DNA of 63,887 bases, counting the filler, from Globobulimina sp. (lineage: Eukaryota): the NCBI GenBank assembly GCA_003354225.1. It is 45 parts of 45 records of this genome, joined end to end, with 100 filler letters (N's around TTAATTAATTAA, not from the genome) between each part and the next. Parts side by side here need not be neighbours in the genome. Positions count along the whole stretch, not along the records: positions 9,962 to 11,284 come from PIVH01018667.1; 44 more parts are not named here. The stretch is one strand, 5' to 3'. Positions within the stretch are counted from its first letter, which is position 1; each line of letters opens with the position of its first letter. This document shows, one piece after another, positions 1-63,887 of the stretch. The notes beneath the pieces are model-generated. The model ran no database searches and was not told the origin of the DNA. It saw nothing but the letters and a program-made list of their open reading frames with translations. The translations under genes and the position numbers were made by a program.

Positions 1-134
1 TTTTTGACTTGTGGGATAAAATATATGTAGTCATATGCATATGATCAAACCACCTTAGGCTAACTCGTATGATTTTTTGTGGTGATGACAGATGGCAGAT
101 GCATGCTAGAATATTTTTTCCCACAAGTCTAAAA
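1..134. repeat. Imperfect inverted repeat / foldback
   Basis: TTTTGACTTGTGGGATAAAATAT at the left end pairs with ATATTTTTTCCCACAAGTCTAAAA at ~111-134. Confidence 0.7.
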
Positions 135-183
135 TCGTGATAAAGTTTTTCTATACCTTTGACCGTGTGACCGCTTAACGGTA

Positions 184-445
184 CTATAATGTGTGACTAT
201 AATATGTGACTATAATGTATGACTATAATCTATGACTCCAAAATTCTCGGTTTTAAACGTCTCTATAATTCTCTGATTTATATCATGAGAAAATGTTTCT
301 ATAATTCTCAGATTTATTCCGTTAGAAAACGTTTCTGAAAATGTTCCTGGAAAACGTTTCTGAAAATATAATTCTCTGATTTATTTTGTGAGAAAACATT
401 TCTATAATTCTCTGATTTACTTGGTCAGAAAACATTTCTAGAATA
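184..445. repeat. Degenerate tandem repeats (13-nt GACTATAATRTRT units, then ~36-nt TTCTATAATTCTCTGATTTA...AGAAAAC units)
   Basis: Direct repeats read in the sequence. Confidence 0.8.
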
Positions 446-518
446 ATCGGATTTATTAATTAGCTAATCGACTGTGTAGTTTATAGTGTGAATTAGTTGA
501 AACTATGTTATTTAAAAT

Positions 519-560
519 CACTGAGCTTTCGGCTATCGTAAAGAAGCCATTGTCAAAGTG
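519..560 (-). ncRNA. Minimal type I hammerhead ribozyme-like motif (U3-A8 variant)
   Basis: CACT-TTGACAA-T-GGCT...AGCC-GAAA-GC-TC-AGTG; identical to 10844-10885 (+). Confidence 0.75.
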
Positions 561-831
561 TTTAATTGAAGACTGTTTAACAAAAACTGTCACAAAACAA
601 AATACTACAAACAATCAAAACAAAAACACAAATAAAAAGGAAAACAAACAAACGTGAAAAATTTAATAAGCAATATATAACACAAAAAAACTTATCAACA
701 AATTAAATAAAAACTAAAATATAAAAACAAAAATAACTTAATAAAAACAATGGCAATCAATTCAAATCTTCACACAACAATGATAAATGAAATAAAATAA
801 CTAAATTAATAATAAACAAATACGCCACTCT

Positions 832-1225
832 TCACAGCATCGACACGAACGGTTCGTACTTTTCGCCCGGTTTTAATTTTAATAACTCTCTCTTCTCCCA
901 CTCTCTCCACCTGCTTTCGAACGACTTTCGTGGTAATTTAAACTCTAATAAATTGGCGTTTAACTCTTTCATTGTCCTCTAATAACTTCGCAATATCTCC
1001 TACCTCTTCCACCATATTAAAATCCAAACTTAGATCCAAATTTGTCTCGTTTTCATGCGAAATAATTAAGCTTTCATCCAATTTCTGTATATTTAACTCA
1101 GTAATATCTATATTTAACACTGAGTTGTTTGGAGTAATATCTATATTTAACCTTTCAGTGCTCAAGCGTTGAATCATTAAGTATCCTGTCTGAATATTCC
1201 GCGTAGTATGCTGACACAGTGTCAT
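832..1225 (-). pseudogene. Frameshifted 3' end of a putative retroelement ORF, homologous to 9962-10407
   Basis: IISHENETNLDLSLDFN, then in another frame PRKSFESRWREWEKRELL...YEPFVSML* (stop 834-832). Confidence 0.7.
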
Positions 1226-1323
1226 AATCTATCAATAAACTATTATTAAGATATTTATGCATTCAGGTGTACGGAGGAATATTATTCGATACGACAAAAA
1301 ATGATTCAACAAAAAATTTTGAA

Positions 1324-1423
1324 NNNNNNNNNNNNNNNNNNNNNNNNNNNNNNNNNNNNNNNNNNNNTTAATTAATTAANNNNNNNNNNNNNNNNNNNNN
1401 NNNNNNNNNNNNNNNNNNNNNNN
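1324..1423. other. Artificial contig linker (first of 44, recurring every ~1421-1423 bp)
   Basis: 44 N + TTAATTAATTAA (stops in all six frames) + 44 N, identical at every junction. Confidence 0.99.
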
Positions 1424-2846
1424 GTTATTAATAATATTAATTTAGATCTCAATGAAATGGGAATGTATTTGTAGTGATGATTTTTCGCAACTAAAACTCT
1501 ATAACAATTTTTCTCTTTAATTAAACTCAAAACAAAACTTATTGTCTTTCTGCTTGTGCAGTACTATCTGATTTCTTCCTTATTGTTTCATCCTTTACAT
1601 CAACCTTTGTAACTAGAGATTTATTTCGTGCTTGCATTGTTTTTGCAGCTCCATCAGTTCCATTATTCGGATTTCCTTTCAATAATTTCAAAAACATTGG
1701 TTTTCCGTCCACAATCTCAATATTCCAATGAATATCGCTATTTTTATATACTCTCTCTGCATTTAAATCTTTTAGGGCTTTTTTGAACTGTTTGTTTCCA
1801 CCATATCTGCTGCATCGCTTGACACATAAACCAATCAAATACATAAATATTGTAAATATCATCAACAAAATTGCTACTTTGGTTTGAGTTTCCTTTTTGT
1901 TTACAATCGCTGTTTTGTATTTGTTAATAAAATATTTTATAAATCGACAAACAACAACTTAACTGACAACAAACCAAACCATTCCAACAATAAAAAGAGA
2001 AATTGGAGCCCATGAATACATAAAAGAATTTGGTTGGGCATCACGATAAGATTGGTTGATATCTTTTACATCTAATTTTAGATTCCGTTTTGTAATCTAG
2101 ATATAACACAATGCATCGCATTGCAATTGCATGCAATAATGATATCGATGTGCGGTACAGACATTACATACGTATTGTTTTAGATCCTTGTGATATTTTG
2201 ATTGAAATCCTGTTCTGCAACAACAATCTTTTTCTAATTCTAATTCCAATAAAACCATGTTACAAATTAAGAACGTTTTAAGAATTATGCGTATAATTAT
2301 ATTTGTCATGCGATTTGCCGACGTACATGCAATTAAAGTGGGTTCTGCAGCTACAAAGGAGAAACTTCATGACATTATGTTTTCTCTGCTAAAATGATTG
2401 TAAAAACAGATTGATTTATCGGAGATTCAGATATCACTCTGATTTTTCATTATTAATAGCTGCACGCCTTAAAAAAAAACTAAAATATATAAAACAAATA
2501 TACAATATTGAATATTATATCGATCGAGATTTTCACAAACACAAAAATGAAAATGAGTTGCTACAAAGTTGACATGCATCGCAACGCTCGTTCTAGCATT
2601 TAAAAAATTGACACCACAACAATAAATCGAACTTTTTATTAGTATTTTCCTGCGGAGAACGTAAATTATCAACACCGCATTTCATAACTAATTGCTCCAT
2701 TTCATCAATATCATCATTATCAAACTCATCCAATAAATCTTGTTCGNNNNNNNNNNNNNNNNNNNNNNNNNNNNNNNNNNNNNNNNNNNNTTAATTAATT
2801 AANNNNNNNNNNNNNNNNNNNNNNNNNNNNNNNNNNNNNNNNNNNN

Positions 2847-3152
2847 TGGTTTTTGTGGATTTATTGTTAATGTTAATTCAAATAACACTTCCAAATTATT
2901 TACTAATAACTCACGAAAACGTTTGGATCTCTTAAAAACGACATTAATTAACATCAATGCTAACAATCTTGTTTGTGGGTGTTTATGTGACAATTTCTCA
3001 AATAACTGTTCAAAACAGACTTCAATCATAATATTGTCGCCTCGTAATAGAGACTTAAATTCCGTTACAGTTTCATGCGAAACCAGCACTATATTATGTT
3101 TAGTATTTTCATCTATAATCTGATGCAGTCTGTTTCGGAAAACATTATCCAT
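2847..3152 (-). CDS. UVSSA: UVSSA N-terminal VHS-like domain (3'-truncated)
   Basis: LSHKHPQTRLLALMLINVVFKRSKRFRELLVNNLEVLFELTLTINPQKP resembles the UVSSA N-terminus. Confidence 0.7.
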
Positions 3153-3183
3153 CTTCAAAAAACCTTTAGTTACTACTAAAAGT

Positions 3184-4169
3184 ATGTCGGAGCTGAGTAT
3201 TAAAAAAGGAGATATTGTACTTATTAATACAAAAGATCATTTCATTGGAGTTGTTCGTTACATTGGTACTGTCGAGAATCTATCAAAGAGCAATTTTGAT
3301 AATTATATTGGAATTGAAATTAAATTCAAACGCAATCCACAGTCATATGGTACAAGCAATGGAAGGCCGTATTTTATCACTTCAAACAATAATGCTTTAT
3401 TCGTCAAACAAGACAGTATTATCCGAAAATTTCCTCCCTTAGAATTATTACAATTAATTCCAACCGACATCATAAACACAAGTTTATTCCCTAAAATTAC
3501 AGATATCCCTCAAACCAAAACAGTTAAATGTGATATATCATCAACATATATGTTATGTGATTGATCAACAATTAAATATCATACCGTATCCAATATATAG
3601 GACGAAGGCGATAGCAAAGAAACGGATTTATATCGTTTACAAAGACAATTAAGTTTGACTATGAACGAAAATGAAGTCACTACGTTGCTCGCTTTTTGTC
3701 AAAATGAAGGTTATGATGAATTAGAAACTGTGCAATGCGATATCGATGAATATGATATTAAAGAGAATTCGTCGATAATTGTTGATCACATGAAACAAGA
3801 ATTTGATTGGAATGACACAACGCAACAACAGTTTGTTCATAATATCAGCAAAGCATTGGGCAATGCTGATGCTCGAGCCACTGTATCCTGCATTGTACCA
3901 ACATCAGATCCTCGAATTCCAAGCACACAGAAACCGCCACTTCCTTCCCCTTCGAATTCCCCTTCCCAGACACCGCCACATCTCCCAACAATTTATGATT
4001 TTATAATCCCTGCTTCCCTCTTACAACAACACCACCATCAAAACGCACGCGATATCGATATTATTATTGCATGTTTCGAACGAAATGAAATACCCAATCA
4101 ACAGACACATAAATTGCGCAAATTCTTTGGGGATAATAATGTCTGTACATTTGATCAATTACAAAACAG
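3184..4169 (+). CDS. CAP-Gly domain protein, spliced (acceptor ~3600), partial
   Basis: GVVRYIG...YIGIEI...GTSNGRPYF...ALFVK CAP-Gly pattern; second exon has an acidic EGYDELETVQCDI motif. Confidence 0.65.
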
Positions 4170-4517
4170 NNNNNNNNNNNNNNNNNNNNNNNNNNNNNNN
4201 NNNNNNNNNNNNNTTAATTAATTAANNNNNNNNNNNNNNNNNNNNNNNNNNNNNNNNNNNNNNNNNNNNCTGTTTGCCAAACAGTATATTTACTGTTTGG
4301 CCACTGCTTTTGTATCTAAACACAGTAGAGCTGAGGATTGCTTTTTTGACAGGCAAAATTTGGTGTACCCAAAAATGAGTTAACACGCTGCAGCAGTATG
4401 TTGGTGATGTTGGAACCAGAACCAAATGTTGACAGCTTATTTTTGCATATTGACACTTTGTGTGTTATATATAATGCACAAAATAATAATACATCTCATT
4501 CATAATTAGTAAAATGA

Positions 4518-5371
4518 TCAAATCAGTAAAGCGTTTTTTGCTTTGAGTAATTTTTTCAAATCTTGACATGATTGCTCCGTTTTGCTTGAATCGCTTATTA
4601 ATATTTTGCTCAATTCAAATGTCAATGTTCCCATTGTGTCCAAAATATCCATTTCGTGAATACTCCGAAAACGAGATGTTGCAGGATATGTAAGCCTTGG
4701 TTTTGAACGCATTGCATTAGATATATCCCCTTCATCTGATTCTGAACTGGAATCATCATCGTCCTATTTATTAGGTGCTGTATGTTGTATATTGCATTCA
4801 ATATAATCCATGATATTAAACCTGTATTGGCCTTAAAGCACTTCTGTGAACTGTTTTAATCATTGTTTGGAATGCAGGTGTTTGATAAGCACATTTTAAC
4901 CATTCACCGTCTTCGTCATTTATTACATCTGTTACTTTTCCCAAACACCATCGACTGTGAGTACTTGAATATATTTCTACTTTATCGGATATCGTCAATG
5001 ACATCACTGTTACTGATAAAATAATAATTAAAACAAATAAAAGTTATTTCATGCGGAATTATTAAATTCTTCAATACATTTTCTGCACTTCTGAGATAGC
5101 CAAATATTAAGCAATTTGACAGTTGTTTCCTTAATGATTCCTCAATGTTTTCACTATTTGCAGTTTCCAGATGGTAATATGTTCGAATTTGGCAAGAATC
5201 GCGTTTTTTTCGTTTAACAAATGTATGATTACGATTCTGAATCACAAGCCATTCTCCTTCTTCATCAGTGTATATATTAATAATTTCCCCGAAAATCCAT
5301 TTCTTCTGTTTTTTGGAATATATTTGAAGCGTTGATTTAATCTTCCATGATTCGATGCTTTTTTTTTGCAT
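4518..5371 (-). CDS. Protein with two Tudor/SH3-like repeats and a GYLR module; frame break near 4990 and introns
   Basis: IYSKKQKKWIFGEIINIYTDEEGEWL and IYSSTHSRWCLGKVTDVINDEDGEWL are homologous repeats. Confidence 0.55.
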
Positions 5372-5692
5372 GAAGAGTTTAATTTAAATTGACTAAGGTC
5401 TAAGGCAGACAGTTTTTTAGCATTTTATTGTTTTCTCACACATACGACAATCTGACAATTGACTACTGCCAATTAAGTTCGGAGGCTTAACATTTGAAAG
5501 CATGTCACTTTTACAGTCACTTCTAGCCGAGATTGGATTTTTAAACTACGATAGCGGTTTACATACGAAACATCTATGCAACATAAGCATATNNNNNNNN
5601 NNNNNNNNNNNNNNNNNNNNNNNNNNNNNNNNNNNNTTAATTAATTAANNNNNNNNNNNNNNNNNNNNNNNNNNNNNNNNNNNNNNNNNNNN

Positions 5693-6350
5693 AGCAAACT
5701 GTCGCCGTGCCCTCCAGAGACGTCCACGAATATGGCTTTGTACTGCGTCACCATGGAAAAAATATGCATGCGATACAAGTCCATGAATTTGGATAAATAA
5801 TCGTAGGCATTGCCGTCCTCAGATTGCAGGTTGTTTGTAGCCGGCAATAAGGACTCCAAATATTTTAGTCTCCGAGACAGGAATTCCTGCCGTAGCAATA
5901 ACTGATTATTGTCATTGTTGAACACGTTCATTCGCTGCAAATAGCCGATGATTTTGAGGCATTGTGGTAATTGAATGCCTTTTTCCAGCGATATTAGCAG
6001 TTCGTTTAAGATATATTTTTGCGTTTTTTTCATTTGCTGCATCAACTGCGATAAAATCAAAATGTTTTTATCGTTTCTGTTGTATAAATCCATTGCGTAC
6101 GCTTGCAAATCCAGGGCTTCTTCGTACAATTTGGAGCGAGCACATTTCCACATTAATTGCGGCAATTCCAAGATCTCCAACACTTTCATTTGGTTGCTCA
6201 CGATTTGACGATGCGATTTGCGCTTTTCTCCTAAGTCGCTGCCATTTTGCTGGAAGTCTTTGGATTTGCTGATTAGATTTGGTACTGTCGATATTATGTC
6301 ATCGACGTGGGATTGCATCGAATGGACTAAGTTTTGCGATTCGTTGACAG
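5693..6350 (-). CDS. COG8: COG complex subunit 8 (Dor1), internal fragment
   Basis: LEILELPQLM...YEEALDL, IQLPQCLKIIGYLQRM, MVTQYKAIF. Confidence 0.85.
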
Positions 6351-7015
6351 TGGATGAGAAATATGGGAGTCTTCAGAAAGTGTTACAATTTGCACAATCA
6401 TTTGAAGGGAGAAGAAAACAAACAATCACGAATCAGAATGCGTATACAATACCATCTGAAAAACACCAATTATTGAAATTATCATCAAAGTCCAATATGA
6501 AATTGAATGAATTATTAGATTATTGGTCGAAAAATAGAAAAAATATCGAAAATATGAATTGCAATGAACCAGCCACCAAATGGTTATTTACCTTAACGTG
6601 CAACAATAAATTTGTGAGTGAACTATTCGAATTATTTGAAGACGACAGTAAATTCGCTGGACATTTGAAATTATTTCAAAATCCGGATCCACGCAAATCA
6701 CAAAGATTGGTGCAACTAAGTTTCATTCGAAAGCAATTAGTGACAGATATTGCAGCAAAGATAAGCGGTAAAACCATGTCTGAGGCTATGAATATTTTAT
6801 TGGGTGAAATATTAAAAAACGTAGAAAACAAAGATGTGGTTAAATTAGAATCATTGATTCAGAATTGGGACAATATAAAAACCACAAATGAATCCATCAC
6901 ATCTTTGAAATTCCACAACGATCGGTCGTTGTTACAGCGGTTAAAATCATTTCGATTTCGAAATAAAGAGTTATTCATTGAATTAAAGCCCTCGTTTCAG
7001 GCATTTGATGAAAAA
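6351..7015 (+). CDS. Unknown protein fragment joined to the COG8 piece
   Basis: Long open frame; composition changes near 6350. Confidence 0.45.
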
Positions 7016-7115
7016 NNNNNNNNNNNNNNNNNNNNNNNNNNNNNNNNNNNNNNNNNNNNTTAATTAATTAANNNNNNNNNNNNNNNNNNNNNNNNNNNNN
7101 NNNNNNNNNNNNNNN

Positions 7116-7234
7116 TGTTTAGTATATCTGTTGGTAGCCCGGTATCGTTTTGCATGGTGTAATTTCGTGTGGATGGATCGAAAACAATTTTGTTTGTGTT
7201 GCCTCCGCCGTAGGAATTGGCTCCACCATAAATT
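7116..7234. repeat. 119-nt terminal direct repeat (identical to 8320-8438)
   Basis: Contig start and end match exactly. Confidence 0.95.
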
Positions 7235-7657
7235 TTGATTAAGTCATTGACATAGTCGTTGGCACTTTTGCACTGAAATGATACCAGCCTAGTGCTAACT
7301 AACTTTTTTCTAAGTGCTAATACTTAAAACTTCGAAAAACATTTAGTGAATTGCATGCAAGGAGCGTGGATGCGTGGATTAATTAAAAGTACTAATTCCA
7401 CTCCTCCCTTGACTTGATTATAGAATTTATAATTCATTTGAAAAATACCTCTTGCATAAAATTATTGTACTCATAAAAATCCATAAGAAGCATCAGAAAC
7501 TATTATATGATCCATGAAATGCATATCTCTTTGTGTTTGACAATGTTTTTATTTATTTTTTAATGGAAAATGTGTGTGTTTTAATTTAAGTATTTGAGAA
7601 AATACTGTATACACAAATATGTACAACAGAAACACAATAATAATGAAAAATAAAAAA

Positions 7658-7726
7658 TGTGATGATAGGGATTTGAACCAAAATCTTCTTTAATTAGATT
7701 AGATGCTTTCCTTAAGCTATCATCAC
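7658..7726 (-). ncRNA. tRNA-like element, degenerate copy
   Basis: GTGATGA/TCATCAC acceptor stem, TAGCTTAAGG A-box, GGTTCAAATCC B-box; aberrant anticodon arm. Confidence 0.6.
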
Positions 7727-7829
7727 AAAATGCAAATTCTTAATATCTAAAACAACGCCTTGTGATCCAAATATGCTCCATGCGATTATAAAATCTAAAT
7801 AGTAATTATTAATATTAAAGTGCGAGGAT

Positions 7830-8438
7830 ATTACATAATTGCCAGCGAAACAGTCAATTTTAATGGACCGAATACCGGCTCTTTCCACAGTTAATTCGGC
7901 GGTTAGAACACTGCAATTTTGTTCAGTGAGCGGGTCACATTTCCAAATGGTACGAACTATGTCAGTATCGGCCTCACCATTTTGACCACCGAACACAAAC
8001 AACGAACCGTTATAATATTCACACGCTGGCTCTTTTAACATGGATAAGGCGTCGTGTTGCGTTGCTGTGCATGTCTGTGGTGCCGCGTTGCTGAGTGAAC
8101 AGATTTGAATCACATTCAAACCGACAGAGTATAATGTGGCTGTGGCGTCGTCTATGCATAGTCCAGGACTGTATTGCATGGCGCTTTCGTCTAAATAGGC
8201 ATAGCTGGCAACAGTGTCATCAATCCTATTGAGACCGGAGATATTTGCGCTGTTTTGAGAGATGAAATATATGATATTGTCTGCGTTGGGCCCGATGATT
8301 TGGGCACTGCCACTCGATGTGTTTAGTATATCTGTTGGTAGCCCGGTATCGTTTTGCATGGTGTAATTTCGTGTGGATGGATCGAAAACAATTTTGTTTG
8401 TGTTGCCTCCGCCGTAGGAATTGGCTCCACCATAAATT
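7830..8438 (-). CDS. Kelch-like beta-propeller fragment (frame continues through the terminal repeat to ~7290)
   Basis: PACEYYNGSLFVFGGQ...IWKCDPLT...LTVERAG. Confidence 0.55.
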
Positions 8439-8538
8439 NNNNNNNNNNNNNNNNNNNNNNNNNNNNNNNNNNNNNNNNNNNNTTAATTAATTAANNNNNN
8501 NNNNNNNNNNNNNNNNNNNNNNNNNNNNNNNNNNNNNN

Positions 8539-8616
8539 GCACTCAGAGCACGCAGAGCACTCAGAGCACGCAGAGCACTCAGAGCACGCAGAGCACTCAG
8601 AGCACGCAGAGCACTC
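8539..8616. repeat. 18-nt tandem repeat GCACTCAGAGCACGCAGA, ~4 copies
   Basis: Read directly. Confidence 0.95.
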
Positions 8617-8665
8617 AAAAATATTGTCTCTGGAAATTGTTTGGTCAGAAAGAAGTGGAAACACA

Positions 8666-9400
8666 CTAACTTTGGGGAGCGTTTCCATTGTTATTTTCTT
8701 GATAGATGACAGTTCGTGTTCTTGCATTCAATACATCGATAGATGTACCATTTAGCATCCAGTAATTCTCATTATTATGAAAGTTATATAGCGGGATCCA
8801 GTAATTCTCATTATTTACCTCACCGAATTTACCCCATGCATTCCTATAATAATAATATCGATTACTACCATTATGTAAATCCATTTGTATAAATTCATCA
8901 CATAACTCCATTCTTTTCAACATACGTGAAATATAATAATTATTTCTGCTAAATCTCATAGCACCCATTTCAAACCAAATATTACTCTGCGACTCATTGT
9001 ACGATATCGAGTGACTAAATGTATTGCCACCAATACGTGGGAGTCGTTCAATTAATAATTTGTTATATTTACTGCCTAATACATTATTTTCATGTTGATC
9101 TAAAAAATGCATTGTATGTATTCCTGTAGCACCTCCACCTACAATTATTATATCATATGAATTGGGTAAGTCAGGTTTATCGCTGCCATCTTTATTTGAA
9201 ATTGATGAAAAATAATCTGTTATTCGGTCAATATTGGATAATACCGCACTAAATATTATTACAAAAAATAATACTAAGAAATGAGATGTTGTCCATTTCT
9301 TTGTTCTATGTCTGCCACTTGAATTTGAAAGATTGGCATCTTTATCTTCAACTAATAACGCAGATCTATGCGTTAATTGTGGTTCTGACGTATATTGCAT
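8666..9400 (-). CDS. Membrane-anchored flavin amine/amino-acid oxidase family, N-terminal part
   Basis: TM segment, DIIIVGGGATG, IERLPRIGG, FEMGAMRF. Confidence 0.75.
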   Translation of the reverse strand: MQYTSEPQLTHRSALLVEDKDANLSNSSGRHRTKKWTTSHFLVLFFVIIFSAVLSNIDRITDYFSSISNKDGSDKPDLPNSYDIIIVGGGATGIHTMHFLDQHENNVLGSKYNKLLIERLPRIGGNTFSHSISYNESQSNIWFEMGAMRFSRNNYYISRMLKRMELCDEFIQMDLHNGSNRYYYYRNAWGKFGEVNNENYWIPLYNFHNNENYWMLNGTSIDVLNARTRTVIYQENNNGNAPQS

Positions 9401-9534
9401 ATTAGGTCAAGATATTAGGATTTTAAAAAACACTGATATTAAGATTTTCTTGAAGTGCTAGTCAGCTCATTAGTAAACTTTCAAAATTCAAATCCACACT
9501 ATTACTTCCTATTTTTCCTATTTCCCCTAAAGTA

Positions 9535-9861
9535 ATGTCTCAATGGACCCACAAACAGCATAATAATGGAAACCGTGGAAATAACAGGAATTACCATCAA
9601 AACAACACAGATTCCTCAGTGAATAATAATTCCTCAGTCTATCAAAATAATGTGCAAAATGCATATAACAGCCCGACGCCATATGGTGCCCCAACATATG
9701 CCCAATCCACCTTTAACAACAATAACCATCCAAGTGCCTCCATCGTTGACTCACAACGCAATAACAACAACAATAAAGTTTCGCAACGCAAAGAAAAGGA
9801 AGAGATCGCAGCGCTGCCAGCGCAGCAAGGCATTGCAAATAAAAAACAACAAGACACATTT
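9535..9861 (+). CDS. Asn/Gln-rich N-terminus of an unknown protein
   Basis: ATG-initiated low-complexity ORF running off the contig. Confidence 0.5.
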
Positions 9862-9961
9862 NNNNNNNNNNNNNNNNNNNNNNNNNNNNNNNNNNNNNNN
9901 NNNNNTTAATTAATTAANNNNNNNNNNNNNNNNNNNNNNNNNNNNNNNNNNNNNNNNNNNN

Positions 9962-10407
9962 TTCAGGCAACGTCAGCTTTAAGTACAGATTTATCAAAAA
10001 TTGAAGAAAATGAAGTCGCAGAGGATATAGATTGGGAAGCATTTATGAGAAACGATTTTATTCTGGATCTGAATGAGTCGAATCTGAATTCGACAATTTC
10101 TGATATTGAAAACGCGCAGTTATTGGAGCCAAATCTATTGAATTTGAATGCAAATCAAATTATTAATCATGAAAATGATACCAATTTAGATTTTGATATC
10201 ACTTTTAATAATATCACAAACCATGAGGAATTATTAGAGTTATTGGACGACGAATTAAATGAAATAAATAATACAATGGAAATTAGTTTCAGTATCGAGC
10301 CAGAACCACGTATACCATTCCAAACTAAATGGGAAAACTGGGAAAAAAGTGAATTATTAGAAGTGAGCGAGGATGGCGAGTACATACCCTTTGCGTCGAT
10401 GTTATGA
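9962..10407 (+). CDS. Acidic C-terminus of a putative retroelement ORF
   Basis: Homologous to 832-1225; followed by a T-rich tract and the hammerhead-like motif. Confidence 0.65.
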
Positions 10408-10843
10408 CATATTTGCAGTTTATTGTTGTTTTATTTGTTCATTTATAGGCGTTTAATTATGATTTATTTGGTTGGCGGTTCATTGTTGGGGGGGGAGGTT
10501 CGTTTGATTTTGTGTCTGTTTATAACAAAGTTTAGTGTAATTTCCTCCCCCTGGTGTGTTTGCTATGTCTTATTTATCATTGTCAAGTGTTACATTATAT
10601 GTTCATTGTTGTTTATCATTTATTTCAACGTTGGGTTTGGTTTTATACTTTATTTTATTTTTACTTTTTTGTTGAAATATCTATTTATTTAAAAAGAATC
10701 ACGTTTGTATATGATTCATTAGTGTCTATGTTTTGTGTTATTCATTTTACAAATATGTGACGTGTGATTATCTCTTTTGGTGTGTCTTCGTTTGAGTGTT
10801 GTAGTTTTTTGTGATTGAAAAATCAACTAACTTTCAATTAAAA

Positions 10844-10885
10844 CACTTTGACAATGGCTTCTTTACGATAGCCGAAAGCTCAGTG
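10844..10885 (+). ncRNA. Minimal type I hammerhead ribozyme-like motif (U3-A8 variant)
   Basis: Stem I CACT/AGTG, core TTGACAA, stem II GGCT/AGCC, GAAA, palindromic AGCT stem III, UC cleavage site at 10880-10881. Confidence 0.75.
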
Positions 10886-11384
10886 AATTCATTCGTTTTA
10901 AGATTCAACTAATTCACACTATAATCTTGTTTAAATTTCTTACAATATAATTTGTTTTAATATTATTGAGATATGATGTTTATTCGCCAGAGGATATGAA
11001 TGGTTTATCGAAGTCTGATAAGAAAGAGATTATACAACAAGCAAAGCAGAAACGATTAATTGATGGCTTTTATTTGTTTTGACCTATTTTTGCCCGATTT
11101 TATGTGTGATTCGTCGTGATTGCTTTGTGTGTGCTATTTTGGCTCATTGTGGTTATTTTGTGTGCGTTTGTGTTTATGTTTTGTTTATGCCATTATTTGT
11201 ATGTTGTTGTGACATTATTTGTAAGTTGTTATGTTGTGTTACTTATTATCATGACTCAATCTGTTGTTATTTTGTCCATAATGANNNNNNNNNNNNNNNN
11301 NNNNNNNNNNNNNNNNNNNNNNNNNNNNTTAATTAATTAANNNNNNNNNNNNNNNNNNNNNNNNNNNNNNNNNNNNNNNNNNNN

Positions 11385-11870
11385 TCATATATTGTGATAA
11401 TGAATAACCACATAATTCCATCACAAGACAGGGTCCAATCAATGGCGAATATAAATGGAATATGGGGTTATTGGCAGTTGTGCAGTATAATAATTCTTTA
11501 CATTTGATAATGAAACGTTTGCCAACTTCTTGCGTGGAAATCTGATTTAAATGTATCAGCCGTTTACCTTCGTTGGCAAATATTTGTTCATATTTTTTTC
11601 TACGGTTTACATCGCAATTTATGTTGATTTCATTTTTAATCATTTTTATAGCAAATCGTCTTTGTTTTTGGTGGCAATTATTTACATCATATTTTTCAAT
11701 GACATTCCAAATCTCACCAAATGTGCCAGAACCAATAAGTTTGGTCGTCATATATTTATACGTTGTCGTGTTGATATTATAACGGGTACTGTTAAAAGTA
11801 TTATTTATTTTATTCTCATTTGGTTCAATGGGCTGCGTTAAATTTAATTTTATTGTCGCATTTTGAGTCA
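11385..11870 (-). CDS. Protein kinase N-lobe fragment
   Basis: IGSGTFGEIW, FAIKMI, CLVMELCG. Confidence 0.75.
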
Positions 11871-12052
11871 TTTTTGGTGAAATAGCAAAATATGTGTGTA
11901 TCTGTCTCGAATATGTTGATTTCAACTTTTTAATGTTTTTAATTAAAAGTGAAATTACTCCACTTACTGGCAGTGAAGTAAAATAGAAACGAAAAACATA
12001 AAACCTTATATATAAAACAAACAAAAATGTGATGATTGGGAGAATAAAAAAA

Positions 12053-12117
12053 TGTGATGATTGGGGTTTGAACCCAAATCTTCTTTAATAAGATGCTCTC
12101 CTTTGAGCTATCATCAC
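12053..12117 (-). ncRNA. tRNA-like element with shortened anticodon arm
   Basis: 7-bp acceptor stem, GCTC/GAGC D-stem, TTGGG-TTCAAAC-CCCAA T-arm; anticodon arm only TCTT-ATTA-AAGA. Confidence 0.7.
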
Positions 12118-12806
12118 AATAAATTCTATGTCATAATAAAAATAATAAAATCAATATTGCCCACCTCCGCTATAACCTCCTCCGCATAACCTCCTCCGCT
12201 ATACACTCCACCACCATCTCGGAAAAACACCAAAACAGTTACAAACATTATAAAAAATAAATACGTACTAGATAGCAGTGATTGGTTGTGGTTGATTGGA
12301 TCTTGTGATTGAATCGTTTGTTTGGATTGTTGATGGACAAAAAAAATGCAAATAAAAAACTCTGTTTTCAACTTTATAATACTTTTATAAAAGACTTTTA
12401 TTTATATTAAGAGGAGAATGGAGTTTTTGTTTTTGATCTTTGTATTTTGCGCATGTTCATCTGTCAGAGTAATGGCAGCAAAAACAAACGATGCGCCGTC
12501 GATTGAGAAGAAAGAAGATATTGTTAAATATAAACCAGTATCACATCCTGCACCAATATTATTGATTGACGCTCTGAAAAAAAAATTTCCAATGAGTTTC
12601 ACAAAAGAGAGGACACAAAGATGGGCCAAAACATTAAAGGAACAAGATTTAGAGTATATTAATGATTTGTTGTCTATTCCCGTATCAGCATTGAAAGCAC
12701 ATTCAGNNNNNNNNNNNNNNNNNNNNNNNNNNNNNNNNNNNNNNNNNNNNTTAATTAATTAANNNNNNNNNNNNNNNNNNNNNNNNNNNNNNNNNNNNNN
12801 NNNNNN

Positions 12807-13323
12807 ATATCTGATAAATATGAGCAATATACGAGACTCATCAAACAAGTCAACGTAATCTCTCAAGACACGGATACGAATTGGCAGAGCTCTGTGATAA
12901 AAACATCCATTGACGACTTACAACCGATGGGTTACAATGCCAATCCATCATCGCCAGCCTCACCAACTGCAGTATCACCAACATTGACTAATAAATATAG
13001 CAGTTTCAGTCGTGATGATGATGCTGTGCATAGCGGCACTGTTTCAAGAACAAAGCATAAAGCAAAGAAAAGCTTATTTGGATTTCGTAAGAAGAAATCT
13101 ACAGAAAAAGTAGCACATTCTGTAGATCCAAAACGGGAGAAATCATTAGAAACAGAAAGTGCAACTGCTACTAATGAAATGTCTGTCAGTTCCTCAGCTA
13201 TGGAACCAACATTAATATCACAGAGGTCGATATCATACGATACACAAAAGGCTGTGGCTATGATGGGTTCAAAAGCTAACGCGCCAAATGTTGCCTCTAT
13301 GTCGAGGAATACTGCTATTTCAG
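12807..13323 (+). CDS. Ser-rich exon of an unknown protein
   Basis: Open frame ending at a CAG/GTATA donor. Confidence 0.45.
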
Positions 13324-13649
13324 GTATAATTTATGTGTTGCAACAGTGCACATTCTGTATGATTTTGTAGATTTTTCATATAGCATTCAATATTTATTTA
13401 CTTATATGTTTGTTCGTTGAGTCAATTTAACACCCTCAAACACTCCATCTATGAATCCATACATCAATTCTCTTCATTCACTGCAATCAACTCCAAAAGT
13501 TTAAGTCAGATTTAATGTTTCGTTTGGTTGTGGTAAATATATATTTTCATCTGAACCATTGCCACGTTGATCTCCATATCCCCTCCAAAACAATATATCT
13601 TATTTATTTATTTAAAACAATACCACAATACACTGTTCGGTTTTCATCT

Positions 13650-14128
13650 AAGGCACTTTTTTGGAGTCCCTGGACATTCACTCGATGATCATGAGTTTCC
13701 TGCTGATACATTTATGAAATTATTGTCCAAATTTCCAAATATTCAATATTTACATTTGTACGGTGTGTGTACTCGACTCAATGCAAATAAAATTAAAGAT
13801 TTATATCCGAATCTAAAAGGTTTTAAAATGACTGGTGGCTATGAAGAGGACAGTAAATCGTTGATAAATACATTTAAAAATAATTTACATTTTTTAGGTT
13901 TCGCTGAATATGATGATGACATTGATATTGATTTTGATTTACAAAATACAAATTTTAGTAAATTGAAAGAATTGGAATTATACACTCCAACAATTAAAAC
14001 AATGAATGATATATTATTAACTGCTACAAATTTAAAGAAAGTTGTAATTGTTCCAACTATCAATAGATTAGCATTTATGACACAGAAAGAAACAAAGCAA
14101 ACAATGACAAAATTAATAACAACATGTA
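13650..14128 (+). CDS. Leucine-rich-repeat-like fragment
   Basis: FPNIQYLHL, YPNLKGF, FSKLKELEL, TNLKKVVI periodicity. Confidence 0.55.
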
Positions 14129-14228
14129 NNNNNNNNNNNNNNNNNNNNNNNNNNNNNNNNNNNNNNNNNNNNTTAATTAATTAANNNNNNNNNNNNNNNN
14201 NNNNNNNNNNNNNNNNNNNNNNNNNNNN

Positions 14229-15165
14229 AATTATTGATGGCGAGTTGTATGAATTAGTTTTATTATTTGATACAAGCGAAGAACGCCAAAAAAGACATAA
14301 TGAAAAAGTAAAATTAGTGGATCAATTTAATGATCTTCAACAAATTAATTGTTTACAATATAGATTACCGATTGGTGATTTTTGTTGGATTTTAAGAAGT
14401 GTTAAGAATCCATTAAATCAATATTTGTATCCAATCATTATTGAAAGGAAAAGAATGGACGATTTATTGTCTTCAATTAAAGACAAAAGGTATTCTGAAC
14501 AAAAGTGGAGAATGAAAAACATGGAAAATTTTAAAAAGATTTACCTCGTCGAAAGATTTTATATTGAACAAGAAACAGAAAAAAAACAAATTATGCAAGC
14601 TTTGGTTAATACGTTAATATGTGATGCATTTTTAATTTATTATACTAAATCGTTGATTGAATCTATTCAAGTTCTCGCAGATTGGCATAAAATATTACAT
14701 CAACAAATATTGCGAAAGATAGAAACAAATAAATTTGATAACAATTATAATTTTTTGCAATCCGAAAAATGTTTATTATTTCAGTCATTTACGGCCAATA
14801 ATTCATTGAATGTGAAAAAAAATATAAATATTCCAGCAAAGATATTATTTGGTCGACAATTGATGGCAATTAATGGTGTGACCGATATTATCGCTTATTT
14901 AATAACTTTAAAATACCAAACTATGAGATGTTTGTACAATGCGTGGGATAATTGTGATAATGAACAGGCTGCACAGTCATTATTATATAATGTAGTCAAT
15001 GGAACATATTTGGATTATCACAGGGATTTGGATACTGGATTAGTTAAAATAGATTTTGATTTGCAAAAAGTGTACACAACAATCAATGAGAAAACAATTA
15101 AACCCGTTTCATCAAAATTAAGTCATAAAATATGGGATTCATTGAACAATCGTAATAATATCTAA
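14229..15165 (+). CDS. MUS81: MUS81-like ERCC4 endonuclease, C-terminal part
   Basis: LPIGDFCWI, IERKRMDDLLSSIKDKRYSEQKWR, HhH region FGRQLMAINGV. Confidence 0.85.
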
Positions 15166-15650
15166 ATTTATATGCAATTGCAAATAAGGGGGTTACGGGA
15201 TCAATCTATTTAACATTTTGACTTTTGAGAAACAAACAGTGTTAATTATTTCGTATTGAGTCTGTCTGAGAATTTGTTTTGTTGAAAGACATAGTTTTGG
15301 TACGATAAGATTAAGCTAAAGATTTAAGTCGTAAGACACTGGGGTTGTTACAATGCTACAACTTGCCGAAATATTTGACGTTTTGATTCTGAATATTTAA
15401 TAAATCTATAGACCATAATTCAATCTCAACACTAAACGTCAATTAAAATCATTTAAAAAAATGCTACCTCCTTCCGAATATGTACTCAAACAAACAACCA
15501 AATAATATGTTTTTTCCAACTGTATATTCCTAAAAGCAATTCCTTGATCANNNNNNNNNNNNNNNNNNNNNNNNNNNNNNNNNNNNNNNNNNNNTTAATT
15601 AATTAANNNNNNNNNNNNNNNNNNNNNNNNNNNNNNNNNNNNNNNNNNNN

Positions 15651-15987
15651 CAGAACTGAAGCGGCTGCTGAAGCATATGGAACGGCGCTCGCCATTGATA
15701 CTGCAAACATGGATGCGAGGGAATCTCTGGGCGATATATATGTTTTGTCGGAAAACTATACGGATGCGCTGTTAATGTATTATAAAATTTTGTGTGATGA
15801 TTTAAAAAATACGGATATCGCCGGGAAATATGTCGATTCTATGAAAGCTGCCGGGAAATTAAAAGAAGCAAAAGAATTTTTGTCCTGGTATAATCAATCC
15901 AATGGATTTGAAGAAATGATGTCAGGGAATATGATTTCTTCTGCTGTAACACCAATGGGACAGAGGCAGAGTCCGAATGTTTTATAA
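15651..15987 (+). CDS. Bacterial TPR protein, 3' end
   Basis: ARESLGDIY...YTDALLMYYKIL TPR pattern; higher GC. Confidence 0.6.
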
Positions 15988-15993
15988 AAAGCC

Positions 15994-16104
15994 AGTCGAG
16001 AGTCTGGAGTCGTGAGTCGAGAGTGCAATGTTTGCCTTCGGCGGACCGATTTTAATTTAAGACAGAAAACATTATTTCGGACTCATGACTCACGACTATA
16101 AACT
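15994..16104. repeat. Inverted heptamer arrays (CGWGAGT)n ... (ACTCAYG)n
   Basis: 4 units at 15997-16024 and ~3 reverse units at 16081-16104. Confidence 0.75.
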
Positions 16105-16116
16105 AAAGGAAAACCC

Positions 16117-16972
16117 ATGATATTTGAAATCGAACCCACCATGCGTTGTAATCTTTGCTGCCCCATGTGTTCGCACGGCGCCAATCACAGGAAAGTGAGT
16201 GAAGATGAAATGACGCGGGAAGAGTGGTTGCATAATCTTTCACACTTTCTTCCTGAAGATGATCTCATTATCACAGGCGGTGAACCCACCTTGTATAAGG
16301 ACCTTGAGTTTATCATTGACACCTGGGTTGAGAAATTTGACAAGCCCGTGCTCAGGATTACGTCAAACGGCCATAACTTACGGCGGTGGTTGCCCCTGAA
16401 AGATAAGATTACGACATTTAATTTTTCCCATTACCCGGGAAGAAATGACTCAGATATTAATGCTGTAATAGAATCGGATCTCAGTTTTAAAGTGTATGCC
16501 TCAATGGATTACTTGAAATTATGGGATGTGTGGTTTGCACCGAAAAATTTCAGTATTTCCGAAGAAGTGCTTTCGGAGATTCCCCAGAAATGCGGCCTGG
16601 TTGAAACAAAGGCAGTGTGCAGAAAATTTGTCTGGCCCTGTTGTGTTGGAGGCTATTTTTATCGCCGGATAAAGGAGTTGCCGCAATATTATGGCGGTAT
16701 TGAAATCGGTTCTCCAAACTGGCGGGAACGTCTGGAAAATTTTAGTCCATGCAGGGAGATTTGCAGATACTGCTGTGTTATGCCGATCACTCAACTTTCG
16801 ACTGGTGAACTGATTCCGCTGGATAAGCGGGAACTCTCAGGACTTCAGTCACCAAAAGCAAATATAAATGAAATATTCAGCCAGGCATTTGATGATCACA
16901 AAAACGGACGGCTCGAACACGCCATTGAAGGATACCAGAAAGTCTTATTCGTTAACCCGGACCATCCAAGTG
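16117..16972 (+). CDS. Bacterial radical SAM protein with C-terminal TPR (3'-truncated)
   Basis: CNLCCPMC, TGGEPT, TSNG, auxiliary Cys cluster; AAAGGA RBS at 16105-16110. Confidence 0.85.
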
Positions 16973-17072
16973 NNNNNNNNNNNNNNNNNNNNNNNNNNNN
17001 NNNNNNNNNNNNNNNNTTAATTAATTAANNNNNNNNNNNNNNNNNNNNNNNNNNNNNNNNNNNNNNNNNNNN

Positions 17073-17480
17073 AATAGCTTACAAGATAGTAAGACGGATA
17101 AGTCCGAGAAGCAACAACAACTCGATAAATTGCATGCACCAATTAACGATTTCAACTATGTTTTTGCGATATCTGTTATATTATTTATCTCATTTTTCTC
17201 AATTTCAGTATTATTTTCGAACACAATTATACAATTCATAATGGGTTCAATGAAATTATATACACTTGGCAAATCGTTGTTGAGTATTAAAGAATACTTC
17301 ATTGGGGATATTAAGAGCCAAAGTGGCGGAAGTGTTAAGGTTAAATCTGCATCAAATGATCATAAATACCACATCGACGTTAATGATAATGTTGAAGAAG
17401 AAAAAAAGTTTGAATCGCTATCATTTGATGAGATTTTTGATATAGATGATGATGACTTAGATGACGATTTATTTATTTAA
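17073..17480 (+). CDS. Membrane protein C-terminus with acidic tail
   Basis: Hydrophobic segment and DDDD tail. Confidence 0.45.
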   Translation, partial: NSLQDSKTDKSEKQQQLDKLHAPINDFNYVFAISVILFISFFSISVLFSNTIIQFIMGSMKLYTLGKSLLSIKEYFIGDIKSQSGGSVKVKSASNDHKYHIDVNDNVEEEKKFESLSFDEIFDIDDDDLDDDLFI

Positions 17481-17540
17481 TTAATTAAACATATATTTTT
17501 TAAGTTAAAATTTATATGTTAATATATATTATAGAATAAG

Positions 17541-18394
17541 ATGGGTATTAAAGGTTTAAATAGTTTCTTAAAAAAACGATGTCCAACTGGGATTACAAAA
17601 ATCACTATGAAGAATATGAAGAATAAATATATCACAATTGATACGAGTATATATTTACATAGAATGACATATAGTTCAGAAACAAGTGCTGAAGTATTAG
17701 ATAAACTTGTAAAGTTTATGTGTAAGTTTATTCGGAATAGCACTATACCAATATTTGTGTTCGATGGAAAACCGTCGGTTGAAAAAGATAAAACCATTAA
17801 TGAACGGAGATATGGTAGAGAACAACTTGCTCTTAAAATTAAGGAGCTCGAAACAATCATGGAAAATGCTGACGAGTTTATGGCAGATATGCTTGCAAAA
17901 ATCAATAGTCTCAAAAGAAGCGCAAAGAAAATCGATTCATCTGTTATGGTTCGGTTTAAACAAATCTTAGATGCAGTTGGTTTATTTTATTGGCAAGCAG
18001 ACGGTGAAACAGATATTGCTGTGAAATATTTTAACCAATTCGAATGTGTTGAATGGGCATTAACTTGCGATTTCGATTTCTTAACCCACGGCAATAGAAA
18101 AACACTTATTAATATCAAGGCCAATGAATATATTGAATATGATGTTGATGAAATCTTGAAATGTTTAGAATTAACGATGCCGCAGTTTATAGATTTATGC
18201 ATCATGATGGGATGTGATTATACCGGAACTATTTGGAAAGTTGGTGCTGTGACGGCACATAAATTATTGAAAAAGTTTGGGACAATCGAAGAAATCATTA
18301 AAAATAAGCCGAAATATGATTACACCAAAATGGATTATGAATCTGCGCGAAAGATGTTTAACATTAACCCGGAATTAAACGTGACGCTAAAGGA
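17541..18394 (+). CDS. FEN1/XPG-family flap endonuclease, giant-virus-like
   Basis: MGIKGL, IDTSIY, PIFVFDGKP, GETD, DFDFL, GCDY, H3TH; intronless. Confidence 0.85.
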
Positions 18395-18494
18395 NNNNNN
18401 NNNNNNNNNNNNNNNNNNNNNNNNNNNNNNNNNNNNNNTTAATTAATTAANNNNNNNNNNNNNNNNNNNNNNNNNNNNNNNNNNNNNNNNNNNN

Positions 18495-19668
18495 ACGGTA
18501 AATTAGGCACATAGCTGTTTTATTTATGTATATATGTTTTTGTCACAAAGTATATATATATATATAATTAGCATACGTTCCAACCACAAACTGTACGGCC
18601 ACAGCAGCCAACAATAATGTTACCAATAATCCATATTGATCAGCTAACGAATCTTCGCCCATTGTAAACACCAAAAACGCGCCCAAAGTGGTTAAAAACA
18701 TCAAAAATATAATTTTCGATAAATAAACACCAAATTTACGTTGAATTTTTACACGAAAATTCATAAAGCTATAAACTGCCAATTGACCATCGAAATTTAC
18801 ATCGTATATCTCAGATAACATATTTTTTACATTATACTCTGTTAAATTACTGGAACCAACGTCTAAACCATTTGGAAAATCGAAAAGTCCTGAAAACGGA
18901 CAGAAATTTTGCACATTTTTCCGTTTCTTTAATTGCATTGTAATCTGTAAATCCTGTTTAAATAATACACCATGGCTATTATGTGAACTTTTGGCTTTGT
19001 TTTTGTTGTCCGATCATTCTATTTTATGTTGCTAAAAATGCTTAGATTCAATCATAAATCACAATATTTTGTTGAGCATATCACATTTTTAGCAGCCTGA
19101 AAACATAATGATTGGACATCAAAATAGCAGTTCGTGCTGTTTTTCATATATTGAAAATCCTCAAACATTGACAGAGTAAAATTTGACATACTTGACAATC
19201 AAATGGGAAATTTTGAAGTTCATATTTCTCAAACATTTCCAACTCCAATTTATAAACGACATAATTTTCATACTTCCATAATGAGTTTAAGATCTTTTGT
19301 CCATTCGTGCCAACAGCACCGACATGCAACACCCCGGAATCAATGAGCGTTTCTGACTCAACCAAGGCATTCTTAAATATTATATCCGTGTAAGCATCGT
19401 ATTCATGTTGATATAATTCCTTTGCTGTATGAGATTCTTGGTTCCATTCCTTAAAACGAATGAAATCTTGTTCTCCTCCTTGCCATGATAACGCCATTCG
19501 AATATCTGCAGAAAATGATTCGTTGATAACATCCACTTTTCGTATCCTATAAATCCAGATATGAATACCAATCAAATTGGAAGAGTTTGTCCACCATTCT
19601 GGATTATCTGCATATGGATTTTTGCCGAATTCAATGGCTTGTTCAAGTTGCTTGCTTTCTTCTGTCAT
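18495..19668 (-). CDS. Pentameric ligand-gated ion channel (Cys-less loop); exons 19668-19192, 18953-18577, 18514-18495
   Basis: FPFDCQ/DL across a GT-AG intron, M1-M2 helices, YVPNLP loop. Confidence 0.8.
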
Positions 19669-19708
19669 TTAGAATATGGTATGTCGATAGTCAGAAAAAC
19701 TGCAAGCT

Positions 19709-19816
19709 TACAAAGTCAAATACAAACCTAATGGTGAGATAGAGAGGTACAAGGCTAGACTTGTAGCTAAAGGCTTCACCCAAAAAGAAGGTTTTGATTA
19801 TTATGAAACCTTTGCT
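19709..19816 (+). mobile_element. Ty1/copia reverse transcriptase fragment
   Basis: [36 protein letters not shown]. Confidence 0.92.
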
Positions 19817-20194
19817 NNNNNNNNNNNNNNNNNNNNNNNNNNNNNNNNNNNNNNNNNNNNTTAATTAATTAANNNNNNNNNNNNNNNNNNNNNNNNNNNN
19901 NNNNNNNNNNNNNNNNTTCTTTGGTGTTCGTCTATACATATGTGTGTCTGTTTAGTTTGCAGCAATTGTTCCAACAGACCAGCGGTTCTGAGCTAGCGCA
20001 GAAATGCGGTTGTCATGTATGGATCATTCAAAATTTTATCTTCAAAACTTAAGAAATCGGAGTTTTTCATAAGAGATATCAGTTATTGATATTTATTAAT
20101 AAGGTTTTAAGCATTACAATTAAACAAATTCAACTAACACAAACGATACAAGCAAGCAATCAAAAAAAAAATCGAAATAGATATAAATTGCACA

Positions 20195-21238
20195 TCATCT
20201 TCTTGCAGACAATATTCTTCTTAACAGTCCCTTTGTGATTGGCGTCAATCTCGTTCTGGAGAATGCATCACCACAATTTTTAATGCCTTCAGCGACTGTG
20301 GGGTATGGATGGATTACGGAGCCTAAGACAGCCAAACCAATATTCGATTGCATAGCGAGCGTGAATTCATTGATTTGATCGCCAGCAGCACACGAAACAA
20401 TTGTTGCGCCCAACATTGAGTCCGTCCCTTTCTTACATAACACTTTGACAAATCCGCCATATTTATCCTCGCCATCACAGATAGCTCGGTCATTATGGCC
20501 CAAATCAATTTTAATAACATCATACTCGATTTTGCGTTCAGTTAAGTCCGCTTCGTATAATCCAACATGCGCAATCTCAGGAATTGTAAAGGTACACCAC
20601 GGGATGAGCAAATCGGACACCTTTGAACGCCCAAAAAACAACGAATTACGGATTACAATTCTAGCCATGGCGTCCGCCATATGTGTGAATTGAAAACGAG
20701 TGCAACAATCACCTGCGGCATACACGGAGCCATTGGAAGTTTGCAAGTAATCATTGACAATTATCCCTTTTCTGAATTAAACATTCAATCAAAATGTATG
20801 CAAACCACACCAAATAACGCATATATATACATACCGTTTGTCATATTTTACTTTGGCAATTTCCAAATTCATATTTTCAACATTCGGTTTCCTGCCAGTT
20901 GCGATCAACAATTCGTCGAAGGCAAAATCATGCCGTTCGTCGCCAGCCATGTCTTGCACACTGACCACAATCTTCTTATTCGCATCATATTTGACGCCGA
21001 TAAACTTCAAACCGGTCACAAATGTCACACCACACTCAATCATGGATCTTTTCACAATTTCAGCAGCGTCCACATCTTCTTTGTTCAAGACACGCGCGGA
21101 GCGGTTGAGTACAGTCACGTCGCTGCCCAACAATGCAAAAGCTTGAGCCAATTCGCAACCAATCGGACCACTGCCAATCACGCCGAATTTCACGGGGCGT
21201 TTAGTCAGATTACATACGGTTTGATTAGTCAAATATTG
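20195..21238 (-). CDS. MerA/Lpd-like pyridine nucleotide-disulfide oxidoreductase, intron 20834-20772
   Basis: GSGPIGCELAQAF, ATGRKPN, YAAGD, IHPYPT; splicing restores YDKR/KGIIVNDYLQT; no C-terminal CC pair. Confidence 0.85.
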
Positions 21239-21338
21239 NNNNNNNNNNNNNNNNNNNNNNNNNNNNNNNNNNNNNNNNNNNNTTAATTAATTAANNNNNN
21301 NNNNNNNNNNNNNNNNNNNNNNNNNNNNNNNNNNNNNN

Positions 21339-22418
21339 ATTATCAAAATATATTTCATTGAAACGCATGTCTTGAATATGTATATTTTCTTTGCTTTCAT
21401 TTTCAATCTCAATCTCATTTTCATATTCTTCAAAATAAATTGTATCAAATTCATTTTCAATAATTGGAGTCCACGGCACCTTTTTCATTTTTTTTGTTAA
21501 CAATTCCCCCCAATTTATACCATTAAAAAACGAATGTCTCATAATATCAAGTGATGTTAAACGCTTTTTTGCATTAATTGTCAATAAATTTGATAATAAA
21601 TCTTTGCAACATTCACTAAAATATGTCAATGGAAATGCCGGTTTTATCCTATAATTTTCATTAATTATATTGCTATAAACATTATTATTATCCTTGTTAT
21701 TATCATCATTATTGCATGAAAATGGTGTGAACGTAGTCAATAACTCATATATGATAACACCTAATGACCACCAATCGACTTCCAATCCATATCCTGTATT
21801 TAGTAATATTTCCGGTGCCACATATTCAGGCGTCCCGCATAACGTATATGTCTCGTTAAGTTGGATGAAATTATTAATACATTTTATTATTTTATTATTA
21901 AATTTCAATTTTTGAATATTTTCTTTGCGCAAATAACCATATAACAAATTCGAAGGTATCTTCATTTTTTTGCTGAAACCAAAATCTGTGAGTTTTATAT
22001 AACCGTCGCAATCAATTAATATATTTTCTGGTACCAATGCTCGATAAATTATATTATTTTTATGTAAATAATGCAATGCTAAAATCATTTGCGATGAATA
22101 AAAAGCTGCATGGATTTCTTTGAATTTTCCTACTTTTTTCATTAAGCAAAATAATTCGCCACCAATTACATATTCCATTATAAAATATATTTGATGTTTG
22201 TCTTGGTGCATTCCAACCATTTTTACTATAAACGGATGGGATAATGATGACAATATTTGATACTCCCAAATGGTATGTACTTGTTGACGCAAATCAAATG
22301 CGTCACTCTTTCTTATTCTTTTAATTGCCACATATTCGTTTGTTGCTACATTTTGTGCCAATTCTACCCGTCCAAAGGATCCTGTTCCGATTGTTTTTAT
22401 TAAATTATAATTCTCCAT
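21339..22418 (-). CDS. PKA-like AGC kinase; probable pseudokinase with an activation-loop insert
   Basis: GTGSFG, AIK, DFG, TLCGTPEY, DTIYFEEY tail; catalytic loop reads YRALVPEN. Confidence 0.85.
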
Positions 22419-22760
22419 TCTTTTGTATGGATATAAAAGTTCTGAAAGCGTTTCTATAATTCTATAAACAACATCGAAAATAGTTCATGATCACGCATCT
22501 AAACCTTCCACTCGCACTAAAAACTTTCCTCAGTCAACACAACACCTTCAGAAAAGTTGCACTGCGTTCATTTTTAAACCACAATCCGCATAAACTGCAA
22601 TCACACTCATTACAAACCGCAATGGCAGATAATATACCAAAACAATACCAAAGAAAACCANNNNNNNNNNNNNNNNNNNNNNNNNNNNNNNNNNNNNNNN
22701 NNNNTTAATTAATTAANNNNNNNNNNNNNNNNNNNNNNNNNNNNNNNNNNNNNNNNNNNN

Positions 22761-23393
22761 ATAAATAAAATTGGTCATGCCTTGCATACATTAGATCCGA
22801 TTATCCACTCATATGTTTATGGCTATTTACCTCAATTAACTTTTGACATTGGATACGTGCAACCTGTGCCCATCCAAAGTATGTACATCTGTAAACAGCC
22901 AGGCATTGGCGGTGAGGTTGGAATACATCAAGATTCGACATTTTTATTCACCGAACCAACTAAATCTGTGCATGGTTTATGGCTTTGTATCGATGACACC
23001 ACCATTCAGAATGGATGTATTTGGGTAGTACCAAAATCACATAATACTGGCTTAAGAAATAGATTTAAACGCTGTGATAATGACTATGATAAAACGGAAT
23101 TAGTTCCATTAATCGGTGATGGATCACTATCAAAAGAAGGTGGTATAGCTATAGAAACAAAATGTGGCGATTTATTAATAGTTCATGGCGAGCTGCTACA
23201 TTGGAGTGACGCAAATAATTCCAACCAATCAAGACATGCATTAATGATACATTGTATTGATGGACAATATGAATGGCCAAAAAATAATTGGTTACAGTAT
23301 GAAAAGGGCAATCAAGCATTTCCACAGTTTACAATCGATGATGTTAAACAACAAATTAACATCAGAGAGCAAGTTATATGCGGAAATGTGTAA
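22761..23393 (+). CDS. PHYHD1: Phytanoyl-CoA dioxygenase domain protein (5'-truncated)
   Basis: NKIGHALH, QSMYICKQPGIGGEV.HQDSTFLFTEP. Confidence 0.85.
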   Translation: MNKIGHALHTLDPIIHSYVYGYLPQLTFDIGYVQPVPIQSMYICKQPGIGGEVGIHQDSTFLFTEPTKSVHGLWLCIDDTTIQNGCIWVVPKSHNTGLRNRFKRCDNDYDKTELVPLIGDGSLSKEGGIAIETKCGDLLIVHGELLHWSDANNSNQSRHALMIHCIDGQYEWPKNNWLQYEKGNQAFPQFTIDDVKQQINIREQVICGNV

Positions 23394-23492
23394 ATGATAA
23401 CCAATCTAAATTCGCCGATTGTTTTAAAGTACGTCGATCATAACAACAAAAAACTGTACACTAAATTTTAATTATAATATTATAAAACGTCA

Positions 23493-24082
23493 TTACAAAT
23501 TTGTCAAAATATCTAAAATTTCCAACTCTTGCTGCCAGCCTGGATCATTCATTATGTTTGATTTATATTGAATATATTTCTTTAAATCTGCAAATAATTT
23601 TTTATATTTTTGCGAAGCATGTAAGCTTGCACCATTTGGATTATTTTTTGAATCTTCCTCAATCCATCGCTTAATTAACGTAACATAGCGAGTCAACACT
23701 ATTCCTTTATGAATGCCACTATTATCATAATATGATAATTTATCACCGAATATATCTGCATCTGAATCATCAACCTTTTGCTCATTTTGTTGTAAATTGC
23801 CTTCATCAGTTTCGACATCAATGTTATTATTTTTTTTATCTTTTTTCTCATCCAATGTAATAAATTGATCGTTTCTAAATACATTTCCATCTCTGTCTTC
23901 ATACGAAACCAACATCTCAACATTAACCGAATCATCATTACCTTTTTGCTTTGGCAATTTTAATTTAATTAAAATTATTCCGCCTTTCGTTCCACCCGAA
24001 CCTTTATTCTTTTTTGATGGAAATAATGTTTTAATTTGCTGTATTTGTCCATCACTAATCATTGAATCCAATTTATTTTCAT
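23493..24082 (-). CDS. C-terminus of a probable vWA-associated protein
   Basis: TLFPS...KGGIILIKL, VSYEDRDG, YDNSGIHKGIVLTRYV; family recalled, not verified. Confidence 0.45.
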
Positions 24083-24182
24083 NNNNNNNNNNNNNNNNNN
24101 NNNNNNNNNNNNNNNNNNNNNNNNNNTTAATTAATTAANNNNNNNNNNNNNNNNNNNNNNNNNNNNNNNNNNNNNNNNNNNN

Positions 24183-25504
24183 ATATTTTACTCAAATGCT
24201 GGTAGTTTGAATCTGCAGAATGTAACTATATTTACACACAAATTCAAAAAATATATGCTTCTGCCATTGTATATTATATATACTGTTTCCGGATCCTTAT
24301 ATATTGATAATTGCATAATAATTGGTTGGATCAGTCTTGACTCTTCAGACGAAGTGCATATTATTAATACAATATTTACCGAAAACACTGCGATTTTTGG
24401 ATACGATATCAATAATTTAGTCTTGAATGGATCGAAATTTTATAATATCACTGACTGCTCCGTTTGGGGGTCTCCTTTATATCTATTTTATAGTTCCAAT
24501 ATATCATTGTTGAATAATACATTCTCATTTTTTCCAAAATGTGGATTCACCGGTTTTGATGGTGTGGATAATTTGCTGTTACAAAATAATCTATTTACCA
24601 TTGATTATAATGGCGTCAATAACACTGAGTATGGCGAGCTAATAACAATAGAAACAACTTCTTCATCTATAATAATGAACAATCATTTTATGAACAATAA
24701 TAATCAAAGTGTACCCTGGCTGTACGTCCTATTCTAATTATTATAACAATGCAGGTTTTCATTGTATTTATGGTAATGTAATGGATAACTTTGCCATAGA
24801 ATTATTGTACACGAATTTAACAAGTTGTAGAAGGCCAAAATCAATAAATTGTTTGCATGACAACGATTTCTGTAAAGATGGGATATATGGAATAATTAAC
24901 AAAGACATTGGGAGCACCAAATCAATCTTTATTATCACAAAGAACATACCATATATTTGGAACTTTAATATCTATTCAAACAGCTATATGTCATTGGACA
25001 ATGTTCAAATTTTAAACAATATTAACAAACCCTTAACAATCCATCGAGGTAATATATTGTTAATCGATTCATATTTAATAGCAAATGACACATCAGCAGA
25101 TATTTGGTACAATAACGATTCGTGTCAACTAATTTACAATGACAGGATGGCTGCCAATCCCAATCAAATCGCAACATTTATGATGAAATGCAATCAAAGT
25201 TCCAATAATAATAATTATTTTGTCAAATCATCAGCAAAAATGGTTAATCATTTCAGTGCATCACAATTTCATTTTGCATTCTTAAACAATGACAATACAC
25301 ATTGGCCTGGATCATCACTACAATTTCATCATTACATAACTGATATATTTGGCAATGTCATAAATGATTCAACGTTAATAAAATATACGGCTTCCACTGT
25401 GAATGTCAATAATATTAATTTATCCTTATCCGTTCCTATCAGAATTGACACCTTTGGTGAATGCGATGTATGTTCTTCCGGAGTACCGATATTTGCAGCA
25501 AATC
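24183..25504 (+). CDS. Asn-rich beta-helix-like extracellular protein fragment (frame break ~24730)
   Basis: Repeated ISLLNNTF / LLLQNNLF / IIMNNHF motifs. Confidence 0.45.
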
Positions 25505-25695
25505 NNNNNNNNNNNNNNNNNNNNNNNNNNNNNNNNNNNNNNNNNNNNTTAATTAATTAANNNNNNNNNNNNNNNNNNNNNNNNNNNNNNNNNNNNNNNN
25601 NNNNAATATAAGCAATGTTAACTATTCATTTAATATTTATGTATATAGTAGATTCAAAATAAGATAACCATACAATATATATATATTAAATTTAG

Positions 25696-26770
25696 GATAC
25701 AACCACCGTAATAACAACATTTGGAGAATGTCAATTAAATACTGGAGCACTGGTAACATTTGAACAAATTGATTCATTTGGAAAATATATTGATAATGGA
25801 TATGGAATGTATTATGAGCTAAAAACAAAGAAAATATTTCATTTTGACACATTGTCAGAACAGATAAACAATAAAAAACCAAAATTAATTCAATGTGGAT
25901 CCAATCAAAATGCAATGGAACAACATTTATTCTATTTATCATTGCAGCAATTCAGAAATAATAATAACAATAAATTACCACTGCCAACATCAAAAGAAAA
26001 TGCATTGGAAGTTTATAAATATTTTATTAAACTATGTGATGAATATAACATTAAATGTAATTACAATGATCCGCATATTAAACAGAAATATATCTCATTA
26101 GCTCGTTGTTCATCGTGCATAATAAGTCCAATGTGCTCTATTATCGGCGGTTTGGTCGCGGAGGAAATATTCAAAGGATGCTGCAATACATTTACTCCAA
26201 TTCACCAGTTTTTATATTTTGATCAATATGAATGTTTGCATAATGATCTAAGAGATGAGCTTATTACTTTTGGATATATTCGTAAAATACAAATGTCTTT
26301 GTCTGATAACAAGATAGTACCCGAATCAATATATAATTTGTGTCATTTATTTGTTGTGGATACTGATTGGAACAAATATTCGCCACACAATTCTCGATAC
26401 GATGATTATATTGGAATTTTCGGGCAAGCTCTACAACGCAAAGTGTTGCAGTCGCGTGTATTTTTAATTGGCGTTGGTTGCATTGGTGCGGAATTATTAA
26501 AAATGTGGGCTTTAATGGGAATGGCATGCGATAAAGGTAAAAAGGGTCAGATTTATGTGAGTGATAAAAGTCGACTCGAATTATTTAACAAAAGCAATAT
26601 GCCCTGGATATTTAAACGGAGACATATTGGACAGGCCAAATCTACGGCGGCAGCGCATGTCACTTCCACTATGAATCCCGACATTAATATTATTCCAATT
26701 GAAGATACTGTTGCAAAATATAACAAACATGTTTATGATTATGACTTTTGGACAGAATTAACCGGCACTT
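25696..26770 (+). CDS. Divergent ubiquitin-activating enzyme E1 (UBA1-like) fragment with insert
   Basis: SPMCSIIGGLVAEEIFKG, PIHQFLYFD, SRYDDYIGIFG, VFLIGVGCIGAELLK, MNPDINI. Confidence 0.8.
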
Positions 26771-27027
26771 TTGATACATTACGAAAGAATAATATGAAAT
26801 ATAAGAGGGAATCTATTTGAAATTCTCCACAATATAATTCTCACAATATAACTCTCGCAATACATCGATTTGTATTTTTATGCAGTAGATTGTACACAAA
26901 TCGATGCCAATGTAAATCCAGGAGTTNNNNNNNNNNNNNNNNNNNNNNNNNNNNNNNNNNNNNNNNNNNNTTAATTAATTAANNNNNNNNNNNNNNNNNN
27001 NNNNNNNNNNNNNNNNNNNNNNNNNNT

Positions 27028-27933
27028 ATGGACGAGAAAAAAGAAAAAGAAGTGGTTCCTATGGATGACGGACTGGATATTTATGACTGTAATTCGGACA
27101 TATTATGCACCGTAAAAGTGGATAAGAATGATACGGGATTGCATATTAAGAGAGCAATTATTAACTGTGATTGTTTTAATTTAAATACCAAATTAAAAAA
27201 GAAATTATCACCGTTACATTTGCGAGTCAGTATAAGAGGGAAATATGCCGGACGGCAGCCGACGTGGCAGATTTTAGGCGCCAATGAGAAGAAAATTGGA
27301 CTGAAAAATGGGAAATGCATTGTTGAGTTTTTCGATACGCCGAAGAAAGATAATAAGTTTGGGCAACAGGCCTCTGGCATGGCGTTGTTGTTCGTTCATA
27401 AAAAAGTAACAACGCAGTCACATAATGCAGCTGCAATCTATGGATCGCGATATGAAATTGAAGTGACTGACACTCAGAGACAGAAATTGGAGCCATTGAA
27501 AACGAAAATAATTTCACAATGTGATTTTCCGAAGAATACAGACACAAATGATATTATGTTGGCGTCGCGGAATTTGTTAAGTCATAAATGGACCATATTG
27601 GAAGAGAGGGAGCATAAACCCAAGAAAAATCAGAGGGAAGCGGCTAAAAAAAATGCAAAAAAAGTTTTCAAAATTTGGCCAAAACCATTTGATAGAGCTA
27701 TTATCGCAGTGCTATATATCAAGGATATGAATGAAAATGTGGTTAAAGAGATCAATGGCGAATATTTTGAAACTGAATGGGATAAATATTATTCTGTGAA
27801 ATATGAAGAAAAGGCTAAGGTAGAACTTGATCATGGCGATGAACCTCTGATTATAATAAATTTTTCAAATGATTCAGATAATGATAATAAAAATAATAGT
27901 AATAATAATGATGATGATGACAATGACAAATGA
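27028..27933 (+). CDS. Unknown protein fragment
   Basis: 301-codon ORF, no motif recognised. Confidence 0.5.
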   Translation: MDEKKEKEVVPMDDGLDIYDCNSDILCTVKVDKNDTGLHIKRAIINCDCFNLNTKLKKKLSPLHLRVSIRGKYAGRQPTWQILGANEKKIGLKNGKCIVEFFDTPKKDNKFGQQASGMALLFVHKKVTTQSHNAAAIYGSRYEIEVTDTQRQKLEPLKTKIISQCDFPKNTDTNDIMLASRNLLSHKWTILEEREHKPKKNQREAAKKNAKKVFKIWPKPFDRAIIAVLYIKDMNENVVKEINGEYFETEWDKYYSVKYEEKAKVELDHGDEPLIIINFSNDSDNDNKNNSNNNDDDDNDK

Positions 27934-28004
27934 CATCGTTTATTTTCTTAATCTTTTCTTCATATTTCCTTATAACGTTATCATTGTCATCAATTTGTTC
28001 TGAC

Positions 28005-28204
28005 TTTGTTCTGGATTTGCAAAGCCTGACAAAGTTATAACAAACACAGAACAAATCTATAACAAACTGTTTCTGGATTTGCAAATTAAGCGTTTCTGGT
28101 ATAATTGAATAAATACAAATTATCGAAATGTGTACAACTGACTAGCAACGATTTGCTATAGATTTGTGTTGAGTTTGTTCTAACGTTTGCAAATCCAGAA
28201 CAAA
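28005..28204. repeat. Foldback element with 19-bp perfect terminal inverted repeats
   Basis: TTTGTTCTGGATTTGCAAA at 28005-28023 and its reverse complement at 28186-28204. Confidence 0.8.
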
Positions 28205-28707
28205 TTTATAATTGAACCAAATGTCAGATATTTTCAATGTGATCATATTATTTACAAAGGATATTGAAACATGTTGACACATAATATTATTTATGTTGAA
28301 ACACAAAACACACAAACTTGAAATTTGTACAATAAAACAACAAATAGANNNNNNNNNNNNNNNNNNNNNNNNNNNNNNNNNNNNNNNNNNNNTTAATTAA
28401 TTAANNNNNNNNNNNNNNNNNNNNNNNNNNNNNNNNNNNNNNNNNNNNATAATTATATATGCATCGCCTTTTTGAAACATATAAATATGTCATACATCAT
28501 TGTCATTTTCCATAATGACTGAAATGAGTGACTGTGTTCTCTCAAGCGGTGATCCAAATTATTGTTTTTCTTTGTTATTTTGTAGTAAGTTTTGTAGTAA
28601 GTGTGTGCGAGGATAATGTATACAGTTTCAAACCTTGTACCAAAATTCCAACCCTAACAGTTTTACCACTTTAACAAAAAAACACGTTAACATTAAATAC
28701 CAAGAAC

Positions 28708-29770
28708 ATGTCAACATTCAGACTTCTGATTTTAATCCTTATCCATCAACTACATTCCATACAATATGAAATTCATTTAAATGCTACACATACCGGTCAC
28801 GCCGACATACAATATATATTTAAAAACGATCAAAACGTAAACACAGCACATAATATATGGCATATTAACCCCCAATCACAAGACCACTATGATTTATTAG
28901 TAGCTCTTGAACGAGAATGGATGTTCAATCCATCCATGCAATCACAACTAACCCTGACCCTCCACGGCCACACTCCGAATATATCCGAATCAGACGGCGA
29001 ATTTCTAATGGTCTTCGCAGTGGACACGCAATATTTTAGTGTTGTAATTCGTTTAGACACACAACGAAATCGTTGGAAATATTTTCCCGGAATTCTGTCA
29101 GACTCAAATCCATCCCTTCAAACTCTGGCAAACACACAAAATGTCCTCGCAGATATCATCCAAGGCGGTCCAGACAGTCTTAATCGATGGAAAAGAGTGT
29201 CAAACAATGACACATGGACAGATATAGAGCCACCATACAAAGATGCCTTGCAATGGCCATTCAGCATAAAACTAACAAACAATCCAATCCGTAACACTTT
29301 ATTCTATGAATGCATATTACATAATAAAATATTAGAGACAGAATATCAGACAGCATTTATGACAGATAAACCCATTTATATTTACATAATGAATGATGCG
29401 GACGATGGCAAACCATTCGATATATATTCAATCCATGTACAATATGCAGACAATCAAACTGTAAATATAACAAACACGCAAATAGGTACAATACATACCA
29501 CACCAAACTCATTTTTATTTCTTTCTTTTCGTACAACAATGTTGCCATAATCAGGTACATCGACATCGACATCGATGCAAACACAACAAACAGAGTTACC
29601 TATATTCAATGCATCGTCACCACCAACAATGAAGCCATCTAAATCACCGATAATGGAGGAGACAATAATAGCATTTGCAGCGAGTGCAAGCGATCAAAAT
29701 ATAGTTGGTCTGATGATAGGAGTTGTTTTTGGCTGTGTCACTGTGGCTATTTTGATTGTGTTGGGCTTTT
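28708..29770 (+). CDS. Type I membrane surface protein (signal peptide, novel ectodomain, PT linker, TM); intron ~29484-29554
   Basis: Hydrophobic N-terminus and TM; paralog of 62731-63887. Confidence 0.65.
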
Positions 29771-31128
29771 NNNNNNNNNNNNNNNNNNNNNNNNNNNNNN
29801 NNNNNNNNNNNNNNTTAATTAATTAANNNNNNNNNNNNNNNNNNNNNNNNNNNNNNNNNNNNNNNNNNNNATATGATTTTTGATTCGTCGTAGATACTTT
29901 TATACGAAATTCCCTCGTAAAAATCATATTTAGGATTGCCAATCTAAAAGACAAGTGTAGACATTGGAGACATGAAATGTAACGGTCTCTAAAATCACTT
30001 AGTTGGACATAGTCAATTTAGTTTTATCGAAGACAATAGCAATGACGGAACATTTTGATTGATGGAAACAATTGGAAAAGATATTAAACAGTTATTTGTG
30101 AATAAGCCAAGCTTAAATGAGTCACAGTTTAATTGGGAGCCTATTTTAAAGGATAATTTGGGAAAGTTAGGAGAAAATTTAGAATTTGAAGACAAAAGCC
30201 AAAAATCAAATGAAGATAATCTGATTAGCTTAATGATAAATTTATTAAAGGAAAAAGATTTAATTTTAAAGTATTTTTTTTACCACGAGTTTATTGATAG
30301 TTTATTGATAGTAAATTTCTGTCCTTAAGTGCATCATTTTTCTCATGAAACAGTTAAAAAGCAATAGAAAACACATTATAAAACATACTAAAACGCATTG
30401 TAAAACATAATAAAACATTTGTAAAACACACAAAATAATTTATAAAACAAATGAAAAACAACATAAAACAATTGTAAAACAAACAATAAATTAGAAAACA
30501 CAATGAATTATTTGGTGTTTTAATGAATATCTGTATGTTACTGCAATGTGAATCTCCCATCATAATGTATTTTGACTTCTTGTGACATGATCAAGCAATT
30601 AAATGTTGAAGATTTCGCTAGCCAAAACAATCTTGAATTAAAATAGTGATTTGAACATTTTTGACAAAAATAGTTTTCATAACAATAAAATACTATATGT
30701 TTAGTATACTATTCTAAAATAAAAAGTACAAGTTTATCACGCGGATTTTTCACAAAATTGAATTCAATCTTGACTCTTTGATTTAGCATTGCAAAATAAA
30801 TGTTAATTTTGAGCAAGTAGAAAAGCTGTGATGAAATTGTGATGCTGATATTTGAATTCAGCGCATCAAATAACACAATTTCATGTCTTTCTGTGTTTCT
30901 AGAGTTAAGTTTTTGTCAAATCATGGCAGCATCAAAGTTAAGCAATATACACGATACGCAATTTCGCATAATATATTAGGGCTCTCCGATAAGTACTGAT
31001 TTTTTCAAAAACTTTTCGAACACTCTCTACTTTCCTAATCAGTTCAAAAAGATCACTACTTTTTGCAAAAGTTGTAAACAAATTCCAAACGATGCCGAAA
31101 AGAAAATAAAACAATCCAGCATATTAAT

Positions 31129-31192
31129 TGTCGTCTAGCTCAAGTAGAGCACTGGATGTATGGATCCAGAAGATTCAGGTTCAATTCCTGAG
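31129..31192 (+). tRNA. tRNA or pseudo-tRNA cut by the contig end; isotype not assignable
   Basis: GCTC/GAGC D-stem, CTGGA/TCCAG stem with 8-nt loop, TCAGG-TTCAATT-CCTGA T-arm. Confidence 0.6.
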
Positions 31193-31292
31193 NNNNNNNN
31201 NNNNNNNNNNNNNNNNNNNNNNNNNNNNNNNNNNNNTTAATTAATTAANNNNNNNNNNNNNNNNNNNNNNNNNNNNNNNNNNNNNNNNNNNN

Positions 31293-31526
31293 TTGGATGA
31301 AGGCTTTACATTTGAAATATTTGTATGCATTGATATGATGAATAAAATGCCACATTCAATATTTACTCGATTAGAGATTATTAAACCAAAGGATTCTATC
31401 AATCATTTTATCACAAAAAATGCAAAAATATTTGTAGAAAAAGGATGGGAATTAAAACAATTTGATTATGTTCATGAAAGGAAACAAATTGGATGTAAAG
31501 AAGCATTGGTAATTCAAAAAAAATAA
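31293..31526 (+). CDS. C-terminus of the ART-like family (paralog of 57298-58203)
   Basis: FEIFVCID...KPKDSINHFI...FVEKGWEL aligns with FEIMRCID...NPIDSIQDFI...FAEKGWDL. Confidence 0.7.
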   Translation: MDEGFTFEIFVCIDMMNKMPHSIFTRLEIIKPKDSINHFITKNAKIFVEKGWELKQFDYVHERKQIGCKEALVIQKK

Positions 31527-32714
31527 AAAACTATACTCTATACTTTTAATTTTTTGTTGTGTTTTAATTTGTTTGCGATGCGATGTACAAATAACAAGAT
31601 TGGCGGTAATAGCAGAGATTAAATTGGCAGTAATAAATATCAACAAAGCAATACACACCACACAACATAATATCATTACAATTTTACAACATAACCGATC
31701 GCTTAATAAAATTGATAATTTAGCTCTCCCCTCCGGTTCAGGAAGATGTGGATTATATTATTATTTGGATCATCCCGTCCAAATCAATGTGCAATGTACT
31801 CTTCAGTCGTAACTAACAGTCGTAATATAATTTGACTTTGCATTTAATTAACATCAACACACAATCAATTACAAAAAAAATATAACCAATCAATAACAAT
31901 ATAAATTATTTGTCTATGAAGAAATACATTAAATTACAATTTAGAATGTTATTTTACAGTTAATAGCAAATCATCAGTTTGTTTTTATGCAAATCAAAAC
32001 GGAATTTATCAACATTCTTATTTTCATTGATTGTATCGGTATTTGTCGGAGTTTTGCCAAATACCACACTTAATCCACAACGAAAGCTCGGTGTAGTTAG
32101 ATCCCCGCATAAAACCCTAAAAAAAATATGTATTATTTTATATTCGTATGACAACAACACATATATTAATTACATGCCTGTCCGTAACAACGTCATCATA
32201 AACTATTTGGAATTCAATCAGCTTTTTATTGTTATCACTATTTCCAAATACAAACGACATGATATCATGTACAACATTGGAAGACAATTCTGTAGTTTCT
32301 GACAAATATCGAATACTCCAAAATTCTTTGGATAACAATTGAATTTTTGCATGGAATAACTGATCCACTACGATCTTATTGAAACATGTGGGAATCGATC
32401 CGTTTTTGTTTAAACCTTCACAAATATCCATATGTTCCATGTATTTCTGAAATAATTTTGAAATCAATCTGTTTGAACATAATTATAATGTCGTAATTAA
32501 AACAGCTCAAAAAACTTTAAAGTTGAACTTAACAAATCTCAATGATATAAATAATAAACGACACACCATTCCGAAATGAAAAATCGAATGCACCGACATG
32601 ACACATCAGTCGTTNNNNNNNNNNNNNNNNNNNNNNNNNNNNNNNNNNNNNNNNNNNNTTAATTAATTAANNNNNNNNNNNNNNNNNNNNNNNNNNNNNN
32701 NNNNNNNNNNNNNN

Positions 32715-34036
32715 TCTCCATTTTTAATCTCCTATACATAATACACATTATTTTCATACATTATCTTTATAGCAATTATACAATGTACACACTTAACCTT
32801 TGCTGGTCTAAGTTTCTTAGTAGGTTTTCTTAACAACAACAAAGAGTTCACAATGCATTGTTGAATATCCTCTTTTGTAATCATCCCCGACGTCGAACGC
32901 GTATTGTTATTATTTGTCAGTAATGGAACATTTCGCATCACGATTTCTCGAATTTTCTCGCGAATCTTCCGTTTCTCGTTTTCATTGTTCGCATTTAATT
33001 CGACTTCGATGCCTTCCACGATATGTACCAAAATTATAGAGTCTTCAATCTCGTCCATGTCATCTTGAATGGTTTCCAAATCGTCAAATTCTTCCTCATT
33101 TACGATAGCTTCAAACAATTCAGACATATGATTGCCGATTTTCACACTTAAGTGATTTCTAAAATATTCGCCAGTTTGTCGTATCACGTCTGGAACCGAT
33201 CGGGTTTCCATTTTTGTGGCGGTTTCTGCCGCGATGGTCTGTATTTGGTATTTTTGCCGGCTATTTTTCTGTGGTATCGATATTTTTGGTGCTTCTTTTA
33301 TTAAGGTTTGAGTCATAAATTCATCAAAATTATCGTCAGGAAGTTGTTTATGAATATTAAAATAATCAATGTCAGCCAATATCTTCTGGCATAATACTTG
33401 TTTTTCGTCATTTATCTGATCAAAAAAGCGCGACCAAAGCCATTTCATATCCTGCAAATAAAATCTTGTCGAACCCTGATTGATGTACCAATATGTTGAG
33501 CAATTATTTTGTGAAAATAAATGATACGACAACGCGAATTTATACCCATTCAACGCATCCAATATTTTGACATCATCAGGCTCGCCTTTTTGGAATTATA
33601 TATACTAAAATACATTAAATAAATTAAATATAAACATACGTTTCTCAGGATTTGGGAAAATATATTTTGTGGATAAACCCAGACTTTGTTCCGGGAATAT
33701 GTCAAACTTTGTTTTTATTTCATTATATTTCTCGGGGATAATGAAATATATTTTATCTTTCCACGTTTTCTGTGCGTTATGAATGTGTCCATTTTGATCT
33801 GGAACATCGATTTTAGGTTTCACGTATCCCATATTTTTGTGCTGCAAATTGATTGGATTCCTCCTATCAATGATAAAAACATAGCGTTTGCATCGTTTCT
33901 TGGACAAACCGAGTTTTCTGTCATTCCACATTGCAAACATTTGTTCGCCGACATTTGTTCCCTGCACCTCTGCCACCAAATAATTTTTATTCTTTATATA
34001 CCCACATTTTCTACATGAAAATAAAAAAAAGTATTC
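32715..34036 (-). CDS. Unknown protein fragment(s)
   Basis: Two same-strand ORFs; EEFDDLETIQDDM matches the motif at ~3700. Confidence 0.5.
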
Positions 34037-34136
34037 NNNNNNNNNNNNNNNNNNNNNNNNNNNNNNNNNNNNNNNNNNNNTTAATTAATTAANNNNNNNN
34101 NNNNNNNNNNNNNNNNNNNNNNNNNNNNNNNNNNNN

Positions 34137-34433
34137 CACTTTTTTTAGCATTTTCTTATGTTTTTTTGTTTTTTTATGCAGCGCCAAAACACTTTTATTG
34201 ATGAAATATCGAGCACAAATTATACATTTATGCTGCCCCATTCCTGGTTTATCAATATCACGTTTCTCTGATTTCAATGTTCCCCTTTTTATTTTAATGA
34301 TACTGTCTTGGATTTGATCAACATCTCTTTGTCTTAATCCTTCTGAATATCTTCGTTTTGTTCTTCGGAATCTCCTCTCAAATTTTCTCTTTCTTTTTCT
34401 TCCGCCACCACCACCGTTTCGTGGACCGCCCAT
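34137..34433 (-). CDS. ZNF593: ZNF593/BUD20 pre-60S zinc-finger protein
   Basis: RDVDQI, DKPGMGQHKCIICARYF...HKKTKKHKK. Confidence 0.88.
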
Positions 34434-34488
34434 GTTTAAAATGTAAAAAAAAACTTTACTTTAATACTAAGTTATTTTAAGAATTGTA

Positions 34489-35458
34489 ATGTCGGCTTCA
34501 AGTGCCGTTGTGGTTTACGGTGATTGCTTAATTGGTGCGTCCATACTTGGAGGTTTAATCAATTTATTTCAATTTGTTCGATTTTTTAAGCACAGACACA
34601 AACGATTTTTATCATCTCGGTATCCTCAGTTAATAATTGTTTATTGTTTGATATCTCTGATCACCTCAATTATTGTCGCACCATTCCTATTTTATTATGA
34701 ATTAAAAGAACGAAACAATGGATATTATTTTGAATTTGCATCAGAATTTTTAGAGGAAGCCTTTTTTACAATTTTATTGAGTATAATCGTTGCCCGCTCG
34801 TTTTTATTATATTATGATTATAATTTTGCGCAAGCGGTAGTTGACCAAAACTGGCGAGGTAAAATTGACCCAAATGAACAAAATGTTTGGTTAAAATATC
34901 GCAAAACGTTTGGAAATATAGACTTTGTCACTCGTTTTCTCTTTGGAATTAATTCTGTATCGTTGCTTGGCTTATGTTGTGTCGCTGTGGTTGCATATCA
35001 TACTCACAATGTATCACTGTTTCATTATTTCACATTATTTGGTTTAGGTCCGTTATATACGATATTTATCGTTTATTTATTATACAAAATAAGGAGATCT
35101 ATCCGCGATGCATTCTATATACAACAAGAAATAACCTATTTAAGCACATTTGTGATCCTTCGGATTGTTGCATTGTTGATTGATGTTATTGTGTCAGGAA
35201 CGCGTCATCACCACACTGAAAGCATGGTATTTTTCTTTACGGTGGAGGTTTTCACCCATTTTACTGCTGTTTGGGTCCAATCCTGGTGGGTTTTAAATAA
35301 ATTAAAGCGTGACAATGGTGACAATGATTCCGTGACAGTTCAACTTGCTTCTATTATTCAATTGGATAACAATGATTCAATGGCAATTGAAGCGAAAATG
35401 ATTGATGTTTTGTGTGATCAATTTGGATTCGAATCGTTGATAAGACATTGTGTGAATG
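34489..35458 (+). CDS. 7TM protein with the start of an RGS domain
   Basis: Seven hydrophobic segments, RYP loop, then VLCDQFGFESLIRHCV. Confidence 0.65.
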
Positions 35459-35558
35459 NNNNNNNNNNNNNNNNNNNNNNNNNNNNNNNNNNNNNNNNNN
35501 NNTTAATTAATTAANNNNNNNNNNNNNNNNNNNNNNNNNNNNNNNNNNNNNNNNNNNN

Positions 35559-36490
35559 AAGGAAATACCTTCAATCACAGCATCATTTATCACGTTATTA
35601 AAACACGCACAACAAAACAGGAAATATTTACTGTTCCATGAAAACATTAAAACCACACAAATATTGGTCACAAATAAATCAAATGAGATACAAAACACTG
35701 GAATATCGAACAGGATCATAGTGATCAATGACGACAAGGTTGAAATAATGGATATTGTAGCGAGAATCACTTGTTTTTTAATAATCATTTTAAATTCTTC
35801 GATAAATTGATAATCCGCAGAGATAGATGCCATGCAATCTTGTGTAAAGGCATGCAACTGCCGAGTAAATAAAATTAAATTCACTAAACAGGCAATGAAA
35901 TCAAAGATCACTGCATATATAATCAACCATTGCGGATAAATTGTATGTGTTTGGTGGATTTTGGTGTGGAGTATATATGAACCAATAAATATAACCACAC
36001 CGCCTAATAAATATATTCTCCACAACCAAACAAACGCTTTGTTGTATGAATAAGACGAATTTATGAATGATTCTTCAATTCGATACGATAATAATATGTA
36101 GAGACAAAATTTGGATAACGCATAGCCAGTGGCAATGCAATACGATTCATATTTGTATTGTATTATAAACCACGGAAACGAGTTTGTCCATTTAATTAAT
36201 ATACAACAAACTAGTGTGATCACTGAGATTAGCAATAAAAAATATGATGATACCAAGGACCAGGAAACGTGATTATTTTCAATATCCGCTGAGAGAAAGA
36301 GTTTGAATGAACATTGGTTTGGTTTGGTGCTTCCCAATTTTCTTCTGCGTTCGGCTAGTTTACAGGTTTGGTGTACCAATAGAAAGGTAATTACTGTGAA
36401 TGATATGATACACGATATTCCTGAACACCATTTATCGATACTTTGGGAAACATGAAAGGTAGTCATATTCTTTTCAGTCACTTCACTCAA
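35559..36490 (-). CDS. 7TM GPCR-like membrane protein
   Basis: About seven hydrophobic segments and a Cys-rich tail. Confidence 0.6.
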
Positions 36491-36519
36491 ATAATTATCA
36501 ACAAAACATTGTAAGCATC

Positions 36520-36880
36520 ATGGCATCAGAACAAAAATCAGAACAAAAGTCGGAAGCCACCAAAACAAGCACATCAAATGCAACCGAAATAACAAAACAA
36601 GCAATCGATGAAGAAATTATGACGATGAAGATAAAACAATTGAAAGCTTATATAAAAGCAAATAATTCTCCATATTTAACAAAAGTTATTCCTTACAATA
36701 ATAAGCAACCAGCGATTAATGAAAAGGATGAGATCCGATTCATAGCATTAGATTCTGTCCCATCTGGATGGACAAAACAACGAATTCAAAATCTCGCTGT
36801 TAATTATCGAAGATATTTCATTGAATACAAAATAAGAAAAATTATGGGTGATACATATGATAAAGAACAAGAAGCCAAAT
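36520..36880 (+). CDS. Unknown protein N-terminus
   Basis: ATG-initiated ORF to contig end. Confidence 0.5.
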
Positions 36881-36999
36881 NNNNNNNNNNNNNNNNNNNN
36901 NNNNNNNNNNNNNNNNNNNNNNNNTTAATTAATTAANNNNNNNNNNNNNNNNNNNNNNNNNNNNNNNNNNNNNNNNNNNNGGCGCAGCATCCAGAGACA

Positions 37000-37863
37000 A
37001 TGGACGAGCAATTTACGACAATGAATTGTAAAACGAACAGTGATGATGATGTGATTGGCGGTGAATATAGTCGGAAAAGTCGAAAACGAAAAGCAAAGAA
37101 TAAAATACGCAGAAGTATCCGTAGAAAAATATCAGCATCACACTCGCGATCACCATCAAATTCAAAATCAAGGCGTAATAGCAAAGAAGTTCGGAGAAAA
37201 TCACGTAAAAGATCGAGAAAAAGACAATTAACACGCAGTCAATCACCGGTTATAGTATCAATGAGGCGGAGAAAATCAAAAAAAAGAAAATCTATTAAAA
37301 GTAATAATTATTCTTCAAAGGTTGGCAAATCACGATCACGATCACGGCGAAAAACACGTAGTGTGGGAGCAGGTTCACCAGCAAAAAGTAAAAAACGTGT
37401 AAAACAGAAATCGCGATCGAGAAGAAAAAAAGAAGAAAGTGGCAAAAAAAGTGGAAATTTATATGTCCGTTTGGTGAATGCGCGCGGTGTGTTTGGGTCG
37501 AAAGGATCAAAAACAAACAGTTATGTTGAATTAAAATGTAATGGACAAACTTGTACGTCATCCACCATAAAAAAGAATGTCAATCCGCAATGGAATGAAT
37601 TTTTCAAATTCTATGTTCGTGATTTTGACCAAGATATGTTAACCATACGTTTAATTGATGCAAAAAGTCAACGAAGCATTGCAAAAATGAGAATTCCTAT
37701 CAGTGAATTCATGCAAAATGTAAAAAATAAAAAACGTGATTATTCAATGAACGATGAAGTCTCAATGAATCTTGACATTGGCTATGAAGATGGAGCCAGC
37801 AGAACATCCAACGGATCATTTGGTACCGACATGTTACGCAAAAGTATACTACAAATGAAGTAA
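37000..37863 (+). CDS. C2-domain protein with Arg/Ser/Lys-rich region
   Basis: GNLYVRLVNARG...SYVEL...KKNVNPQWNEFFKF. Confidence 0.8.
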   Translation: MDEQFTTMNCKTNSDDDVIGGEYSRKSRKRKAKNKIRRSIRRKISASHSRSPSNSKSRRNSKEVRRKSRKRSRKRQLTRSQSPVIVSMRRRKSKKRKSIKSNNYSSKVGKSRSRSRRKTRSVGAGSPAKSKKRVKQKSRSRRKKEESGKKSGNLYVRLVNARGVFGSKGSKTNSYVELKCNGQTCTSSTIKKNVNPQWNEFFKFYVRDFDQDMLTIRLIDAKSQRSIAKMRIPISEFMQNVKNKKRDYSMNDEVSMNLDIGYEDGASRTSNGSFGTDMLRKSILQMK

Positions 37864-37951
37864 ACGCACACAAAGAACCTCAAGCTGCCATTGTCTTGAC
37901 CTCAAAAAAATGTTTAATTTTTAGAAGTTTTTTAGTTAGTTAACCTACGTA

Positions 37952-38302
37952 CCTCTAGTCCATAAAATGACACATTGAATGGCCCATAAACCCATAAAAA
38001 TCTCTGTCGATAATGTATTCCGCTGTGCATTTTCATCCACCCGGCCATCATCACCATATATCAATTCCTGCGGATGCATAAAGCGCAGATAAAACAAAAA
38101 CAGCCAATTCAACGTAATCAACACATCAAAATAATTTGTCATCGAATTGAAATAATCAGCCGGCGAATCCATAAATTCTGAGATTTCATAGACCACATAA
38201 CCCGCACTCCCGACCCATACAATAATTTCAAACGGATCATAGTTTATTGGATAATTATAAATCCTCAAATAAGTGACATACGAAAACAAGCCCAAATAGC
38301 CG
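37952..38302 (-). CDS. TRP-like ion channel exon (S1-S4)
   Basis: GYVVYEISEF...YFNSMTNYFDV; ends at a GTACGT donor. Confidence 0.6.
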
Positions 38303-39001
38303 NNNNNNNNNNNNNNNNNNNNNNNNNNNNNNNNNNNNNNNNNNNNTTAATTAATTAANNNNNNNNNNNNNNNNNNNNNNNNNNNNNNNNNNNNNNNNNN
38401 NNAGGTTGGGATGTTGAGAAGTTGGTGGATAAAAGTATCGTATAATTGAATTCTTGTTTCATTAATAATTCAACTTCTGAACATCTCAACTTCTCAACGC
38501 ATAAACCTGCGAACCTCTCAAACCTTGACTTTAATGCATTTCTTTCATTGCATTATATAATTAAATACATTCGATATGAGATAAAGGTGGTGAAAAGGAA
38601 GGTACATCGCACCATACATATTAATATACAGATATTGGCGACGCCGGTGAGCAATGAACATATGATTGATAATGTAGACGGATGAATATTTGCCCCAAGC
38701 GAGAGTTTCCATAAATGATACTGCAGACACAACTATTGAGCTATTAAATGTATTGTGGCGAGCAATCAACTCAAAAAGTTGAAGTCCGATCACCAGAATG
38801 AAAATTAGCTCAATAGCTGTGACTGCAGTGGTTGTTTGGAAAATAGATATTTATGTTTAATTAAGAAAAAATGACACAAAAAGTGCATGTGTGGAGTGCT
38901 GCTGTCACTTTTAAAAGTTTTTTAGTTTACTAATCCGATCCTAATCCTAATCCTACTCCTAGTCCCAAATTAACATCAGTTGCAAACAAAATTAATTAAC
39001 A

Positions 39002-39724
39002 ATGATCAGTTACTTAATAACGCCAGTTAAATCTAAACGAGATTCAATGATGCTGTTGGAAACGCCGTGTCCGGCCCAACGACTCACCTTTGATGTGGCC
39101 GAAACTCCAATCTTGTTTCATTCGATATCGGTGAACCAATTCAAACAGTTGCAGTCCTTAAATGAGCAGAGAGAGAGGGAGTCCTTATGCGGCATCGAAG
39201 CGTCTTTTAAACGGCAATCAATCTGCACAGTCAACTCGTGTATTGATCCATATATTGGCTCATTGGATTTTGAAAATGGTTGCGATTTATTGGAAGTTGA
39301 ACACGATGGATTAACGCCGGCAAATGTCTTTAACCAAACAATAAATAAAGTGAATATCAGTGATATCGGCACCAATGATATCGACAGCAAATCGGAAGAA
39401 ATCGACGATGCATATTACTATCACCCAGATACTGATAATGATCATGATATTGTTACATCGACGCGATGGAACGACGAATTTTGTATAACAATGCTAATCA
39501 CAAAAAAGGCATTTCCTCAACAAACAATACACCAATATTTGATAGCCAATAATAACAATTTACATCTGGGCAATCTGCGAAACATAAACATTATCGAATC
39601 GTGTGACTGCATTCCCTGCAAACACAACAATTGGAACGTTGTTGACCTTCGATGGGAGAAACAATGGCAAGTACAACAATTCATATTTAGCACAGTTAAC
39701 AATGACAATGAGATCCCGACAAAG
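39002..39724 (+). CDS. Unknown protein N-terminus
   Basis: ATG-initiated ORF to contig end. Confidence 0.5.
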
Positions 39725-39859
39725 NNNNNNNNNNNNNNNNNNNNNNNNNNNNNNNNNNNNNNNNNNNNTTAATTAATTAANNNNNNNNNNNNNNNNNNNN
39801 NNNNNNNNNNNNNNNNNNNNNNNNGGCCCCGTCAGCGACCCATAGGGTGGCAATTTGCA

Positions 39860-41060
39860 AAAAATTAAAGTTACACACTGTTTGTATGATCCATTGCAAT
39901 ATCCATTATTATTCCCATTCGCATTGTATCCATTACCAATGTTACTCGCTGCCATTGTGGCCGTAGGAGGCGCACTGAAAAAATCCAACAAATCATCAGG
40001 ACCTCCAGTGACCGACACTGATGTTACTTTATTTAAATCTGCTGCTTGACTCACTTTCGCCTGTTTTACATTGCCATTACTTTTATTGCTGTTGCCATTT
40101 GATGGATTATTCCAAAATGGATCATCATTCGAACTGGAAAATAATTCATCAGCATCACCTGTCATATATAGTATACATTCAGTTTGAAAAAAGAAATTCA
40201 CACTGCATACATACCCAATTTTAAATGTTTCTTATTATTATTATTAAAAAAATCATCATTCGAATCCACAGCAAACGGATCCTGCGCATCCACCGCAACT
40301 TCATTCTCATTCTCATTATCATCAGAATCCATGGCCGATTTTTGTTTTTTAAATCCATCACTTTTCTTCCTCCGCTTTTTAGACGATTTCTTCTTTTTTT
40401 TCTTCTTTTTCTTCTCTTGTTGTTTACGTAGCTTTTCTTCCTTTTCTTCCTTTTCCAATCTCTCCGCCAATTCCTTTCTCTCTCTTTCCTTCCTCGCCTC
40501 ATCTTTGGCTCTTTGCCGCTTGGCCGCGTTGTCGGCGTCTTCTTTGTCCGCAGTCTGAAAATAATCATCATAGCTCCCCACATCGCGCTTATTATCGTCT
40601 TTATTGTTGTTGTAACCGTATGGATGCTCATTATATGGGTCGTACGTATTGGTTTTGTTTATAATCTCATCTTTTTGTAACAACTCATGGCAATATTTGG
40701 CTCGCCGGCGTACATTCTGTCCAATGTCAGAGCCATCGATTTTGTACACATACTTGGATAATTTAAGAAATTGCGATTTTCGCGCTAAGCACACACGGAT
40801 AAATTTTTTGGTGCCGTTGATGATTAAATGCTCGATGACTAACAAGGCTTTTTCCACATGGCGGAGTACCTGGTAATCGATCAAACGTTGCCATAACGTG
40901 TCGTAGGTTGGCGTCGAGACCATGTCGTTGCGACAATAATTGGTTAAATCTGCTAATTGTTGCTGCGTTGGTATCTCGTCGGCATTGGAGGTCAATTCGC
41001 GTACCATTCGTTGCCCTTCGTCATATTTTTTGATTTCGTTCTTACTGCAATATAGCGTTA
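39860..41060 (-). CDS. ENTH-domain (epsin-like) protein, spliced (intron ~40212-40160)
   Basis: ELTSN...LWQRL...RHVEKALLVIEHLIING...DIGQNVRRRAK; DPF/DFF/LLDF motifs. Confidence 0.8.
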
Positions 41061-41246
41061 GCAGTGGTGGGTTATATGGGTGTTTATGCAACATACATTG
41101 AACGTAATGCTGATTTCATTAAGTTTGCGGCTTCTGACTGTTGTATNNNNNNNNNNNNNNNNNNNNNNNNNNNNNNNNNNNNNNNNNNNNTTAATTAATT
41201 AANNNNNNNNNNNNNNNNNNNNNNNNNNNNNNNNNNNNNNNNNNNN

Positions 41247-42568
41247 TATTTCAAACTTCCGTATTTTTAGTTCCTTTGTTGCATGTGGTTGGATTAATGG
41301 TGTCGACATTAATTAAGTTTCTAATTATAATTGTTATCACATTTTGTGGCTTTGTTGTGGGTATAATGTACATTAACAATGGCGATAACAATCAAGTGCA
41401 TATATTTCAGTCCGCTACAGATACCGCAAAGTATTTATTCGAGTTGGCAGTCGGAATGGGCTCATTAGACTCATTAGAATCATTGGGTGTAAATGAGCGG
41501 ATCGCACAAGTTTATATCGTATTATTTGTGACTATTTCCTCGATTTTATTGTTGAATTTGTTGATTGCATTGATGACCACCGAATATTCAGCAGTGGAAG
41601 AACTGGCTTTGGCAGAAGCGGCATATTTGAAAGCACAAAGTTGCTATGATTTGAAGCATCGATCAAGATATATTCCGCCGCCACTTAATTGGATGTTATA
41701 TGCTTTTATTTTCTGTTTGCATATTTTAAATTTTCTCCCTGCATTACTCTCGCCGTGTTATCTAAATATTTATGCGCATTTACATAAGCGATGTATGAAT
41801 CCATTGCGGTCGCATCTATATAGACATTGGCACCATCCACATGACAGCTTTCGAGCAAAGCAACAGCATAAACATCGCAGGGATCATAATAAAAATATCA
41901 ATAAGCAACAATTTGAGAGATGGGATGAATGTAATAACAATGTGATGAATACGCGTCTACGCGTCTTGGATTATTATTGGAAGTCGTTGTTTGCGGCCTG
42001 GGCAGCACAGCCTTGTTGCAGTGGAGTAGGTGTTATAGATTGGAAAATATTCCATGTTAATTGTTATAATGTTGTCAGTAACGGCACGAATAATGTGCAA
42101 AATTGGAATGTAATGCCGATTGCGCAGTATTTCCATGTTTATGAACAGTGTACACAAAGCACATTAGATCCGTATGATAAAACTTTAGTGACACATTTAA
42201 CTTCAAATTCATGTGTTTTTTGTAAGTTTTGTTCGCGAAGCATCACCACAGCACCAAAACACATTAAATCACAGTTATTGACTCCATTTTGGGTCTTGGC
42301 GGATATTGTATCGATTTGGTGTTTTTTATTGGTTTTGTATGTACCAATGTGTGCTTTATTATTTGTTATTGGCGTGGCGGAGAGATTGCTATGGGGATCG
42401 ATTAATGATCATCATATTATGTCTGTTGATGATGAGGACGATAAGACCATACAATATTTATCTCAAAATAAGCGACAACCAAACAAATCTGTATTTAATC
42501 TGAATGCAAAGAAGAAACGTAAATTACGTGATTATGGCAAACAATATTACAGAAAAACAGCTACCAAT
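41247..42568 (+). CDS. TRP-like channel, S5-pore-S6 and C-terminal region
   Basis: YLFELAVG, ILLLNLLIALMTTEY, IPPPLN. Confidence 0.75.
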
Positions 42569-42668
42569 NNNNNNNNNNNNNNNNNNNNNNNNNNNNNNNN
42601 NNNNNNNNNNNNTTAATTAATTAANNNNNNNNNNNNNNNNNNNNNNNNNNNNNNNNNNNNNNNNNNNN

Positions 42669-43747
42669 TTTTCTTTTTTGAAGTTATCTACTCTGAGTCC
42701 TTCCCTTTTCTCCTGCCAGGCAATAAAGTTCTTATGTGCTAATTCAAAAGCATTTATACCTCCAATTGATGAATTAAATCCCTGCCAGACTACCTGAAAA
42801 GTAAAAATTCGGGTGGCCAGTCTGAAAAACACTAAAATTATCATCATAATTTCGGCAAGAGCTTTATCCAGAATACAAACTTGAAAATAAAGAATTACAA
42901 TCATTAATAGTATTATTACCGGTTCTCTAAGTGACTTTGTAAGCCCTAAAAGAAAAACTGTTAAGAATCGAAGTTTAGCTAATTTGTTTACTTCATTGCT
43001 GAGTTTCGCACTCATTTTATTGGGGCCATTTGTTGCCTTTAAATATTTAAAAAACTCAATAGTTTGAATAAGTAATCCCTGAAATGAAGCATTTCGTTTC
43101 GATGTTTTGATTGAGTAGCTCCGTGATAATTTATTCAAATAAATGAATATCATATAAAGCAAAATACCGGAAAGTAATGCAAAGATTGAAACCTGCCAAT
43201 TGATTGCTACTGATATAATAGAATAAATGACTATATATAATAATGCTACAATCGCATTGCAGTACTGGCCAAAAGCACCGACAGTTTTATCAATTTCCGT
43301 TGTGATTATGTTGCTCAAATAACCAATATTGCAATCTAGATATTTTCTGTATTGTATATTTTTAAATGCTGAAAATATAATTGATCGCAAATCCTTAAAT
43401 ATTTTTGCTAATATAAAAGATGATAGAAAGGCCTGTATTATAAGAATCACTCCCTTTACAATAAAAATTATACCCATTAGCAAAAGAATACTATTGAATG
43501 TTGGTTCTACATGAATAAAGTCCATGAATCTTTCAAAATAAATGTTGACAGCATTTGTCTCTGATGAATCAGAAAAAGAATAAGAGATTAGCGGAATGAA
43601 AAGAGCTATGCCAACACCTTCAACCATTCCTCCCGCAATAATTACAGCAGTTAGTAAATATAGTTTCGCACCCGCAAATCTTTTAAAAACGATATAATAA
43701 TAATATATATCGAAAATAAAAGGTATTTTATTAGGTCTCATTTTCAA
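42669..43747 (-). CDS. Bacterial ABC exporter transmembrane domain (glycan-locus type)
   Basis: EGVGIALFIPLI, G.LSNIITTE, FFRL; intronless. Confidence 0.8.
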
Positions 43748-44090
43748 CCATATGTGATTACAATAATAATTTTTAAGATATCTTAGTAAGTGTTAAGGAT
43801 AATTTCACTTGGTTTTTTCATATTTATCAAAGAAAAAAGGATCTTATTTCTCAGTTCCTTAGTCAAACTGGGCCTGATATAGGACGCCAGGGCTTGTTGT
43901 GACAAGACGACTCCCCCCTTTAATTATAAAAACTGACATAATCGTAAACAGCATGTATTCAAACTTAATTGGGATATTTAGAAAGTCCATNNNNNNNNNN
44001 NNNNNNNNNNNNNNNNNNNNNNNNNNNNNNNNNNTTAATTAATTAANNNNNNNNNNNNNNNNNNNNNNNNNNNNNNNNNNNNNNNNNNNN

Positions 44091-45136
44091 AATGTTGCTG
44101 GCTTGGAAATTGAAGGGTGTTCTATGGGCGGCTCCAAAATTTCCTCGAACACGTTGGTACGGATGCGCAAATGTTCTGGGGTTTTCGTACACAAGTCTAC
44201 CAGGACATATCCATAAGGTTTTCTTGCCTCTCGCTCATAAGCTGAAACTAGGGATCTTTGTTTTCCAACTTGCGATCCCAAAGTAGCGATCTGTCGAGCC
44301 ATTCGAGGTGATTTGAGCAGGAAGAAGTAGGCTGTATTTGCTGATATGATTCTGCTGCTAGGCCATGGACCAAAGATAAAATGCAAGATCAGCACGATAC
44401 TACAATTTTTATGACGCGCTACAGTGAAAATGTGCGCCATTTCTTTGCTGCTGGCTGAAGAAATCGAATTATCGTCGACGATTATCAGTGTTTGACCTCC
44501 CTCTGGATCAGCCAAAGCATCCAGGTCTGCCTCTGTGACCACTTCTCCTTTGATAAAATCGCATTTTATTCCCTCGAGTGTTAGTTGTTTCTTTAATTCA
44601 GTGTAACTGTCCTGGTAACCTAAATTTATTGTTATGTGTAACATAGTAATAGTTCACATTTCTAGAACTCACAGTTATAGAAGAAAAAGATACGAGTCGG
44701 CACTGGATTGTATATTTTGCTGGCATTCTGTAGACTTTTCAGCAAAAGTGTTGTTTTTCCCTGAAACAAGTTATTGTGGTATGTTTTGTGAATTATCTAC
44801 TAAACATACACTCTGACTGGCTCCAGCATAAATGAAGTTGTGTGGCAGTTGAATACGTTTGTCGAATTCTCCCATCAGGGAATCATGCTTTATGGGGATG
44901 TTATGGTAATTTTCTGTGGTCATAGCCCTCAATGGTTGTACCAAATCAGGATTATCTTCGTGGTTTTGGTGGTATTTTTCCAAGTGTCTCTTCAAACTGT
45001 CTTTTCTATTTGAACAAAATTTGCAATGACTGCATACAGATTGTGAACTTGGCATGTGAACAAGCATATGCCGCTTCAGATTGCTAAGGCTATTAAAGAT
45101 AGCCCCACAATATCGGCAACCAAAAACCTGAGCCAT
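44091..45136 (-). CDS. C2H2 zinc finger + Polinton/Maverick-type packaging ATPase; exons 45136-44810, 44760-44673, 44619-44091
   Basis: Splicing gives GASQS/GKTT Walker A; LIIVDD Walker B; ARHKNCSIV; ISANTAY; PYGYVLVD...LRIRTNVF. Confidence 0.85.
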
Positions 45137-45201
45137 TGAACAGACCAACAACAACTCATCAGCTGTACAAACGCTAAAAGTGACATGCCAGTCGAAATAC
45201 T

Positions 45202-45412
45202 ATCCTTATATGTGGATCAATGGTCAACTTGCATGTGCTGCTCCACATATATGTGGATCAGGAGTCAACTTGCATGTGCTGCTCCACATATATGTGGATC
45301 ATAAGCATACAAATCCACATATATGTGGATCAGGAGTCAACTAGCATCAGCTGCTCCACATATATGTGGATCAGAAATCAACTTGTATCAGCTGCTCTAC
45401 ACATATGTGGAT
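45202..45412. repeat. Array of TCCACATATATGTGGA palindromes (4 perfect, 2 imperfect; 41/31-nt period)
   Basis: Perfect copies start at 45242, 45283, 45314 and 45355. Confidence 0.92.
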
Positions 45413-45512
45413 NNNNNNNNNNNNNNNNNNNNNNNNNNNNNNNNNNNNNNNNNNNNTTAATTAATTAANNNNNNNNNNNNNNNNNNNNNNNNNNNNNNNN
45501 NNNNNNNNNNNN

Positions 45513-46527
45513 ATTGCAGTAACAGAGACGAACAAAAAATGAGTATGCGGTCGAGCAAGAAAACAAAGAAGAATATATTGGAGCAATTACTGATGATGTT
45601 GGACCATGGCCAGTGGCAGTAAAAGACGGTATAATTGTTTTAACAGATACACAATATTGGTTTTTTAGCATAATCGACTCGGATTGGCAGCAACTAAGTG
45701 ATTTAAATGAGGAACAAACTTGTTTTGATGGACCAAATGTCTTAGTTAATGATGATACAATATATCGGATTGGGGGCAGAAGTATTAAAAGTGATCAATG
45801 TATGAAACATTGTGAGTATTTGAGGTTGGATATGGATGAAGCAATATGGATGAGAATGGATGGTACATTAAATGAACAGCGATGCAGTGCGGGTTCAATT
45901 TTTTTGAATGGGCATTTATTGATAATTGGTGGTGATGATAATGGCGACGAGTTAGCATCGATGGAAGAGTATGATTTTGCGGCAATGAGATGGAATTTGA
46001 GAGCTTCAATGAATAAAAGAAGAAATGATTTTGGAATTTGTAGTATTTCACAGCATGAGTTGTTAGTCATTGGTGGACATTCTGTGGATATAAATAGTGG
46101 GATTAGTGGCTATTTAGATTGCATTGAGAAATATAATTATAATTTGGATAAATGGGTGGTGTTGAATACGACGTTGCCATGTGGTAAGCGAGCGAGATGC
46201 GGTGCTTTTCATTGGAAAAAGTATAAACCAAATTGTATCATTGTAGCTGGGGGCACAGCTCCCGCAAGAAATGTTGTTGAATGTTTGGATTTGGAGAAAA
46301 TGGAATGGATTAAATATCCAAATCTGAGAGGTTGTCATTGGTGGCCCAACATTGGTACATTGCCAACGGAATCGCCTGCTATTTTGTATGTGGTTGGACA
46401 GAATGAAAAACATAAATTGGATTTTGTTGAATATCTTGATGTGAGAGAAAATGTTAAAAAATGGAATACACAAAATATTATTCCAAATAACAAAGTAAAT
46501 AGCGTTAATGGTACATGTTGGGTGTAG
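45513..46527 (+). CDS. Kelch-repeat protein (5'-truncated)
   Basis: Repeated IGG...E.Y....W units. Confidence 0.88.
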
Positions 46528-46934
46528 TCGTACAAAAACAAATGTTTTTTAGTGTAGTAGTACTTACTTAATTAATTAATAAAAAATACAAATTACTTGT
46601 ACTCAATGTCAGCAATTAGTATCTATGTTAGATTAGAACCAAGCAACAAGTTGTTCTGTTCATTTAGCTTAATAGTATATATTTACTTGTTTATTAGCGG
46701 TGCTATTCGTGGTTTAAATTTATTGTATCCTCATGATCACTCCACACCATATAATATTTATAAATTATATTATGATATTTGGATATTATGTTTTGTTTAT
46801 GCGTCTGAAACAATTGTTGTATTACTAACTTAAGNNNNNNNNNNNNNNNNNNNNNNNNNNNNNNNNNNNNNNNNNNNNTTAATTAATTAANNNNNNNNNN
46901 NNNNNNNNNNNNNNNNNNNNNNNNNNNNNNNNNN

Positions 46935-48256
46935 ATATCCAACAAATGCACCAACCACAGAGCCAACATTGGAGCCATATCCAACAAATGCACCAACCAC
47001 AGAGCCAACATTGGAGCCATATCCAACAAACCAACCAACATTTGACCCAACTACAGAGCCAACAAATGAACCTACATTATTTCCAACCAATTTCCCATCA
47101 TTATCGCCTACATTGCACCCTACAATTTATACTACCATACATACGACAACAGGTATTCACCAATAATAGGCTTTCATAAATAACTACAACAACCAAATGA
47201 GTATTTTTTAATCTGAGCAACATTGTTGTTTCTATTTTTTGTTTGCTGCAATAGTAAAACATACATAATTGTAACAGCACCAACCAATGAACCAACAATA
47301 AATCCATCAAACACACCAACAAATGAGCTGACAACATCTAACCCAACAAACCCACCAACAAATAAAATGGGCAAAATAAAATGGGAATTATGCACATCAT
47401 CAAATGATTCAAACAGTGTACAATTCAAACATAATTTTGGTTCAGTATGTAATTCTCACATTTTCATGTACATCAATTAAATATTGTATATAATAAACAG
47501 ACTGCGATTAGATTGCATGATTCGAACAGTACATTATTTACATTACACACTCTTGTCTTGAATGGCAGTCATTGGGGCTGTGATTCCTTATCATTGCCCT
47601 GCAGCAAACAATGCACTAACAGTGGCAGATATTGCTATGTTGATCCAGAATATGATTTGTCCGTAGGTTTAGATGGCATGGATATTGTCCAAGAGAACTT
47701 GCGTTCACTATGTGTATGGGAATATGATCCCGCAATGTGGTGGAATTATTCAGTTTTATGGGATGCAAAATGCGGTGTTTCCTCTAATGACAAAGTTAAT
47801 ACATTCAATGACATTTGTTCTTACCAACAGATGGATAATTTAGAAGCAACACAACAAATGAAAACATACGTAACAAATTGTGTTGCATCAGCTGGCGGAT
47901 ACGGTTATAATGACGCAATAAATACGATATTAAGTCGAGAATCTGCGTATCCATTCTGCCAATATTCGACAAATCAAATATCAAATATTTATGTTAATGG
48001 CGTTGAAATTAATAATACTAACTGTAATCAACCAGTTACAACAGCATCTTGCGACGTATTAGCCGCGATTTGTAACGAGTTCTCCATTCAGTCCATTGAG
48101 ATGCAAGCTGGGATTTGTTTGTCCGCTCCTACGATATCACCAACAGTGACATGTAATAATACGCAGAGAGATTGCAATGGGGCATGTTTTGGCAGTGCCC
48201 AGCTGGATTCCTGTGCTATGTGTTTATTGCTATCTGACGTGTCATGGAATCTATGT
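46935..48256 (+). CDS. Spliced surface protein: PT-rich repeats plus a vacuolar-sorting-receptor-like domain
   Basis: QCTNSGRYCYVDPEYDLSVGLDGMDIVQENLRSLCVW...WWNY; 42-nt PT repeat at the start. Confidence 0.7.
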
Positions 48257-48476
48257 NNNNNNNNNNNNNNNNNNNNNNNNNNNNNNNNNNNNNNNNNNNN
48301 TTAATTAATTAANNNNNNNNNNNNNNNNNNNNNNNNNNNNNNNNNNNNNNNNNNNNATAGTCGAGGAAATTATGGTACATAATTGTAAGCTAAATGTTGA
48401 TGGTATCACGAAATTTGTTGATAATTAATAATATATTTTTGACAATACGTTTAGCGAGCAAGAGACCACTGAAGAT

Positions 48477-49415
48477 TTATATAAATATACTATAAGTCCT
48501 TTGGTTGAAATGCTGGCCAATTAAGGAGAGGTCACTTGTTTTGCGTATGGAGGTATTTGCGTAAATATTGCTGGGTTTCTGCTGGCTGTGAGCTGCAGCA
48601 TTGCTGTGTTGCCGTTGTCGCATATTTGGGGTATAACCGTTGGAATAGTTGGAGGTGTTGCTGACTTTGCGTTGATTGTAGTTATTCTGTTGTATTTTGG
48701 GAGGACTTTGGTATTGGCGGTTAACGTTATTGTTTCTATAAACATTTTGTGTCTGAGGTCTGGAGGCATTGCTACTTTTTCTTACGTTGTTGTAGCCATT
48801 GGCATAATTATTGTGCGGTGGATTTATATTTGAGGCGTTGCTGCTTTTCCTCATATTATTGCATGGTGCGTTTGGTAGGTTGCTGTGTTTGCGATTTTGC
48901 ATATTATTGCGTGATATATTGGAGAGGTTACTGCTTTTACGGATGTTTGGCGTATTTGGTGGCTTATTGTTATATGTGTTAGTGTTGACGTTATTGGATG
49001 CATTGATATTGGATGTATTTGATGCATTGGTCCATTTGCGTTGACGTTGAGGATTGGGTTTATTGCTGATGTTGTTGTTGGGTGCTGGAGGTTGATTTAT
49101 TTGTCCTTTGCGGAAACCGCCCTTTGTGGCTACTTTCCATTTAAATCTGTTCGCGATCGGCGTAGTGTTGTTATTATTATTGTTTTTCGAAGTTATCATA
49201 TATTTTGGTTGAGATTGGTGTGGCTGTTGTTGTTGTGGTTGACGGTTATTGTTAATGCTATTTTGTTTTGGTTTGTGTCTCCATGAACGTTTTGATTGTG
49301 TATTTTGTGGCACATTATTTTGACTGTTATGATGCTTTGGTTTTTGTGGAGGTTTGTTTTGAGTCTTTTGCGGAGACCATCGTTTCGAAATTGATGGTAG
49401 ATTGCGGACGATCAT
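48477..49415 (-). CDS. Asn/Gln/Pro-rich low-complexity protein
   Basis: 312-codon ORF with RKSSN repeats. Confidence 0.55.
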   Translation of the reverse strand: MIVRNLPSISKRWSPQKTQNKPPQKPKHHNSQNNVPQNTQSKRSWRHKPKQNSINNNRQPQQQQPHQSQPKYMITSKNNNNNNTTPIANRFKWKVATKGGFRKGQINQPPAPNNNISNKPNPQRQRKWTNASNTSNINASNNVNTNTYNNKPPNTPNIRKSSNLSNISRNNMQNRKHSNLPNAPCNNMRKSSNASNINPPHNNYANGYNNVRKSSNASRPQTQNVYRNNNVNRQYQSPPKIQQNNYNQRKVSNTSNYSNGYTPNMRQRQHSNAAAHSQQKPSNIYANTSIRKTSDLSLIGQHFNQRTYSIFI

Positions 49416-49777
49416 TGTAAATACACTTTATTTATATTAAACGTTTTTAGCTAGCGGCTTAATATTTAATACAATGGCACAAGATACGGTACAGATTATT
49501 GGATTGAACACTCAAAAACAGTACAATGGATTTCAAGGTATTATCAGTGGTAAAATGAATCAATCCAAACATCGATATCCAGTCCAAATAACCTTCAAAA
49601 AAAGAAAATACGATTATATTGAAGCAAATTAATTAATTCTTGAAAACGGATAGAAAACAAACGTGCAACAGAAAAAANNNNNNNNNNNNNNNNNNNNNNN
49701 NNNNNNNNNNNNNNNNNNNNNTTAATTAATTAANNNNNNNNNNNNNNNNNNNNNNNNNNNNNNNNNNNNNNNNNNNN

Positions 49778-51098
49778 TTACGAGTTTATTCAATCGTTCG
49801 GGTGCTTCGTCACGTAGCCAATCGGCTAATCAAAATTTAGAGCAACCCGTTATCACACCATCTGAATTAGCAATGCGAAAAGAAGCTGACCAACTGCGCG
49901 AAGAAATCGAGAAGTTAAAACGCATAAATGCAAAAACTCGTTCCGATTTATCAATTCAGAAACAGAATCAGGGCGATTTGGCGGGAATGTACCAAAAATT
50001 ATTAGATGAAGGGGCAGTCGATAATGCGGTTTTGCGTAGAGAAAAAAATATTGCAGTTTCCGAAGTCGGTTTATTGACGTATAATCAATCGAGAATGCTG
50101 AAAAATCAAACAGCACTGACTGAAATGCAGGAGCGCGTGCACCGAGTCGAACTGGAAAATGCAGAAGTGAAAAGTCGATTACAATCTATAGTTATTGATA
50201 ATAAATGTAAACAATCACAACAATCTTTTCAGACAAATCCACTGTCTCAGTCATCATTCAGAAATCAATCAGTGAGTGTTGTGGCTGAACCCCTGCATAA
50301 ACCCCAATGTCAAACAGGCCCAAACCAAATCGGTCTAATGTCATCCAGATCGTTTTGCAGTCAGCAAAAGTCTATTGATTTGGGGGTTCACAACAAACTA
50401 CTGCCTGCTACTGCAAGGCAATCGGATGATACACAGAAAAATCGATCAAAAGCATCAAATCGTCATTATCGTGTGCAATCAAGCAAGTGTCAATTGCGCA
50501 GTGTAAACAAGTCCCCAAAGAGGGCAAAAGGTAACAATACAGCCGAAGGGAATAAATATAATTCATATTATCCAGGTAACAATTCGAGTATAAATACTAC
50601 AATTCCTGGAGGTTACGAGGATGTCTACGATCGGTCCAAGAATCGACCAGATCAATTTGAGCGGTCACAAAGCAGAAATAACAGTCGTGGCGATCATACT
50701 GAATTTAATATTAACGTGCCACGCAAACAGACACCACACCTGGGAAAGGCCCAAGGTGATCGCTTAATTACTGTGAAAAAACAGCCCAAATTTGACGCTC
50801 GGTGTGTTAGACCAGAGCTAATTTTTCATGGTTTGCAAAATCAAAATTTGGAATCGTGGATTGAGGAATCTCGTATTGTATGTACATTACAGGGCGATCG
50901 CGGTTATTTTGAAGAATATTTATTTCACTTTTTGGAGGGAGCGCCTAAAATTTTGTACAGACAAATGTATTCACAAAAAGGTGACAAGTTTCGACCTCAT
51001 ATGGTTTTAGACGAACTTCGCGAAAGGTATGGTAATGCAACCTGCGATCGAGGCGCTTTGGCTGATGCCTACGATAAATTACAACAGGGTAGTATGTC
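49778..51098 (+). mobile_element. Ty3/gypsy-like gag ORF fragment
   Basis: Coiled coil, then FHG...LESWIEE...FLEGAPKILY...LDELRERYG...KLQQG capsid-like pattern. Confidence 0.65.
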
Positions 51099-51198
51099 NN
51101 NNNNNNNNNNNNNNNNNNNNNNNNNNNNNNNNNNNNNNNNNNTTAATTAATTAANNNNNNNNNNNNNNNNNNNNNNNNNNNNNNNNNNNNNNNNNNNN

Positions 51199-51413
51199 CA
51201 GAATCAATGCAATGAAACTCTCCCTCAAATAATCTGTCGTCCGTACATAAAATACGTATTTTTGTCCTCATATTATATCTCAACCATTCTTGTGAAATGT
51301 TTGGATCACAATCTGATTTTGGTACTAATAATGTTGACCCATCCTTTATTGGTTCCAAATGAAGTTTTATTTCATCAAAAGACGGTGCTTTTTCTTCTCT
51401 AAACATCAACATG
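51199..51413 (-). CDS. Sm/LSm-fold protein (NAA38/MAK31-like), partial
   Basis: MRTKIRILCTDDRLFEGEFHCID Sm1 motif. Confidence 0.65.
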
Positions 51414-51571
51414 GTTCCAAACACAAATTAAAAATTGGTTATCATTTATCAACATATCAAATATCATCTAAACTGAGACACTGTAGCTTCTTCTGAGAGG
51501 ATATCAGTCATTAATTCCTTAATCTGACCAAATTTTTAAGTAAAAAGTTTTAAGCCACACTCAAACACACC

Positions 51572-52519
51572 ATGTCGTGGTTTAATTCATGGTCTGATTT
51601 TACGAAAAAAGCCTCCGCAGTGGCTGAATCTGTGAGTGTGAAGGCAGCAGAAGCAGCGAAAACAGCAGCAGATAAATCCAAAGCAATAGCAAGCTCAGTC
51701 AACGAAAGCGTAAATAAGTTCGTGGAAGAACAAAAAAAAGAATACAATGCAATAGAACACGAATCAGACTTAAGTCGACGCAAAAAAACAAGAAAAGAGT
51801 TACTGATGGAATCGGGAGTGCCGCCCTGGTGGATTGATGCGAGAAAAGCTAATCAAAATCGACAATTAGAATTATACGATGAATTGAAATTAAATATTTT
51901 AAAATTATGCCAGGATGAATCTAATTTTTTAATTAAAGCGCCGAGCTCTGTTTCTGTGTTTGACTTCAGATTAGAATATGCGTTGCCGCACGCAAACAAA
52001 GCCTTGGAACTCGACGCAAATTTACCTAATATCCGATTTAAAATTGTTCCGAGAAGGCTCAGCGAAGAGCAATTTTGGAAAAACTACTTTTATCGTGTCA
52101 AGTTGAGCTATTTTTTCATTTTGAAATGAAAACTGAATTTTATGGAAATGTTTTACAAACGGAATTAATCACAGTGTAATTCGGGAGAGCTTAGGTGTCC
52201 ATAAAATGGATTTTTCTTTACCACCTTCATGTGGTTCACCCCCCAGTTCACCCAAACAATCGACAAATAAATCAGTTCCAGTTGAAAATGATGAGAAGCA
52301 GCAAAGTAATGATGCAAGCTCTGAGACTGAAAATAAACAAAATTCGGTTTCAAACAACATTGAAGGCAGCAGAGAAAAATCAAAATCAAAATCAAAGAGT
52401 GAGATTGAGGCAAAAGAGGAAGTGCCAGATTCGGGCATTAAAATGGATTTAAGTAACAATGCAAATAAGATGCCATCGCCACAGCAAATAACTGAGATGG
52501 AGTCAGATGCAGATAAGAT
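51572..52519 (+). CDS. BSD-domain protein, spliced (intron ~52102-52173)
   Basis: LDANLPNIRFKIVPRRLSEEQFWKNYFYRV. Confidence 0.85.
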
Positions 52520-52748
52520 NNNNNNNNNNNNNNNNNNNNNNNNNNNNNNNNNNNNNNNNNNNNTTAATTAATTAANNNNNNNNNNNNNNNNNNNNNNNNN
52601 NNNNNNNNNNNNNNNNNNNCACTGTAAAATGGTGTTGGATGATTGTAAAAGTTATGAAAAAGCATTGGTTTATTTATCGCAACCACAACCAATCAAAGCT
52701 GAAAAGTAAGAAGAAACACAAAATATTACCAATACACAGATATCATCA

Positions 52749-53940
52749 TTGTGTAATAAATTAATAACATATGGAATCAGTGAAATTTTGCAAAACAAAC
52801 AAGATGAAACAAAAGAAGATGCAGAATTGAAGAATGAATGCAATCAATGCATAGAATATCAGTTACAGAAGTTTTTAAGAAATGCGTGTGATTATTTTGA
52901 GCACAATATATTGATTCAGATATTATATTTTTCCTTATATTCCGTGTTAACGCTAAGCAAAAGATGCTTGGTTTGCGATGTGCCATTTCCATCCTATTCC
53001 GGTTTAATTAAACCAAGCGTTTGCAGCAATACATTATGTCTTTATGGATACGAAGAGTTAGAGATTGGGTTAGATATTGCAGCAATGATCAAAGATACGC
53101 CGGAGATCATCGATTTGTTGATTACATTCTTTTACATCTCTGTCAAGAAAGACAAGCTATATGGCAATGGACTCATTGATGTGCACGGTTTGCCGCCAAA
53201 TGAACACATTAATTTCAGAAAACAATGGAAAGCGAGTAATAATCCATATGTTTATCAGGACAAAAAACCGAAACAGTATAATGTTTTGGATACGGATAAA
53301 TTAACAAAAGTGATAAATAAAATACCATCCATTGATACATTACTAACCTATGCCAAAAAAGGAGGCAATAATATGATAAAAAAATCATTATCATTCAAAT
53401 CACCATTATTATGGCCATTGTTGAGGTGGATTGTTGTAACAAATCGATCATATTTACAGCCATTAAGGAATAGATTAAATAAATTTGATGCTTTACCGTC
53501 ATGTTTCCAGTTTAAGTTTATCTCATATTCGCCAGAAAGGGAGTATATGTTCAAACAGTTAAGTGTGAAAAATAGTAATTGCGGCTATAGATATGCATGG
53601 CATGGCTCTCCGATGAGTAATTGGCACAGTATTTTGAGGAATGGCTTGAAGAATATGAGCAATACCAAACATATGAAGAATGGTGCGGCTTTTGGCCGTG
53701 GTATATATTTGGCACCACACAGTGGAACTAGTTATTGGTATTCTGAGCCATCGAAATCTGATACGTGGCCGTTGAGTATGTTTAATAAAAGTGATTATTA
53801 TGGAAGGAATTTAAAGAATAATAATGGACACGGATTGTATTGCTTGGCGTTATGTGAAATATTAAATCATCCAAAGTTAAAATCACCTGAACCATATTAT
53901 GTTGTTCCCACTGAATCGTGGGTTATGATCCGCTATTTAT
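52749..53940 (+). CDS. PARP6/PARP8-like mono-ADP-ribosyltransferase fragment
   Basis: C4 motif CLVCD...KPSVCSNTLC; AWHGS...WHSILRNGL; GRGIYL; CLALCE. Confidence 0.85.
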
Positions 53941-54042
53941 NNNNNNNNNNNNNNNNNNNNNNNNNNNNNNNNNNNNNNNNNNNNTTAATTAATTAANNNN
54001 NNNNNNNNNNNNNNNNNNNNNNNNNNNNNNNNNNNNNNNNAT

Positions 54043-55361
54043 TCAATTATTAATTGAGTTTTGTACCTTTGGTATTGCCTCAATATCAAAGAATTTCGCA
54101 ATTTGTTTGAGCCGCAATAATAGGAATATTAATGCAAACAAATACGATAAAAAAACGGTTGTTATGTAAATAGCCCAAATATGTGATCTGGTGGTAAATT
54201 GTTGATAATTTTTAACTCCATCATACCACCAAAAAGTAAGACATTCCACAAATAATCCATGACAGCAATAAACAATTAACGAACTTTTATATATTATTTT
54301 AGCCATTTGTTTATTTTTTACGTCTGAAAATTGAGTGTCCATCGTATATTTTGCAGACATACAGATTGCATATAAAAATATCCAGCATGCAATAATAAAC
54401 ATGCTACGTTGATAACAATCTGGTTCTTGGAATATATTCACAAATGTATACGCTCGGTCATGTTTTTCTGTTCTTATGGATATGGCACTGAATATCAACA
54501 GAATCGCACAGTGATTGCAAATTATCTTAAACCAATTCAAATATTCATTGAGTTTATTTGTTTTTTTTCGTACAAATTCAACATAAACAATTTTACTGAA
54601 TACAATACCAAATAAATGGAACATCCAGTAATACAAATATGTGATATCATAATCAATCGCAGCATCAAAGGCACTCAATTCCTCGCCTTCATTTGCAAAA
54701 TGTCGAATATTCAACAAAAAGCAAGCAACTGTCATAGCAATTGGAATAATGGCAAATATGAAGAGAGTCAATGATATGAATTTAGTCAATGCTGAGTGAG
54801 ATATGTAATATATTTTGATGGCTGTAAACAATACACAATGACTCAATATTATTATTACAATGAGATAGAATTGTTTTATCCATCTCATTGCACCATAATA
54901 TATCAAACATATGCAACCAATCATAAACAGCAGCATTATATATTTTTTATATTCTTTATTTTTGTTATAATTGTTGGCAGTATGCATAAGAATGTCTATT
55001 AATTTGATAAATGGATATGACATAATTTCCAACATAGTTAAGAAGGGTAAAAACCATAACCAGCCAAAGCCAACATGAATAAAACATTTTTTCCAAAAAT
55101 CAAAAAATAAAAATTGAATAAATGATATCATTTTTTTGTGTTCAGATATGGAACAATCGCCGTGCAACTTAAATAATATTCCATTTTTTAAATGTAATAC
55201 CCGTTGTTTTAGATACATGGCAGGAATAAAAAATAACAGAGTTGATATAAGTAATGGAATGATTAGGTATGAAATACGAGATAATTTAATATTATATTGC
55301 CTTTTTTTAAGTCCTTTCACCATGCCACTGATCATAAAAAATAATGGTAAGCCAACAGATT
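54043..55361 (-). CDS. Acyltransferase-3 (OpgC-like) membrane protein
   Basis: LPLFFMISG, R..LIIPL, LWFL, S...Y..H; many TM segments. Confidence 0.65.
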
Positions 55362-55728
55362 NNNNNNNNNNNNNNNNNNNNNNNNNNNNNNNNNNNNNNN
55401 NNNNNTTAATTAATTAANNNNNNNNNNNNNNNNNNNNNNNNNNNNNNNNNNNNNNNNNNNNTTTCATTTGGTGTTTCAATACAACCGATATGGTCTTGTT
55501 TGTCAACGGTGATAGTTTTATTTTGTTTATTTTCATATGGGGATTGGTTATATGTTGCATCATTTTCTTGAAATGTCTCATTGACACAAGACATGCTCTT
55601 CTGCCGAAAATGTGGGCTTTATGTAGAAACTGTAGAATTATTCAAAAACAGATAATATTAGTAGTGCATTCATTGATAATTAATTATTATAGAAATGGGG
55701 CATGCCGTCATAGACTGATTGTTTCTCC

Positions 55729-56782
55729 TTATTTGCAATTTGAATTTAGCAGCAATTCCAGAAACATTCTGTTTATATCAACCAGAGCATCGCCCCATGG
55801 ATGCATCCCATCATTGACATAGGTCGATTCATATTGCATTGCCTGAGAAATTTCAAACAGCGGAAATATGTGCCATCCATTCTCAACTCCAAATATTTCA
55901 TGAACCAAAGCATTGAATTTTATGGCACGTGGCGCAGTGCAATGATATTCCCGCTCTGAAATAATTAATGGTATCTCCAAAAATATCCTAAGTGGCCAAT
56001 TATCCATATTTGATCCATACAACTCACTGAAATGCTCATCATACCATTTTTTCCTTTCTATCAAATATTGCTTTGTTTCTTCGACTGTGTTATGCCACAG
56101 TTTGTGAATTATGGCCATATCATCGATTAAAATATCAGCTCTCTGATCCAGTCCACTCACACAAAAATTTGGTATATTTTGGGTATGGTTTTTATCATTA
56201 TCACAATTAATATTTTCACGTCCAAATATTTGTTCCAATCCCCTTCTAAAATTAGCAAGGAGTGAATCCCCGGAATAGTGTATTACTGATATATGGCACT
56301 CAGAGTATAACCTTTTAAACAAAATGACTGAATTATTGTTTTGAGCATAATTGAAAGAACATCCATATGGTTTGTAAAAGTATTCAATTCCACAAAAATC
56401 TTCATTCTCTCCGCACGGCCTAGTTTTGGTGCAATTTATTGTTTGACAGTTTCGTTTAATCCATCTTCCTTTTAATTTTTCCATATTATCCAAAGTACAA
56501 AGTGGAAGTGGCTGTGTTTCCTCATTCTGCACAGAATTCGAATCAGTTTGCAAATAAATCAATTGTTTATAATTATACATCTCATTATGTATCAAATCAA
56601 ATTGTTTACCTCTACATTCATAATATGTGCTCGGTGTTTGTCCCAATAAATTGCCCAAATACCAGCTTGTTTTTTCATTTCTATGTTGTCCAAATACCCA
56701 CTTTTCCGAACGCAGATTTATTTTCTTTGCTGCTTCTGTGACGGATAAAAGTTTCATTGTTTTGTTGAGTTTGACTTTATCA
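55729..56782 (-). CDS. SGNH/PC-esterase-like protein
   Basis: Y.PYGC, GDS and DGMH motifs. Confidence 0.6.
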
Positions 56783-57297
56783 NNNNNNNNNNNNNNNNNN
56801 NNNNNNNNNNNNNNNNNNNNNNNNNNTTAATTAATTAANNNNNNNNNNNNNNNNNNNNNNNNNNNNNNNNNNNNNNNNNNNNATTGGGATACAATGAGAA
56901 TGAGATACCGCCGTTTGAAGGCAACGCAGACATCGGAGAGGAAAGAATAACAATGAATGAAATGATCGATGCCATGCTTATGACAAAAAGAATGGTAATC
57001 AGAGATCCTGAATTAAAACATGAAATGGATAAAAAAATTATCAAACATAAACAAACCAAGTCTAGGGTTGCATAATTGGTTTCTTCTTATCTTTAATAGC
57101 AAATCGCGTACAAACCTTACTATAATTAATCATGATCAATTTTATGTTTTGGCATGCATTCTTACTCAATTTGGACTTCAAGTATTTTAAACAAAATATG
57201 GTGACATTTTTGCTGTACGTGTCAGACAAAAAAAGCAATTATATTAATTACAACAAAAAAGGAAAAAATGACACAGAAATGACAGAATATATACAAT

Positions 57298-58203
57298 TTA
57301 TTTAAATTTATGAATTGATAAAGTATTGGAACATTCACCAGCTCGTCCTGGATGAGAATAAGTGATTGTTTGCAAATCCCAACCTTTTTCTGCAAATGTT
57401 TGCTTGTTTTGAACAATAAAATCTTGAATAGAATCAATTGGATTTACAATTTGAAATTTAGTAAATGTAATATTTCTTTCTTGATTTAATAAATCAATAC
57501 AACGCATTATCTCAAATACAAAATCTTCATTTAAATGTATTGATGGCTTATATTTACTCCCTGGTCGATTAAAGATTGTAAATGAGACTAATTTTGGACA
57601 TAAGTCAATAAATAATGATATTTTCATGGTTTCTGTCTTTGAGGAGGACACAAATATTTGTTTAAATTTACCAAATCCATAAATATCACATTCCCAAACA
57701 TCATGATGATACTTAAAATGTTTATCAACATTGGCATAATTTATATTTATGTCTTTTTTCTTATTAATAAATTGATGAAATAATTGTGAAATATATTGAG
57801 GAATATCGGATATATATGGTTTCTCCAAATAAATATCTGCAATTTCACCATTTACTAATCTTAATAACGTATTTACGTCGCCTTTATTTGGTTTAATACC
57901 ATCCAATGGATATCCATTAAACATCTCATCCAAAATATTAATAACTTTTATTAAACGTTTAAAATTTTGTTTGGACGGAATATTTCGAATTGTATCAAAT
58001 GTTAAGTTTTGTAGTCCCCCAATAAATAATCGTTCATCTTCATTGGCAAACGAGGTCCAAAAAGTTGCATCCATAAAGACAGCCGAACTGTGAGTATTTT
58101 TTAAATCCAATACGATTCCTTCTGCGCCAAATATTGACCATGCAATGGTGAAATCTGTGGTTGTGGACAAAGGGCCGCATAATTTTATGGTAGTGCTATC
58201 AAA
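57298..58203 (-). CDS. R-S-E-type ADP-ribosyltransferase-like domain protein, C-terminal part
   Basis: GPLSTTT...A..F...G.VL...FANEDERLF. Confidence 0.55.
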   Translation of the reverse strand, partial: FDSTTIKLCGPLSTTTDFTIAWSIFGAEGIVLDLKNTHSSAVFMDATFWTSFANEDERLFIGGLQNLTFDTIRNIPSKQNFKRLIKVINILDEMFNGYPLDGIKPNKGDVNTLLRLVNGEIADIYLEKPYISDIPQYISQLFHQFINKKKDININYANVDKHFKYHHDVWECDIYGFGKFKQIFVSSSKTETMKISLFIDLCPKLVSFTIFNRPGSKYKPSIHLNEDFVFEIMRCIDLLNQERNITFTKFQIVNPIDSIQDFIVQNKQTFAEKGWDLQTITYSHPGRAGECSNTLSIHKFK

Positions 58204-58303
58204 NNNNNNNNNNNNNNNNNNNNNNNNNNNNNNNNNNNNNNNNNNNNTTAATTAATTAANNNNNNNNNNNNNNNNNNNNNNNNNNNNNNNNNNNNNNNNN
58301 NNN

Positions 58304-59399
58304 TTCGTTAATGTTTCCTGTGACCACATTGCAATACAATGCAACACAAACATTAACAACAGAAACGTACGTTTGTTTGTGGTGGTTGGTTGAAATGAAA
58401 GATAATATAAACCCAATGGGCGCATTAAATCTAATTATGTTATATCAAATCATTGAATATCTGGATATATCACTCAGCAATACATCTTATGAAATTGATT
58501 TTGTATGGACATTTTACAATAATTCACACTTACAAACATTAAATAATTATTATTTGATTCATGTCAATGTAAACATCATCATCTTTATGGAGCCTTTGCA
58601 AGTAAATAGGAGCAATTTCATTGATTTTATACAATTATCAAACGAGATCGAGTCAGATTGGATGGACTTTTATGGAATAAATGACATTTTCATCTCAGAT
58701 ACATTTATTTCCGGAGTGTCATACAGAGAGAATAATTCATATTTGTTTTGTGGTTTGCCACCAAAATATATCCTCATACAAACAACATTTGTCAATGTCA
58801 GCTCAATCAACGAAAATGTTGAAAACGATAATTTTTGGACACAGTTATTTGATGACATTTATATTCCGGCGATTTGTAGCTGTGTATCGTGCATATTTTT
58901 AGTTTTGTTATTGTGTGCTCTGAAGATTCGATCTAAAAATAAACTGAAATCACAGCGTATTGATTCTGTGAAAAACAGCAAAGATAAAAATAAGACTCAA
59001 AATGTGGCACACTCTGATATTATAAATGTAGTTGAAGAGAAATATGCGTTTGAAAGAGATGATGATTTATTCAAAAAAACGAAAAGTTATGACAGTGAGG
59101 CTTTATATGAAGAAAAAAAAGAAGAACAAGAACCTGAAACTAATTCAAGCACAAAAATAGAAAATGGAGAAAATGATAGTAAATTAAAAGAATTATACAT
59201 TGATGAAATAACGAAATGGTTTAATGAAAAGTTATACAAATTATTGGATGCGAGACACGAATATATTCAATTATTTATAATGAATGGATTTGAGAATATG
59301 TCGGTTATCAAAGAAATTACGGATAATGATTTAATATCAATTGGCATCAATAAACTTGGACATAGAAAACAAATATTGTTACAAATTGAGGGATTATAA
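58304..59399 (+). CDS. Single-pass membrane protein with C-terminal SAM domain
   Basis: TM, then YIQLFIMNGFENM...DLISIGINKLGHRKQIL. Confidence 0.8.
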
Positions 59400-59724
59400 A
59401 TTTATATAAATTGTTTCCCTTCAATATATACGTACAATCAATTCGTTTTATTTATTTTCTTTACGTACGTCTCTGGCAGATCTGAAAAATGAGTTATGTT
59501 TACTAGTAAGTCTAAAACCATGGATATTGACCTTAAAATATTTCAAGAAATATCCACAAATTGTAATAAATCCAAGAATGAAATCATATCAAATTGCTCG
59601 TATTTACAGCGCTTAACAATGAGCNNNNNNNNNNNNNNNNNNNNNNNNNNNNNNNNNNNNNNNNNNNNTTAATTAATTAANNNNNNNNNNNNNNNNNNNN
59701 NNNNNNNNNNNNNNNNNNNNNNNN

Positions 59725-60062
59725 CTTTTCCAAATCTGAATTCTAAAGATATTAATATATTGATTATCGCGTGGGGCGTTGGCCGGATCCCAGCAAAACA
59801 TGATGTTGTTGCAATTGAATATATAGGATATTTAGGAGACAAAGTGGATGAATCGAATCGAGTTATAAAGCATCGAGGATGCATTAATTTAGGATATCAA
59901 ACAAATATAACCGGATTGGAGCTCGCTTTGAGAAAAATGACTGTTGGATCTGTCGTGCAATTATGGATACCCTCTGTATTGGGATATGGCGCAAACGGCT
60001 GTAAAATAGTCCCCGCGAATACAAATTTATTTTTTAATTTGAAATTGATCAGAATTTATTGA
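59725..60062 (+). CDS. Divergent FKBP-type PPIase domain
   Basis: ITGLELALRKMTVG...IPSVLGYG...VPANTNLFF. Confidence 0.8.
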
Positions 60063-60327
60063 ATCAGTACGGGTTTGTCATGCTTTTTACTTTTTGCGTA
60101 TATGACATTGTATAATCGAGTGTAGTTAGACTGATGTGTTGTGTTTGATATGTGTTTCTAATATTTTGTGATTTATTTTTTTTTCACTTACGGCTGTTTT
60201 TCTCTCCATCTTAACTGTTGATAACCAGAGTAAACAAAGTTTTTAACATTAATCATCACACACTTTCACTACCTATCACCACTCCGAGTCCATCCGCTCT
60301 GTTTATAGCAAACACAAATTCTTAACT

Positions 60328-60865
60328 ATGGTTAGTATAATACATAATTTATGAATAATAATTTTATATTGCAATGAATGAATGAATGATACATAGTCTT
60401 TATTGGCCCGTCGTATTAAACCATTGGTTGATCGCGTATTAATAAAAAGATTCCAAGCACCCACGAAAACATCGGGTGGGTTATATTTACCTGAATCAGC
60501 GCAAAAAGGCGAAATCCCTCAGGTATTTCTATATTATTTGATGTGTCTGAAATTTCTATAAATTTCAAATTCTAAAACGATTTGAAAAACGTATATTTAT
60601 AACATTTCAGGGCATTGTGACAGCGGTGGGACCAGGCGCTTTCAATCAGGATGGTAATAGAATACCAGTTTAGTATATTTGCTAATGAATTTTATAGAAA
60701 TTTCGGAATTTATCAATTGATTATAAACAAAAACAGATGACATTACAAGAAGGCGATGAAGTTTTATTGCCAAATTATGGAGGACAAGAATTTAAAATTG
60801 ATGAGGATGAATTTGTATTACTTCGCGAGCCTGAAGTTATAGCAAAATTGGAAGACGCCAAATAA
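60328..60865 (+). CDS. HSP10: 10 kDa chaperonin; exons 60328-60330, 60397-60522, 60611-60667, 60737-60865
   Basis: KPLVDRVLI...KTSGGLYLPE / GIVTAVGPG / EGDEVLLPNYGG; three phase-0 GT-AG introns; absent from the ORF track. Confidence 0.92.
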
Positions 60866-61145
60866 ATTATTTGTTTGAATATTATCATTTTATAATGTTA
60901 CAAAGAATTTCATCCACACATTTCAGTGACATTCATTTTGATTTATTTTGAACAACTTGCATGTGTTATTTTATTCAATTTCCAAGTGTAAACTATCGTT
61001 TTCTACACAAAGTTCGTTGATTTTCGCAAATGTAATCATAAAAGANNNNNNNNNNNNNNNNNNNNNNNNNNNNNNNNNNNNNNNNNNNNTTAATTAATTA
61101 ANNNNNNNNNNNNNNNNNNNNNNNNNNNNNNNNNNNNNNNNNNNN

Positions 61146-62244
61146 TGTCCTTTGCGCTGTATTCCCCATTTTCTAACGATTCGATGTCACCTATACTTTT
61201 ACATGCTATACTATCAATCGATGTATCAGTGACTTTACTTTCGATCAAAACGTGAGATAAATCATTTTCGATTACGGTTTTTTCCATACTGTCTACAAAT
61301 ACATTTTGGTCTACATGGTCTACAATATTTTCAAGCGAACTATTTTCAAGCGAATTGTTTTCGATCAAACTATTTTCGCCCAAATTCTTTTCAAGCAAAC
61401 TATTTTCGCTCAAATCATTTTCAAGCAAACTATCTACTACTGTATGGCCCATATTTTTTCCAATATAAACCATCGACTTTTCTACCACAGTATGGCCCAT
61501 ATTTTTTCCAATATAAACCACCGAATTTTCTATGTCTGAACTAACCAATTTACAGTTCTGGGGTGTCAATGTGCAGTTCTCCCCAACTAAAGAAGTTTTA
61601 TAGGGTGTCTCTTGACTATTCCCTACTGTATGATTCATATTTTCGGTGCATTCGACACTGTTACCATTCTGTTTATTAGTCTTTTGTTCTGTATCAAATT
61701 TACACTGCGTGCTTTCAACCGAATCAATAATATGTGCGTCTGCGGAGTGTCTGTGGTTTCCTCCGGACTGAATTTTTGGTCGATGTATTGTATCATCAAA
61801 TAATTTATTGTCGTCTGTCCGTTCTTTATCAACCTTTATACTCTGCGTGCTTTCGACTGTTTTAATCATATCTGTCTCTGGTGCATCGTACATTTTTAAT
61901 TCACTGTTTGTTTTTTCCAAGCGATATTTTACTAATCCGATAATAGAACTTAATTTTCGACTGAACAATGAGGATTGTTTTATTTCGGCACACTGCAAGT
62001 CAGGGTCAAAATCAAATTTGCGTTCAATGATGTTATTTAATGCCCGACTGTCTATTTGAAGTTTTTCTGTGTCACGCAACAATTGCCGTAACAGTCCACG
62101 ACGCGTATAAGACGTATTTATCAAATCGTAATTTTCTTTGTATTGTTCGAATTGTTTTTCTAACTCTATGGCCCTTTGTTTATGTGCGTTTTGTTTTTGA
62201 CGGCAAAAATGTATGTCTTTCTCGTTGTCTGAATTTATAGACAT
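61146..62244 (-). CDS. Coiled-coil, repeat-rich protein, possibly transposon-derived
   Basis: ENSLLE-type repeats and duplicated VYIGKNMGHTVV. Confidence 0.45.
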
Positions 62245-62730
62245 ACTTTACGATTGTTTTTGATCAAAAGAGAGGAATGTGAATAAATTTTGAAAGATCA
62301 AGGGTTGATTTCTGTTACAATCTATACGGCACTGAAAACGGGTCGATACTACTTTGCTATCGACACACTAACCGGATTGTAAACTCCTTGTATGACAAAC
62401 TTTGTTACTACCACGAGACTTGTTTTTGCTAGTAGCGTATACTTACAGTCTACTAATACCGTGCTTNNNNNNNNNNNNNNNNNNNNNNNNNNNNNNNNNN
62501 NNNNNNNNNNTTAATTAATTAANNNNNNNNNNNNNNNNNNNNNNNNNNNNNNNNNNNNNNNNNNNNTAATCTGGTTTACAATTTGATAAAAATAGATCAG
62601 GTCAATATAACTTTTTTTTCGAAACGATACCAATTTCTAAAGCTGTTTTTTTTTTAAAGTACTTTAATACTTCAAGCTTAAAAACCGCTTAAATAAATCG
62701 TTTTGTTGAATCTGTGGCTTCTGTGCCACG

Positions 62731-63887: not shown

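Follow-up and report, generated by a model that had tools for sequence, protein, structure and literature searches.

An invariant hammerhead-like motif and an A/C-rich tail at the 3' end of a multi-copy sequence family in Globobulimina sp.

Two contigs of the Globobulimina sp. assembly GCA_003354225.1 likely carry a hammerhead-type ribozyme motif, as judged from the order of its helices and core nucleotides. The motif is invariant and is present in many copies, and the similarity between copies ends a short distance 3' of it, at an A/C-rich block. In our judgement it is evenly balanced whether the 42-nt core is a minimal hammerhead ribozyme (min-HHR) of the type found in Penelope-like elements (PLEs), forming together with a spacer and the A/C-rich tail the conserved 3' module of a multi-copy unit. 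It is plausible that this unit is a retroelement.

The window, i.e., the whole stretch of DNA that was analysed (63,887 nt), is made up of 45 contigs of ∼1.3 kb each (1321–1323 nt), with spacers of 44 N, 12 nt and 44 N between them. Since these are separate contigs joined by spacers, the copies on contig 1 and contig 8 are physically unlinked. A search allowing up to three mismatches found the 42-mer twice in the window, both times as an exact match and once on each strand, and gave 0 matches in 100 dinucleotide shuffles. A 21-mer further downstream also has two exact occurrences in the window and none in the shuffles (Table 1). In an all-against-all blastn comparison of the window the first identity covers 46 nt (518–563 = 10841–10886, 100% identity). 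The initial annotation had described the two blocks as identical between two contigs, which is correct, and the longer block extends 4 nt beyond the 42 nt given there. Searches with the 42-mer, with a variant of it whose loop was left free and with a pattern of core plus tail each gave 0 matches in the viral_contigs, metagenome_contigs and genome_contigs collections.

On both contigs the blocks are located 3' of diverged paralogous ORFs and GT-rich spacers. Pairwise alignment of the contigs gave a mean column identity of 74% over the whole alignment, with the identical blocks included, and the divergence that had been noted between the blocks, in the UTRs and in the ORFs is real. It affects the 16–18 nt spacer between the blocks, the GT-rich regions (268 nt in contig 1 and 426 nt in contig 8) and the ORFs. 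Besides the blocks themselves, TTCAATT(A)AAA just 5' of the 46-nt block and AG.T just before the 21-mer are nearly conserved.

Table 1. Features of the two module-bearing contigs, in window positions.
Feature	Position	Strand	Basis or remark
Contig 1	1–1323	-	Carries one module copy
Contig 1, A/C-rich 21-nt block (481–501) with 12-nt extension ACTACACAGTCG (469–480)	469–501	-	Extension partly common to other copies
Contig 1, hammerhead-like motif, identical to the contig 8 copy	519–560	-	Sequence search, descriptor match
Contig 1, GT-rich region, sense strand	564–831	-	T 0.60, G 0.15, A 0.20, C 0.05
Contig 1, end of paralogous ORF, ...WREWEKRELL...YEPFVSML, TGA stop	832–1322	-	Read in three frames
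Contig 8	9962–11284	+	Carries one module copy
Contig 8, end of orphan ORF, last 147 codons and TGA	9964–10407	+	Translation; frame open to contig start
Contig 8, GT-rich, A/C-poor region from stop codon to module	10408–10833	+	T 0.50, G 0.19, A 0.21, C 0.10
Semi-conserved leader TTCAATTAAAA, includes ATTAAA	10834–10843	+	1-nt indel relative to contig 1 (alignment)
Contig 8, minimal type-I hammerhead-like motif	10844–10885	+	Sequence, descriptor match, fold
Variable spacer separating the two invariant blocks	10886–10903	+	Alignment; alternative letters and indels at 10887–10901 in run contigs
Contig 8, 21-nt block rich in A and C, invariant and without G; putative tail or 3' cis-signal	10904–10924	+	Sequence search, composition
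Contig 8, second GT-rich region, to contig end	11083–11284	+	Composition

The fold proposed in the initial annotation (CACU/AGUG, UUGACAA, an extra U, GGCU/AGCC, GAAA, AGCU and C) is literally present. In contig 8, helix I has 4 bp, with CACU (10844–10847) pairing with AGUG (10882–10885). The 5' core UUGACAA (10848–10854) corresponds to U3 U4 G5 A6 C7 A8 A9, where U3-A8 replaces C3-G8, and one extra unpaired nucleotide, U10855, is found between A9 and G10.1. Helix II is formed by GGCUUC (10856–10861) with GA(U)AGCC (10867–10868 and 10870–10873) and has 6 bp, closed by G10.1-C11.1, with U10869 bulged and a 5-nt loop (10862–10866); it is seen in both the MFE and the centroid folds. The 3' core G12 A13 A14 (10874–10876) continues as GAAA to A15.1 (A10877), which is the first nucleotide of the palindrome AGCU (A15.1 to U16.1, 10877–10880), and both helix III and loop 3 are missing. 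Position 17 is C10881 in contig 8 (H17, not G) and base 523 in contig 1. The predicted cut would lie between 10881 and 10882 in contig 8 and, in contig 1, on the minus strand between 523 and 522.

The MFE structure of the isolated 48-mer consists of helix I and helix II (-9.5 kcal/mol). A descriptor with the min-HHR traits, which was written after the sequence had been seen, matched both copies (2/2) and nothing else on either strand of the 45 contigs, and gave 0 matches in 300 dinucleotide-preserving shuffles of all contigs (59.5 kb, both strands). The Rfam hammerhead models gave no match, either at gathering thresholds in the whole window or at E-values up to 10 in 10780–10960. The missing helix III and the U3-A8 change would be expected to lower the Rfam hammerhead scores. 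A hammerhead search as suggested in the initial annotation thus recovers both copies when U3-A8 is written into the descriptor, but no Rfam model does so. The stability of the fold is unremarkable, with z-scores of -0.28 and -0.43 for 101-nt stretches. At gathering thresholds Rfam found only three tRNA-like matches in the whole window, and its matches in 10780–10960 at E-values up to 10 (mir-80, AaHKsRNA82, and Yar_2) were rejected as chance level. An alternative hairpin in the MFE fold of contig 8, AGUGAAUU with AAUUCAC, was also rejected, as a T at 10887 in contig 1 and in most run contigs breaks a pair.

Min-HHRs occur in the pseudo-LTRs of PLEs, where a U3-A8 variant, an unpaired nucleotide before helix II and a palindrome without loop 3 have been described (Cervera and de la Pena, 2014, PMC4209133). 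All three, and indeed every sequence trait given there for PLE min-HHRs, are found here, which supports the hammerhead reading more strongly than the initial annotation could, and the U3-A8 core itself has been published for PLEs of S. mansoni (PMC4209133). According to the same source, further common features are the type-I helix order, the lack of helix III and loop 3 with palindromic positions 15.2–16.2, the placing of the extra nucleotide between A9 and G10.1, the G10.1-C11.1 pair, a 4-bp helix I, a longer helix II in which a bulge is possible, and the presence of many copies per genome, mostly as single motifs (PMC4209133). Activity of min-HHRs in vitro is described there as low. Differences from the published elements are also seen. 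In animals, the min-HHRs of PLEs are reported to vary strongly within one genome unless the invasion is recent (PMC4209133), whereas here the motif is invariant and its flanks are old and diverged. The protist PLEs treated in that work have monomeric hammerheads with a large helix III instead of min-HHRs (PMC4209133), and no ORF for RT (reverse transcriptase) or EN is seen beside the module here. The host is a divergent, AT-rich and gene-dense eukaryote, in which a fragment of an E1 enzyme shows no more than 37% identity to any library entry.

Further copies were looked for in Logan contigs from three sequencing runs of one study (X1, X2, and X3), hereafter run contigs, which were compared over 10400–11284. 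The number of aligning contigs was 70 for X1, 5 for X2 and 2 for X3, with the X3 pieces falling outside the block. Summed word depth in X1 rises from 6.5 at 10640–10789 to 975.6 at 10850–10879 and is about 20–30 after that, and the depth in X2 is 127–128 vs. 0–5.7. The run contigs carry the block in many sequence contexts, and up to nine distinct X1 contigs share one alternative flank letter. Variants at ≥10% share are listed only at 10822–10840, the leader region, where indels are also found, and at 10887–10901; there are none within 10841–10886 among the run contigs. This invariant footprint agrees with the limits of the motif to within 1–3 nt. No variants are listed among the run contigs at 10902–10924 either. 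Since the block is found in many contexts and the variants only in the flanks and the inter-block spacer, a multi-copy family with an invariant core is supported, and the word family used in the initial annotation was well chosen. The look at stem covariation among the copies that it suggested speaks neither for nor against the helices: no covariation is found among variants at ≥10% share in the run contigs because the block is invariant, both helices and the 5-nt loop included. Invariance of the loop and of both helices is more than a ribozyme alone requires, and this counts against the hammerhead explanation.

The tail block (10902–10924) has a composition of A 0.43, C 0.22 and G 0.04. In contig 8 the family similarity stops at 10924 and is followed by AT-rich DNA. 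In contig 1 and in three run contigs (two from X1 and one from X2) it runs ∼12 nt further (ACTAC...) before AT-rich DNA is reached. The 21-nt block had been proposed as a second cis-signal, which is plausible for an invariant, A/C-rich block at the end of the family similarity, where the position and composition are observed and the signalling role would follow by analogy. The layout of the module, with a hammerhead-like motif, an A/C-rich block as putative tail and then AT-rich DNA, would fit with that of PLE 3' ends. PLE hammerheads are located close to the 3' end, with a tail of 30–40 bp after them, as described in PMC8557442.

The ORF upstream of the contig 8 module encodes a protein ending in ...WENWEKSELL...YIPFASML, and its counterpart in contig 1 is paralogous (tblastn E-value 1.3e-9). 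Since the contig 1 ORF can be read only across three frames, it has, on this reading, at least two frameshifts relative to contig 8. The module behind this frameshifted ORF is nevertheless intact, which is what decayed members of a mobile family would be expected to show. Over the last 34 codons the two ORFs encode the same residue at 17 positions (17/34), at 7 of these via different codons. By tblastn the remaining 43 contigs gave no further paralogue. Among 1.84 billion representatives, no relative of the 147-aa ORF end was found at an E-value of ≤0.001; it matches no Pfam family when the curated cut-off is applied (best sub-threshold E-value 0.52, 10.7 bits vs. a cut-off of 27), and the ESM Atlas gave no usable match. 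RT and GIY-YIG domains, for which the initial annotation had suggested looking upstream, are absent from the visible last 147 aa according to the same representative library and Pfam. Its proposal of a hammerhead-bearing retroelement family is supported for the motif and for the family, but neither RT nor GIY-YIG is visible for the retroelement part and the ORF end has 0 relatives. As far as it is visible, the unit is not a canonical PLE. The GT-rich regions of the two contigs can be aligned weakly (z 2.9), and a comparable GT skew is rare 3' of other long ORFs in the window.

In the mechanism that we propose, the unit would consist of a fast-evolving orphan ORF, a GU-rich region of 270–430 nt and the module, and it would be transcribed through the module, possibly as read-through of adjacent units. 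Without helix III a single copy would not be able to fold into an active core, and two copies might dimerise by pairing via AGCU to give a 4-bp intermolecular helix III (double hammerhead), where helix I might form in trans as well. Each U3-A8 core would then cut after C17 (C10881 in contig 8 and base 523 on the minus strand in contig 1), and a protein may assist in this. The A/C-rich tail would act as the second cis-signal and, by analogy with PLEs, as the start site of copying by reverse transcriptase. The similarity between copies would end at the tail, in AT-rich DNA, because reverse transcriptase is proposed to start copying there, and the unit would be mobile. The double-hammerhead dimer has a calculated energy of -16.9 kcal/mol vs. 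-21.0 kcal/mol for the unconstrained dimer MFE and -19.0 kcal/mol for two monomers. No second copy of the motif for a dimer in cis was found within either 1.3-kb contig by the search allowing up to three mismatches or with the descriptor.

A close parallel for this scheme is the Anolis carolinensis element PAc, a Poseidon PLE (Frangieh et al., 2024, PMC11167929). In PAc, reverse transcription is reported to initiate in an AC-rich stem-loop 3' of the hammerhead and to target AT-rich sites, with an AUG at the start of stem II; cleavage is described as dispensable for insertion, and no RNA ends were found at the cut site (PMC11167929). As in PAc, the hammerhead-like motif is located shortly 5' of the putative element 3' end, an A/C-rich segment follows at the place where copies end, and the flanking DNA is AT-rich (PMC11167929). 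The nucleotides A9-U-G10.1 also read AUG at the start of helix II, and C17 lies 27 nt from the A, compared with a cut ∼26 nt after the AUG in PAc (PMC11167929). In PAc, however, the RT-EN ORF begins at this AUG (PMC11167929), whereas the reading frame here is closed by a stop after five codons. The AC-rich RT start of PAc is located 111–118 bp past the AUG while the similarity here ends ∼70–82 nt past it, and the PAc core has C3-G8 (PMC11167929) instead of the U3-A8 found here.

The non-LTR retrozymes of animals resemble the motif in having a type-I hammerhead with an unstable helix III (PMC7229834; bioRxiv 10.64898/2026.07.22.740005). They are short tandem repeats that give circRNAs, and they are thought to be non-autonomous and dependent on the PLE machinery (PMC7229834; bioRxiv 10.64898/2026.07.22.740005). 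Unlike these short non-coding repeats (PMC7229834), the unit here is coding, its ORF having at least 147 codons, and it also includes a long GT-rich region. A non-LTR retrozyme was rejected as an identity for the unit, which carries an ORF and shows no tandem motif copy within 1.3 kb.

A somewhat unlikely alternative assigns the block not to a mobile element but to the 3' UTRs of a large host gene family that evolves fast, where it would be a conserved cis-element. With the 21-mer, it might then be recognised by its sequence to control the stability, localisation or 3'-end formation of the mRNAs, or provide the homology for gene conversion between family members, and its likeness to a hammerhead would be vestigial or used only as a processing site. 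The invariant 16-mer in the 3' UTRs of trypanosome VSG genes is a comparable case. The mammalian CLEC2 discontinuous hammerhead is likewise found in a 3' UTR behind a protein-coding ORF; its core is canonical, its helices are stable, it works within one molecule, and it does not form a high-copy family. Such a host role would fit with the position of the block, always 3' of a paralogous ORF and in the same orientation, with an ORF under coding constraint as judged from the shared residues in its last 34 codons, and with the ATTAAA just 5' of the block. Invariance that includes loop 2 points to sequence-specific recognition rather than to the fold alone, the fold is thermodynamically unremarkable, and no RT or EN is seen in the visible 147-aa ORF end. 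However, the 0/300 shuffles make it very unlikely that all min-HHR traits were matched by chance, and one of the two copies is perfectly kept behind a frameshifted ORF. The long GT-rich spacer also differs from the regions 3' of other genes in the window, and the change from family similarity to AT-rich DNA is abrupt, in the way expected of an insertion boundary.

It is very unlikely that the blocks are a signal at the DNA level, such as a DNA transposon terminus or a protein-recognised site of recombination or replication, with no function as RNA. Two short blocks that are invariant at every position and separated by a variable spacer do look like a bipartite protein-binding site, and the similarity stops a few bases past the second block. 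On the other hand, neither block has an inverted partner within the contigs or elsewhere in the window, the strand polarity relative to the ORF and the GT skew is identical in both copies, and the complete hammerhead core would be left without explanation. Highly improbable is a small RNA gene, e.g., for a spliced-leader RNA with a ∼40-nt exon ending in ...GCUCA and a GU donor at 10883, either multi-copy itself or serving as a target for site-specific insertion. High copy number and an invariant block of ∼46 nt would suit such a gene, as would the GU at 10883–10884 inside a helix with the 5' end and the variable sequence after it, but the invariant 21-mer has no Sm-type site (a U run flanked by purines), no Rfam family was matched, and the copies are not near-identical tandem units, each of them being located behind a diverged ORF and a GT-rich region. 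By eye, a SECIS element (both ORFs end in TGA; helix II has only 6 bp and no AUGA/GA quartet geometry), a histone-type stem-loop (the ORFs are not histones and the element is 300–450 nt from the stop) and a Helitron 3' end (the hairpin is ∼50 nt from the end of similarity and there is no CTRR terminus) were dismissed.

If the reading of the block as a PLE-type min-HHR module is correct, it would extend the dimer-type hammerhead without helix III beyond animals and would link the min-HHR motif to a protein-coding unit other than an RT/EN gene. The role of the hammerhead in PLEs is still described as unclear (PMC11167929, PMC8557442). This family could ease its dissection, and constrained parts (core, helices, loop 2, and tail) can be separated from unconstrained ones because the motif and the short tail have stayed fixed, whereas drift has affected the ORF, the spacer and the 16–18 nt between the blocks. 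A bolder and rather more doubtful version is that the copies belong to a new class of hammerhead-bearing mobile units in a deep-branching protist, with diverged orphan ORFs as cargo, an invariant 3' module consisting of a dimer-dependent U3-A8 min-HHR and an A/C-rich tail for priming, and RT supplied in trans from elsewhere. Such units would be coding, non-autonomous relatives of PLEs and the first min-HHR family outside animals, and recognition of its sequence by the trans-acting RT, and not catalysis alone, would then account for why the whole block is invariant. If a host gene family instead uses the module, many paralogues would share a 3'-UTR signal derived from a ribozyme, which would be a rare situation.

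The DNA 3' of the contig 8 module was also inspected. A short ORF at 10966–11079 was rejected as a truncated family member, as shuffles reach its scores in fractions of 0.16 and 0.41. The second GT-rich region, which runs to the end of contig 8, may be the start of a following unit, and within these 1.3-kb contigs it is the one hint of pseudo-LTRs, the partial tandem copies that flank the ORF in PLEs. It has a weak local alignment (z 2.6) to the stretch just 5' of the contig 1 module, and the X1 run contains an 86%-like paralogous contig to it.

The 42-nt block on contigs 1 and 8 occurs exactly twice in the window, as does the 21-nt block downstream of it; neither has a further match at three or fewer mismatches, and none was found in shuffled sequence. 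The two contigs are unlinked, with the element on the minus strand of contig 1 (1–1323) and on the plus strand of contig 8 (9962–11284). Pairwise alignment showed divergence everywhere else, in the 16–18 nt between the blocks, in the stop-to-block regions and in the upstream ORFs. The initial annotation, which had reported these identities amid diverged sequence, was correct and slightly understated the case: with blastn the first block grows to 46 identical bases (10841–10886), and a near-conserved TTCAATT(A)AAA lies directly upstream of it. Two copies in a 59.5-kb contig sample fit a family of many members.

The first block can be read as a minimal hammerhead ribozyme (min-HHR) of the type carried by Penelope-like elements (PLEs). 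These are described as consisting of the conserved nucleotides only, without helix III, and are expected to act as dimers (PMC4209133). Traits that emerge beyond the descriptor of that paper are an unpaired nucleotide between A9 and G10.1, a highly conserved G10.1–C11.1 pair, a palindromic 15.2–16.2, a short helix I (4–5 bp) and a long helix II that is bulged in Drosophila virilis; in Schistosoma PLEs the core covaries, with U3–A8 for C3–G8 in ≈1,300 hits (PMC4209133). All of these traits, including U3–A8, are present in the block.

Hammerhead reading of the 42-nt block as RNA
Feature	Sequence	Positions	Contig (strand)
Helix I, 5' strand	CACU	10844-10847	contig 8 (+)
Core U3 U4 G5 A6 C7 A8 A9	UUGACAA	10848-10854	contig 8 (+)
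Unpaired nucleotide	U	10855	contig 8 (+)
Helix II, 6 bp, one bulged U, 5-nt loop	GGCUUC-UUUAC-GA(U)AGCC	10856-10873	contig 8 (+)
G12 A13 A14	GAA	10874-10876	contig 8 (+)
A15.1 G15.2 C16.2 U16.1	AGCU	10877-10880	contig 8 (+)
C17	C	10881	contig 8 (+)
Helix I, 3' strand	AGUG	10882-10885	contig 8 (+)

We searched both strands of the 45 contigs with a descriptor (helix I of 4 bp, C3–G8 or U3–A8, zero or one extra nucleotide, a G–C-closed helix II of at least 4 bp with an interior of 3–30 nt, GAAA, paired 15.2–16.2, U16.1 and H17). It matched the two copies and no others, and gave no match in 300 dinucleotide-preserving shuffles of all contigs; as it was written with the sequence already seen, this result bounds chance and is not a fair p-value. 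It is very unlikely that one given conserved 46-mer would match all the min-HHR traits by chance. The minimum-energy fold of the isolated 48-mer is exactly helix I plus helix II. The hammerhead-like fold first proposed from the sequence is upheld by these results, and we consider a hammerhead origin of the motif likely. Catalytic activity in vivo is a more tentative proposition, with a chance of even at best.

Contigs of three public sequencing runs of one study (X1, X2, and X3) were placed on 10400–11284 at 80% likeness. For X1, 70 contigs were placed, and the summed word depth, which the tool itself warns is not a copy number, was 6.5 over 10640–10789, then 60.7, 388.7, 975.6, 353.4, and 185.3 in five bins over 10790–10939, and ≈20–30 thereafter. 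The five contigs placed for X2 gave depths of 128 and 127 over the block against 0–5.7 beside it. None of the X3 contigs covered the module. The tables of alternative letters are a separate line of evidence. A single alternative letter is found in up to nine different contigs at 10840 and in eight at 10895, and indels are numerous at 10824–10840 and 10892–10901, yet no alternative letter reaches a 10% share among the run contigs inside 10841–10886 or 10902–10924. The block therefore occurs amid many different flanking sequences and is unchanged in almost every case, which bears out its earlier assignment to a family. The first invariant footprint agrees with the limits of the hammerhead motif (10844–10885) within 1–3 nt, in keeping with the hammerhead reading. 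Loose ends of run contigs showed other copies preceded by other GT-rich sequences. Contig 8 diverges exactly at 10924; beyond this position three run contigs (two from X1, one from X2) continue with ACTAC... for ≈12 nt, like contig 1, before unrelated AT-rich DNA.

Several results speak against catalysis or a hammerhead. The Rfam hammerhead covariance models gave no match on the whole window, nor on a 181-nt stretch with E relaxed to 10, probably because helix III is absent and the core altered. Folds of 101 nt were no more stable than shuffles. A double hammerhead is feasible at −16.9 kcal/mol, compared with −21.0 for the unconstrained dimer optimum and −19.0 for two monomers, and no second copy for pairing is present within contig 1 or contig 8. 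In published work, min-HHR cleavage in vitro is poor and is seen only for dimers or after a helix III has been added (PMC4209133). Covariation among copies, which the initial annotation had proposed as a check, was absent from the run contigs, in which the helix II loop and the two helices are no less fixed than the core. Animal min-HHRs are described as highly variable within a genome except after recent invasion (PMC4209133), whereas the block here is invariant although its flanks are old. Catalysis alone does not account for invariance across the block, which implies either sequence-specific recognition of all of it or homogenisation.

In each contig the blocks follow an ORF of the same orientation, and the two ORFs are paralogous (tblastn E 1.3e-9, two pieces in different frames). 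The ORFs end in ...W.(N/E)WEK.ELL...Y.PF.SML with a TGA stop in both contigs. Over the last 34 codons the residue is the same in 17, seven of these by different codons, which marks this region as constrained at the protein level. The contig 1 copy has to be read in three frames and therefore contains at least two frameshifts, with a perfect module downstream. The 147-aa ORF end of contig 8 had no relatives among 1.84 billion representative proteins, no Pfam family and no usable Atlas match. From stop codon to block, the sequence (426 nt in contig 8, 268 nt in contig 1) is strongly skewed and GT-rich (T 0.50–0.60, C 0.05–0.10); the window's other long ORFs are rarely followed by sequence of such skew. 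A second GT-rich stretch in contig 8 begins 158 nt past the module and reaches the contig end; it aligns weakly with the part of contig 1 preceding the module (z 2.6). GT-rich sequence also occurs in contig 34 (46935–47100 and 47255–47404, minus strand) as short tandem units reading as ...VG..VG... peptides, similar in skew to the GT-rich region of the unit, with no sequence in common.

The layout of the module resembles the 3' end of a PLE. PLEs are described as carrying the hammerhead in a pseudo-LTR near the 3' end, often followed by a 30–40-bp "tail" (PMC8557442). In PAc, the Poseidon PLE of Anolis carolinensis, reverse transcription begins within the RNA in an AC-rich stem-loop downstream, two adjacent start sites account for the tail, and AT-rich DNA is targeted; the hammerhead appears protein-assisted, and insertion in vitro is described as proceeding without need for it (PMC11167929). 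Similarly, the invariant 21-mer lacks G altogether, and the tail block (10902–10924; A 0.43, C 0.22) contrasts sharply with the GT-rich region upstream, while likeness between copies stops at 10924 or ≈12 nt later and AT-rich sequence follows. In PAc an AUG stands at the start of stem II, with the cut site ≈26 nt after it (PMC11167929); in the block, A9-U-G10.1 likewise gives an AUG, and C17 is 27 nt from the A of that AUG. Here, however, the frame opened by the AUG reaches a stop after five codons, the tail shows no evident stem-loop, and the ORF end has no known relative and, in protein library and Pfam searches of its last 147 residues, no reverse transcriptase (RT) or GIY-YIG domain. Because of these differences we do not class the unit among the PLEs, and describe it as a putative PLE-type 3' module joined to an orphan ORF. 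For the retroelement family proposed from the sequence, the many copies support a family and the 3' layout fits; the expected RT and GIY-YIG are missing from that ORF end. The frameshifted contig 1 copy with its intact module fits a family spreading by copying; an archive of gene copies whose ends are kept alike by gene conversion would also fit. That the unit is a retroelement or a passenger of one is possible, at somewhat less than an even chance.

In the mechanism that we consider most likely, the unit would be transcribed through the module, and two modules, carried by one read-through transcript or by separate RNAs, would pair via AGCU and exchange their helix I strands, giving a double hammerhead. 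Each core would then cut after C17, possibly helped by protein, and the A/C-rich tail would act as a second signal, most plausibly in RT priming by an enzyme encoded elsewhere. The motif, its invariance, the many copies and the end of similarity are directly supported; the other steps we infer. Taken as a whole, the scheme could equally well be right or wrong.

A less probable but still substantial alternative is a 3'-UTR element shared within a multigene family of the host, serving stability, localisation, 3'-end formation or as a gene-conversion anchor. Invariance over the whole block, its constant association with an ORF under constraint and the ATTAAA close before it would suit such an element, but the hammerhead core is complete, the module is intact behind a broken ORF and the similarity ends abruptly. 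A signal acting at the DNA level, for instance a transposon end, is improbable, as the window contains no inverted partner. A small RNA gene, for instance for a spliced-leader RNA, is very improbable, with no Sm-like site, no Rfam match and copies that are not in uniform tandem units.

Minimal hammerheads, the U3–A8 variant and their link to PLEs are already published, and protist PLEs are described with monomeric hammerheads that have a large helix III (PMC4209133). What appears new is the host, a divergent, non-animal-looking eukaryote, together with a strictly invariant motif amid diverged flanks, a bipartite module with an invariant A/C-rich tail, and the joining of the motif to an orphan ORF and not to an RT/EN gene. 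No report of such a unit was found in the part of the literature covered. The unit offers a clean, testable case, limited so far by fragmentary sequence.

The window, 63,887 bases in all, comprises 45 separate contigs of 1321–1323 nt with artificial joins (44 N + 12 nt + 44 N). The contigs are AT-rich (GC 0.26–0.36) and contain 42 long uninterrupted standard-code ORFs of at least 170 aa, several with eukaryotic domains (ubiquitin E1, Kelch, PARP, XPG, ion channel). As the E1 fragment has at most 37% identity to any protein found, these features together point to a divergent, gene-dense eukaryote as the source.

Directly past the element end, contig 1 carries five copies of a 36-nt tandem repeat (228–475; 60–100% alike as 73-nt two-unit windows) and, beyond it, a short run of ...TATAGTCA... 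repeats. Contig 36 has a 439-aa frame open across the whole contig (49780–51096, plus strand) with no Pfam family at E up to 0.001. By eye, its C-terminal part looks like a retrotransposon Gag-type region; the likeness is unconfirmed and is the sole hint by eye of a retroelement protein in the window. The stretch ...PYGYVLVDL... in an ORF end of contig 32 (44093–44653, minus strand), which has no Pfam family, is reminiscent of Polinton/Maverick-type packaging ATPases.

A pair of related tRNA-like genes is found at 7658–7726 and 12053–12117, on contigs that are unlinked (both minus strand; Rfam tRNA 40.1 and 52.5 bits). The genes have 48 nt in common at 92% identity, each with GUGAUGA/UCAUCAC as acceptor stem and a T-run after the gene. 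Of the two, ARAGORN recognises just the former, with anticodon CUA ("Pyl"). By eye, the former has an apparent short duplication in the anticodon arm and the latter a 7-nt loop with UAA. Each of the three stop codons terminates long ORFs in the window, which gives no hint of stop reassignment. Contig 6 (1323 nt), which carries a 256-aa ORF and one tRNA-like gene, may be a circle or tandem unit of 1204 bp, since its first and last 119 nt (7116–7234 and 8320–8438) are 100% identical at a spacing of 1204 nt. The end of its ORF (...IIAWSIFGSQGVVLDIKN...) resembles a stretch of the contig 41 ORF (57298–58251, ...TIAWSIFGAEGIVLDLKN...). Finally, contig 7 starts with ≈10 copies of a 9-nt tandem repeat (8539–8628), in which GCACTCAGA alternates with GCACGCAGA.

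Follow-up and report, generated by a model that had tools for sequence, protein, structure and literature searches.

What is the extra segment that interrupts the activation segment of a protein kinase in the genome of Globobulimina sp., and does it belong to a portable coding module that is also carried by unrelated proteins? The question arises from a window (the whole stretch of DNA analysed, 63,887 nucleotides long with filler) in which 45 short contigs from a eukaryote with AT-rich DNA are joined. An earlier note on this DNA had pointed out three similar segments, in a PKA-like kinase, a UBA1-like protein and a small Tudor-like protein. It had read them as copies of one module of about 33 residues inserted in frame, spread as a mobile cassette or as a shuffled adaptor, with a likeness to the ligase-recruiting helices of F-box and SOCS-box proteins.

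Three segments in the window

Reading of the open reading frames (ORFs) confirmed that all three segments are present in the sequence. The one in the kinase lies on the minus strand, and its position, given as 21858-21962, was off by 3 nt and becomes 21855-21959 in window coordinates. The motif GY[IL]R, which was picked post hoc, occurs three times in the 73 ORFs of at least 110 aa (16,368 residues in all), where shuffled sequences contain a mean of 0.19 and only 0.15% of 2000 shuffles reach three or more.

Within the window, mutual recovery of the three copies, the check set by the earlier note, fails: the Tudor-like and UBA1-like copies find each other with phmmer at E 0.03-0.09, and the kinase is absent from the six best-scoring ORFs listed for a profile of these two. 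Recovery was rescued, for the Tudor-like and UBA1-like copies only, through relatives outside the window. A profile of 35 outside segments, containing no window sequence at all, was run against the 1288 stop-to-stop ORFs of the six frames and matched the Tudor-like copy with 61.3 bits (E 2.9e-18, ORF residues 89-124) and the UBA1-like copy with 56.8 bits (E 7.1e-17, ORF residues 185-221). The kinase segment obtained a borderline 7.3 bits, over its first half only. On these scores the idea of a single family holds for two of the three segments: by profile match, the Tudor-like and UBA1-like copies certainly belong to one family, and the kinase copy (E 0.22 or 0.013, depending on the ORFs searched) is doubtful. 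These two are the only certain copies in the window, and both carry all five signature residues (Gly, Tyr, Arg, Pro and Cys).

A foraminiferal family outside the window

Comparison of a profile of the three copies with 1,835,955,588 representative proteins, clustered at 50%, recovered 34 proteins with E-values of 1e-3 or below, the best being 1.2e-8, all matched over the same ~35 residues (profile positions about 2-45). Thirty of them were looked up. Eight carry a species label, and all eight are from Foraminifera: Bolivina argentea (6), Nonionella stella (1) and Globobulimina turgida (1); the remaining 22 are without such a label and come from ENA (19), Logan (1), NCBI (1) and merc (1). The family is diverse: a weak profile of three sequences reaches 34 representatives at this level of clustering, and a single Bolivina argentea transcriptome contributes six of the 30 looked up.

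The consensus of the module reads L-[IV]-x-G-Y-[IV]-R-x-I-[EQ]-x-x-L ... I-I-P-x-[DE]-I-x-x-[IL]-C-x-x-[YF]-Y. Across the 35 outside copies the Gly is invariant (35/35), and the Tyr (31/35, with Phe in the other 4), the Arg (31/35), the Pro (33/35) and the Cys (34/35) are nearly so. The module starts within the first 60 residues of the protein in 33 of the 35 copies, a placement read from predicted proteins of short contigs, some of which are possibly truncated. Downstream of it, Pfam domains were found in a scan of 23 of the 34 proteins: Kelch in three, SPRY in three (one above the cut-off), TLDc, Ras and WD40 in one each, and PHD in one, below the cut-off. No Pfam family matched the module itself, whether in the window copies, in 36 separate segments or in the 23 whole outside proteins.

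Other searches were less productive. A degenerate DNA pattern run against metagenome contigs returned nine loci, and only one of these, L009, truly belongs to the family; eight are chance matches, seven being devoid of the Cys/Tyr-Tyr signature or interrupted by stops and one having a GC content of 54%. A word-indexed protein search with the Tudor-like ORF gave no match among candidates of 73-233 aa, and the same kind of search with the three-copy alignment against longer proteins gave none among 444 candidates at E<=10. Among the titles and openings of abstracts searched, no published description of such a module was found. Taken at the level of sequence, the module appears to form a large foraminiferal family without a Pfam entry, and a profile made from the alignment of its outside copies can label such foraminiferal proteins in annotation.

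Carrier proteins of the two certain copies

The UBA1-like exon (25696..26805, plus strand) encodes the E1 four-helix bundle and the start of a second ThiF-type adenylation domain (Pfam ThiF 1.3e-19, E1_4HB 1.5e-05), the two domains that place the protein in this family. Its closest relatives are 37-41% identical, and 27 full-length E1 relatives were found at E<=1e-10. The module copy LRDELITFGYIRKIQMSLSDNKIVPESIYNLCHLFVV (26248..26358, plus strand, delimited with the outside-only profile) occupies the stretch that links the two adenylation-type halves: about 37 extra residues, present in none of ten aligned relatives, sit between YFDQYECL and SRYD, and their score was not approached in any of 1000 shuffles. 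Judged from this alignment, the copy is a true insertion of ~37 residues.

The conserved E1 adenylation motifs are degenerate in this protein. GVGCIGAE and KSNMPWIFKR replace the G[AS]GAIGCE and SNL[NS]RQFLFR of the relatives (the latter in ten of ten), and TLRKNNMK stands where the relatives keep an A-L-D-N motif; the half with the catalytic Cys falls beyond the end of the contig. The insertion is in frame, in a putative variable surface linker of a fast-evolving, motif-degenerate UBA1-like protein. Such a graft of a folded module into an inter-domain linker is an unusual and clear case in a conserved enzyme scaffold.

Contigs from other sequencing runs, X6 to X8, which are only presumed to be RNA, add to the gene structure. 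A GT..AG intron of 79 nt (25617..25695, plus strand) is indicated by an X7 contig that, upstream of 25696, ends in AATATAAGCAAT, identical to window positions 25605-25616 (a manual reading of a joint that the tool did not list). A contig from X6 spans 26338-26546 without a joint and covers the distal part of the insert only; together X6 and X7 leave out 26068-26337, hence helix 1 of the insert, and X8 gave no matching contig. Another run, X2, matches the window exactly and may be its source, which makes it no independent witness. Of 26 sites at which the gene differs from the presumed RNA contigs, 12 are synonymous and 14 non-synonymous, which indicates some constraint on the gene. In a poor model of the UBA1-like fragment (mean pLDDT 56.6, below 50 in the insert), only the pattern of predicted helices, at residues 183-203 and 210-219, matches the module. 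The UBA1-like contig also shows assembly oddities: 84 nt are lacking at 25773/25774, and a repeat follows position 26805, where the contig ends.

The second certain copy, SNCLIFGYLRSAENVLKNLIIPHEITFICFNYYFI (about 5015..5119, minus strand, from the outside-only profile), lies in a small protein between two weak SH3/Tudor/Agenet-like repeats, which are hinted at by low-scoring matches (Pfam SH3_1 0.003 and Agenet 0.067; PDB Agenet 0.89). Manual reading of two overlapping ORFs gives a putative intron of 34 nt directly after the module (4980..5013, minus strand; or 37 nt, to 4977), which would bring the second repeat into frame with the module exon.

The insert of the kinase

The kinase ORF (21339..22418, minus strand) starts with a Met (MENYNLIK) and runs off the contig end. 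Its Pkinase domain (Pfam 6.7e-68) and its AGC C-terminal tail, aligned to residue 336, identify it as PKA-like, and PKA catalytic subunits are its best PDB matches (1.3e-68). Residues 23-175 align with PKA 40-192 and residues 211-359 with PKA 194-336, which leaves 35 extra residues where solved PKA has one. In the translation of this strand, DFGFSKKMK comes first, then IPSNLLYGYLRKENIQKLKFNNKIIKCINNFIQLN, an N/K/I-rich insert in the activation segment (21855..21959), and then ETYTLCGTPEY. The remark of the earlier note that only short linkers occur at these sites in PKA and UBA1 was borne out by PKA and by the UBA1 relatives. The catalytic loop reads YRALVPEN instead of the YRDLKPEN of PKA, and the kinase, lacking the catalytic Asp and Lys, is accordingly a predicted pseudokinase. 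The same protein contains a second, Asn-rich insert, NNDDNNKDNNN.

The insert is an AT-driven low-complexity expansion in the activation loop of this predicted pseudokinase, with about even odds of being a decayed copy of the module. Under the rival reading, to which we give slightly less than an even chance, a genuine copy was grafted into the kinase and then eroded under relaxed constraint, as the degenerate catalytic loop would imply, and under AT pressure. The insert has exactly the length of the module (35 aa), and in its first half LLYGYLRKenIQKLKFNNKII is similar to helix 1, aligns with profile positions 7-25 and retains the Gly, Tyr and Arg. Among the 73 long ORFs it ranks third (E 0.013); none of 3000 full, composition-preserving shuffles reached its score, and 81 of 5000 did when GYLR was held fixed. 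Another enzyme of the window, the UBA1-like protein, bears a certain insertion of the module.

Against decay of a true copy, the insert ranks only fifth in the window-wide search of 1288 ORFs (E 0.22), where two non-coding ORFs score equally well, and the copy claimed at this locus is thus not significant across the window. Nothing of the helix-2 signature is kept in register, neither the Pro and Cys nor the Tyr-Tyr; the earlier note had itself called this copy the weakest and noted that it lacks the proline. The profile of the two certain copies left the kinase outside the six best ORFs listed, the segment had been chosen for its GYLR seed, and its GC content (0.19, against 0.293 in the flanks) together with its richness in N, K and I fits plain low-complexity expansion.

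Predicted fold

AlphaFold2, given 36 sequences, predicts a helix-loop-helix over 45 residues with a pLDDT of 87.8 and helices at residues 3-22 and 30-44. With this model, Foldseek returned no hit. A VIA fold search gave generic hairpins only, the best with a Z of 4.9 and none with a Z of 5 or more; F-box and SOCS chains are absent among the 50 VIA matches listed, which excludes neither fold. A PDB sequence search with one copy of the module gave no match, and the PDB profile matches to ribosomal protein S13 (E 0.02) and Vam6 (E 0.71) were rejected as chance.

Possible role of the module

Taken together, these data describe what is probably a portable foraminiferal module of ~35 residues with a helix-loop-helix fold, spread by old domain shuffling and likely to dock its carriers on a common partner. 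It would be an autonomous domain, usually N-terminal, placed before Kelch, SPRY, WD40, TLDc, PHD or Ras-like GTPase domains. The predicted hairpin appears to bear more conserved hydrophobic positions than its own packing would use, as well as a conserved stripe of Gly, Arg and Glu/Gln; on account of this surplus and this stripe, and given the architecture of the proteins, docking of the carrier onto a common partner protein seems the most likely function. The repertoire of partner domains makes a role like that of a ubiquitin-ligase substrate receptor, working in the manner of an F-box or SOCS box, our leading guess by analogy, although a tentative one with the chances against it.

Self-association is a rather unlikely alternative, in which two hairpins would pair into a four-helix bundle and dimerise their carriers. 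By manual reading, about 13 conserved hydrophobic positions fall on the predicted hairpin, more than a lone hairpin buries, with a spacing of i, i+1, i+4, i+5, i+8, i+12 in helix 1 and of i, i+3, i+4, i+7, i+8 in helix 2. The tied matches to generic folds include a dimerising helical zipper, 1q2h (Z 4.5), but this match is within the noise of that search, and dimerisation leaves the invariant Gly and the conserved Arg unexplained.

Could the module be a true divergent F-box or SOCS/BC-box that brings its carriers to Skp1 or to Elongin C, and thereby to cullin ligases? F-boxes (Pfam PF00646 / PF12937) are about 45 aa long, have three helices, are usually N-terminal and start with L-P-x-E-I-x-x-x-I. 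The SOCS box (Pfam PF07525) is C-terminal, also with three helices, and has a Cul5 box, and the BC box follows L-x-x-x-C-x-x-x-[VIL]. Proteins with an F-box or a SOCS box carry partner domains such as Kelch, WD40, SPRY and Ras-like GTPases. The Kelch, WD40, SPRY and Ras-like partners of the module are of the same kind, its N-terminal placement is that of an F-box, and helix 2, I-I-P-x-[DE]-I-x-x-[IL]-C-x-x-[YF], does resemble the F-box start and the BC box, as the earlier note had remarked. Membership in either family did not hold up, however. F-box, SOCS-box and BTB families of Pfam matched none of 36 module segments at E<=10 (a scan in which HMMER filters discard most matches above about 0.1) and none of 23 whole proteins at E<=0.1. 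Two helices are predicted instead of three, and helix 1 with its G-Y-[IV]-R, where conservation is highest, precedes the IP helix and has a counterpart in neither box. The placement of 33 of the 35 copies within the first 60 residues also contradicts the C-terminal position of a SOCS box. In the window, Skp1 is absent among the 53 other ORFs scanned. We regard this reading as improbable.

Spread of the copies

Of the two routes proposed in the earlier note, the shuffled adaptor describes a real and reused coding module, represented by two certain copies in the window and by the outside family of 34 proteins, and the mobile DNA cassette finds no counterpart in the data. The certain copies are identical at 18 of 36 and 20 of 39 nucleotides in their conserved blocks, about 50%, and use differing codons for the same residues. 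Neither target-site duplications nor terminal repeats flank the copies, where only short AT-rich chance repeats were seen, the best direct repeat having a spacing of 86 nt, which is not a multiple of three. This low identity at the DNA level and the lack of flanking repeats point to old domain shuffling, with no sign of recent mobility; the copies would have spread at the level of genes, without a currently mobile DNA cassette.

Two unrelated enzymes with in-frame insertions of similar length (35-37 aa) could still be taken for the work of a transposon-, introner- or intein-like cassette that is mobile at present. This is very improbable in view of the divergence and flanks just described, of the ordinary N-terminal position of the module in 33 of 35 outside copies, and of its size, just 35 aa, with endonuclease and splicing motifs absent.

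Least probable of all, to the point of being nearly negligible, is that the inserts do not encode protein and represent in-frame introns left unspliced, or sequence derived from introns: short GT..AG introns such as that of the UBA1-like gene do exist in this genome, the GC content of the kinase insert is intron-like and an in-frame GT-AG candidate of 84 nt is found within the UBA1 insert (26234-26317), but that insert fits the outside family in frame over both helices, a stop-free run of 35 codons is unlikely in DNA so AT-rich (about 5%, an estimate), the only two in-frame GT/GC-AG candidates of the kinase would remove part of its DFG motif, and the presumed RNA-type contig crosses 26338-26546 without a joint. 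A scan for AT-AC pairs gave many by chance and none with an ATATCC start.

Significance

Foraminifera are major marine protists and are almost without functional genomics. A widespread portable module that has no Pfam entry and stands ahead of the classic substrate-receptor domains would define a large group of foraminiferal proteins that annotation has so far passed over, and would offer a handle for identifying the hub it binds. Going one step further, and as an unlikely extension, the module may be a docking domain of the Foraminifera's own for a protein-modification hub, serving the function of an F-box or SOCS box while unrelated to both. If so, receptors with Kelch, WD40, SPRY, TLDc, PHD and GTPase domains would hang on a common scaffold, and the grafts in the E1-like pseudoenzyme and perhaps in the pseudokinase would tie these dead enzymes to that hub, where they would act as regulators or decoys.

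Comparison with known systems

Like the F-box, the module is short, helical and usually N-terminal, is joined to target-binding domains such as Kelch and WD40, and has in helix 2 a [LI]-P-x-[ED]-I start followed by spaced hydrophobic residues. It differs in its length of ~35 aa with two predicted helices and in the L-[IV]-x-G-Y-[IV]-R-x-I-E that comes before the IP helix, for which the F-box has no equivalent, and no Pfam match unites the two. With the SOCS/BC box it shares a partner set, SPRY (as in SPSB-like proteins), WD40 (WSB-like) and Ras-like GTPase (Rab40-like), and a near-invariant Cys four residues past a conserved Ile, comparable to L-x-x-x-C. The SOCS box, in contrast, closes the protein with its Cul5 box, and here too a Pfam match is absent.

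Inserts of 30-100 aa between DFG and the APE-proximal segment are present in AGC kinases of the NDR/LATS and plant AGCVIII groups, in the same place as the 35 residues of the window kinase. That kinase differs in being PKA-like, in having lost the catalytic Asp and Lys and in the N/K/I-rich nature of its insert. Asn/Lys-rich low-complexity insertions are found in proteins of Plasmodium and Dictyostelium, which have AT-rich genomes, and both the kinase insert and the second insert of that kinase, NNDDNNKDNNN, share this character. The UBA1-like and Tudor-like copies, on the other hand, are not of low complexity and match a conserved family at 57-61 bits.

Results

Module family outside the window

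Two word-indexed protein searches returned no match. The three segments described in the earlier note, in a Tudor-like protein (~5015-5119, -), a UBA1-like protein (26248-26358, +) and a kinase (21855-21959, -), were all found in the window sequence, and an exhaustive HMMER search of 1,835,955,588 representative proteins with their three-copy profile retrieved 34 proteins at E<=1e-3 (best E 1.2e-8, 50.6 bits), all aligning at the module positions. The 35 outside copies form one sharp family with the consensus L-[IV]-x-G-Y-[IV]-R-x-I-[EQ]-x-x-L-(4-6)-I-I-P-x-[DE]-I-x-x-[IL]-C-x-x-[YF]-Y, with conservation of Gly (35/35), Tyr (31/35), Arg (31/35), Pro (33/35) and Cys (34/35). Of the 30 members examined, eight carry a species label, in every case that of a foraminifer (Bolivina argentea, six; Nonionella stella and Globobulimina turgida, one each); the remaining 22 are ENA, Logan, NCBI or merc records without a species label.

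A scan of metagenome contigs by DNA pattern added one further member, while eight other loci were discarded as chance matches. This member (1303-2619, +, on a 15-kb public contig of GC 0.307) is an intron-free protein with an N-terminal module and a body like that of one Bolivina protein. The gene upstream of it has a SAM-like C-terminus, as does window ORF 58305-59396.

Membership of the window segments

A profile built from the 35 outside copies only, without window sequence, was scored on 1288 window ORFs. The Tudor-like copy (61.3 bits, E 2.9e-18) and the UBA1-like copy (56.8 bits, E 7.1e-17) are, by these scores, certain members of the family. The kinase insert is a doubtful one (7.3 bits, E 0.22, rank 5 of 1288, below two non-coding ORFs; third, with E 0.013, among the 73 long ORFs), so that two of the three copies reported earlier stand.

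Inside the window, mutual recovery is weak: the Tudor-like and UBA1-like copies match each other at E 0.03-0.09 with phmmer, leave-one-out profiles give E 0.03-0.06, and the six top-ranked ORFs listed for the Tudor-like plus UBA1-like profile do not include the kinase. The earlier note held that its proposal would fall if the segments did not recover each other significantly, and on that view this result by itself would have refuted the finding. Across the 73 ORFs of at least 110 aa, 16,368 residues in total, GY[IL]R is seen three times (0.19 expected), and 0.15% of 2000 shuffles give at least three, for a motif picked after the fact.

The Tudor-like copy sits between two weak SH3/Tudor/Agenet-like repeats. 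In the UBA1-like protein, YFDQYECL and SRYD are separated by an additional ~37 residues, absent from all ten full-length relatives aligned, the closest only 37-41% identical.

That the inserts are introns rather than protein is unlikely. One in-frame GT-AG candidate (26234-26317) does lie inside the UBA1 insert, but this insert stays in frame with the outside family across both helices (56.8 bits), and the only two in-frame GT/GC-AG candidates in the kinase would both remove part of the DFG motif. A contig of X6, a run guessed to be RNA, spans 26338-26546, and with it the far end of the UBA1 insert, without a joint.

The kinase and its insert

The PKA-like kinase ORF (21339-22418, -) aligns with solved PKA over residues 23-175 (PKA 40-192) and 211-359 (PKA 194-336). 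It has 35 residues at 21855-21959 (-) where PKA has one, and the statement that PKA and UBA1 have only short linkers at these sites was borne out. Only the first half of the insert aligns (LLYGYLRKenIQKLKFNNKII, profile positions 7-25); the helix-2 signature (Pro, Cys, Tyr-Tyr) is absent, in agreement with the earlier remark that this copy lacks the proline and is the weakest. Its uncorrected score of 15.1 bits was reached by none of 3000 composition-preserving shuffles (maximum 14.3), and by 81 of 5000 in which the GYLR seed stayed in place and only the remaining 32 residues were permuted. The insert has a GC of 0.19 versus 0.293 in its flanks, and the kinase carries a second, Asn-rich insert (NNDDNNKDNNN). 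With neither the Asp nor the Lys of the catalytic loop retained (YRALVPEN versus YRDLKPEN in PKA), a pseudokinase under relaxed constraint is predicted. Plain low-complexity expansion and a decayed module copy are about equally probable origins of the insert.

Spread of the module and its UBA1-like host

Conserved blocks of the two certain copies are identical at only 18/36 and 20/39 nt, the same residues are encoded by different codons, and the flanks hold only short AT-rich repeats. What is conserved is thus the protein sequence, which points to an old event. On this comparison the spread of the module is domain shuffling, and neither the nucleotides of the two copies nor the flank repeats gave any sign of an active cassette; of the mobile cassette or shuffled adaptor proposed earlier, it is the adaptor that is supported. 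A putative intron of 34 or 37 nt directly after the module in the Tudor-like gene, by our own reading of the sequence, would be in line with exon shuffling.

The UBA1-like host protein is aberrant in its own right, with degenerate adenylation motifs: GVGCIGAE versus G[AS]GAIGCE in relatives, KSNMPWIFKR versus SNL[NS]RQFLFR, and TLRKNNMK versus ALDN[VI]xAR. These E1 motifs act in ATP binding. The 26 differences between window and RNA-type contigs in this gene (12 synonymous, 14 non-synonymous) suggest a transcribed paralogue still under constraint rather than a dead gene. The predicted model of the fragment (pLDDT 56.6) is too low in confidence to locate the insert.

Window and sequencing runs

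The window consists of 45 contigs of 1321-1323 nt (GC 26-36%) separated by spacers of N44, TTAATTAATTAA and N44; long ORFs of eukaryote type, with Asn-rich runs, are found on most of them. Contigs of X6 and of X7, likewise guessed to be RNA, diverge by 3-6% from the window. By our own reading of the run-to-window comparison, a 79-nt GT..AG intron (25617-25695) lies on the contig of the UBA1-like gene; an X7 contig extends upstream of 25696, its letters ending in the first twelve bases, 25605-25616. Because of this intron, the window is taken as genomic DNA and X6 and X7 as behaving like spliced RNA of a close relative.

Between window bases 25773 and 25774, X6 and X7 contigs have 84 extra letters; there the UBA1-like protein lacks ~30 FCCH-domain residues present in 10/10 aligned relatives, and one contig of X2, a run identical to the window, begins exactly at 25774. 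Assembly collapse, an allele or a genuine deletion accounts for this difference. A high-copy repeat makes up the last part of the UBA1 contig (26806-26926; X2 depth 180-750 versus ~4 for the gene), and past 26805 the RNA-type contigs differ from the window and give E1-like sequence in frame, so that either the contig is chimeric or the gene is interrupted at this point.

Separate contigs hold bacterial-flavour ORFs for a radical SAM protein with a TPR-like tail (16102-16971, +), an ABC-transporter membrane domain (42671-43792, -) and an acyltransferase_3 (54046-55359, -), which may be bacterial contigs or transferred genes. ORFs 57301-58203 (-) and 7715-8437 (-), on different contigs and without a Pfam match, share [FI]-I-A-W-S-I-F-G-[AS]-[EQ]-G-[IV]-V-L-D-[LI]-K-N and may be another lineage-specific family. 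ORFs 28675-29547 (+) and 62710-63885 (+) have in common a ~250-aa N-terminal domain without a Pfam match, which in one of them runs on into a long Pro/Thr/Ser-rich tail. Finally, ORF 19147-19668 (-), with no Pfam hit at E<=1e-4, contains FPFDCQVC, which we take to resemble the Cys-loop of pentameric ligand-gated ion channels.

Discussion

Pfam placed no family on the module in the window proteins or in the 23 of 34 outside proteins scanned (E<=0.1), and nothing specific was matched in the PDB by fold or by sequence. The fold predicted by AlphaFold2 from a 36-row alignment is a helix-loop-helix, with helices at residues 3-22 and 30-44 (mean pLDDT 87.8). Of the 35 outside copies, 33 begin no further than residue 60 of their protein; downstream domains in the 23 scanned proteins include Kelch (three), SPRY (three, one above the Pfam cut-off) and TLDc, Ras, WD40 and PHD (one each, PHD below the cut-off), and the module occurs twice in one Nonionella protein, each time at the head of a ~240-residue repeat. 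Since the sequence is kept ahead of many unrelated folds, the module is an autonomous domain. We rate it a portable, lineage-specific domain of adaptor type, uncatalogued in the libraries searched. The titles and opening lines of abstracts in the literature searched, which did not include the Reticulomyxa genome paper or InterPro, held no description of such a module, and an earlier description is possible. Overall, the observation of the earlier note is partly confirmed and its interpretation partly supported.

By our reading of the alignment columns, ~13 hydrophobic positions in all are conserved, forming a broad stripe on each helix, and helix 1 also keeps a Gly-Arg-Glu/Gln stripe. The hydrophobic positions exceed what a lone hairpin can bury and, with the second stripe, make the pattern of a docking surface. 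Among three readings we therefore favour one in which the module would dock its carrier proteins onto a common partner. A role like that of a ubiquitin-ligase receptor is the leading guess, a tentative one, prompted by the repertoire of partner domains and by helix 2. Self-association into a four-helix bundle is slightly less probable still, and some other targeting role takes up the rest.

As for the proposed likeness to F-box and SOCS-type helices, sequence gave no support for membership of either family: the 36 isolated segments matched no F-box, SOCS box or BTB family of Pfam at E<=10 (eight unrelated single hits), nor did the module in the 23 scanned proteins. A function of that type is possible by analogy. 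The set of partner domains resembles the one seen in substrate receptors of the F-box and SOCS-box kinds, helix 2 opens with IP-x-[DE]-I, an F-box-like pattern, and it has a BC-box-like I-x-x-x-C spacing.

Follow-up and report, generated by a model that had tools for sequence, protein, structure and literature searches.

To our knowledge, it is an open question how Polintons and related elements single out their own DNA to be packaged. Polintons/Mavericks (adintoviruses, Eupolintoviridae) carry an A32-like ATPase of the FtsK-HerA type, with a Walker A motif GxxxSGKT, a Walker B motif of the form hhhhDD and an ARH motif. Their core genes are described as intronless in vertebrates and Caenorhabditis, and virions have yet to be seen for animal Mavericks, according to excerpts of PMC8097293 (both points) and 10.1101/2022.07.12.499685 (the introns). 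Eupolintoviral elements of dinoflagellates do contain introns; an excerpt of PMC12166617 describes these as young introner (transposon) insertions. In the adenovirus IVa2/A-repeat domain system, the ATPase IVa2, which is needed for packaging, binds repeats beside the left terminal repeat, and it also binds promoter elements (PMC4404914, in part); it acts with L4-22K on AT-rich repeats. No zinc-finger ATPase appears in the portions available of PMC8097293, 10.1101/2022.07.12.499685, 10.1101/2023.08.22.554363, PMC8502044 and 10.64898/2026.10.13.758929. A search of the Polinton, Maverick, adintovirus and Rep_trans literature, with supplements and the 2024 review PMC11426020 outside its scope, found no prior description of a finger-ATPase fusion or of its array.

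The ATPase described here shares the Walker A, Walker B and ARH motifs of Polintons/Mavericks, and related copies link it to major and minor capsid-like genes. It differs from these elements in three respects. Firstly, it has two N-terminal C2H2 fingers and a palindrome array that is their predicted cognate. Secondly, core genes of the finger clade carry predicted spliceosomal introns; intronless core genes, as described for the Mavericks of vertebrates and Caenorhabditis, are not a trait of this family. Thirdly, neither an AGT end nor a 6-bp target duplication is seen on finger-ATPase contigs (all of 4 kb or less); T-shaped hairpins are found in some copies instead.

The window analysed is a stretch of 63,887 nucleotides made up of 45 unrelated contigs with lengths around 1.3 kb, joined through N spacers and taken from a mixed assembly of 70 Mb and 48,370 contigs. 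The gene lies on a single whole contig, positions 44091-45412 (1,322 bp, GC 41%, CpG observed/expected 0.54). Since the contigs are unrelated, open reading frames (ORFs) elsewhere in the window are irrelevant to it. The initial annotation proposed that removal of two GT-AG introns joins the exons in one frame, and the introns are where it placed them (Table 1); the joined frame runs without a stop for 314 codons up to the contig end. It had overlooked that the gene continues past this end: P0030, a 95%-identical relative, extends for about 120 further amino acids. It also lacked the palindrome array just 5' of the gene. The contig stops inside this array, so the capsid gene and the ends of this particular element are unseen.

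Table 1. Features of the finger-ATPase contig, in window positions
Feature	Position	Strand	Description
Exon 1	44810..45136	-	327 nt; runs from the start codon through two C2H2 fingers and a linker to the beginning of Walker A (GASQS)
Finger 1	45056..45118	-	Recognition helix SLSNLKR; predicted target GAT
Finger 2	44969..45034	-	Recognition helix RKDSLKR; predicted target GTG
Predicted intron 1	44761..44809	-	49 nt, phase 0, GTATGT..TTTCAG; within Walker A
Exon 2	44673..44760	-	88 nt; opens with GKTT of Walker A
Predicted intron 2	44620..44672	-	53 nt, phase 1, GTGAGT..ATTTAG
Exon 3	44091..44619	-	529+ nt, truncated by contig end; Walker B, ARH, PYGYVLVD, LRIRTN
Walker B LIIVDD	44488-44471	-	In exon 3
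ARH motif	44419-44411	-	In exon 3
Palindrome array	45241..45412		18-bp palindromes, half-sites GTGGAT/GTGGAG flanking a 6-bp AT spacer; truncated by contig end
Palindrome starts	45241, 45282, 45313, 45354, plus degenerate 45395		Spacing 41, 31, 41, 41
Further degenerate palindrome	near 45199-45216		Read by eye

The fusion of C2H2 fingers to a Polinton-type ATPase, as first annotated, is borne out. Exon 1 scores 35.2 bits against the zf-C2H2 profile over two stretches (cut-off 25.2), and the fingers fit the pattern C-x2-C-x12-H-x3/4-H with a recognition helix. Exon 3 alone matches Pox_A32 weakly, at 16 bits and under the cut-off of 22.8; an intron-free relative, L011, passes it with 27.3 bits. 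Walker A, Walker B and the ARH motif are conserved, and a PDB sequence search with the ATPase gave nothing significant. In a quick tree of 82 last-exon stretches, which included no cellular outgroup, the 13 finger-clade rows fall on one branch (SH-aLRT 97); the clade is nested in a larger group that also contains a finger-less sister clade and is separate from the canonical Maverick-like ATPases. By sequence, it belongs with the A32-type ATPases and is probably of Polinton descent; the element as a whole is at most a candidate Polinton.

The finger-ATPase is not confined to one contig. Exon 1 has 34 matches in the assembly, 22 of which belong to the finger-ATPase family; the other 12 are weaker and were left out of the analysis, giving a family of at least 22 contigs. 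Exon 3 has 33 matches in the assembly. In public collections its protein relatives number 29 of near length plus two longer ones, none usefully named. Metagenome contigs provide five related loci, each of 2.5 kb or less, including four with the same layout (L029-L032); no relatives were found among the viral_contigs and genome_contigs collections. Single N-terminal finger-like motifs are present on other Maverick-type ATPases (P0073, P0091, P0094, P0101, P0118), which suggests that such ATPases have captured fingers more than once.

The intron within Walker A agrees with the relatives: in the intron-free L011 this motif is contiguous (GTTQSGKT). Junctions were read in 15 related loci, and in 11 of them both introns lie at identical codons. 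Three of the other four have a single intron one codon upstream (by eye) and no second intron; the fourth is L011. All 22 introns of the 11 loci have GT..AG boundaries and measure 46-66 nt, and 17 are not multiples of three; the donor is GTAAGT in 14 and the acceptor TTTCAG in seven. Because the positions are fixed, the boundaries uniform and the lengths mostly out of frame, these introns are more than a product of chance. Intron cores are about 50% identical to those of the window copy and exon 2 is 71% identical; across copies, the codon differences in exon 2 comprise 96 that are synonymous and 94 that are non-synonymous, and no stop occurs. Splicing by the spliceosome is strongly implied by these patterns. 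Like the dinoflagellate elements, these are Polinton-like viral elements with introns; unlike introners, the intron cores are unrelated between copies while the positions are fixed.

The source may be an amplified sample, and the frame could be a product of decay or an amplification artefact with introns that are never spliced. This is very improbable given the 22 uniform boundaries at fixed codons in 11 diverged copies. Artefact is also hard to reconcile with intron-free relatives, namely L011 and P0044, an intron-free two-finger ATPase (Walker A GATQSGKT) on a separate tree branch. In addition, the same layout recurs in other metagenomes (L029-L032), and an exact 181-nt piece across intron 2 is present in a marine metagenome run of a second study. 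Of four runs compared, all consisting of contigs, two did not cover the gene, and none had a junction corresponding to either intron. The helices of P0044, RRDSLKR and RKDVLDR, give predicted GTG GTG sites.

The finger-less sister clade also has Walker A introns (L010:1502-1554, L012:524-573, L013:267-315), one codon upstream of the finger-clade intron. This near-coincidence has two possible explanations, sliding or independent gains. An overlap of L010 and L128 (97% over 262 nt) joins the ATPase of the sister clade to a basic core ORF, capsid and integrase, as in Polintons. Integrase or protease is present on sister or canonical contigs (L128, L015, L129), and pPolB has 17 matches in the assembly, with some polymerase genes split by introns. 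Short introns break the protein-primed polymerase genes (L057, L059, L065, L130) and major capsid genes (L043, L047, L128) of several elements in the assembly. Two canonical or Maverick-like contigs carry further ORFs identified by eye: L018 has what are presumably a Bcl-2-like ORF and a histone H3-like ORF (3-278 and 556-900), and L017:3258-3861 is presumably a NADAR/YbiA-like ORF.

Capsid-like genes accompany the finger-ATPase. A 444-aa capsid-like ORF has 24 matches in the assembly and a 128-aa minor-capsid-like ORF has 12. The finger-ATPase stands head-to-head with the major capsid gene on L014 and L021 and with the minor capsid gene on L127; overlaps of non-identical copies suggest that all three genes are linked in varying order. 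The finger-clade capsid-like ORFs are 21-24% identical to canonical capsids, one canonical member of which matches DJR-like_dom, and PF21738 occurs in 15% of one cluster of atlas neighbours. The finger clade's own capsid matched nothing in Pfam or PDB; it is a candidate capsid on the strength of the canonical alignment and the atlas neighbours. With these adjoining genes and the conserved intron positions, the original proposal of an intronised virus-like element holds. The search that it proposed, for the wider Polinton gene set on linked contigs, gave adjoining capsid-like genes and, on L014, inverted ends; tblastn found no polymerase, integrase or protease on the finger-ATPase contigs, all of 4 kb or less.

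The inverted ends of L014 are 119 nt long and identical, and were considered as the terminal inverted repeats of a two-gene mini-element. This reading is weakened by the same 3' segment preceding the minor capsid gene in L039/L141, and further by the varying gene order and the failure to find any outward contig. A repeated 3' segment with a terminal AATAAA-like signal is common to capsid and ATPase genes (L014:1-175 and 3902-4036, L004, L039, L035, L132).

The initial annotation also considered a domesticated viral motor. In such a case a host gene family would have co-opted the motor as a sequence-specific DNA translocase and amplified it with its binding sites. Conserved introns of host type would suit this history, as would the several copies in repeat-rich non-coding DNA, and described Maverick core genes are intron-free. 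However, the capsid and polymerase genes of related elements in this assembly carry introns too, so introns are no marker of domestication here. Linkage to capsid genes in varying order, hairpin ends, gene-free array elements and decayed copies that lack arrays (L109, L111, L126) likewise speak against it. Domestication is thus quite improbable, and a single-gene motor does not match a family of many diverged copies, some of them decayed, that is tied to capsid genes and terminal structures.

Arrays of 18-bp palindromes lie 120-640 bp upstream of finger 1. Both fingers could be parsed in 21 of the 23 loci tried, half-sites were called without regard to the fingers, and a locus was scored if its half-site was seen at least three times (11 of 21 loci). 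The strict code applied was R6=G, N6=A, R-1=G, N3=A, D3=C and S/T3=T or C; these are textbook recognition rules. All 58 scored positions in the 11 loci fit it, although the loci are related and the code was drawn up after the sites had been seen. The permutation p value is 1e-5 for all 11 loci, 12/40,320 (3e-4) for eight loci after three near-duplicates were dropped, and 1/120 with one locus for each of the five distinct sites. Under a looser code 65 of 66 positions fit; L022 misses one base.

Fingers and sites change together. The window copy pairs its helices RKDSLKR and SLSNLKR with the half-site GTG GAT, and at least four concerted changes go in the predicted direction. Finger-2 position 3 changes from S to N with GTG to GAG (L029, L127 and L107, half-site GAG GAT), and finger-2 position 6 changes from R to N with GTG to ATG (L022, RSGTLKN, half-site ATG GAG). 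Finger-1 position 3 changes from N to D with GAT to GCG (L031 and L101, half-site GTG GCG), and finger-1 position -1 changes to R with GAT to GAG (L021, RQDNYDR, half-site GTG GAG). Selected fingers provide analogues: RSDSLTR-GTG, RSDNLTR-GAG, RSDELTR-GCG and RSDILKN-ATG (PMC1920264, Table 1).

Ten parsed loci were not scored. Three are decayed and four have short or array-free upstream DNA. L009 and L117 have asymmetric GAG sites that agree with finger 2 by eye; L008 is a partial misfit, with GTG GCG predicted and GTG GCA seen. Two arrays found later, outside the test, agree on finger 2: the GTG sites of L170/L173 go with L032 (RKDSLKR) and the GAG sites of L172 with L023/L108 (RKDNLKR), both pairings resting on overlapping, non-identical copies. 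A two-site pattern search of the assembly gave 62 matches against 0 for the reversed control; seven new contigs were taken from among the two-site matches listed. Given this agreement, the fingers very probably bind the palindromes of their own element.

Site spacings (n=56) all lie near 31, 41, 52, 62 or 104 bp, with a best period of 10.3 bp. Since sites at whole-turn spacing share one DNA face, engagement by a multivalent ring is conceivable. The match of finger residues to upstream palindromes, copy by copy, makes it likely that the motor selects its own element's DNA by a readable code. On balance, the finger-ATPase is probably the Polinton-derived packaging motor of a virus-like element, with fingers that select the element's DNA through its own palindrome array. 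The gene would be transcribed and spliced in the host nucleus. Each 18-bp palindrome would take two finger pairs, and sites three, four or five helical turns apart on one face of the DNA would let several subunits of the ATPase ring engage together. The loaded ring would then dock on a capsid encoded by the major and minor capsid genes next to it and pump the array-bearing DNA in. Co-divergence of fingers and sites would give each subfamily a separate packaging address.

By analogy, adenovirus IVa2 is the nearest working model: it is a packaging ATPase with repeated cis sites near a genome end, as the finger-ATPase would be. In contrast to IVa2, the finger-ATPase would owe its specificity to eukaryotic C2H2 fingers that are fused to it and act on phased palindromes, and this specificity would vary between copies by the finger code. 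Binding to the array may, in addition, autoregulate the adjacent promoter, in keeping with the dual role of IVa2.

The array sits directly 5' of the presumed promoter of the gene, a position that would suit an operator equally well. The fingers could therefore bind it as an operator or origin organiser, regulating divergent capsid and ATPase promoters or holding a hairpin end for replication, with packaging selection not the point. This is possible, if rather unlikely. It draws on the location of the arrays upstream of finger 1 and between divergent genes, on their position beside T-hairpins in the manner of iterons beside an origin, and on the initial identification of IVa2 as a promoter-binding factor (PMC4404914, in part). 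However, the fingers are fused to a motor with conserved catalytic motifs, and some arrays lie 3' of genes with no promoter seen nearby (L169, L170, L172). The two roles are not mutually exclusive.

Terminal structures adjoin several arrays. L107 has the order T-shaped hairpin with 71-bp arms, AT-rich repeats, array and gene. L149 contains the L107 hairpin with its two small arms swapped in order, so that T-hairpins occur in two orientations relative to the array, as do the T-shaped terminal repeats of AAV. L170 and L172 overlap sequence downstream of finger-ATPase copies, and each consists of an array followed by a different T-hairpin. Of nine segments folded, four adopt a clean T shape (z -9.7 to -17.4), three form hairpins that are partial or of another kind, and the remaining two lack a T shape. 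In L172 and L171 a simple tandem repeat comes after the hairpin, and other flanks are repeat-rich; this suits integration, with amplification chimeras as the alternative.

L149 and L151 are compound contigs that carry no gene, and in them arrays of two finger types adjoin hairpins or what remains of hairpins; L149 has three end-like modules in tandem, bearing GAG and GTG arrays. Both are candidate non-autonomous satellites. Gene-free arrays beside hairpins are what would be expected of a cis signal that is parasitised.

A possible replication gene lies on L169 (C3263), where a 764-aa ORF (349-2643) precedes an array of GAG palindromes and hairpins rich in GC. Its motifs xxD, YxK and LxRxE resemble, by eye, the Rep_trans list in an excerpt of PMC5714925, and it stands beside an array. 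Unlike Rep_trans initiators, the protein matched nothing in Pfam (including PF02486) or PDB; matches in PHROGs and plasmid collections were at chance level. Four relatives are found in the assembly on short contigs without an array, and no contig was found with both an L169-type ORF and a finger-ATPase. The link between the two consists of shared arrays and end segments that are 74-93% identical. A broader proposal is accordingly put forward tentatively and as rather doubtful: an undescribed class of eukaryotic virus-like elements may have kept the Polinton capsid and packaging module while swapping protein-primed replication for T-hairpin ends that a Rep_trans-type nickase resolves, perhaps with the parts distributed over separate segments or partner elements. 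Every piece would carry a palindrome packaging address read by zinc fingers; this address would co-diverge from one subfamily to the next, and gene-free satellites would hijack it.

With regard to the host of the elements, the dominant eukaryote of the assembly looks foraminiferan. There are 116 actin matches, which we take to be a foraminiferan trait, and similar nitric-oxide-reductase-like genes of 36-48% GC (L067, L069-L075), presumably the pattern of denitrifying foraminifera. The ten COX1 matches include none that reads as animal; one is nearest to 688-aa COX1 chains, which we take to be ciliate and hence a sign of a ciliate-like COX1 in the assembly, and the others are nitric-oxide-reductase-like. 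The initial annotation regarded the introns as nematode-like; a nematode source finds no backing in these COX1 matches. Searches of the assembly for SL1 and for zf-C4 (nuclear receptors) gave 0 matches, with controls that also matched nowhere, and a stricter first look for SSU rRNA gave 0, so controls for these searches are weak or missing. CpG observed/expected is 0.62 in the finger clade versus 0.96 at actin loci, which hints at a difference in host or in methylation state.

A motor with a sequence-predictable target inside its own element would make packaging specificity directly testable. The finger-ATPase family would also be a natural series in which fingers and their sites evolve together. 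The conservation of spliceosomal introns within a core gene of the virion would point to long nuclear residence with continued selection. If the link between hairpins and the Rep-like protein is true, it would represent a new replication mode for the eukaryotic PRD1-adenovirus lineage.
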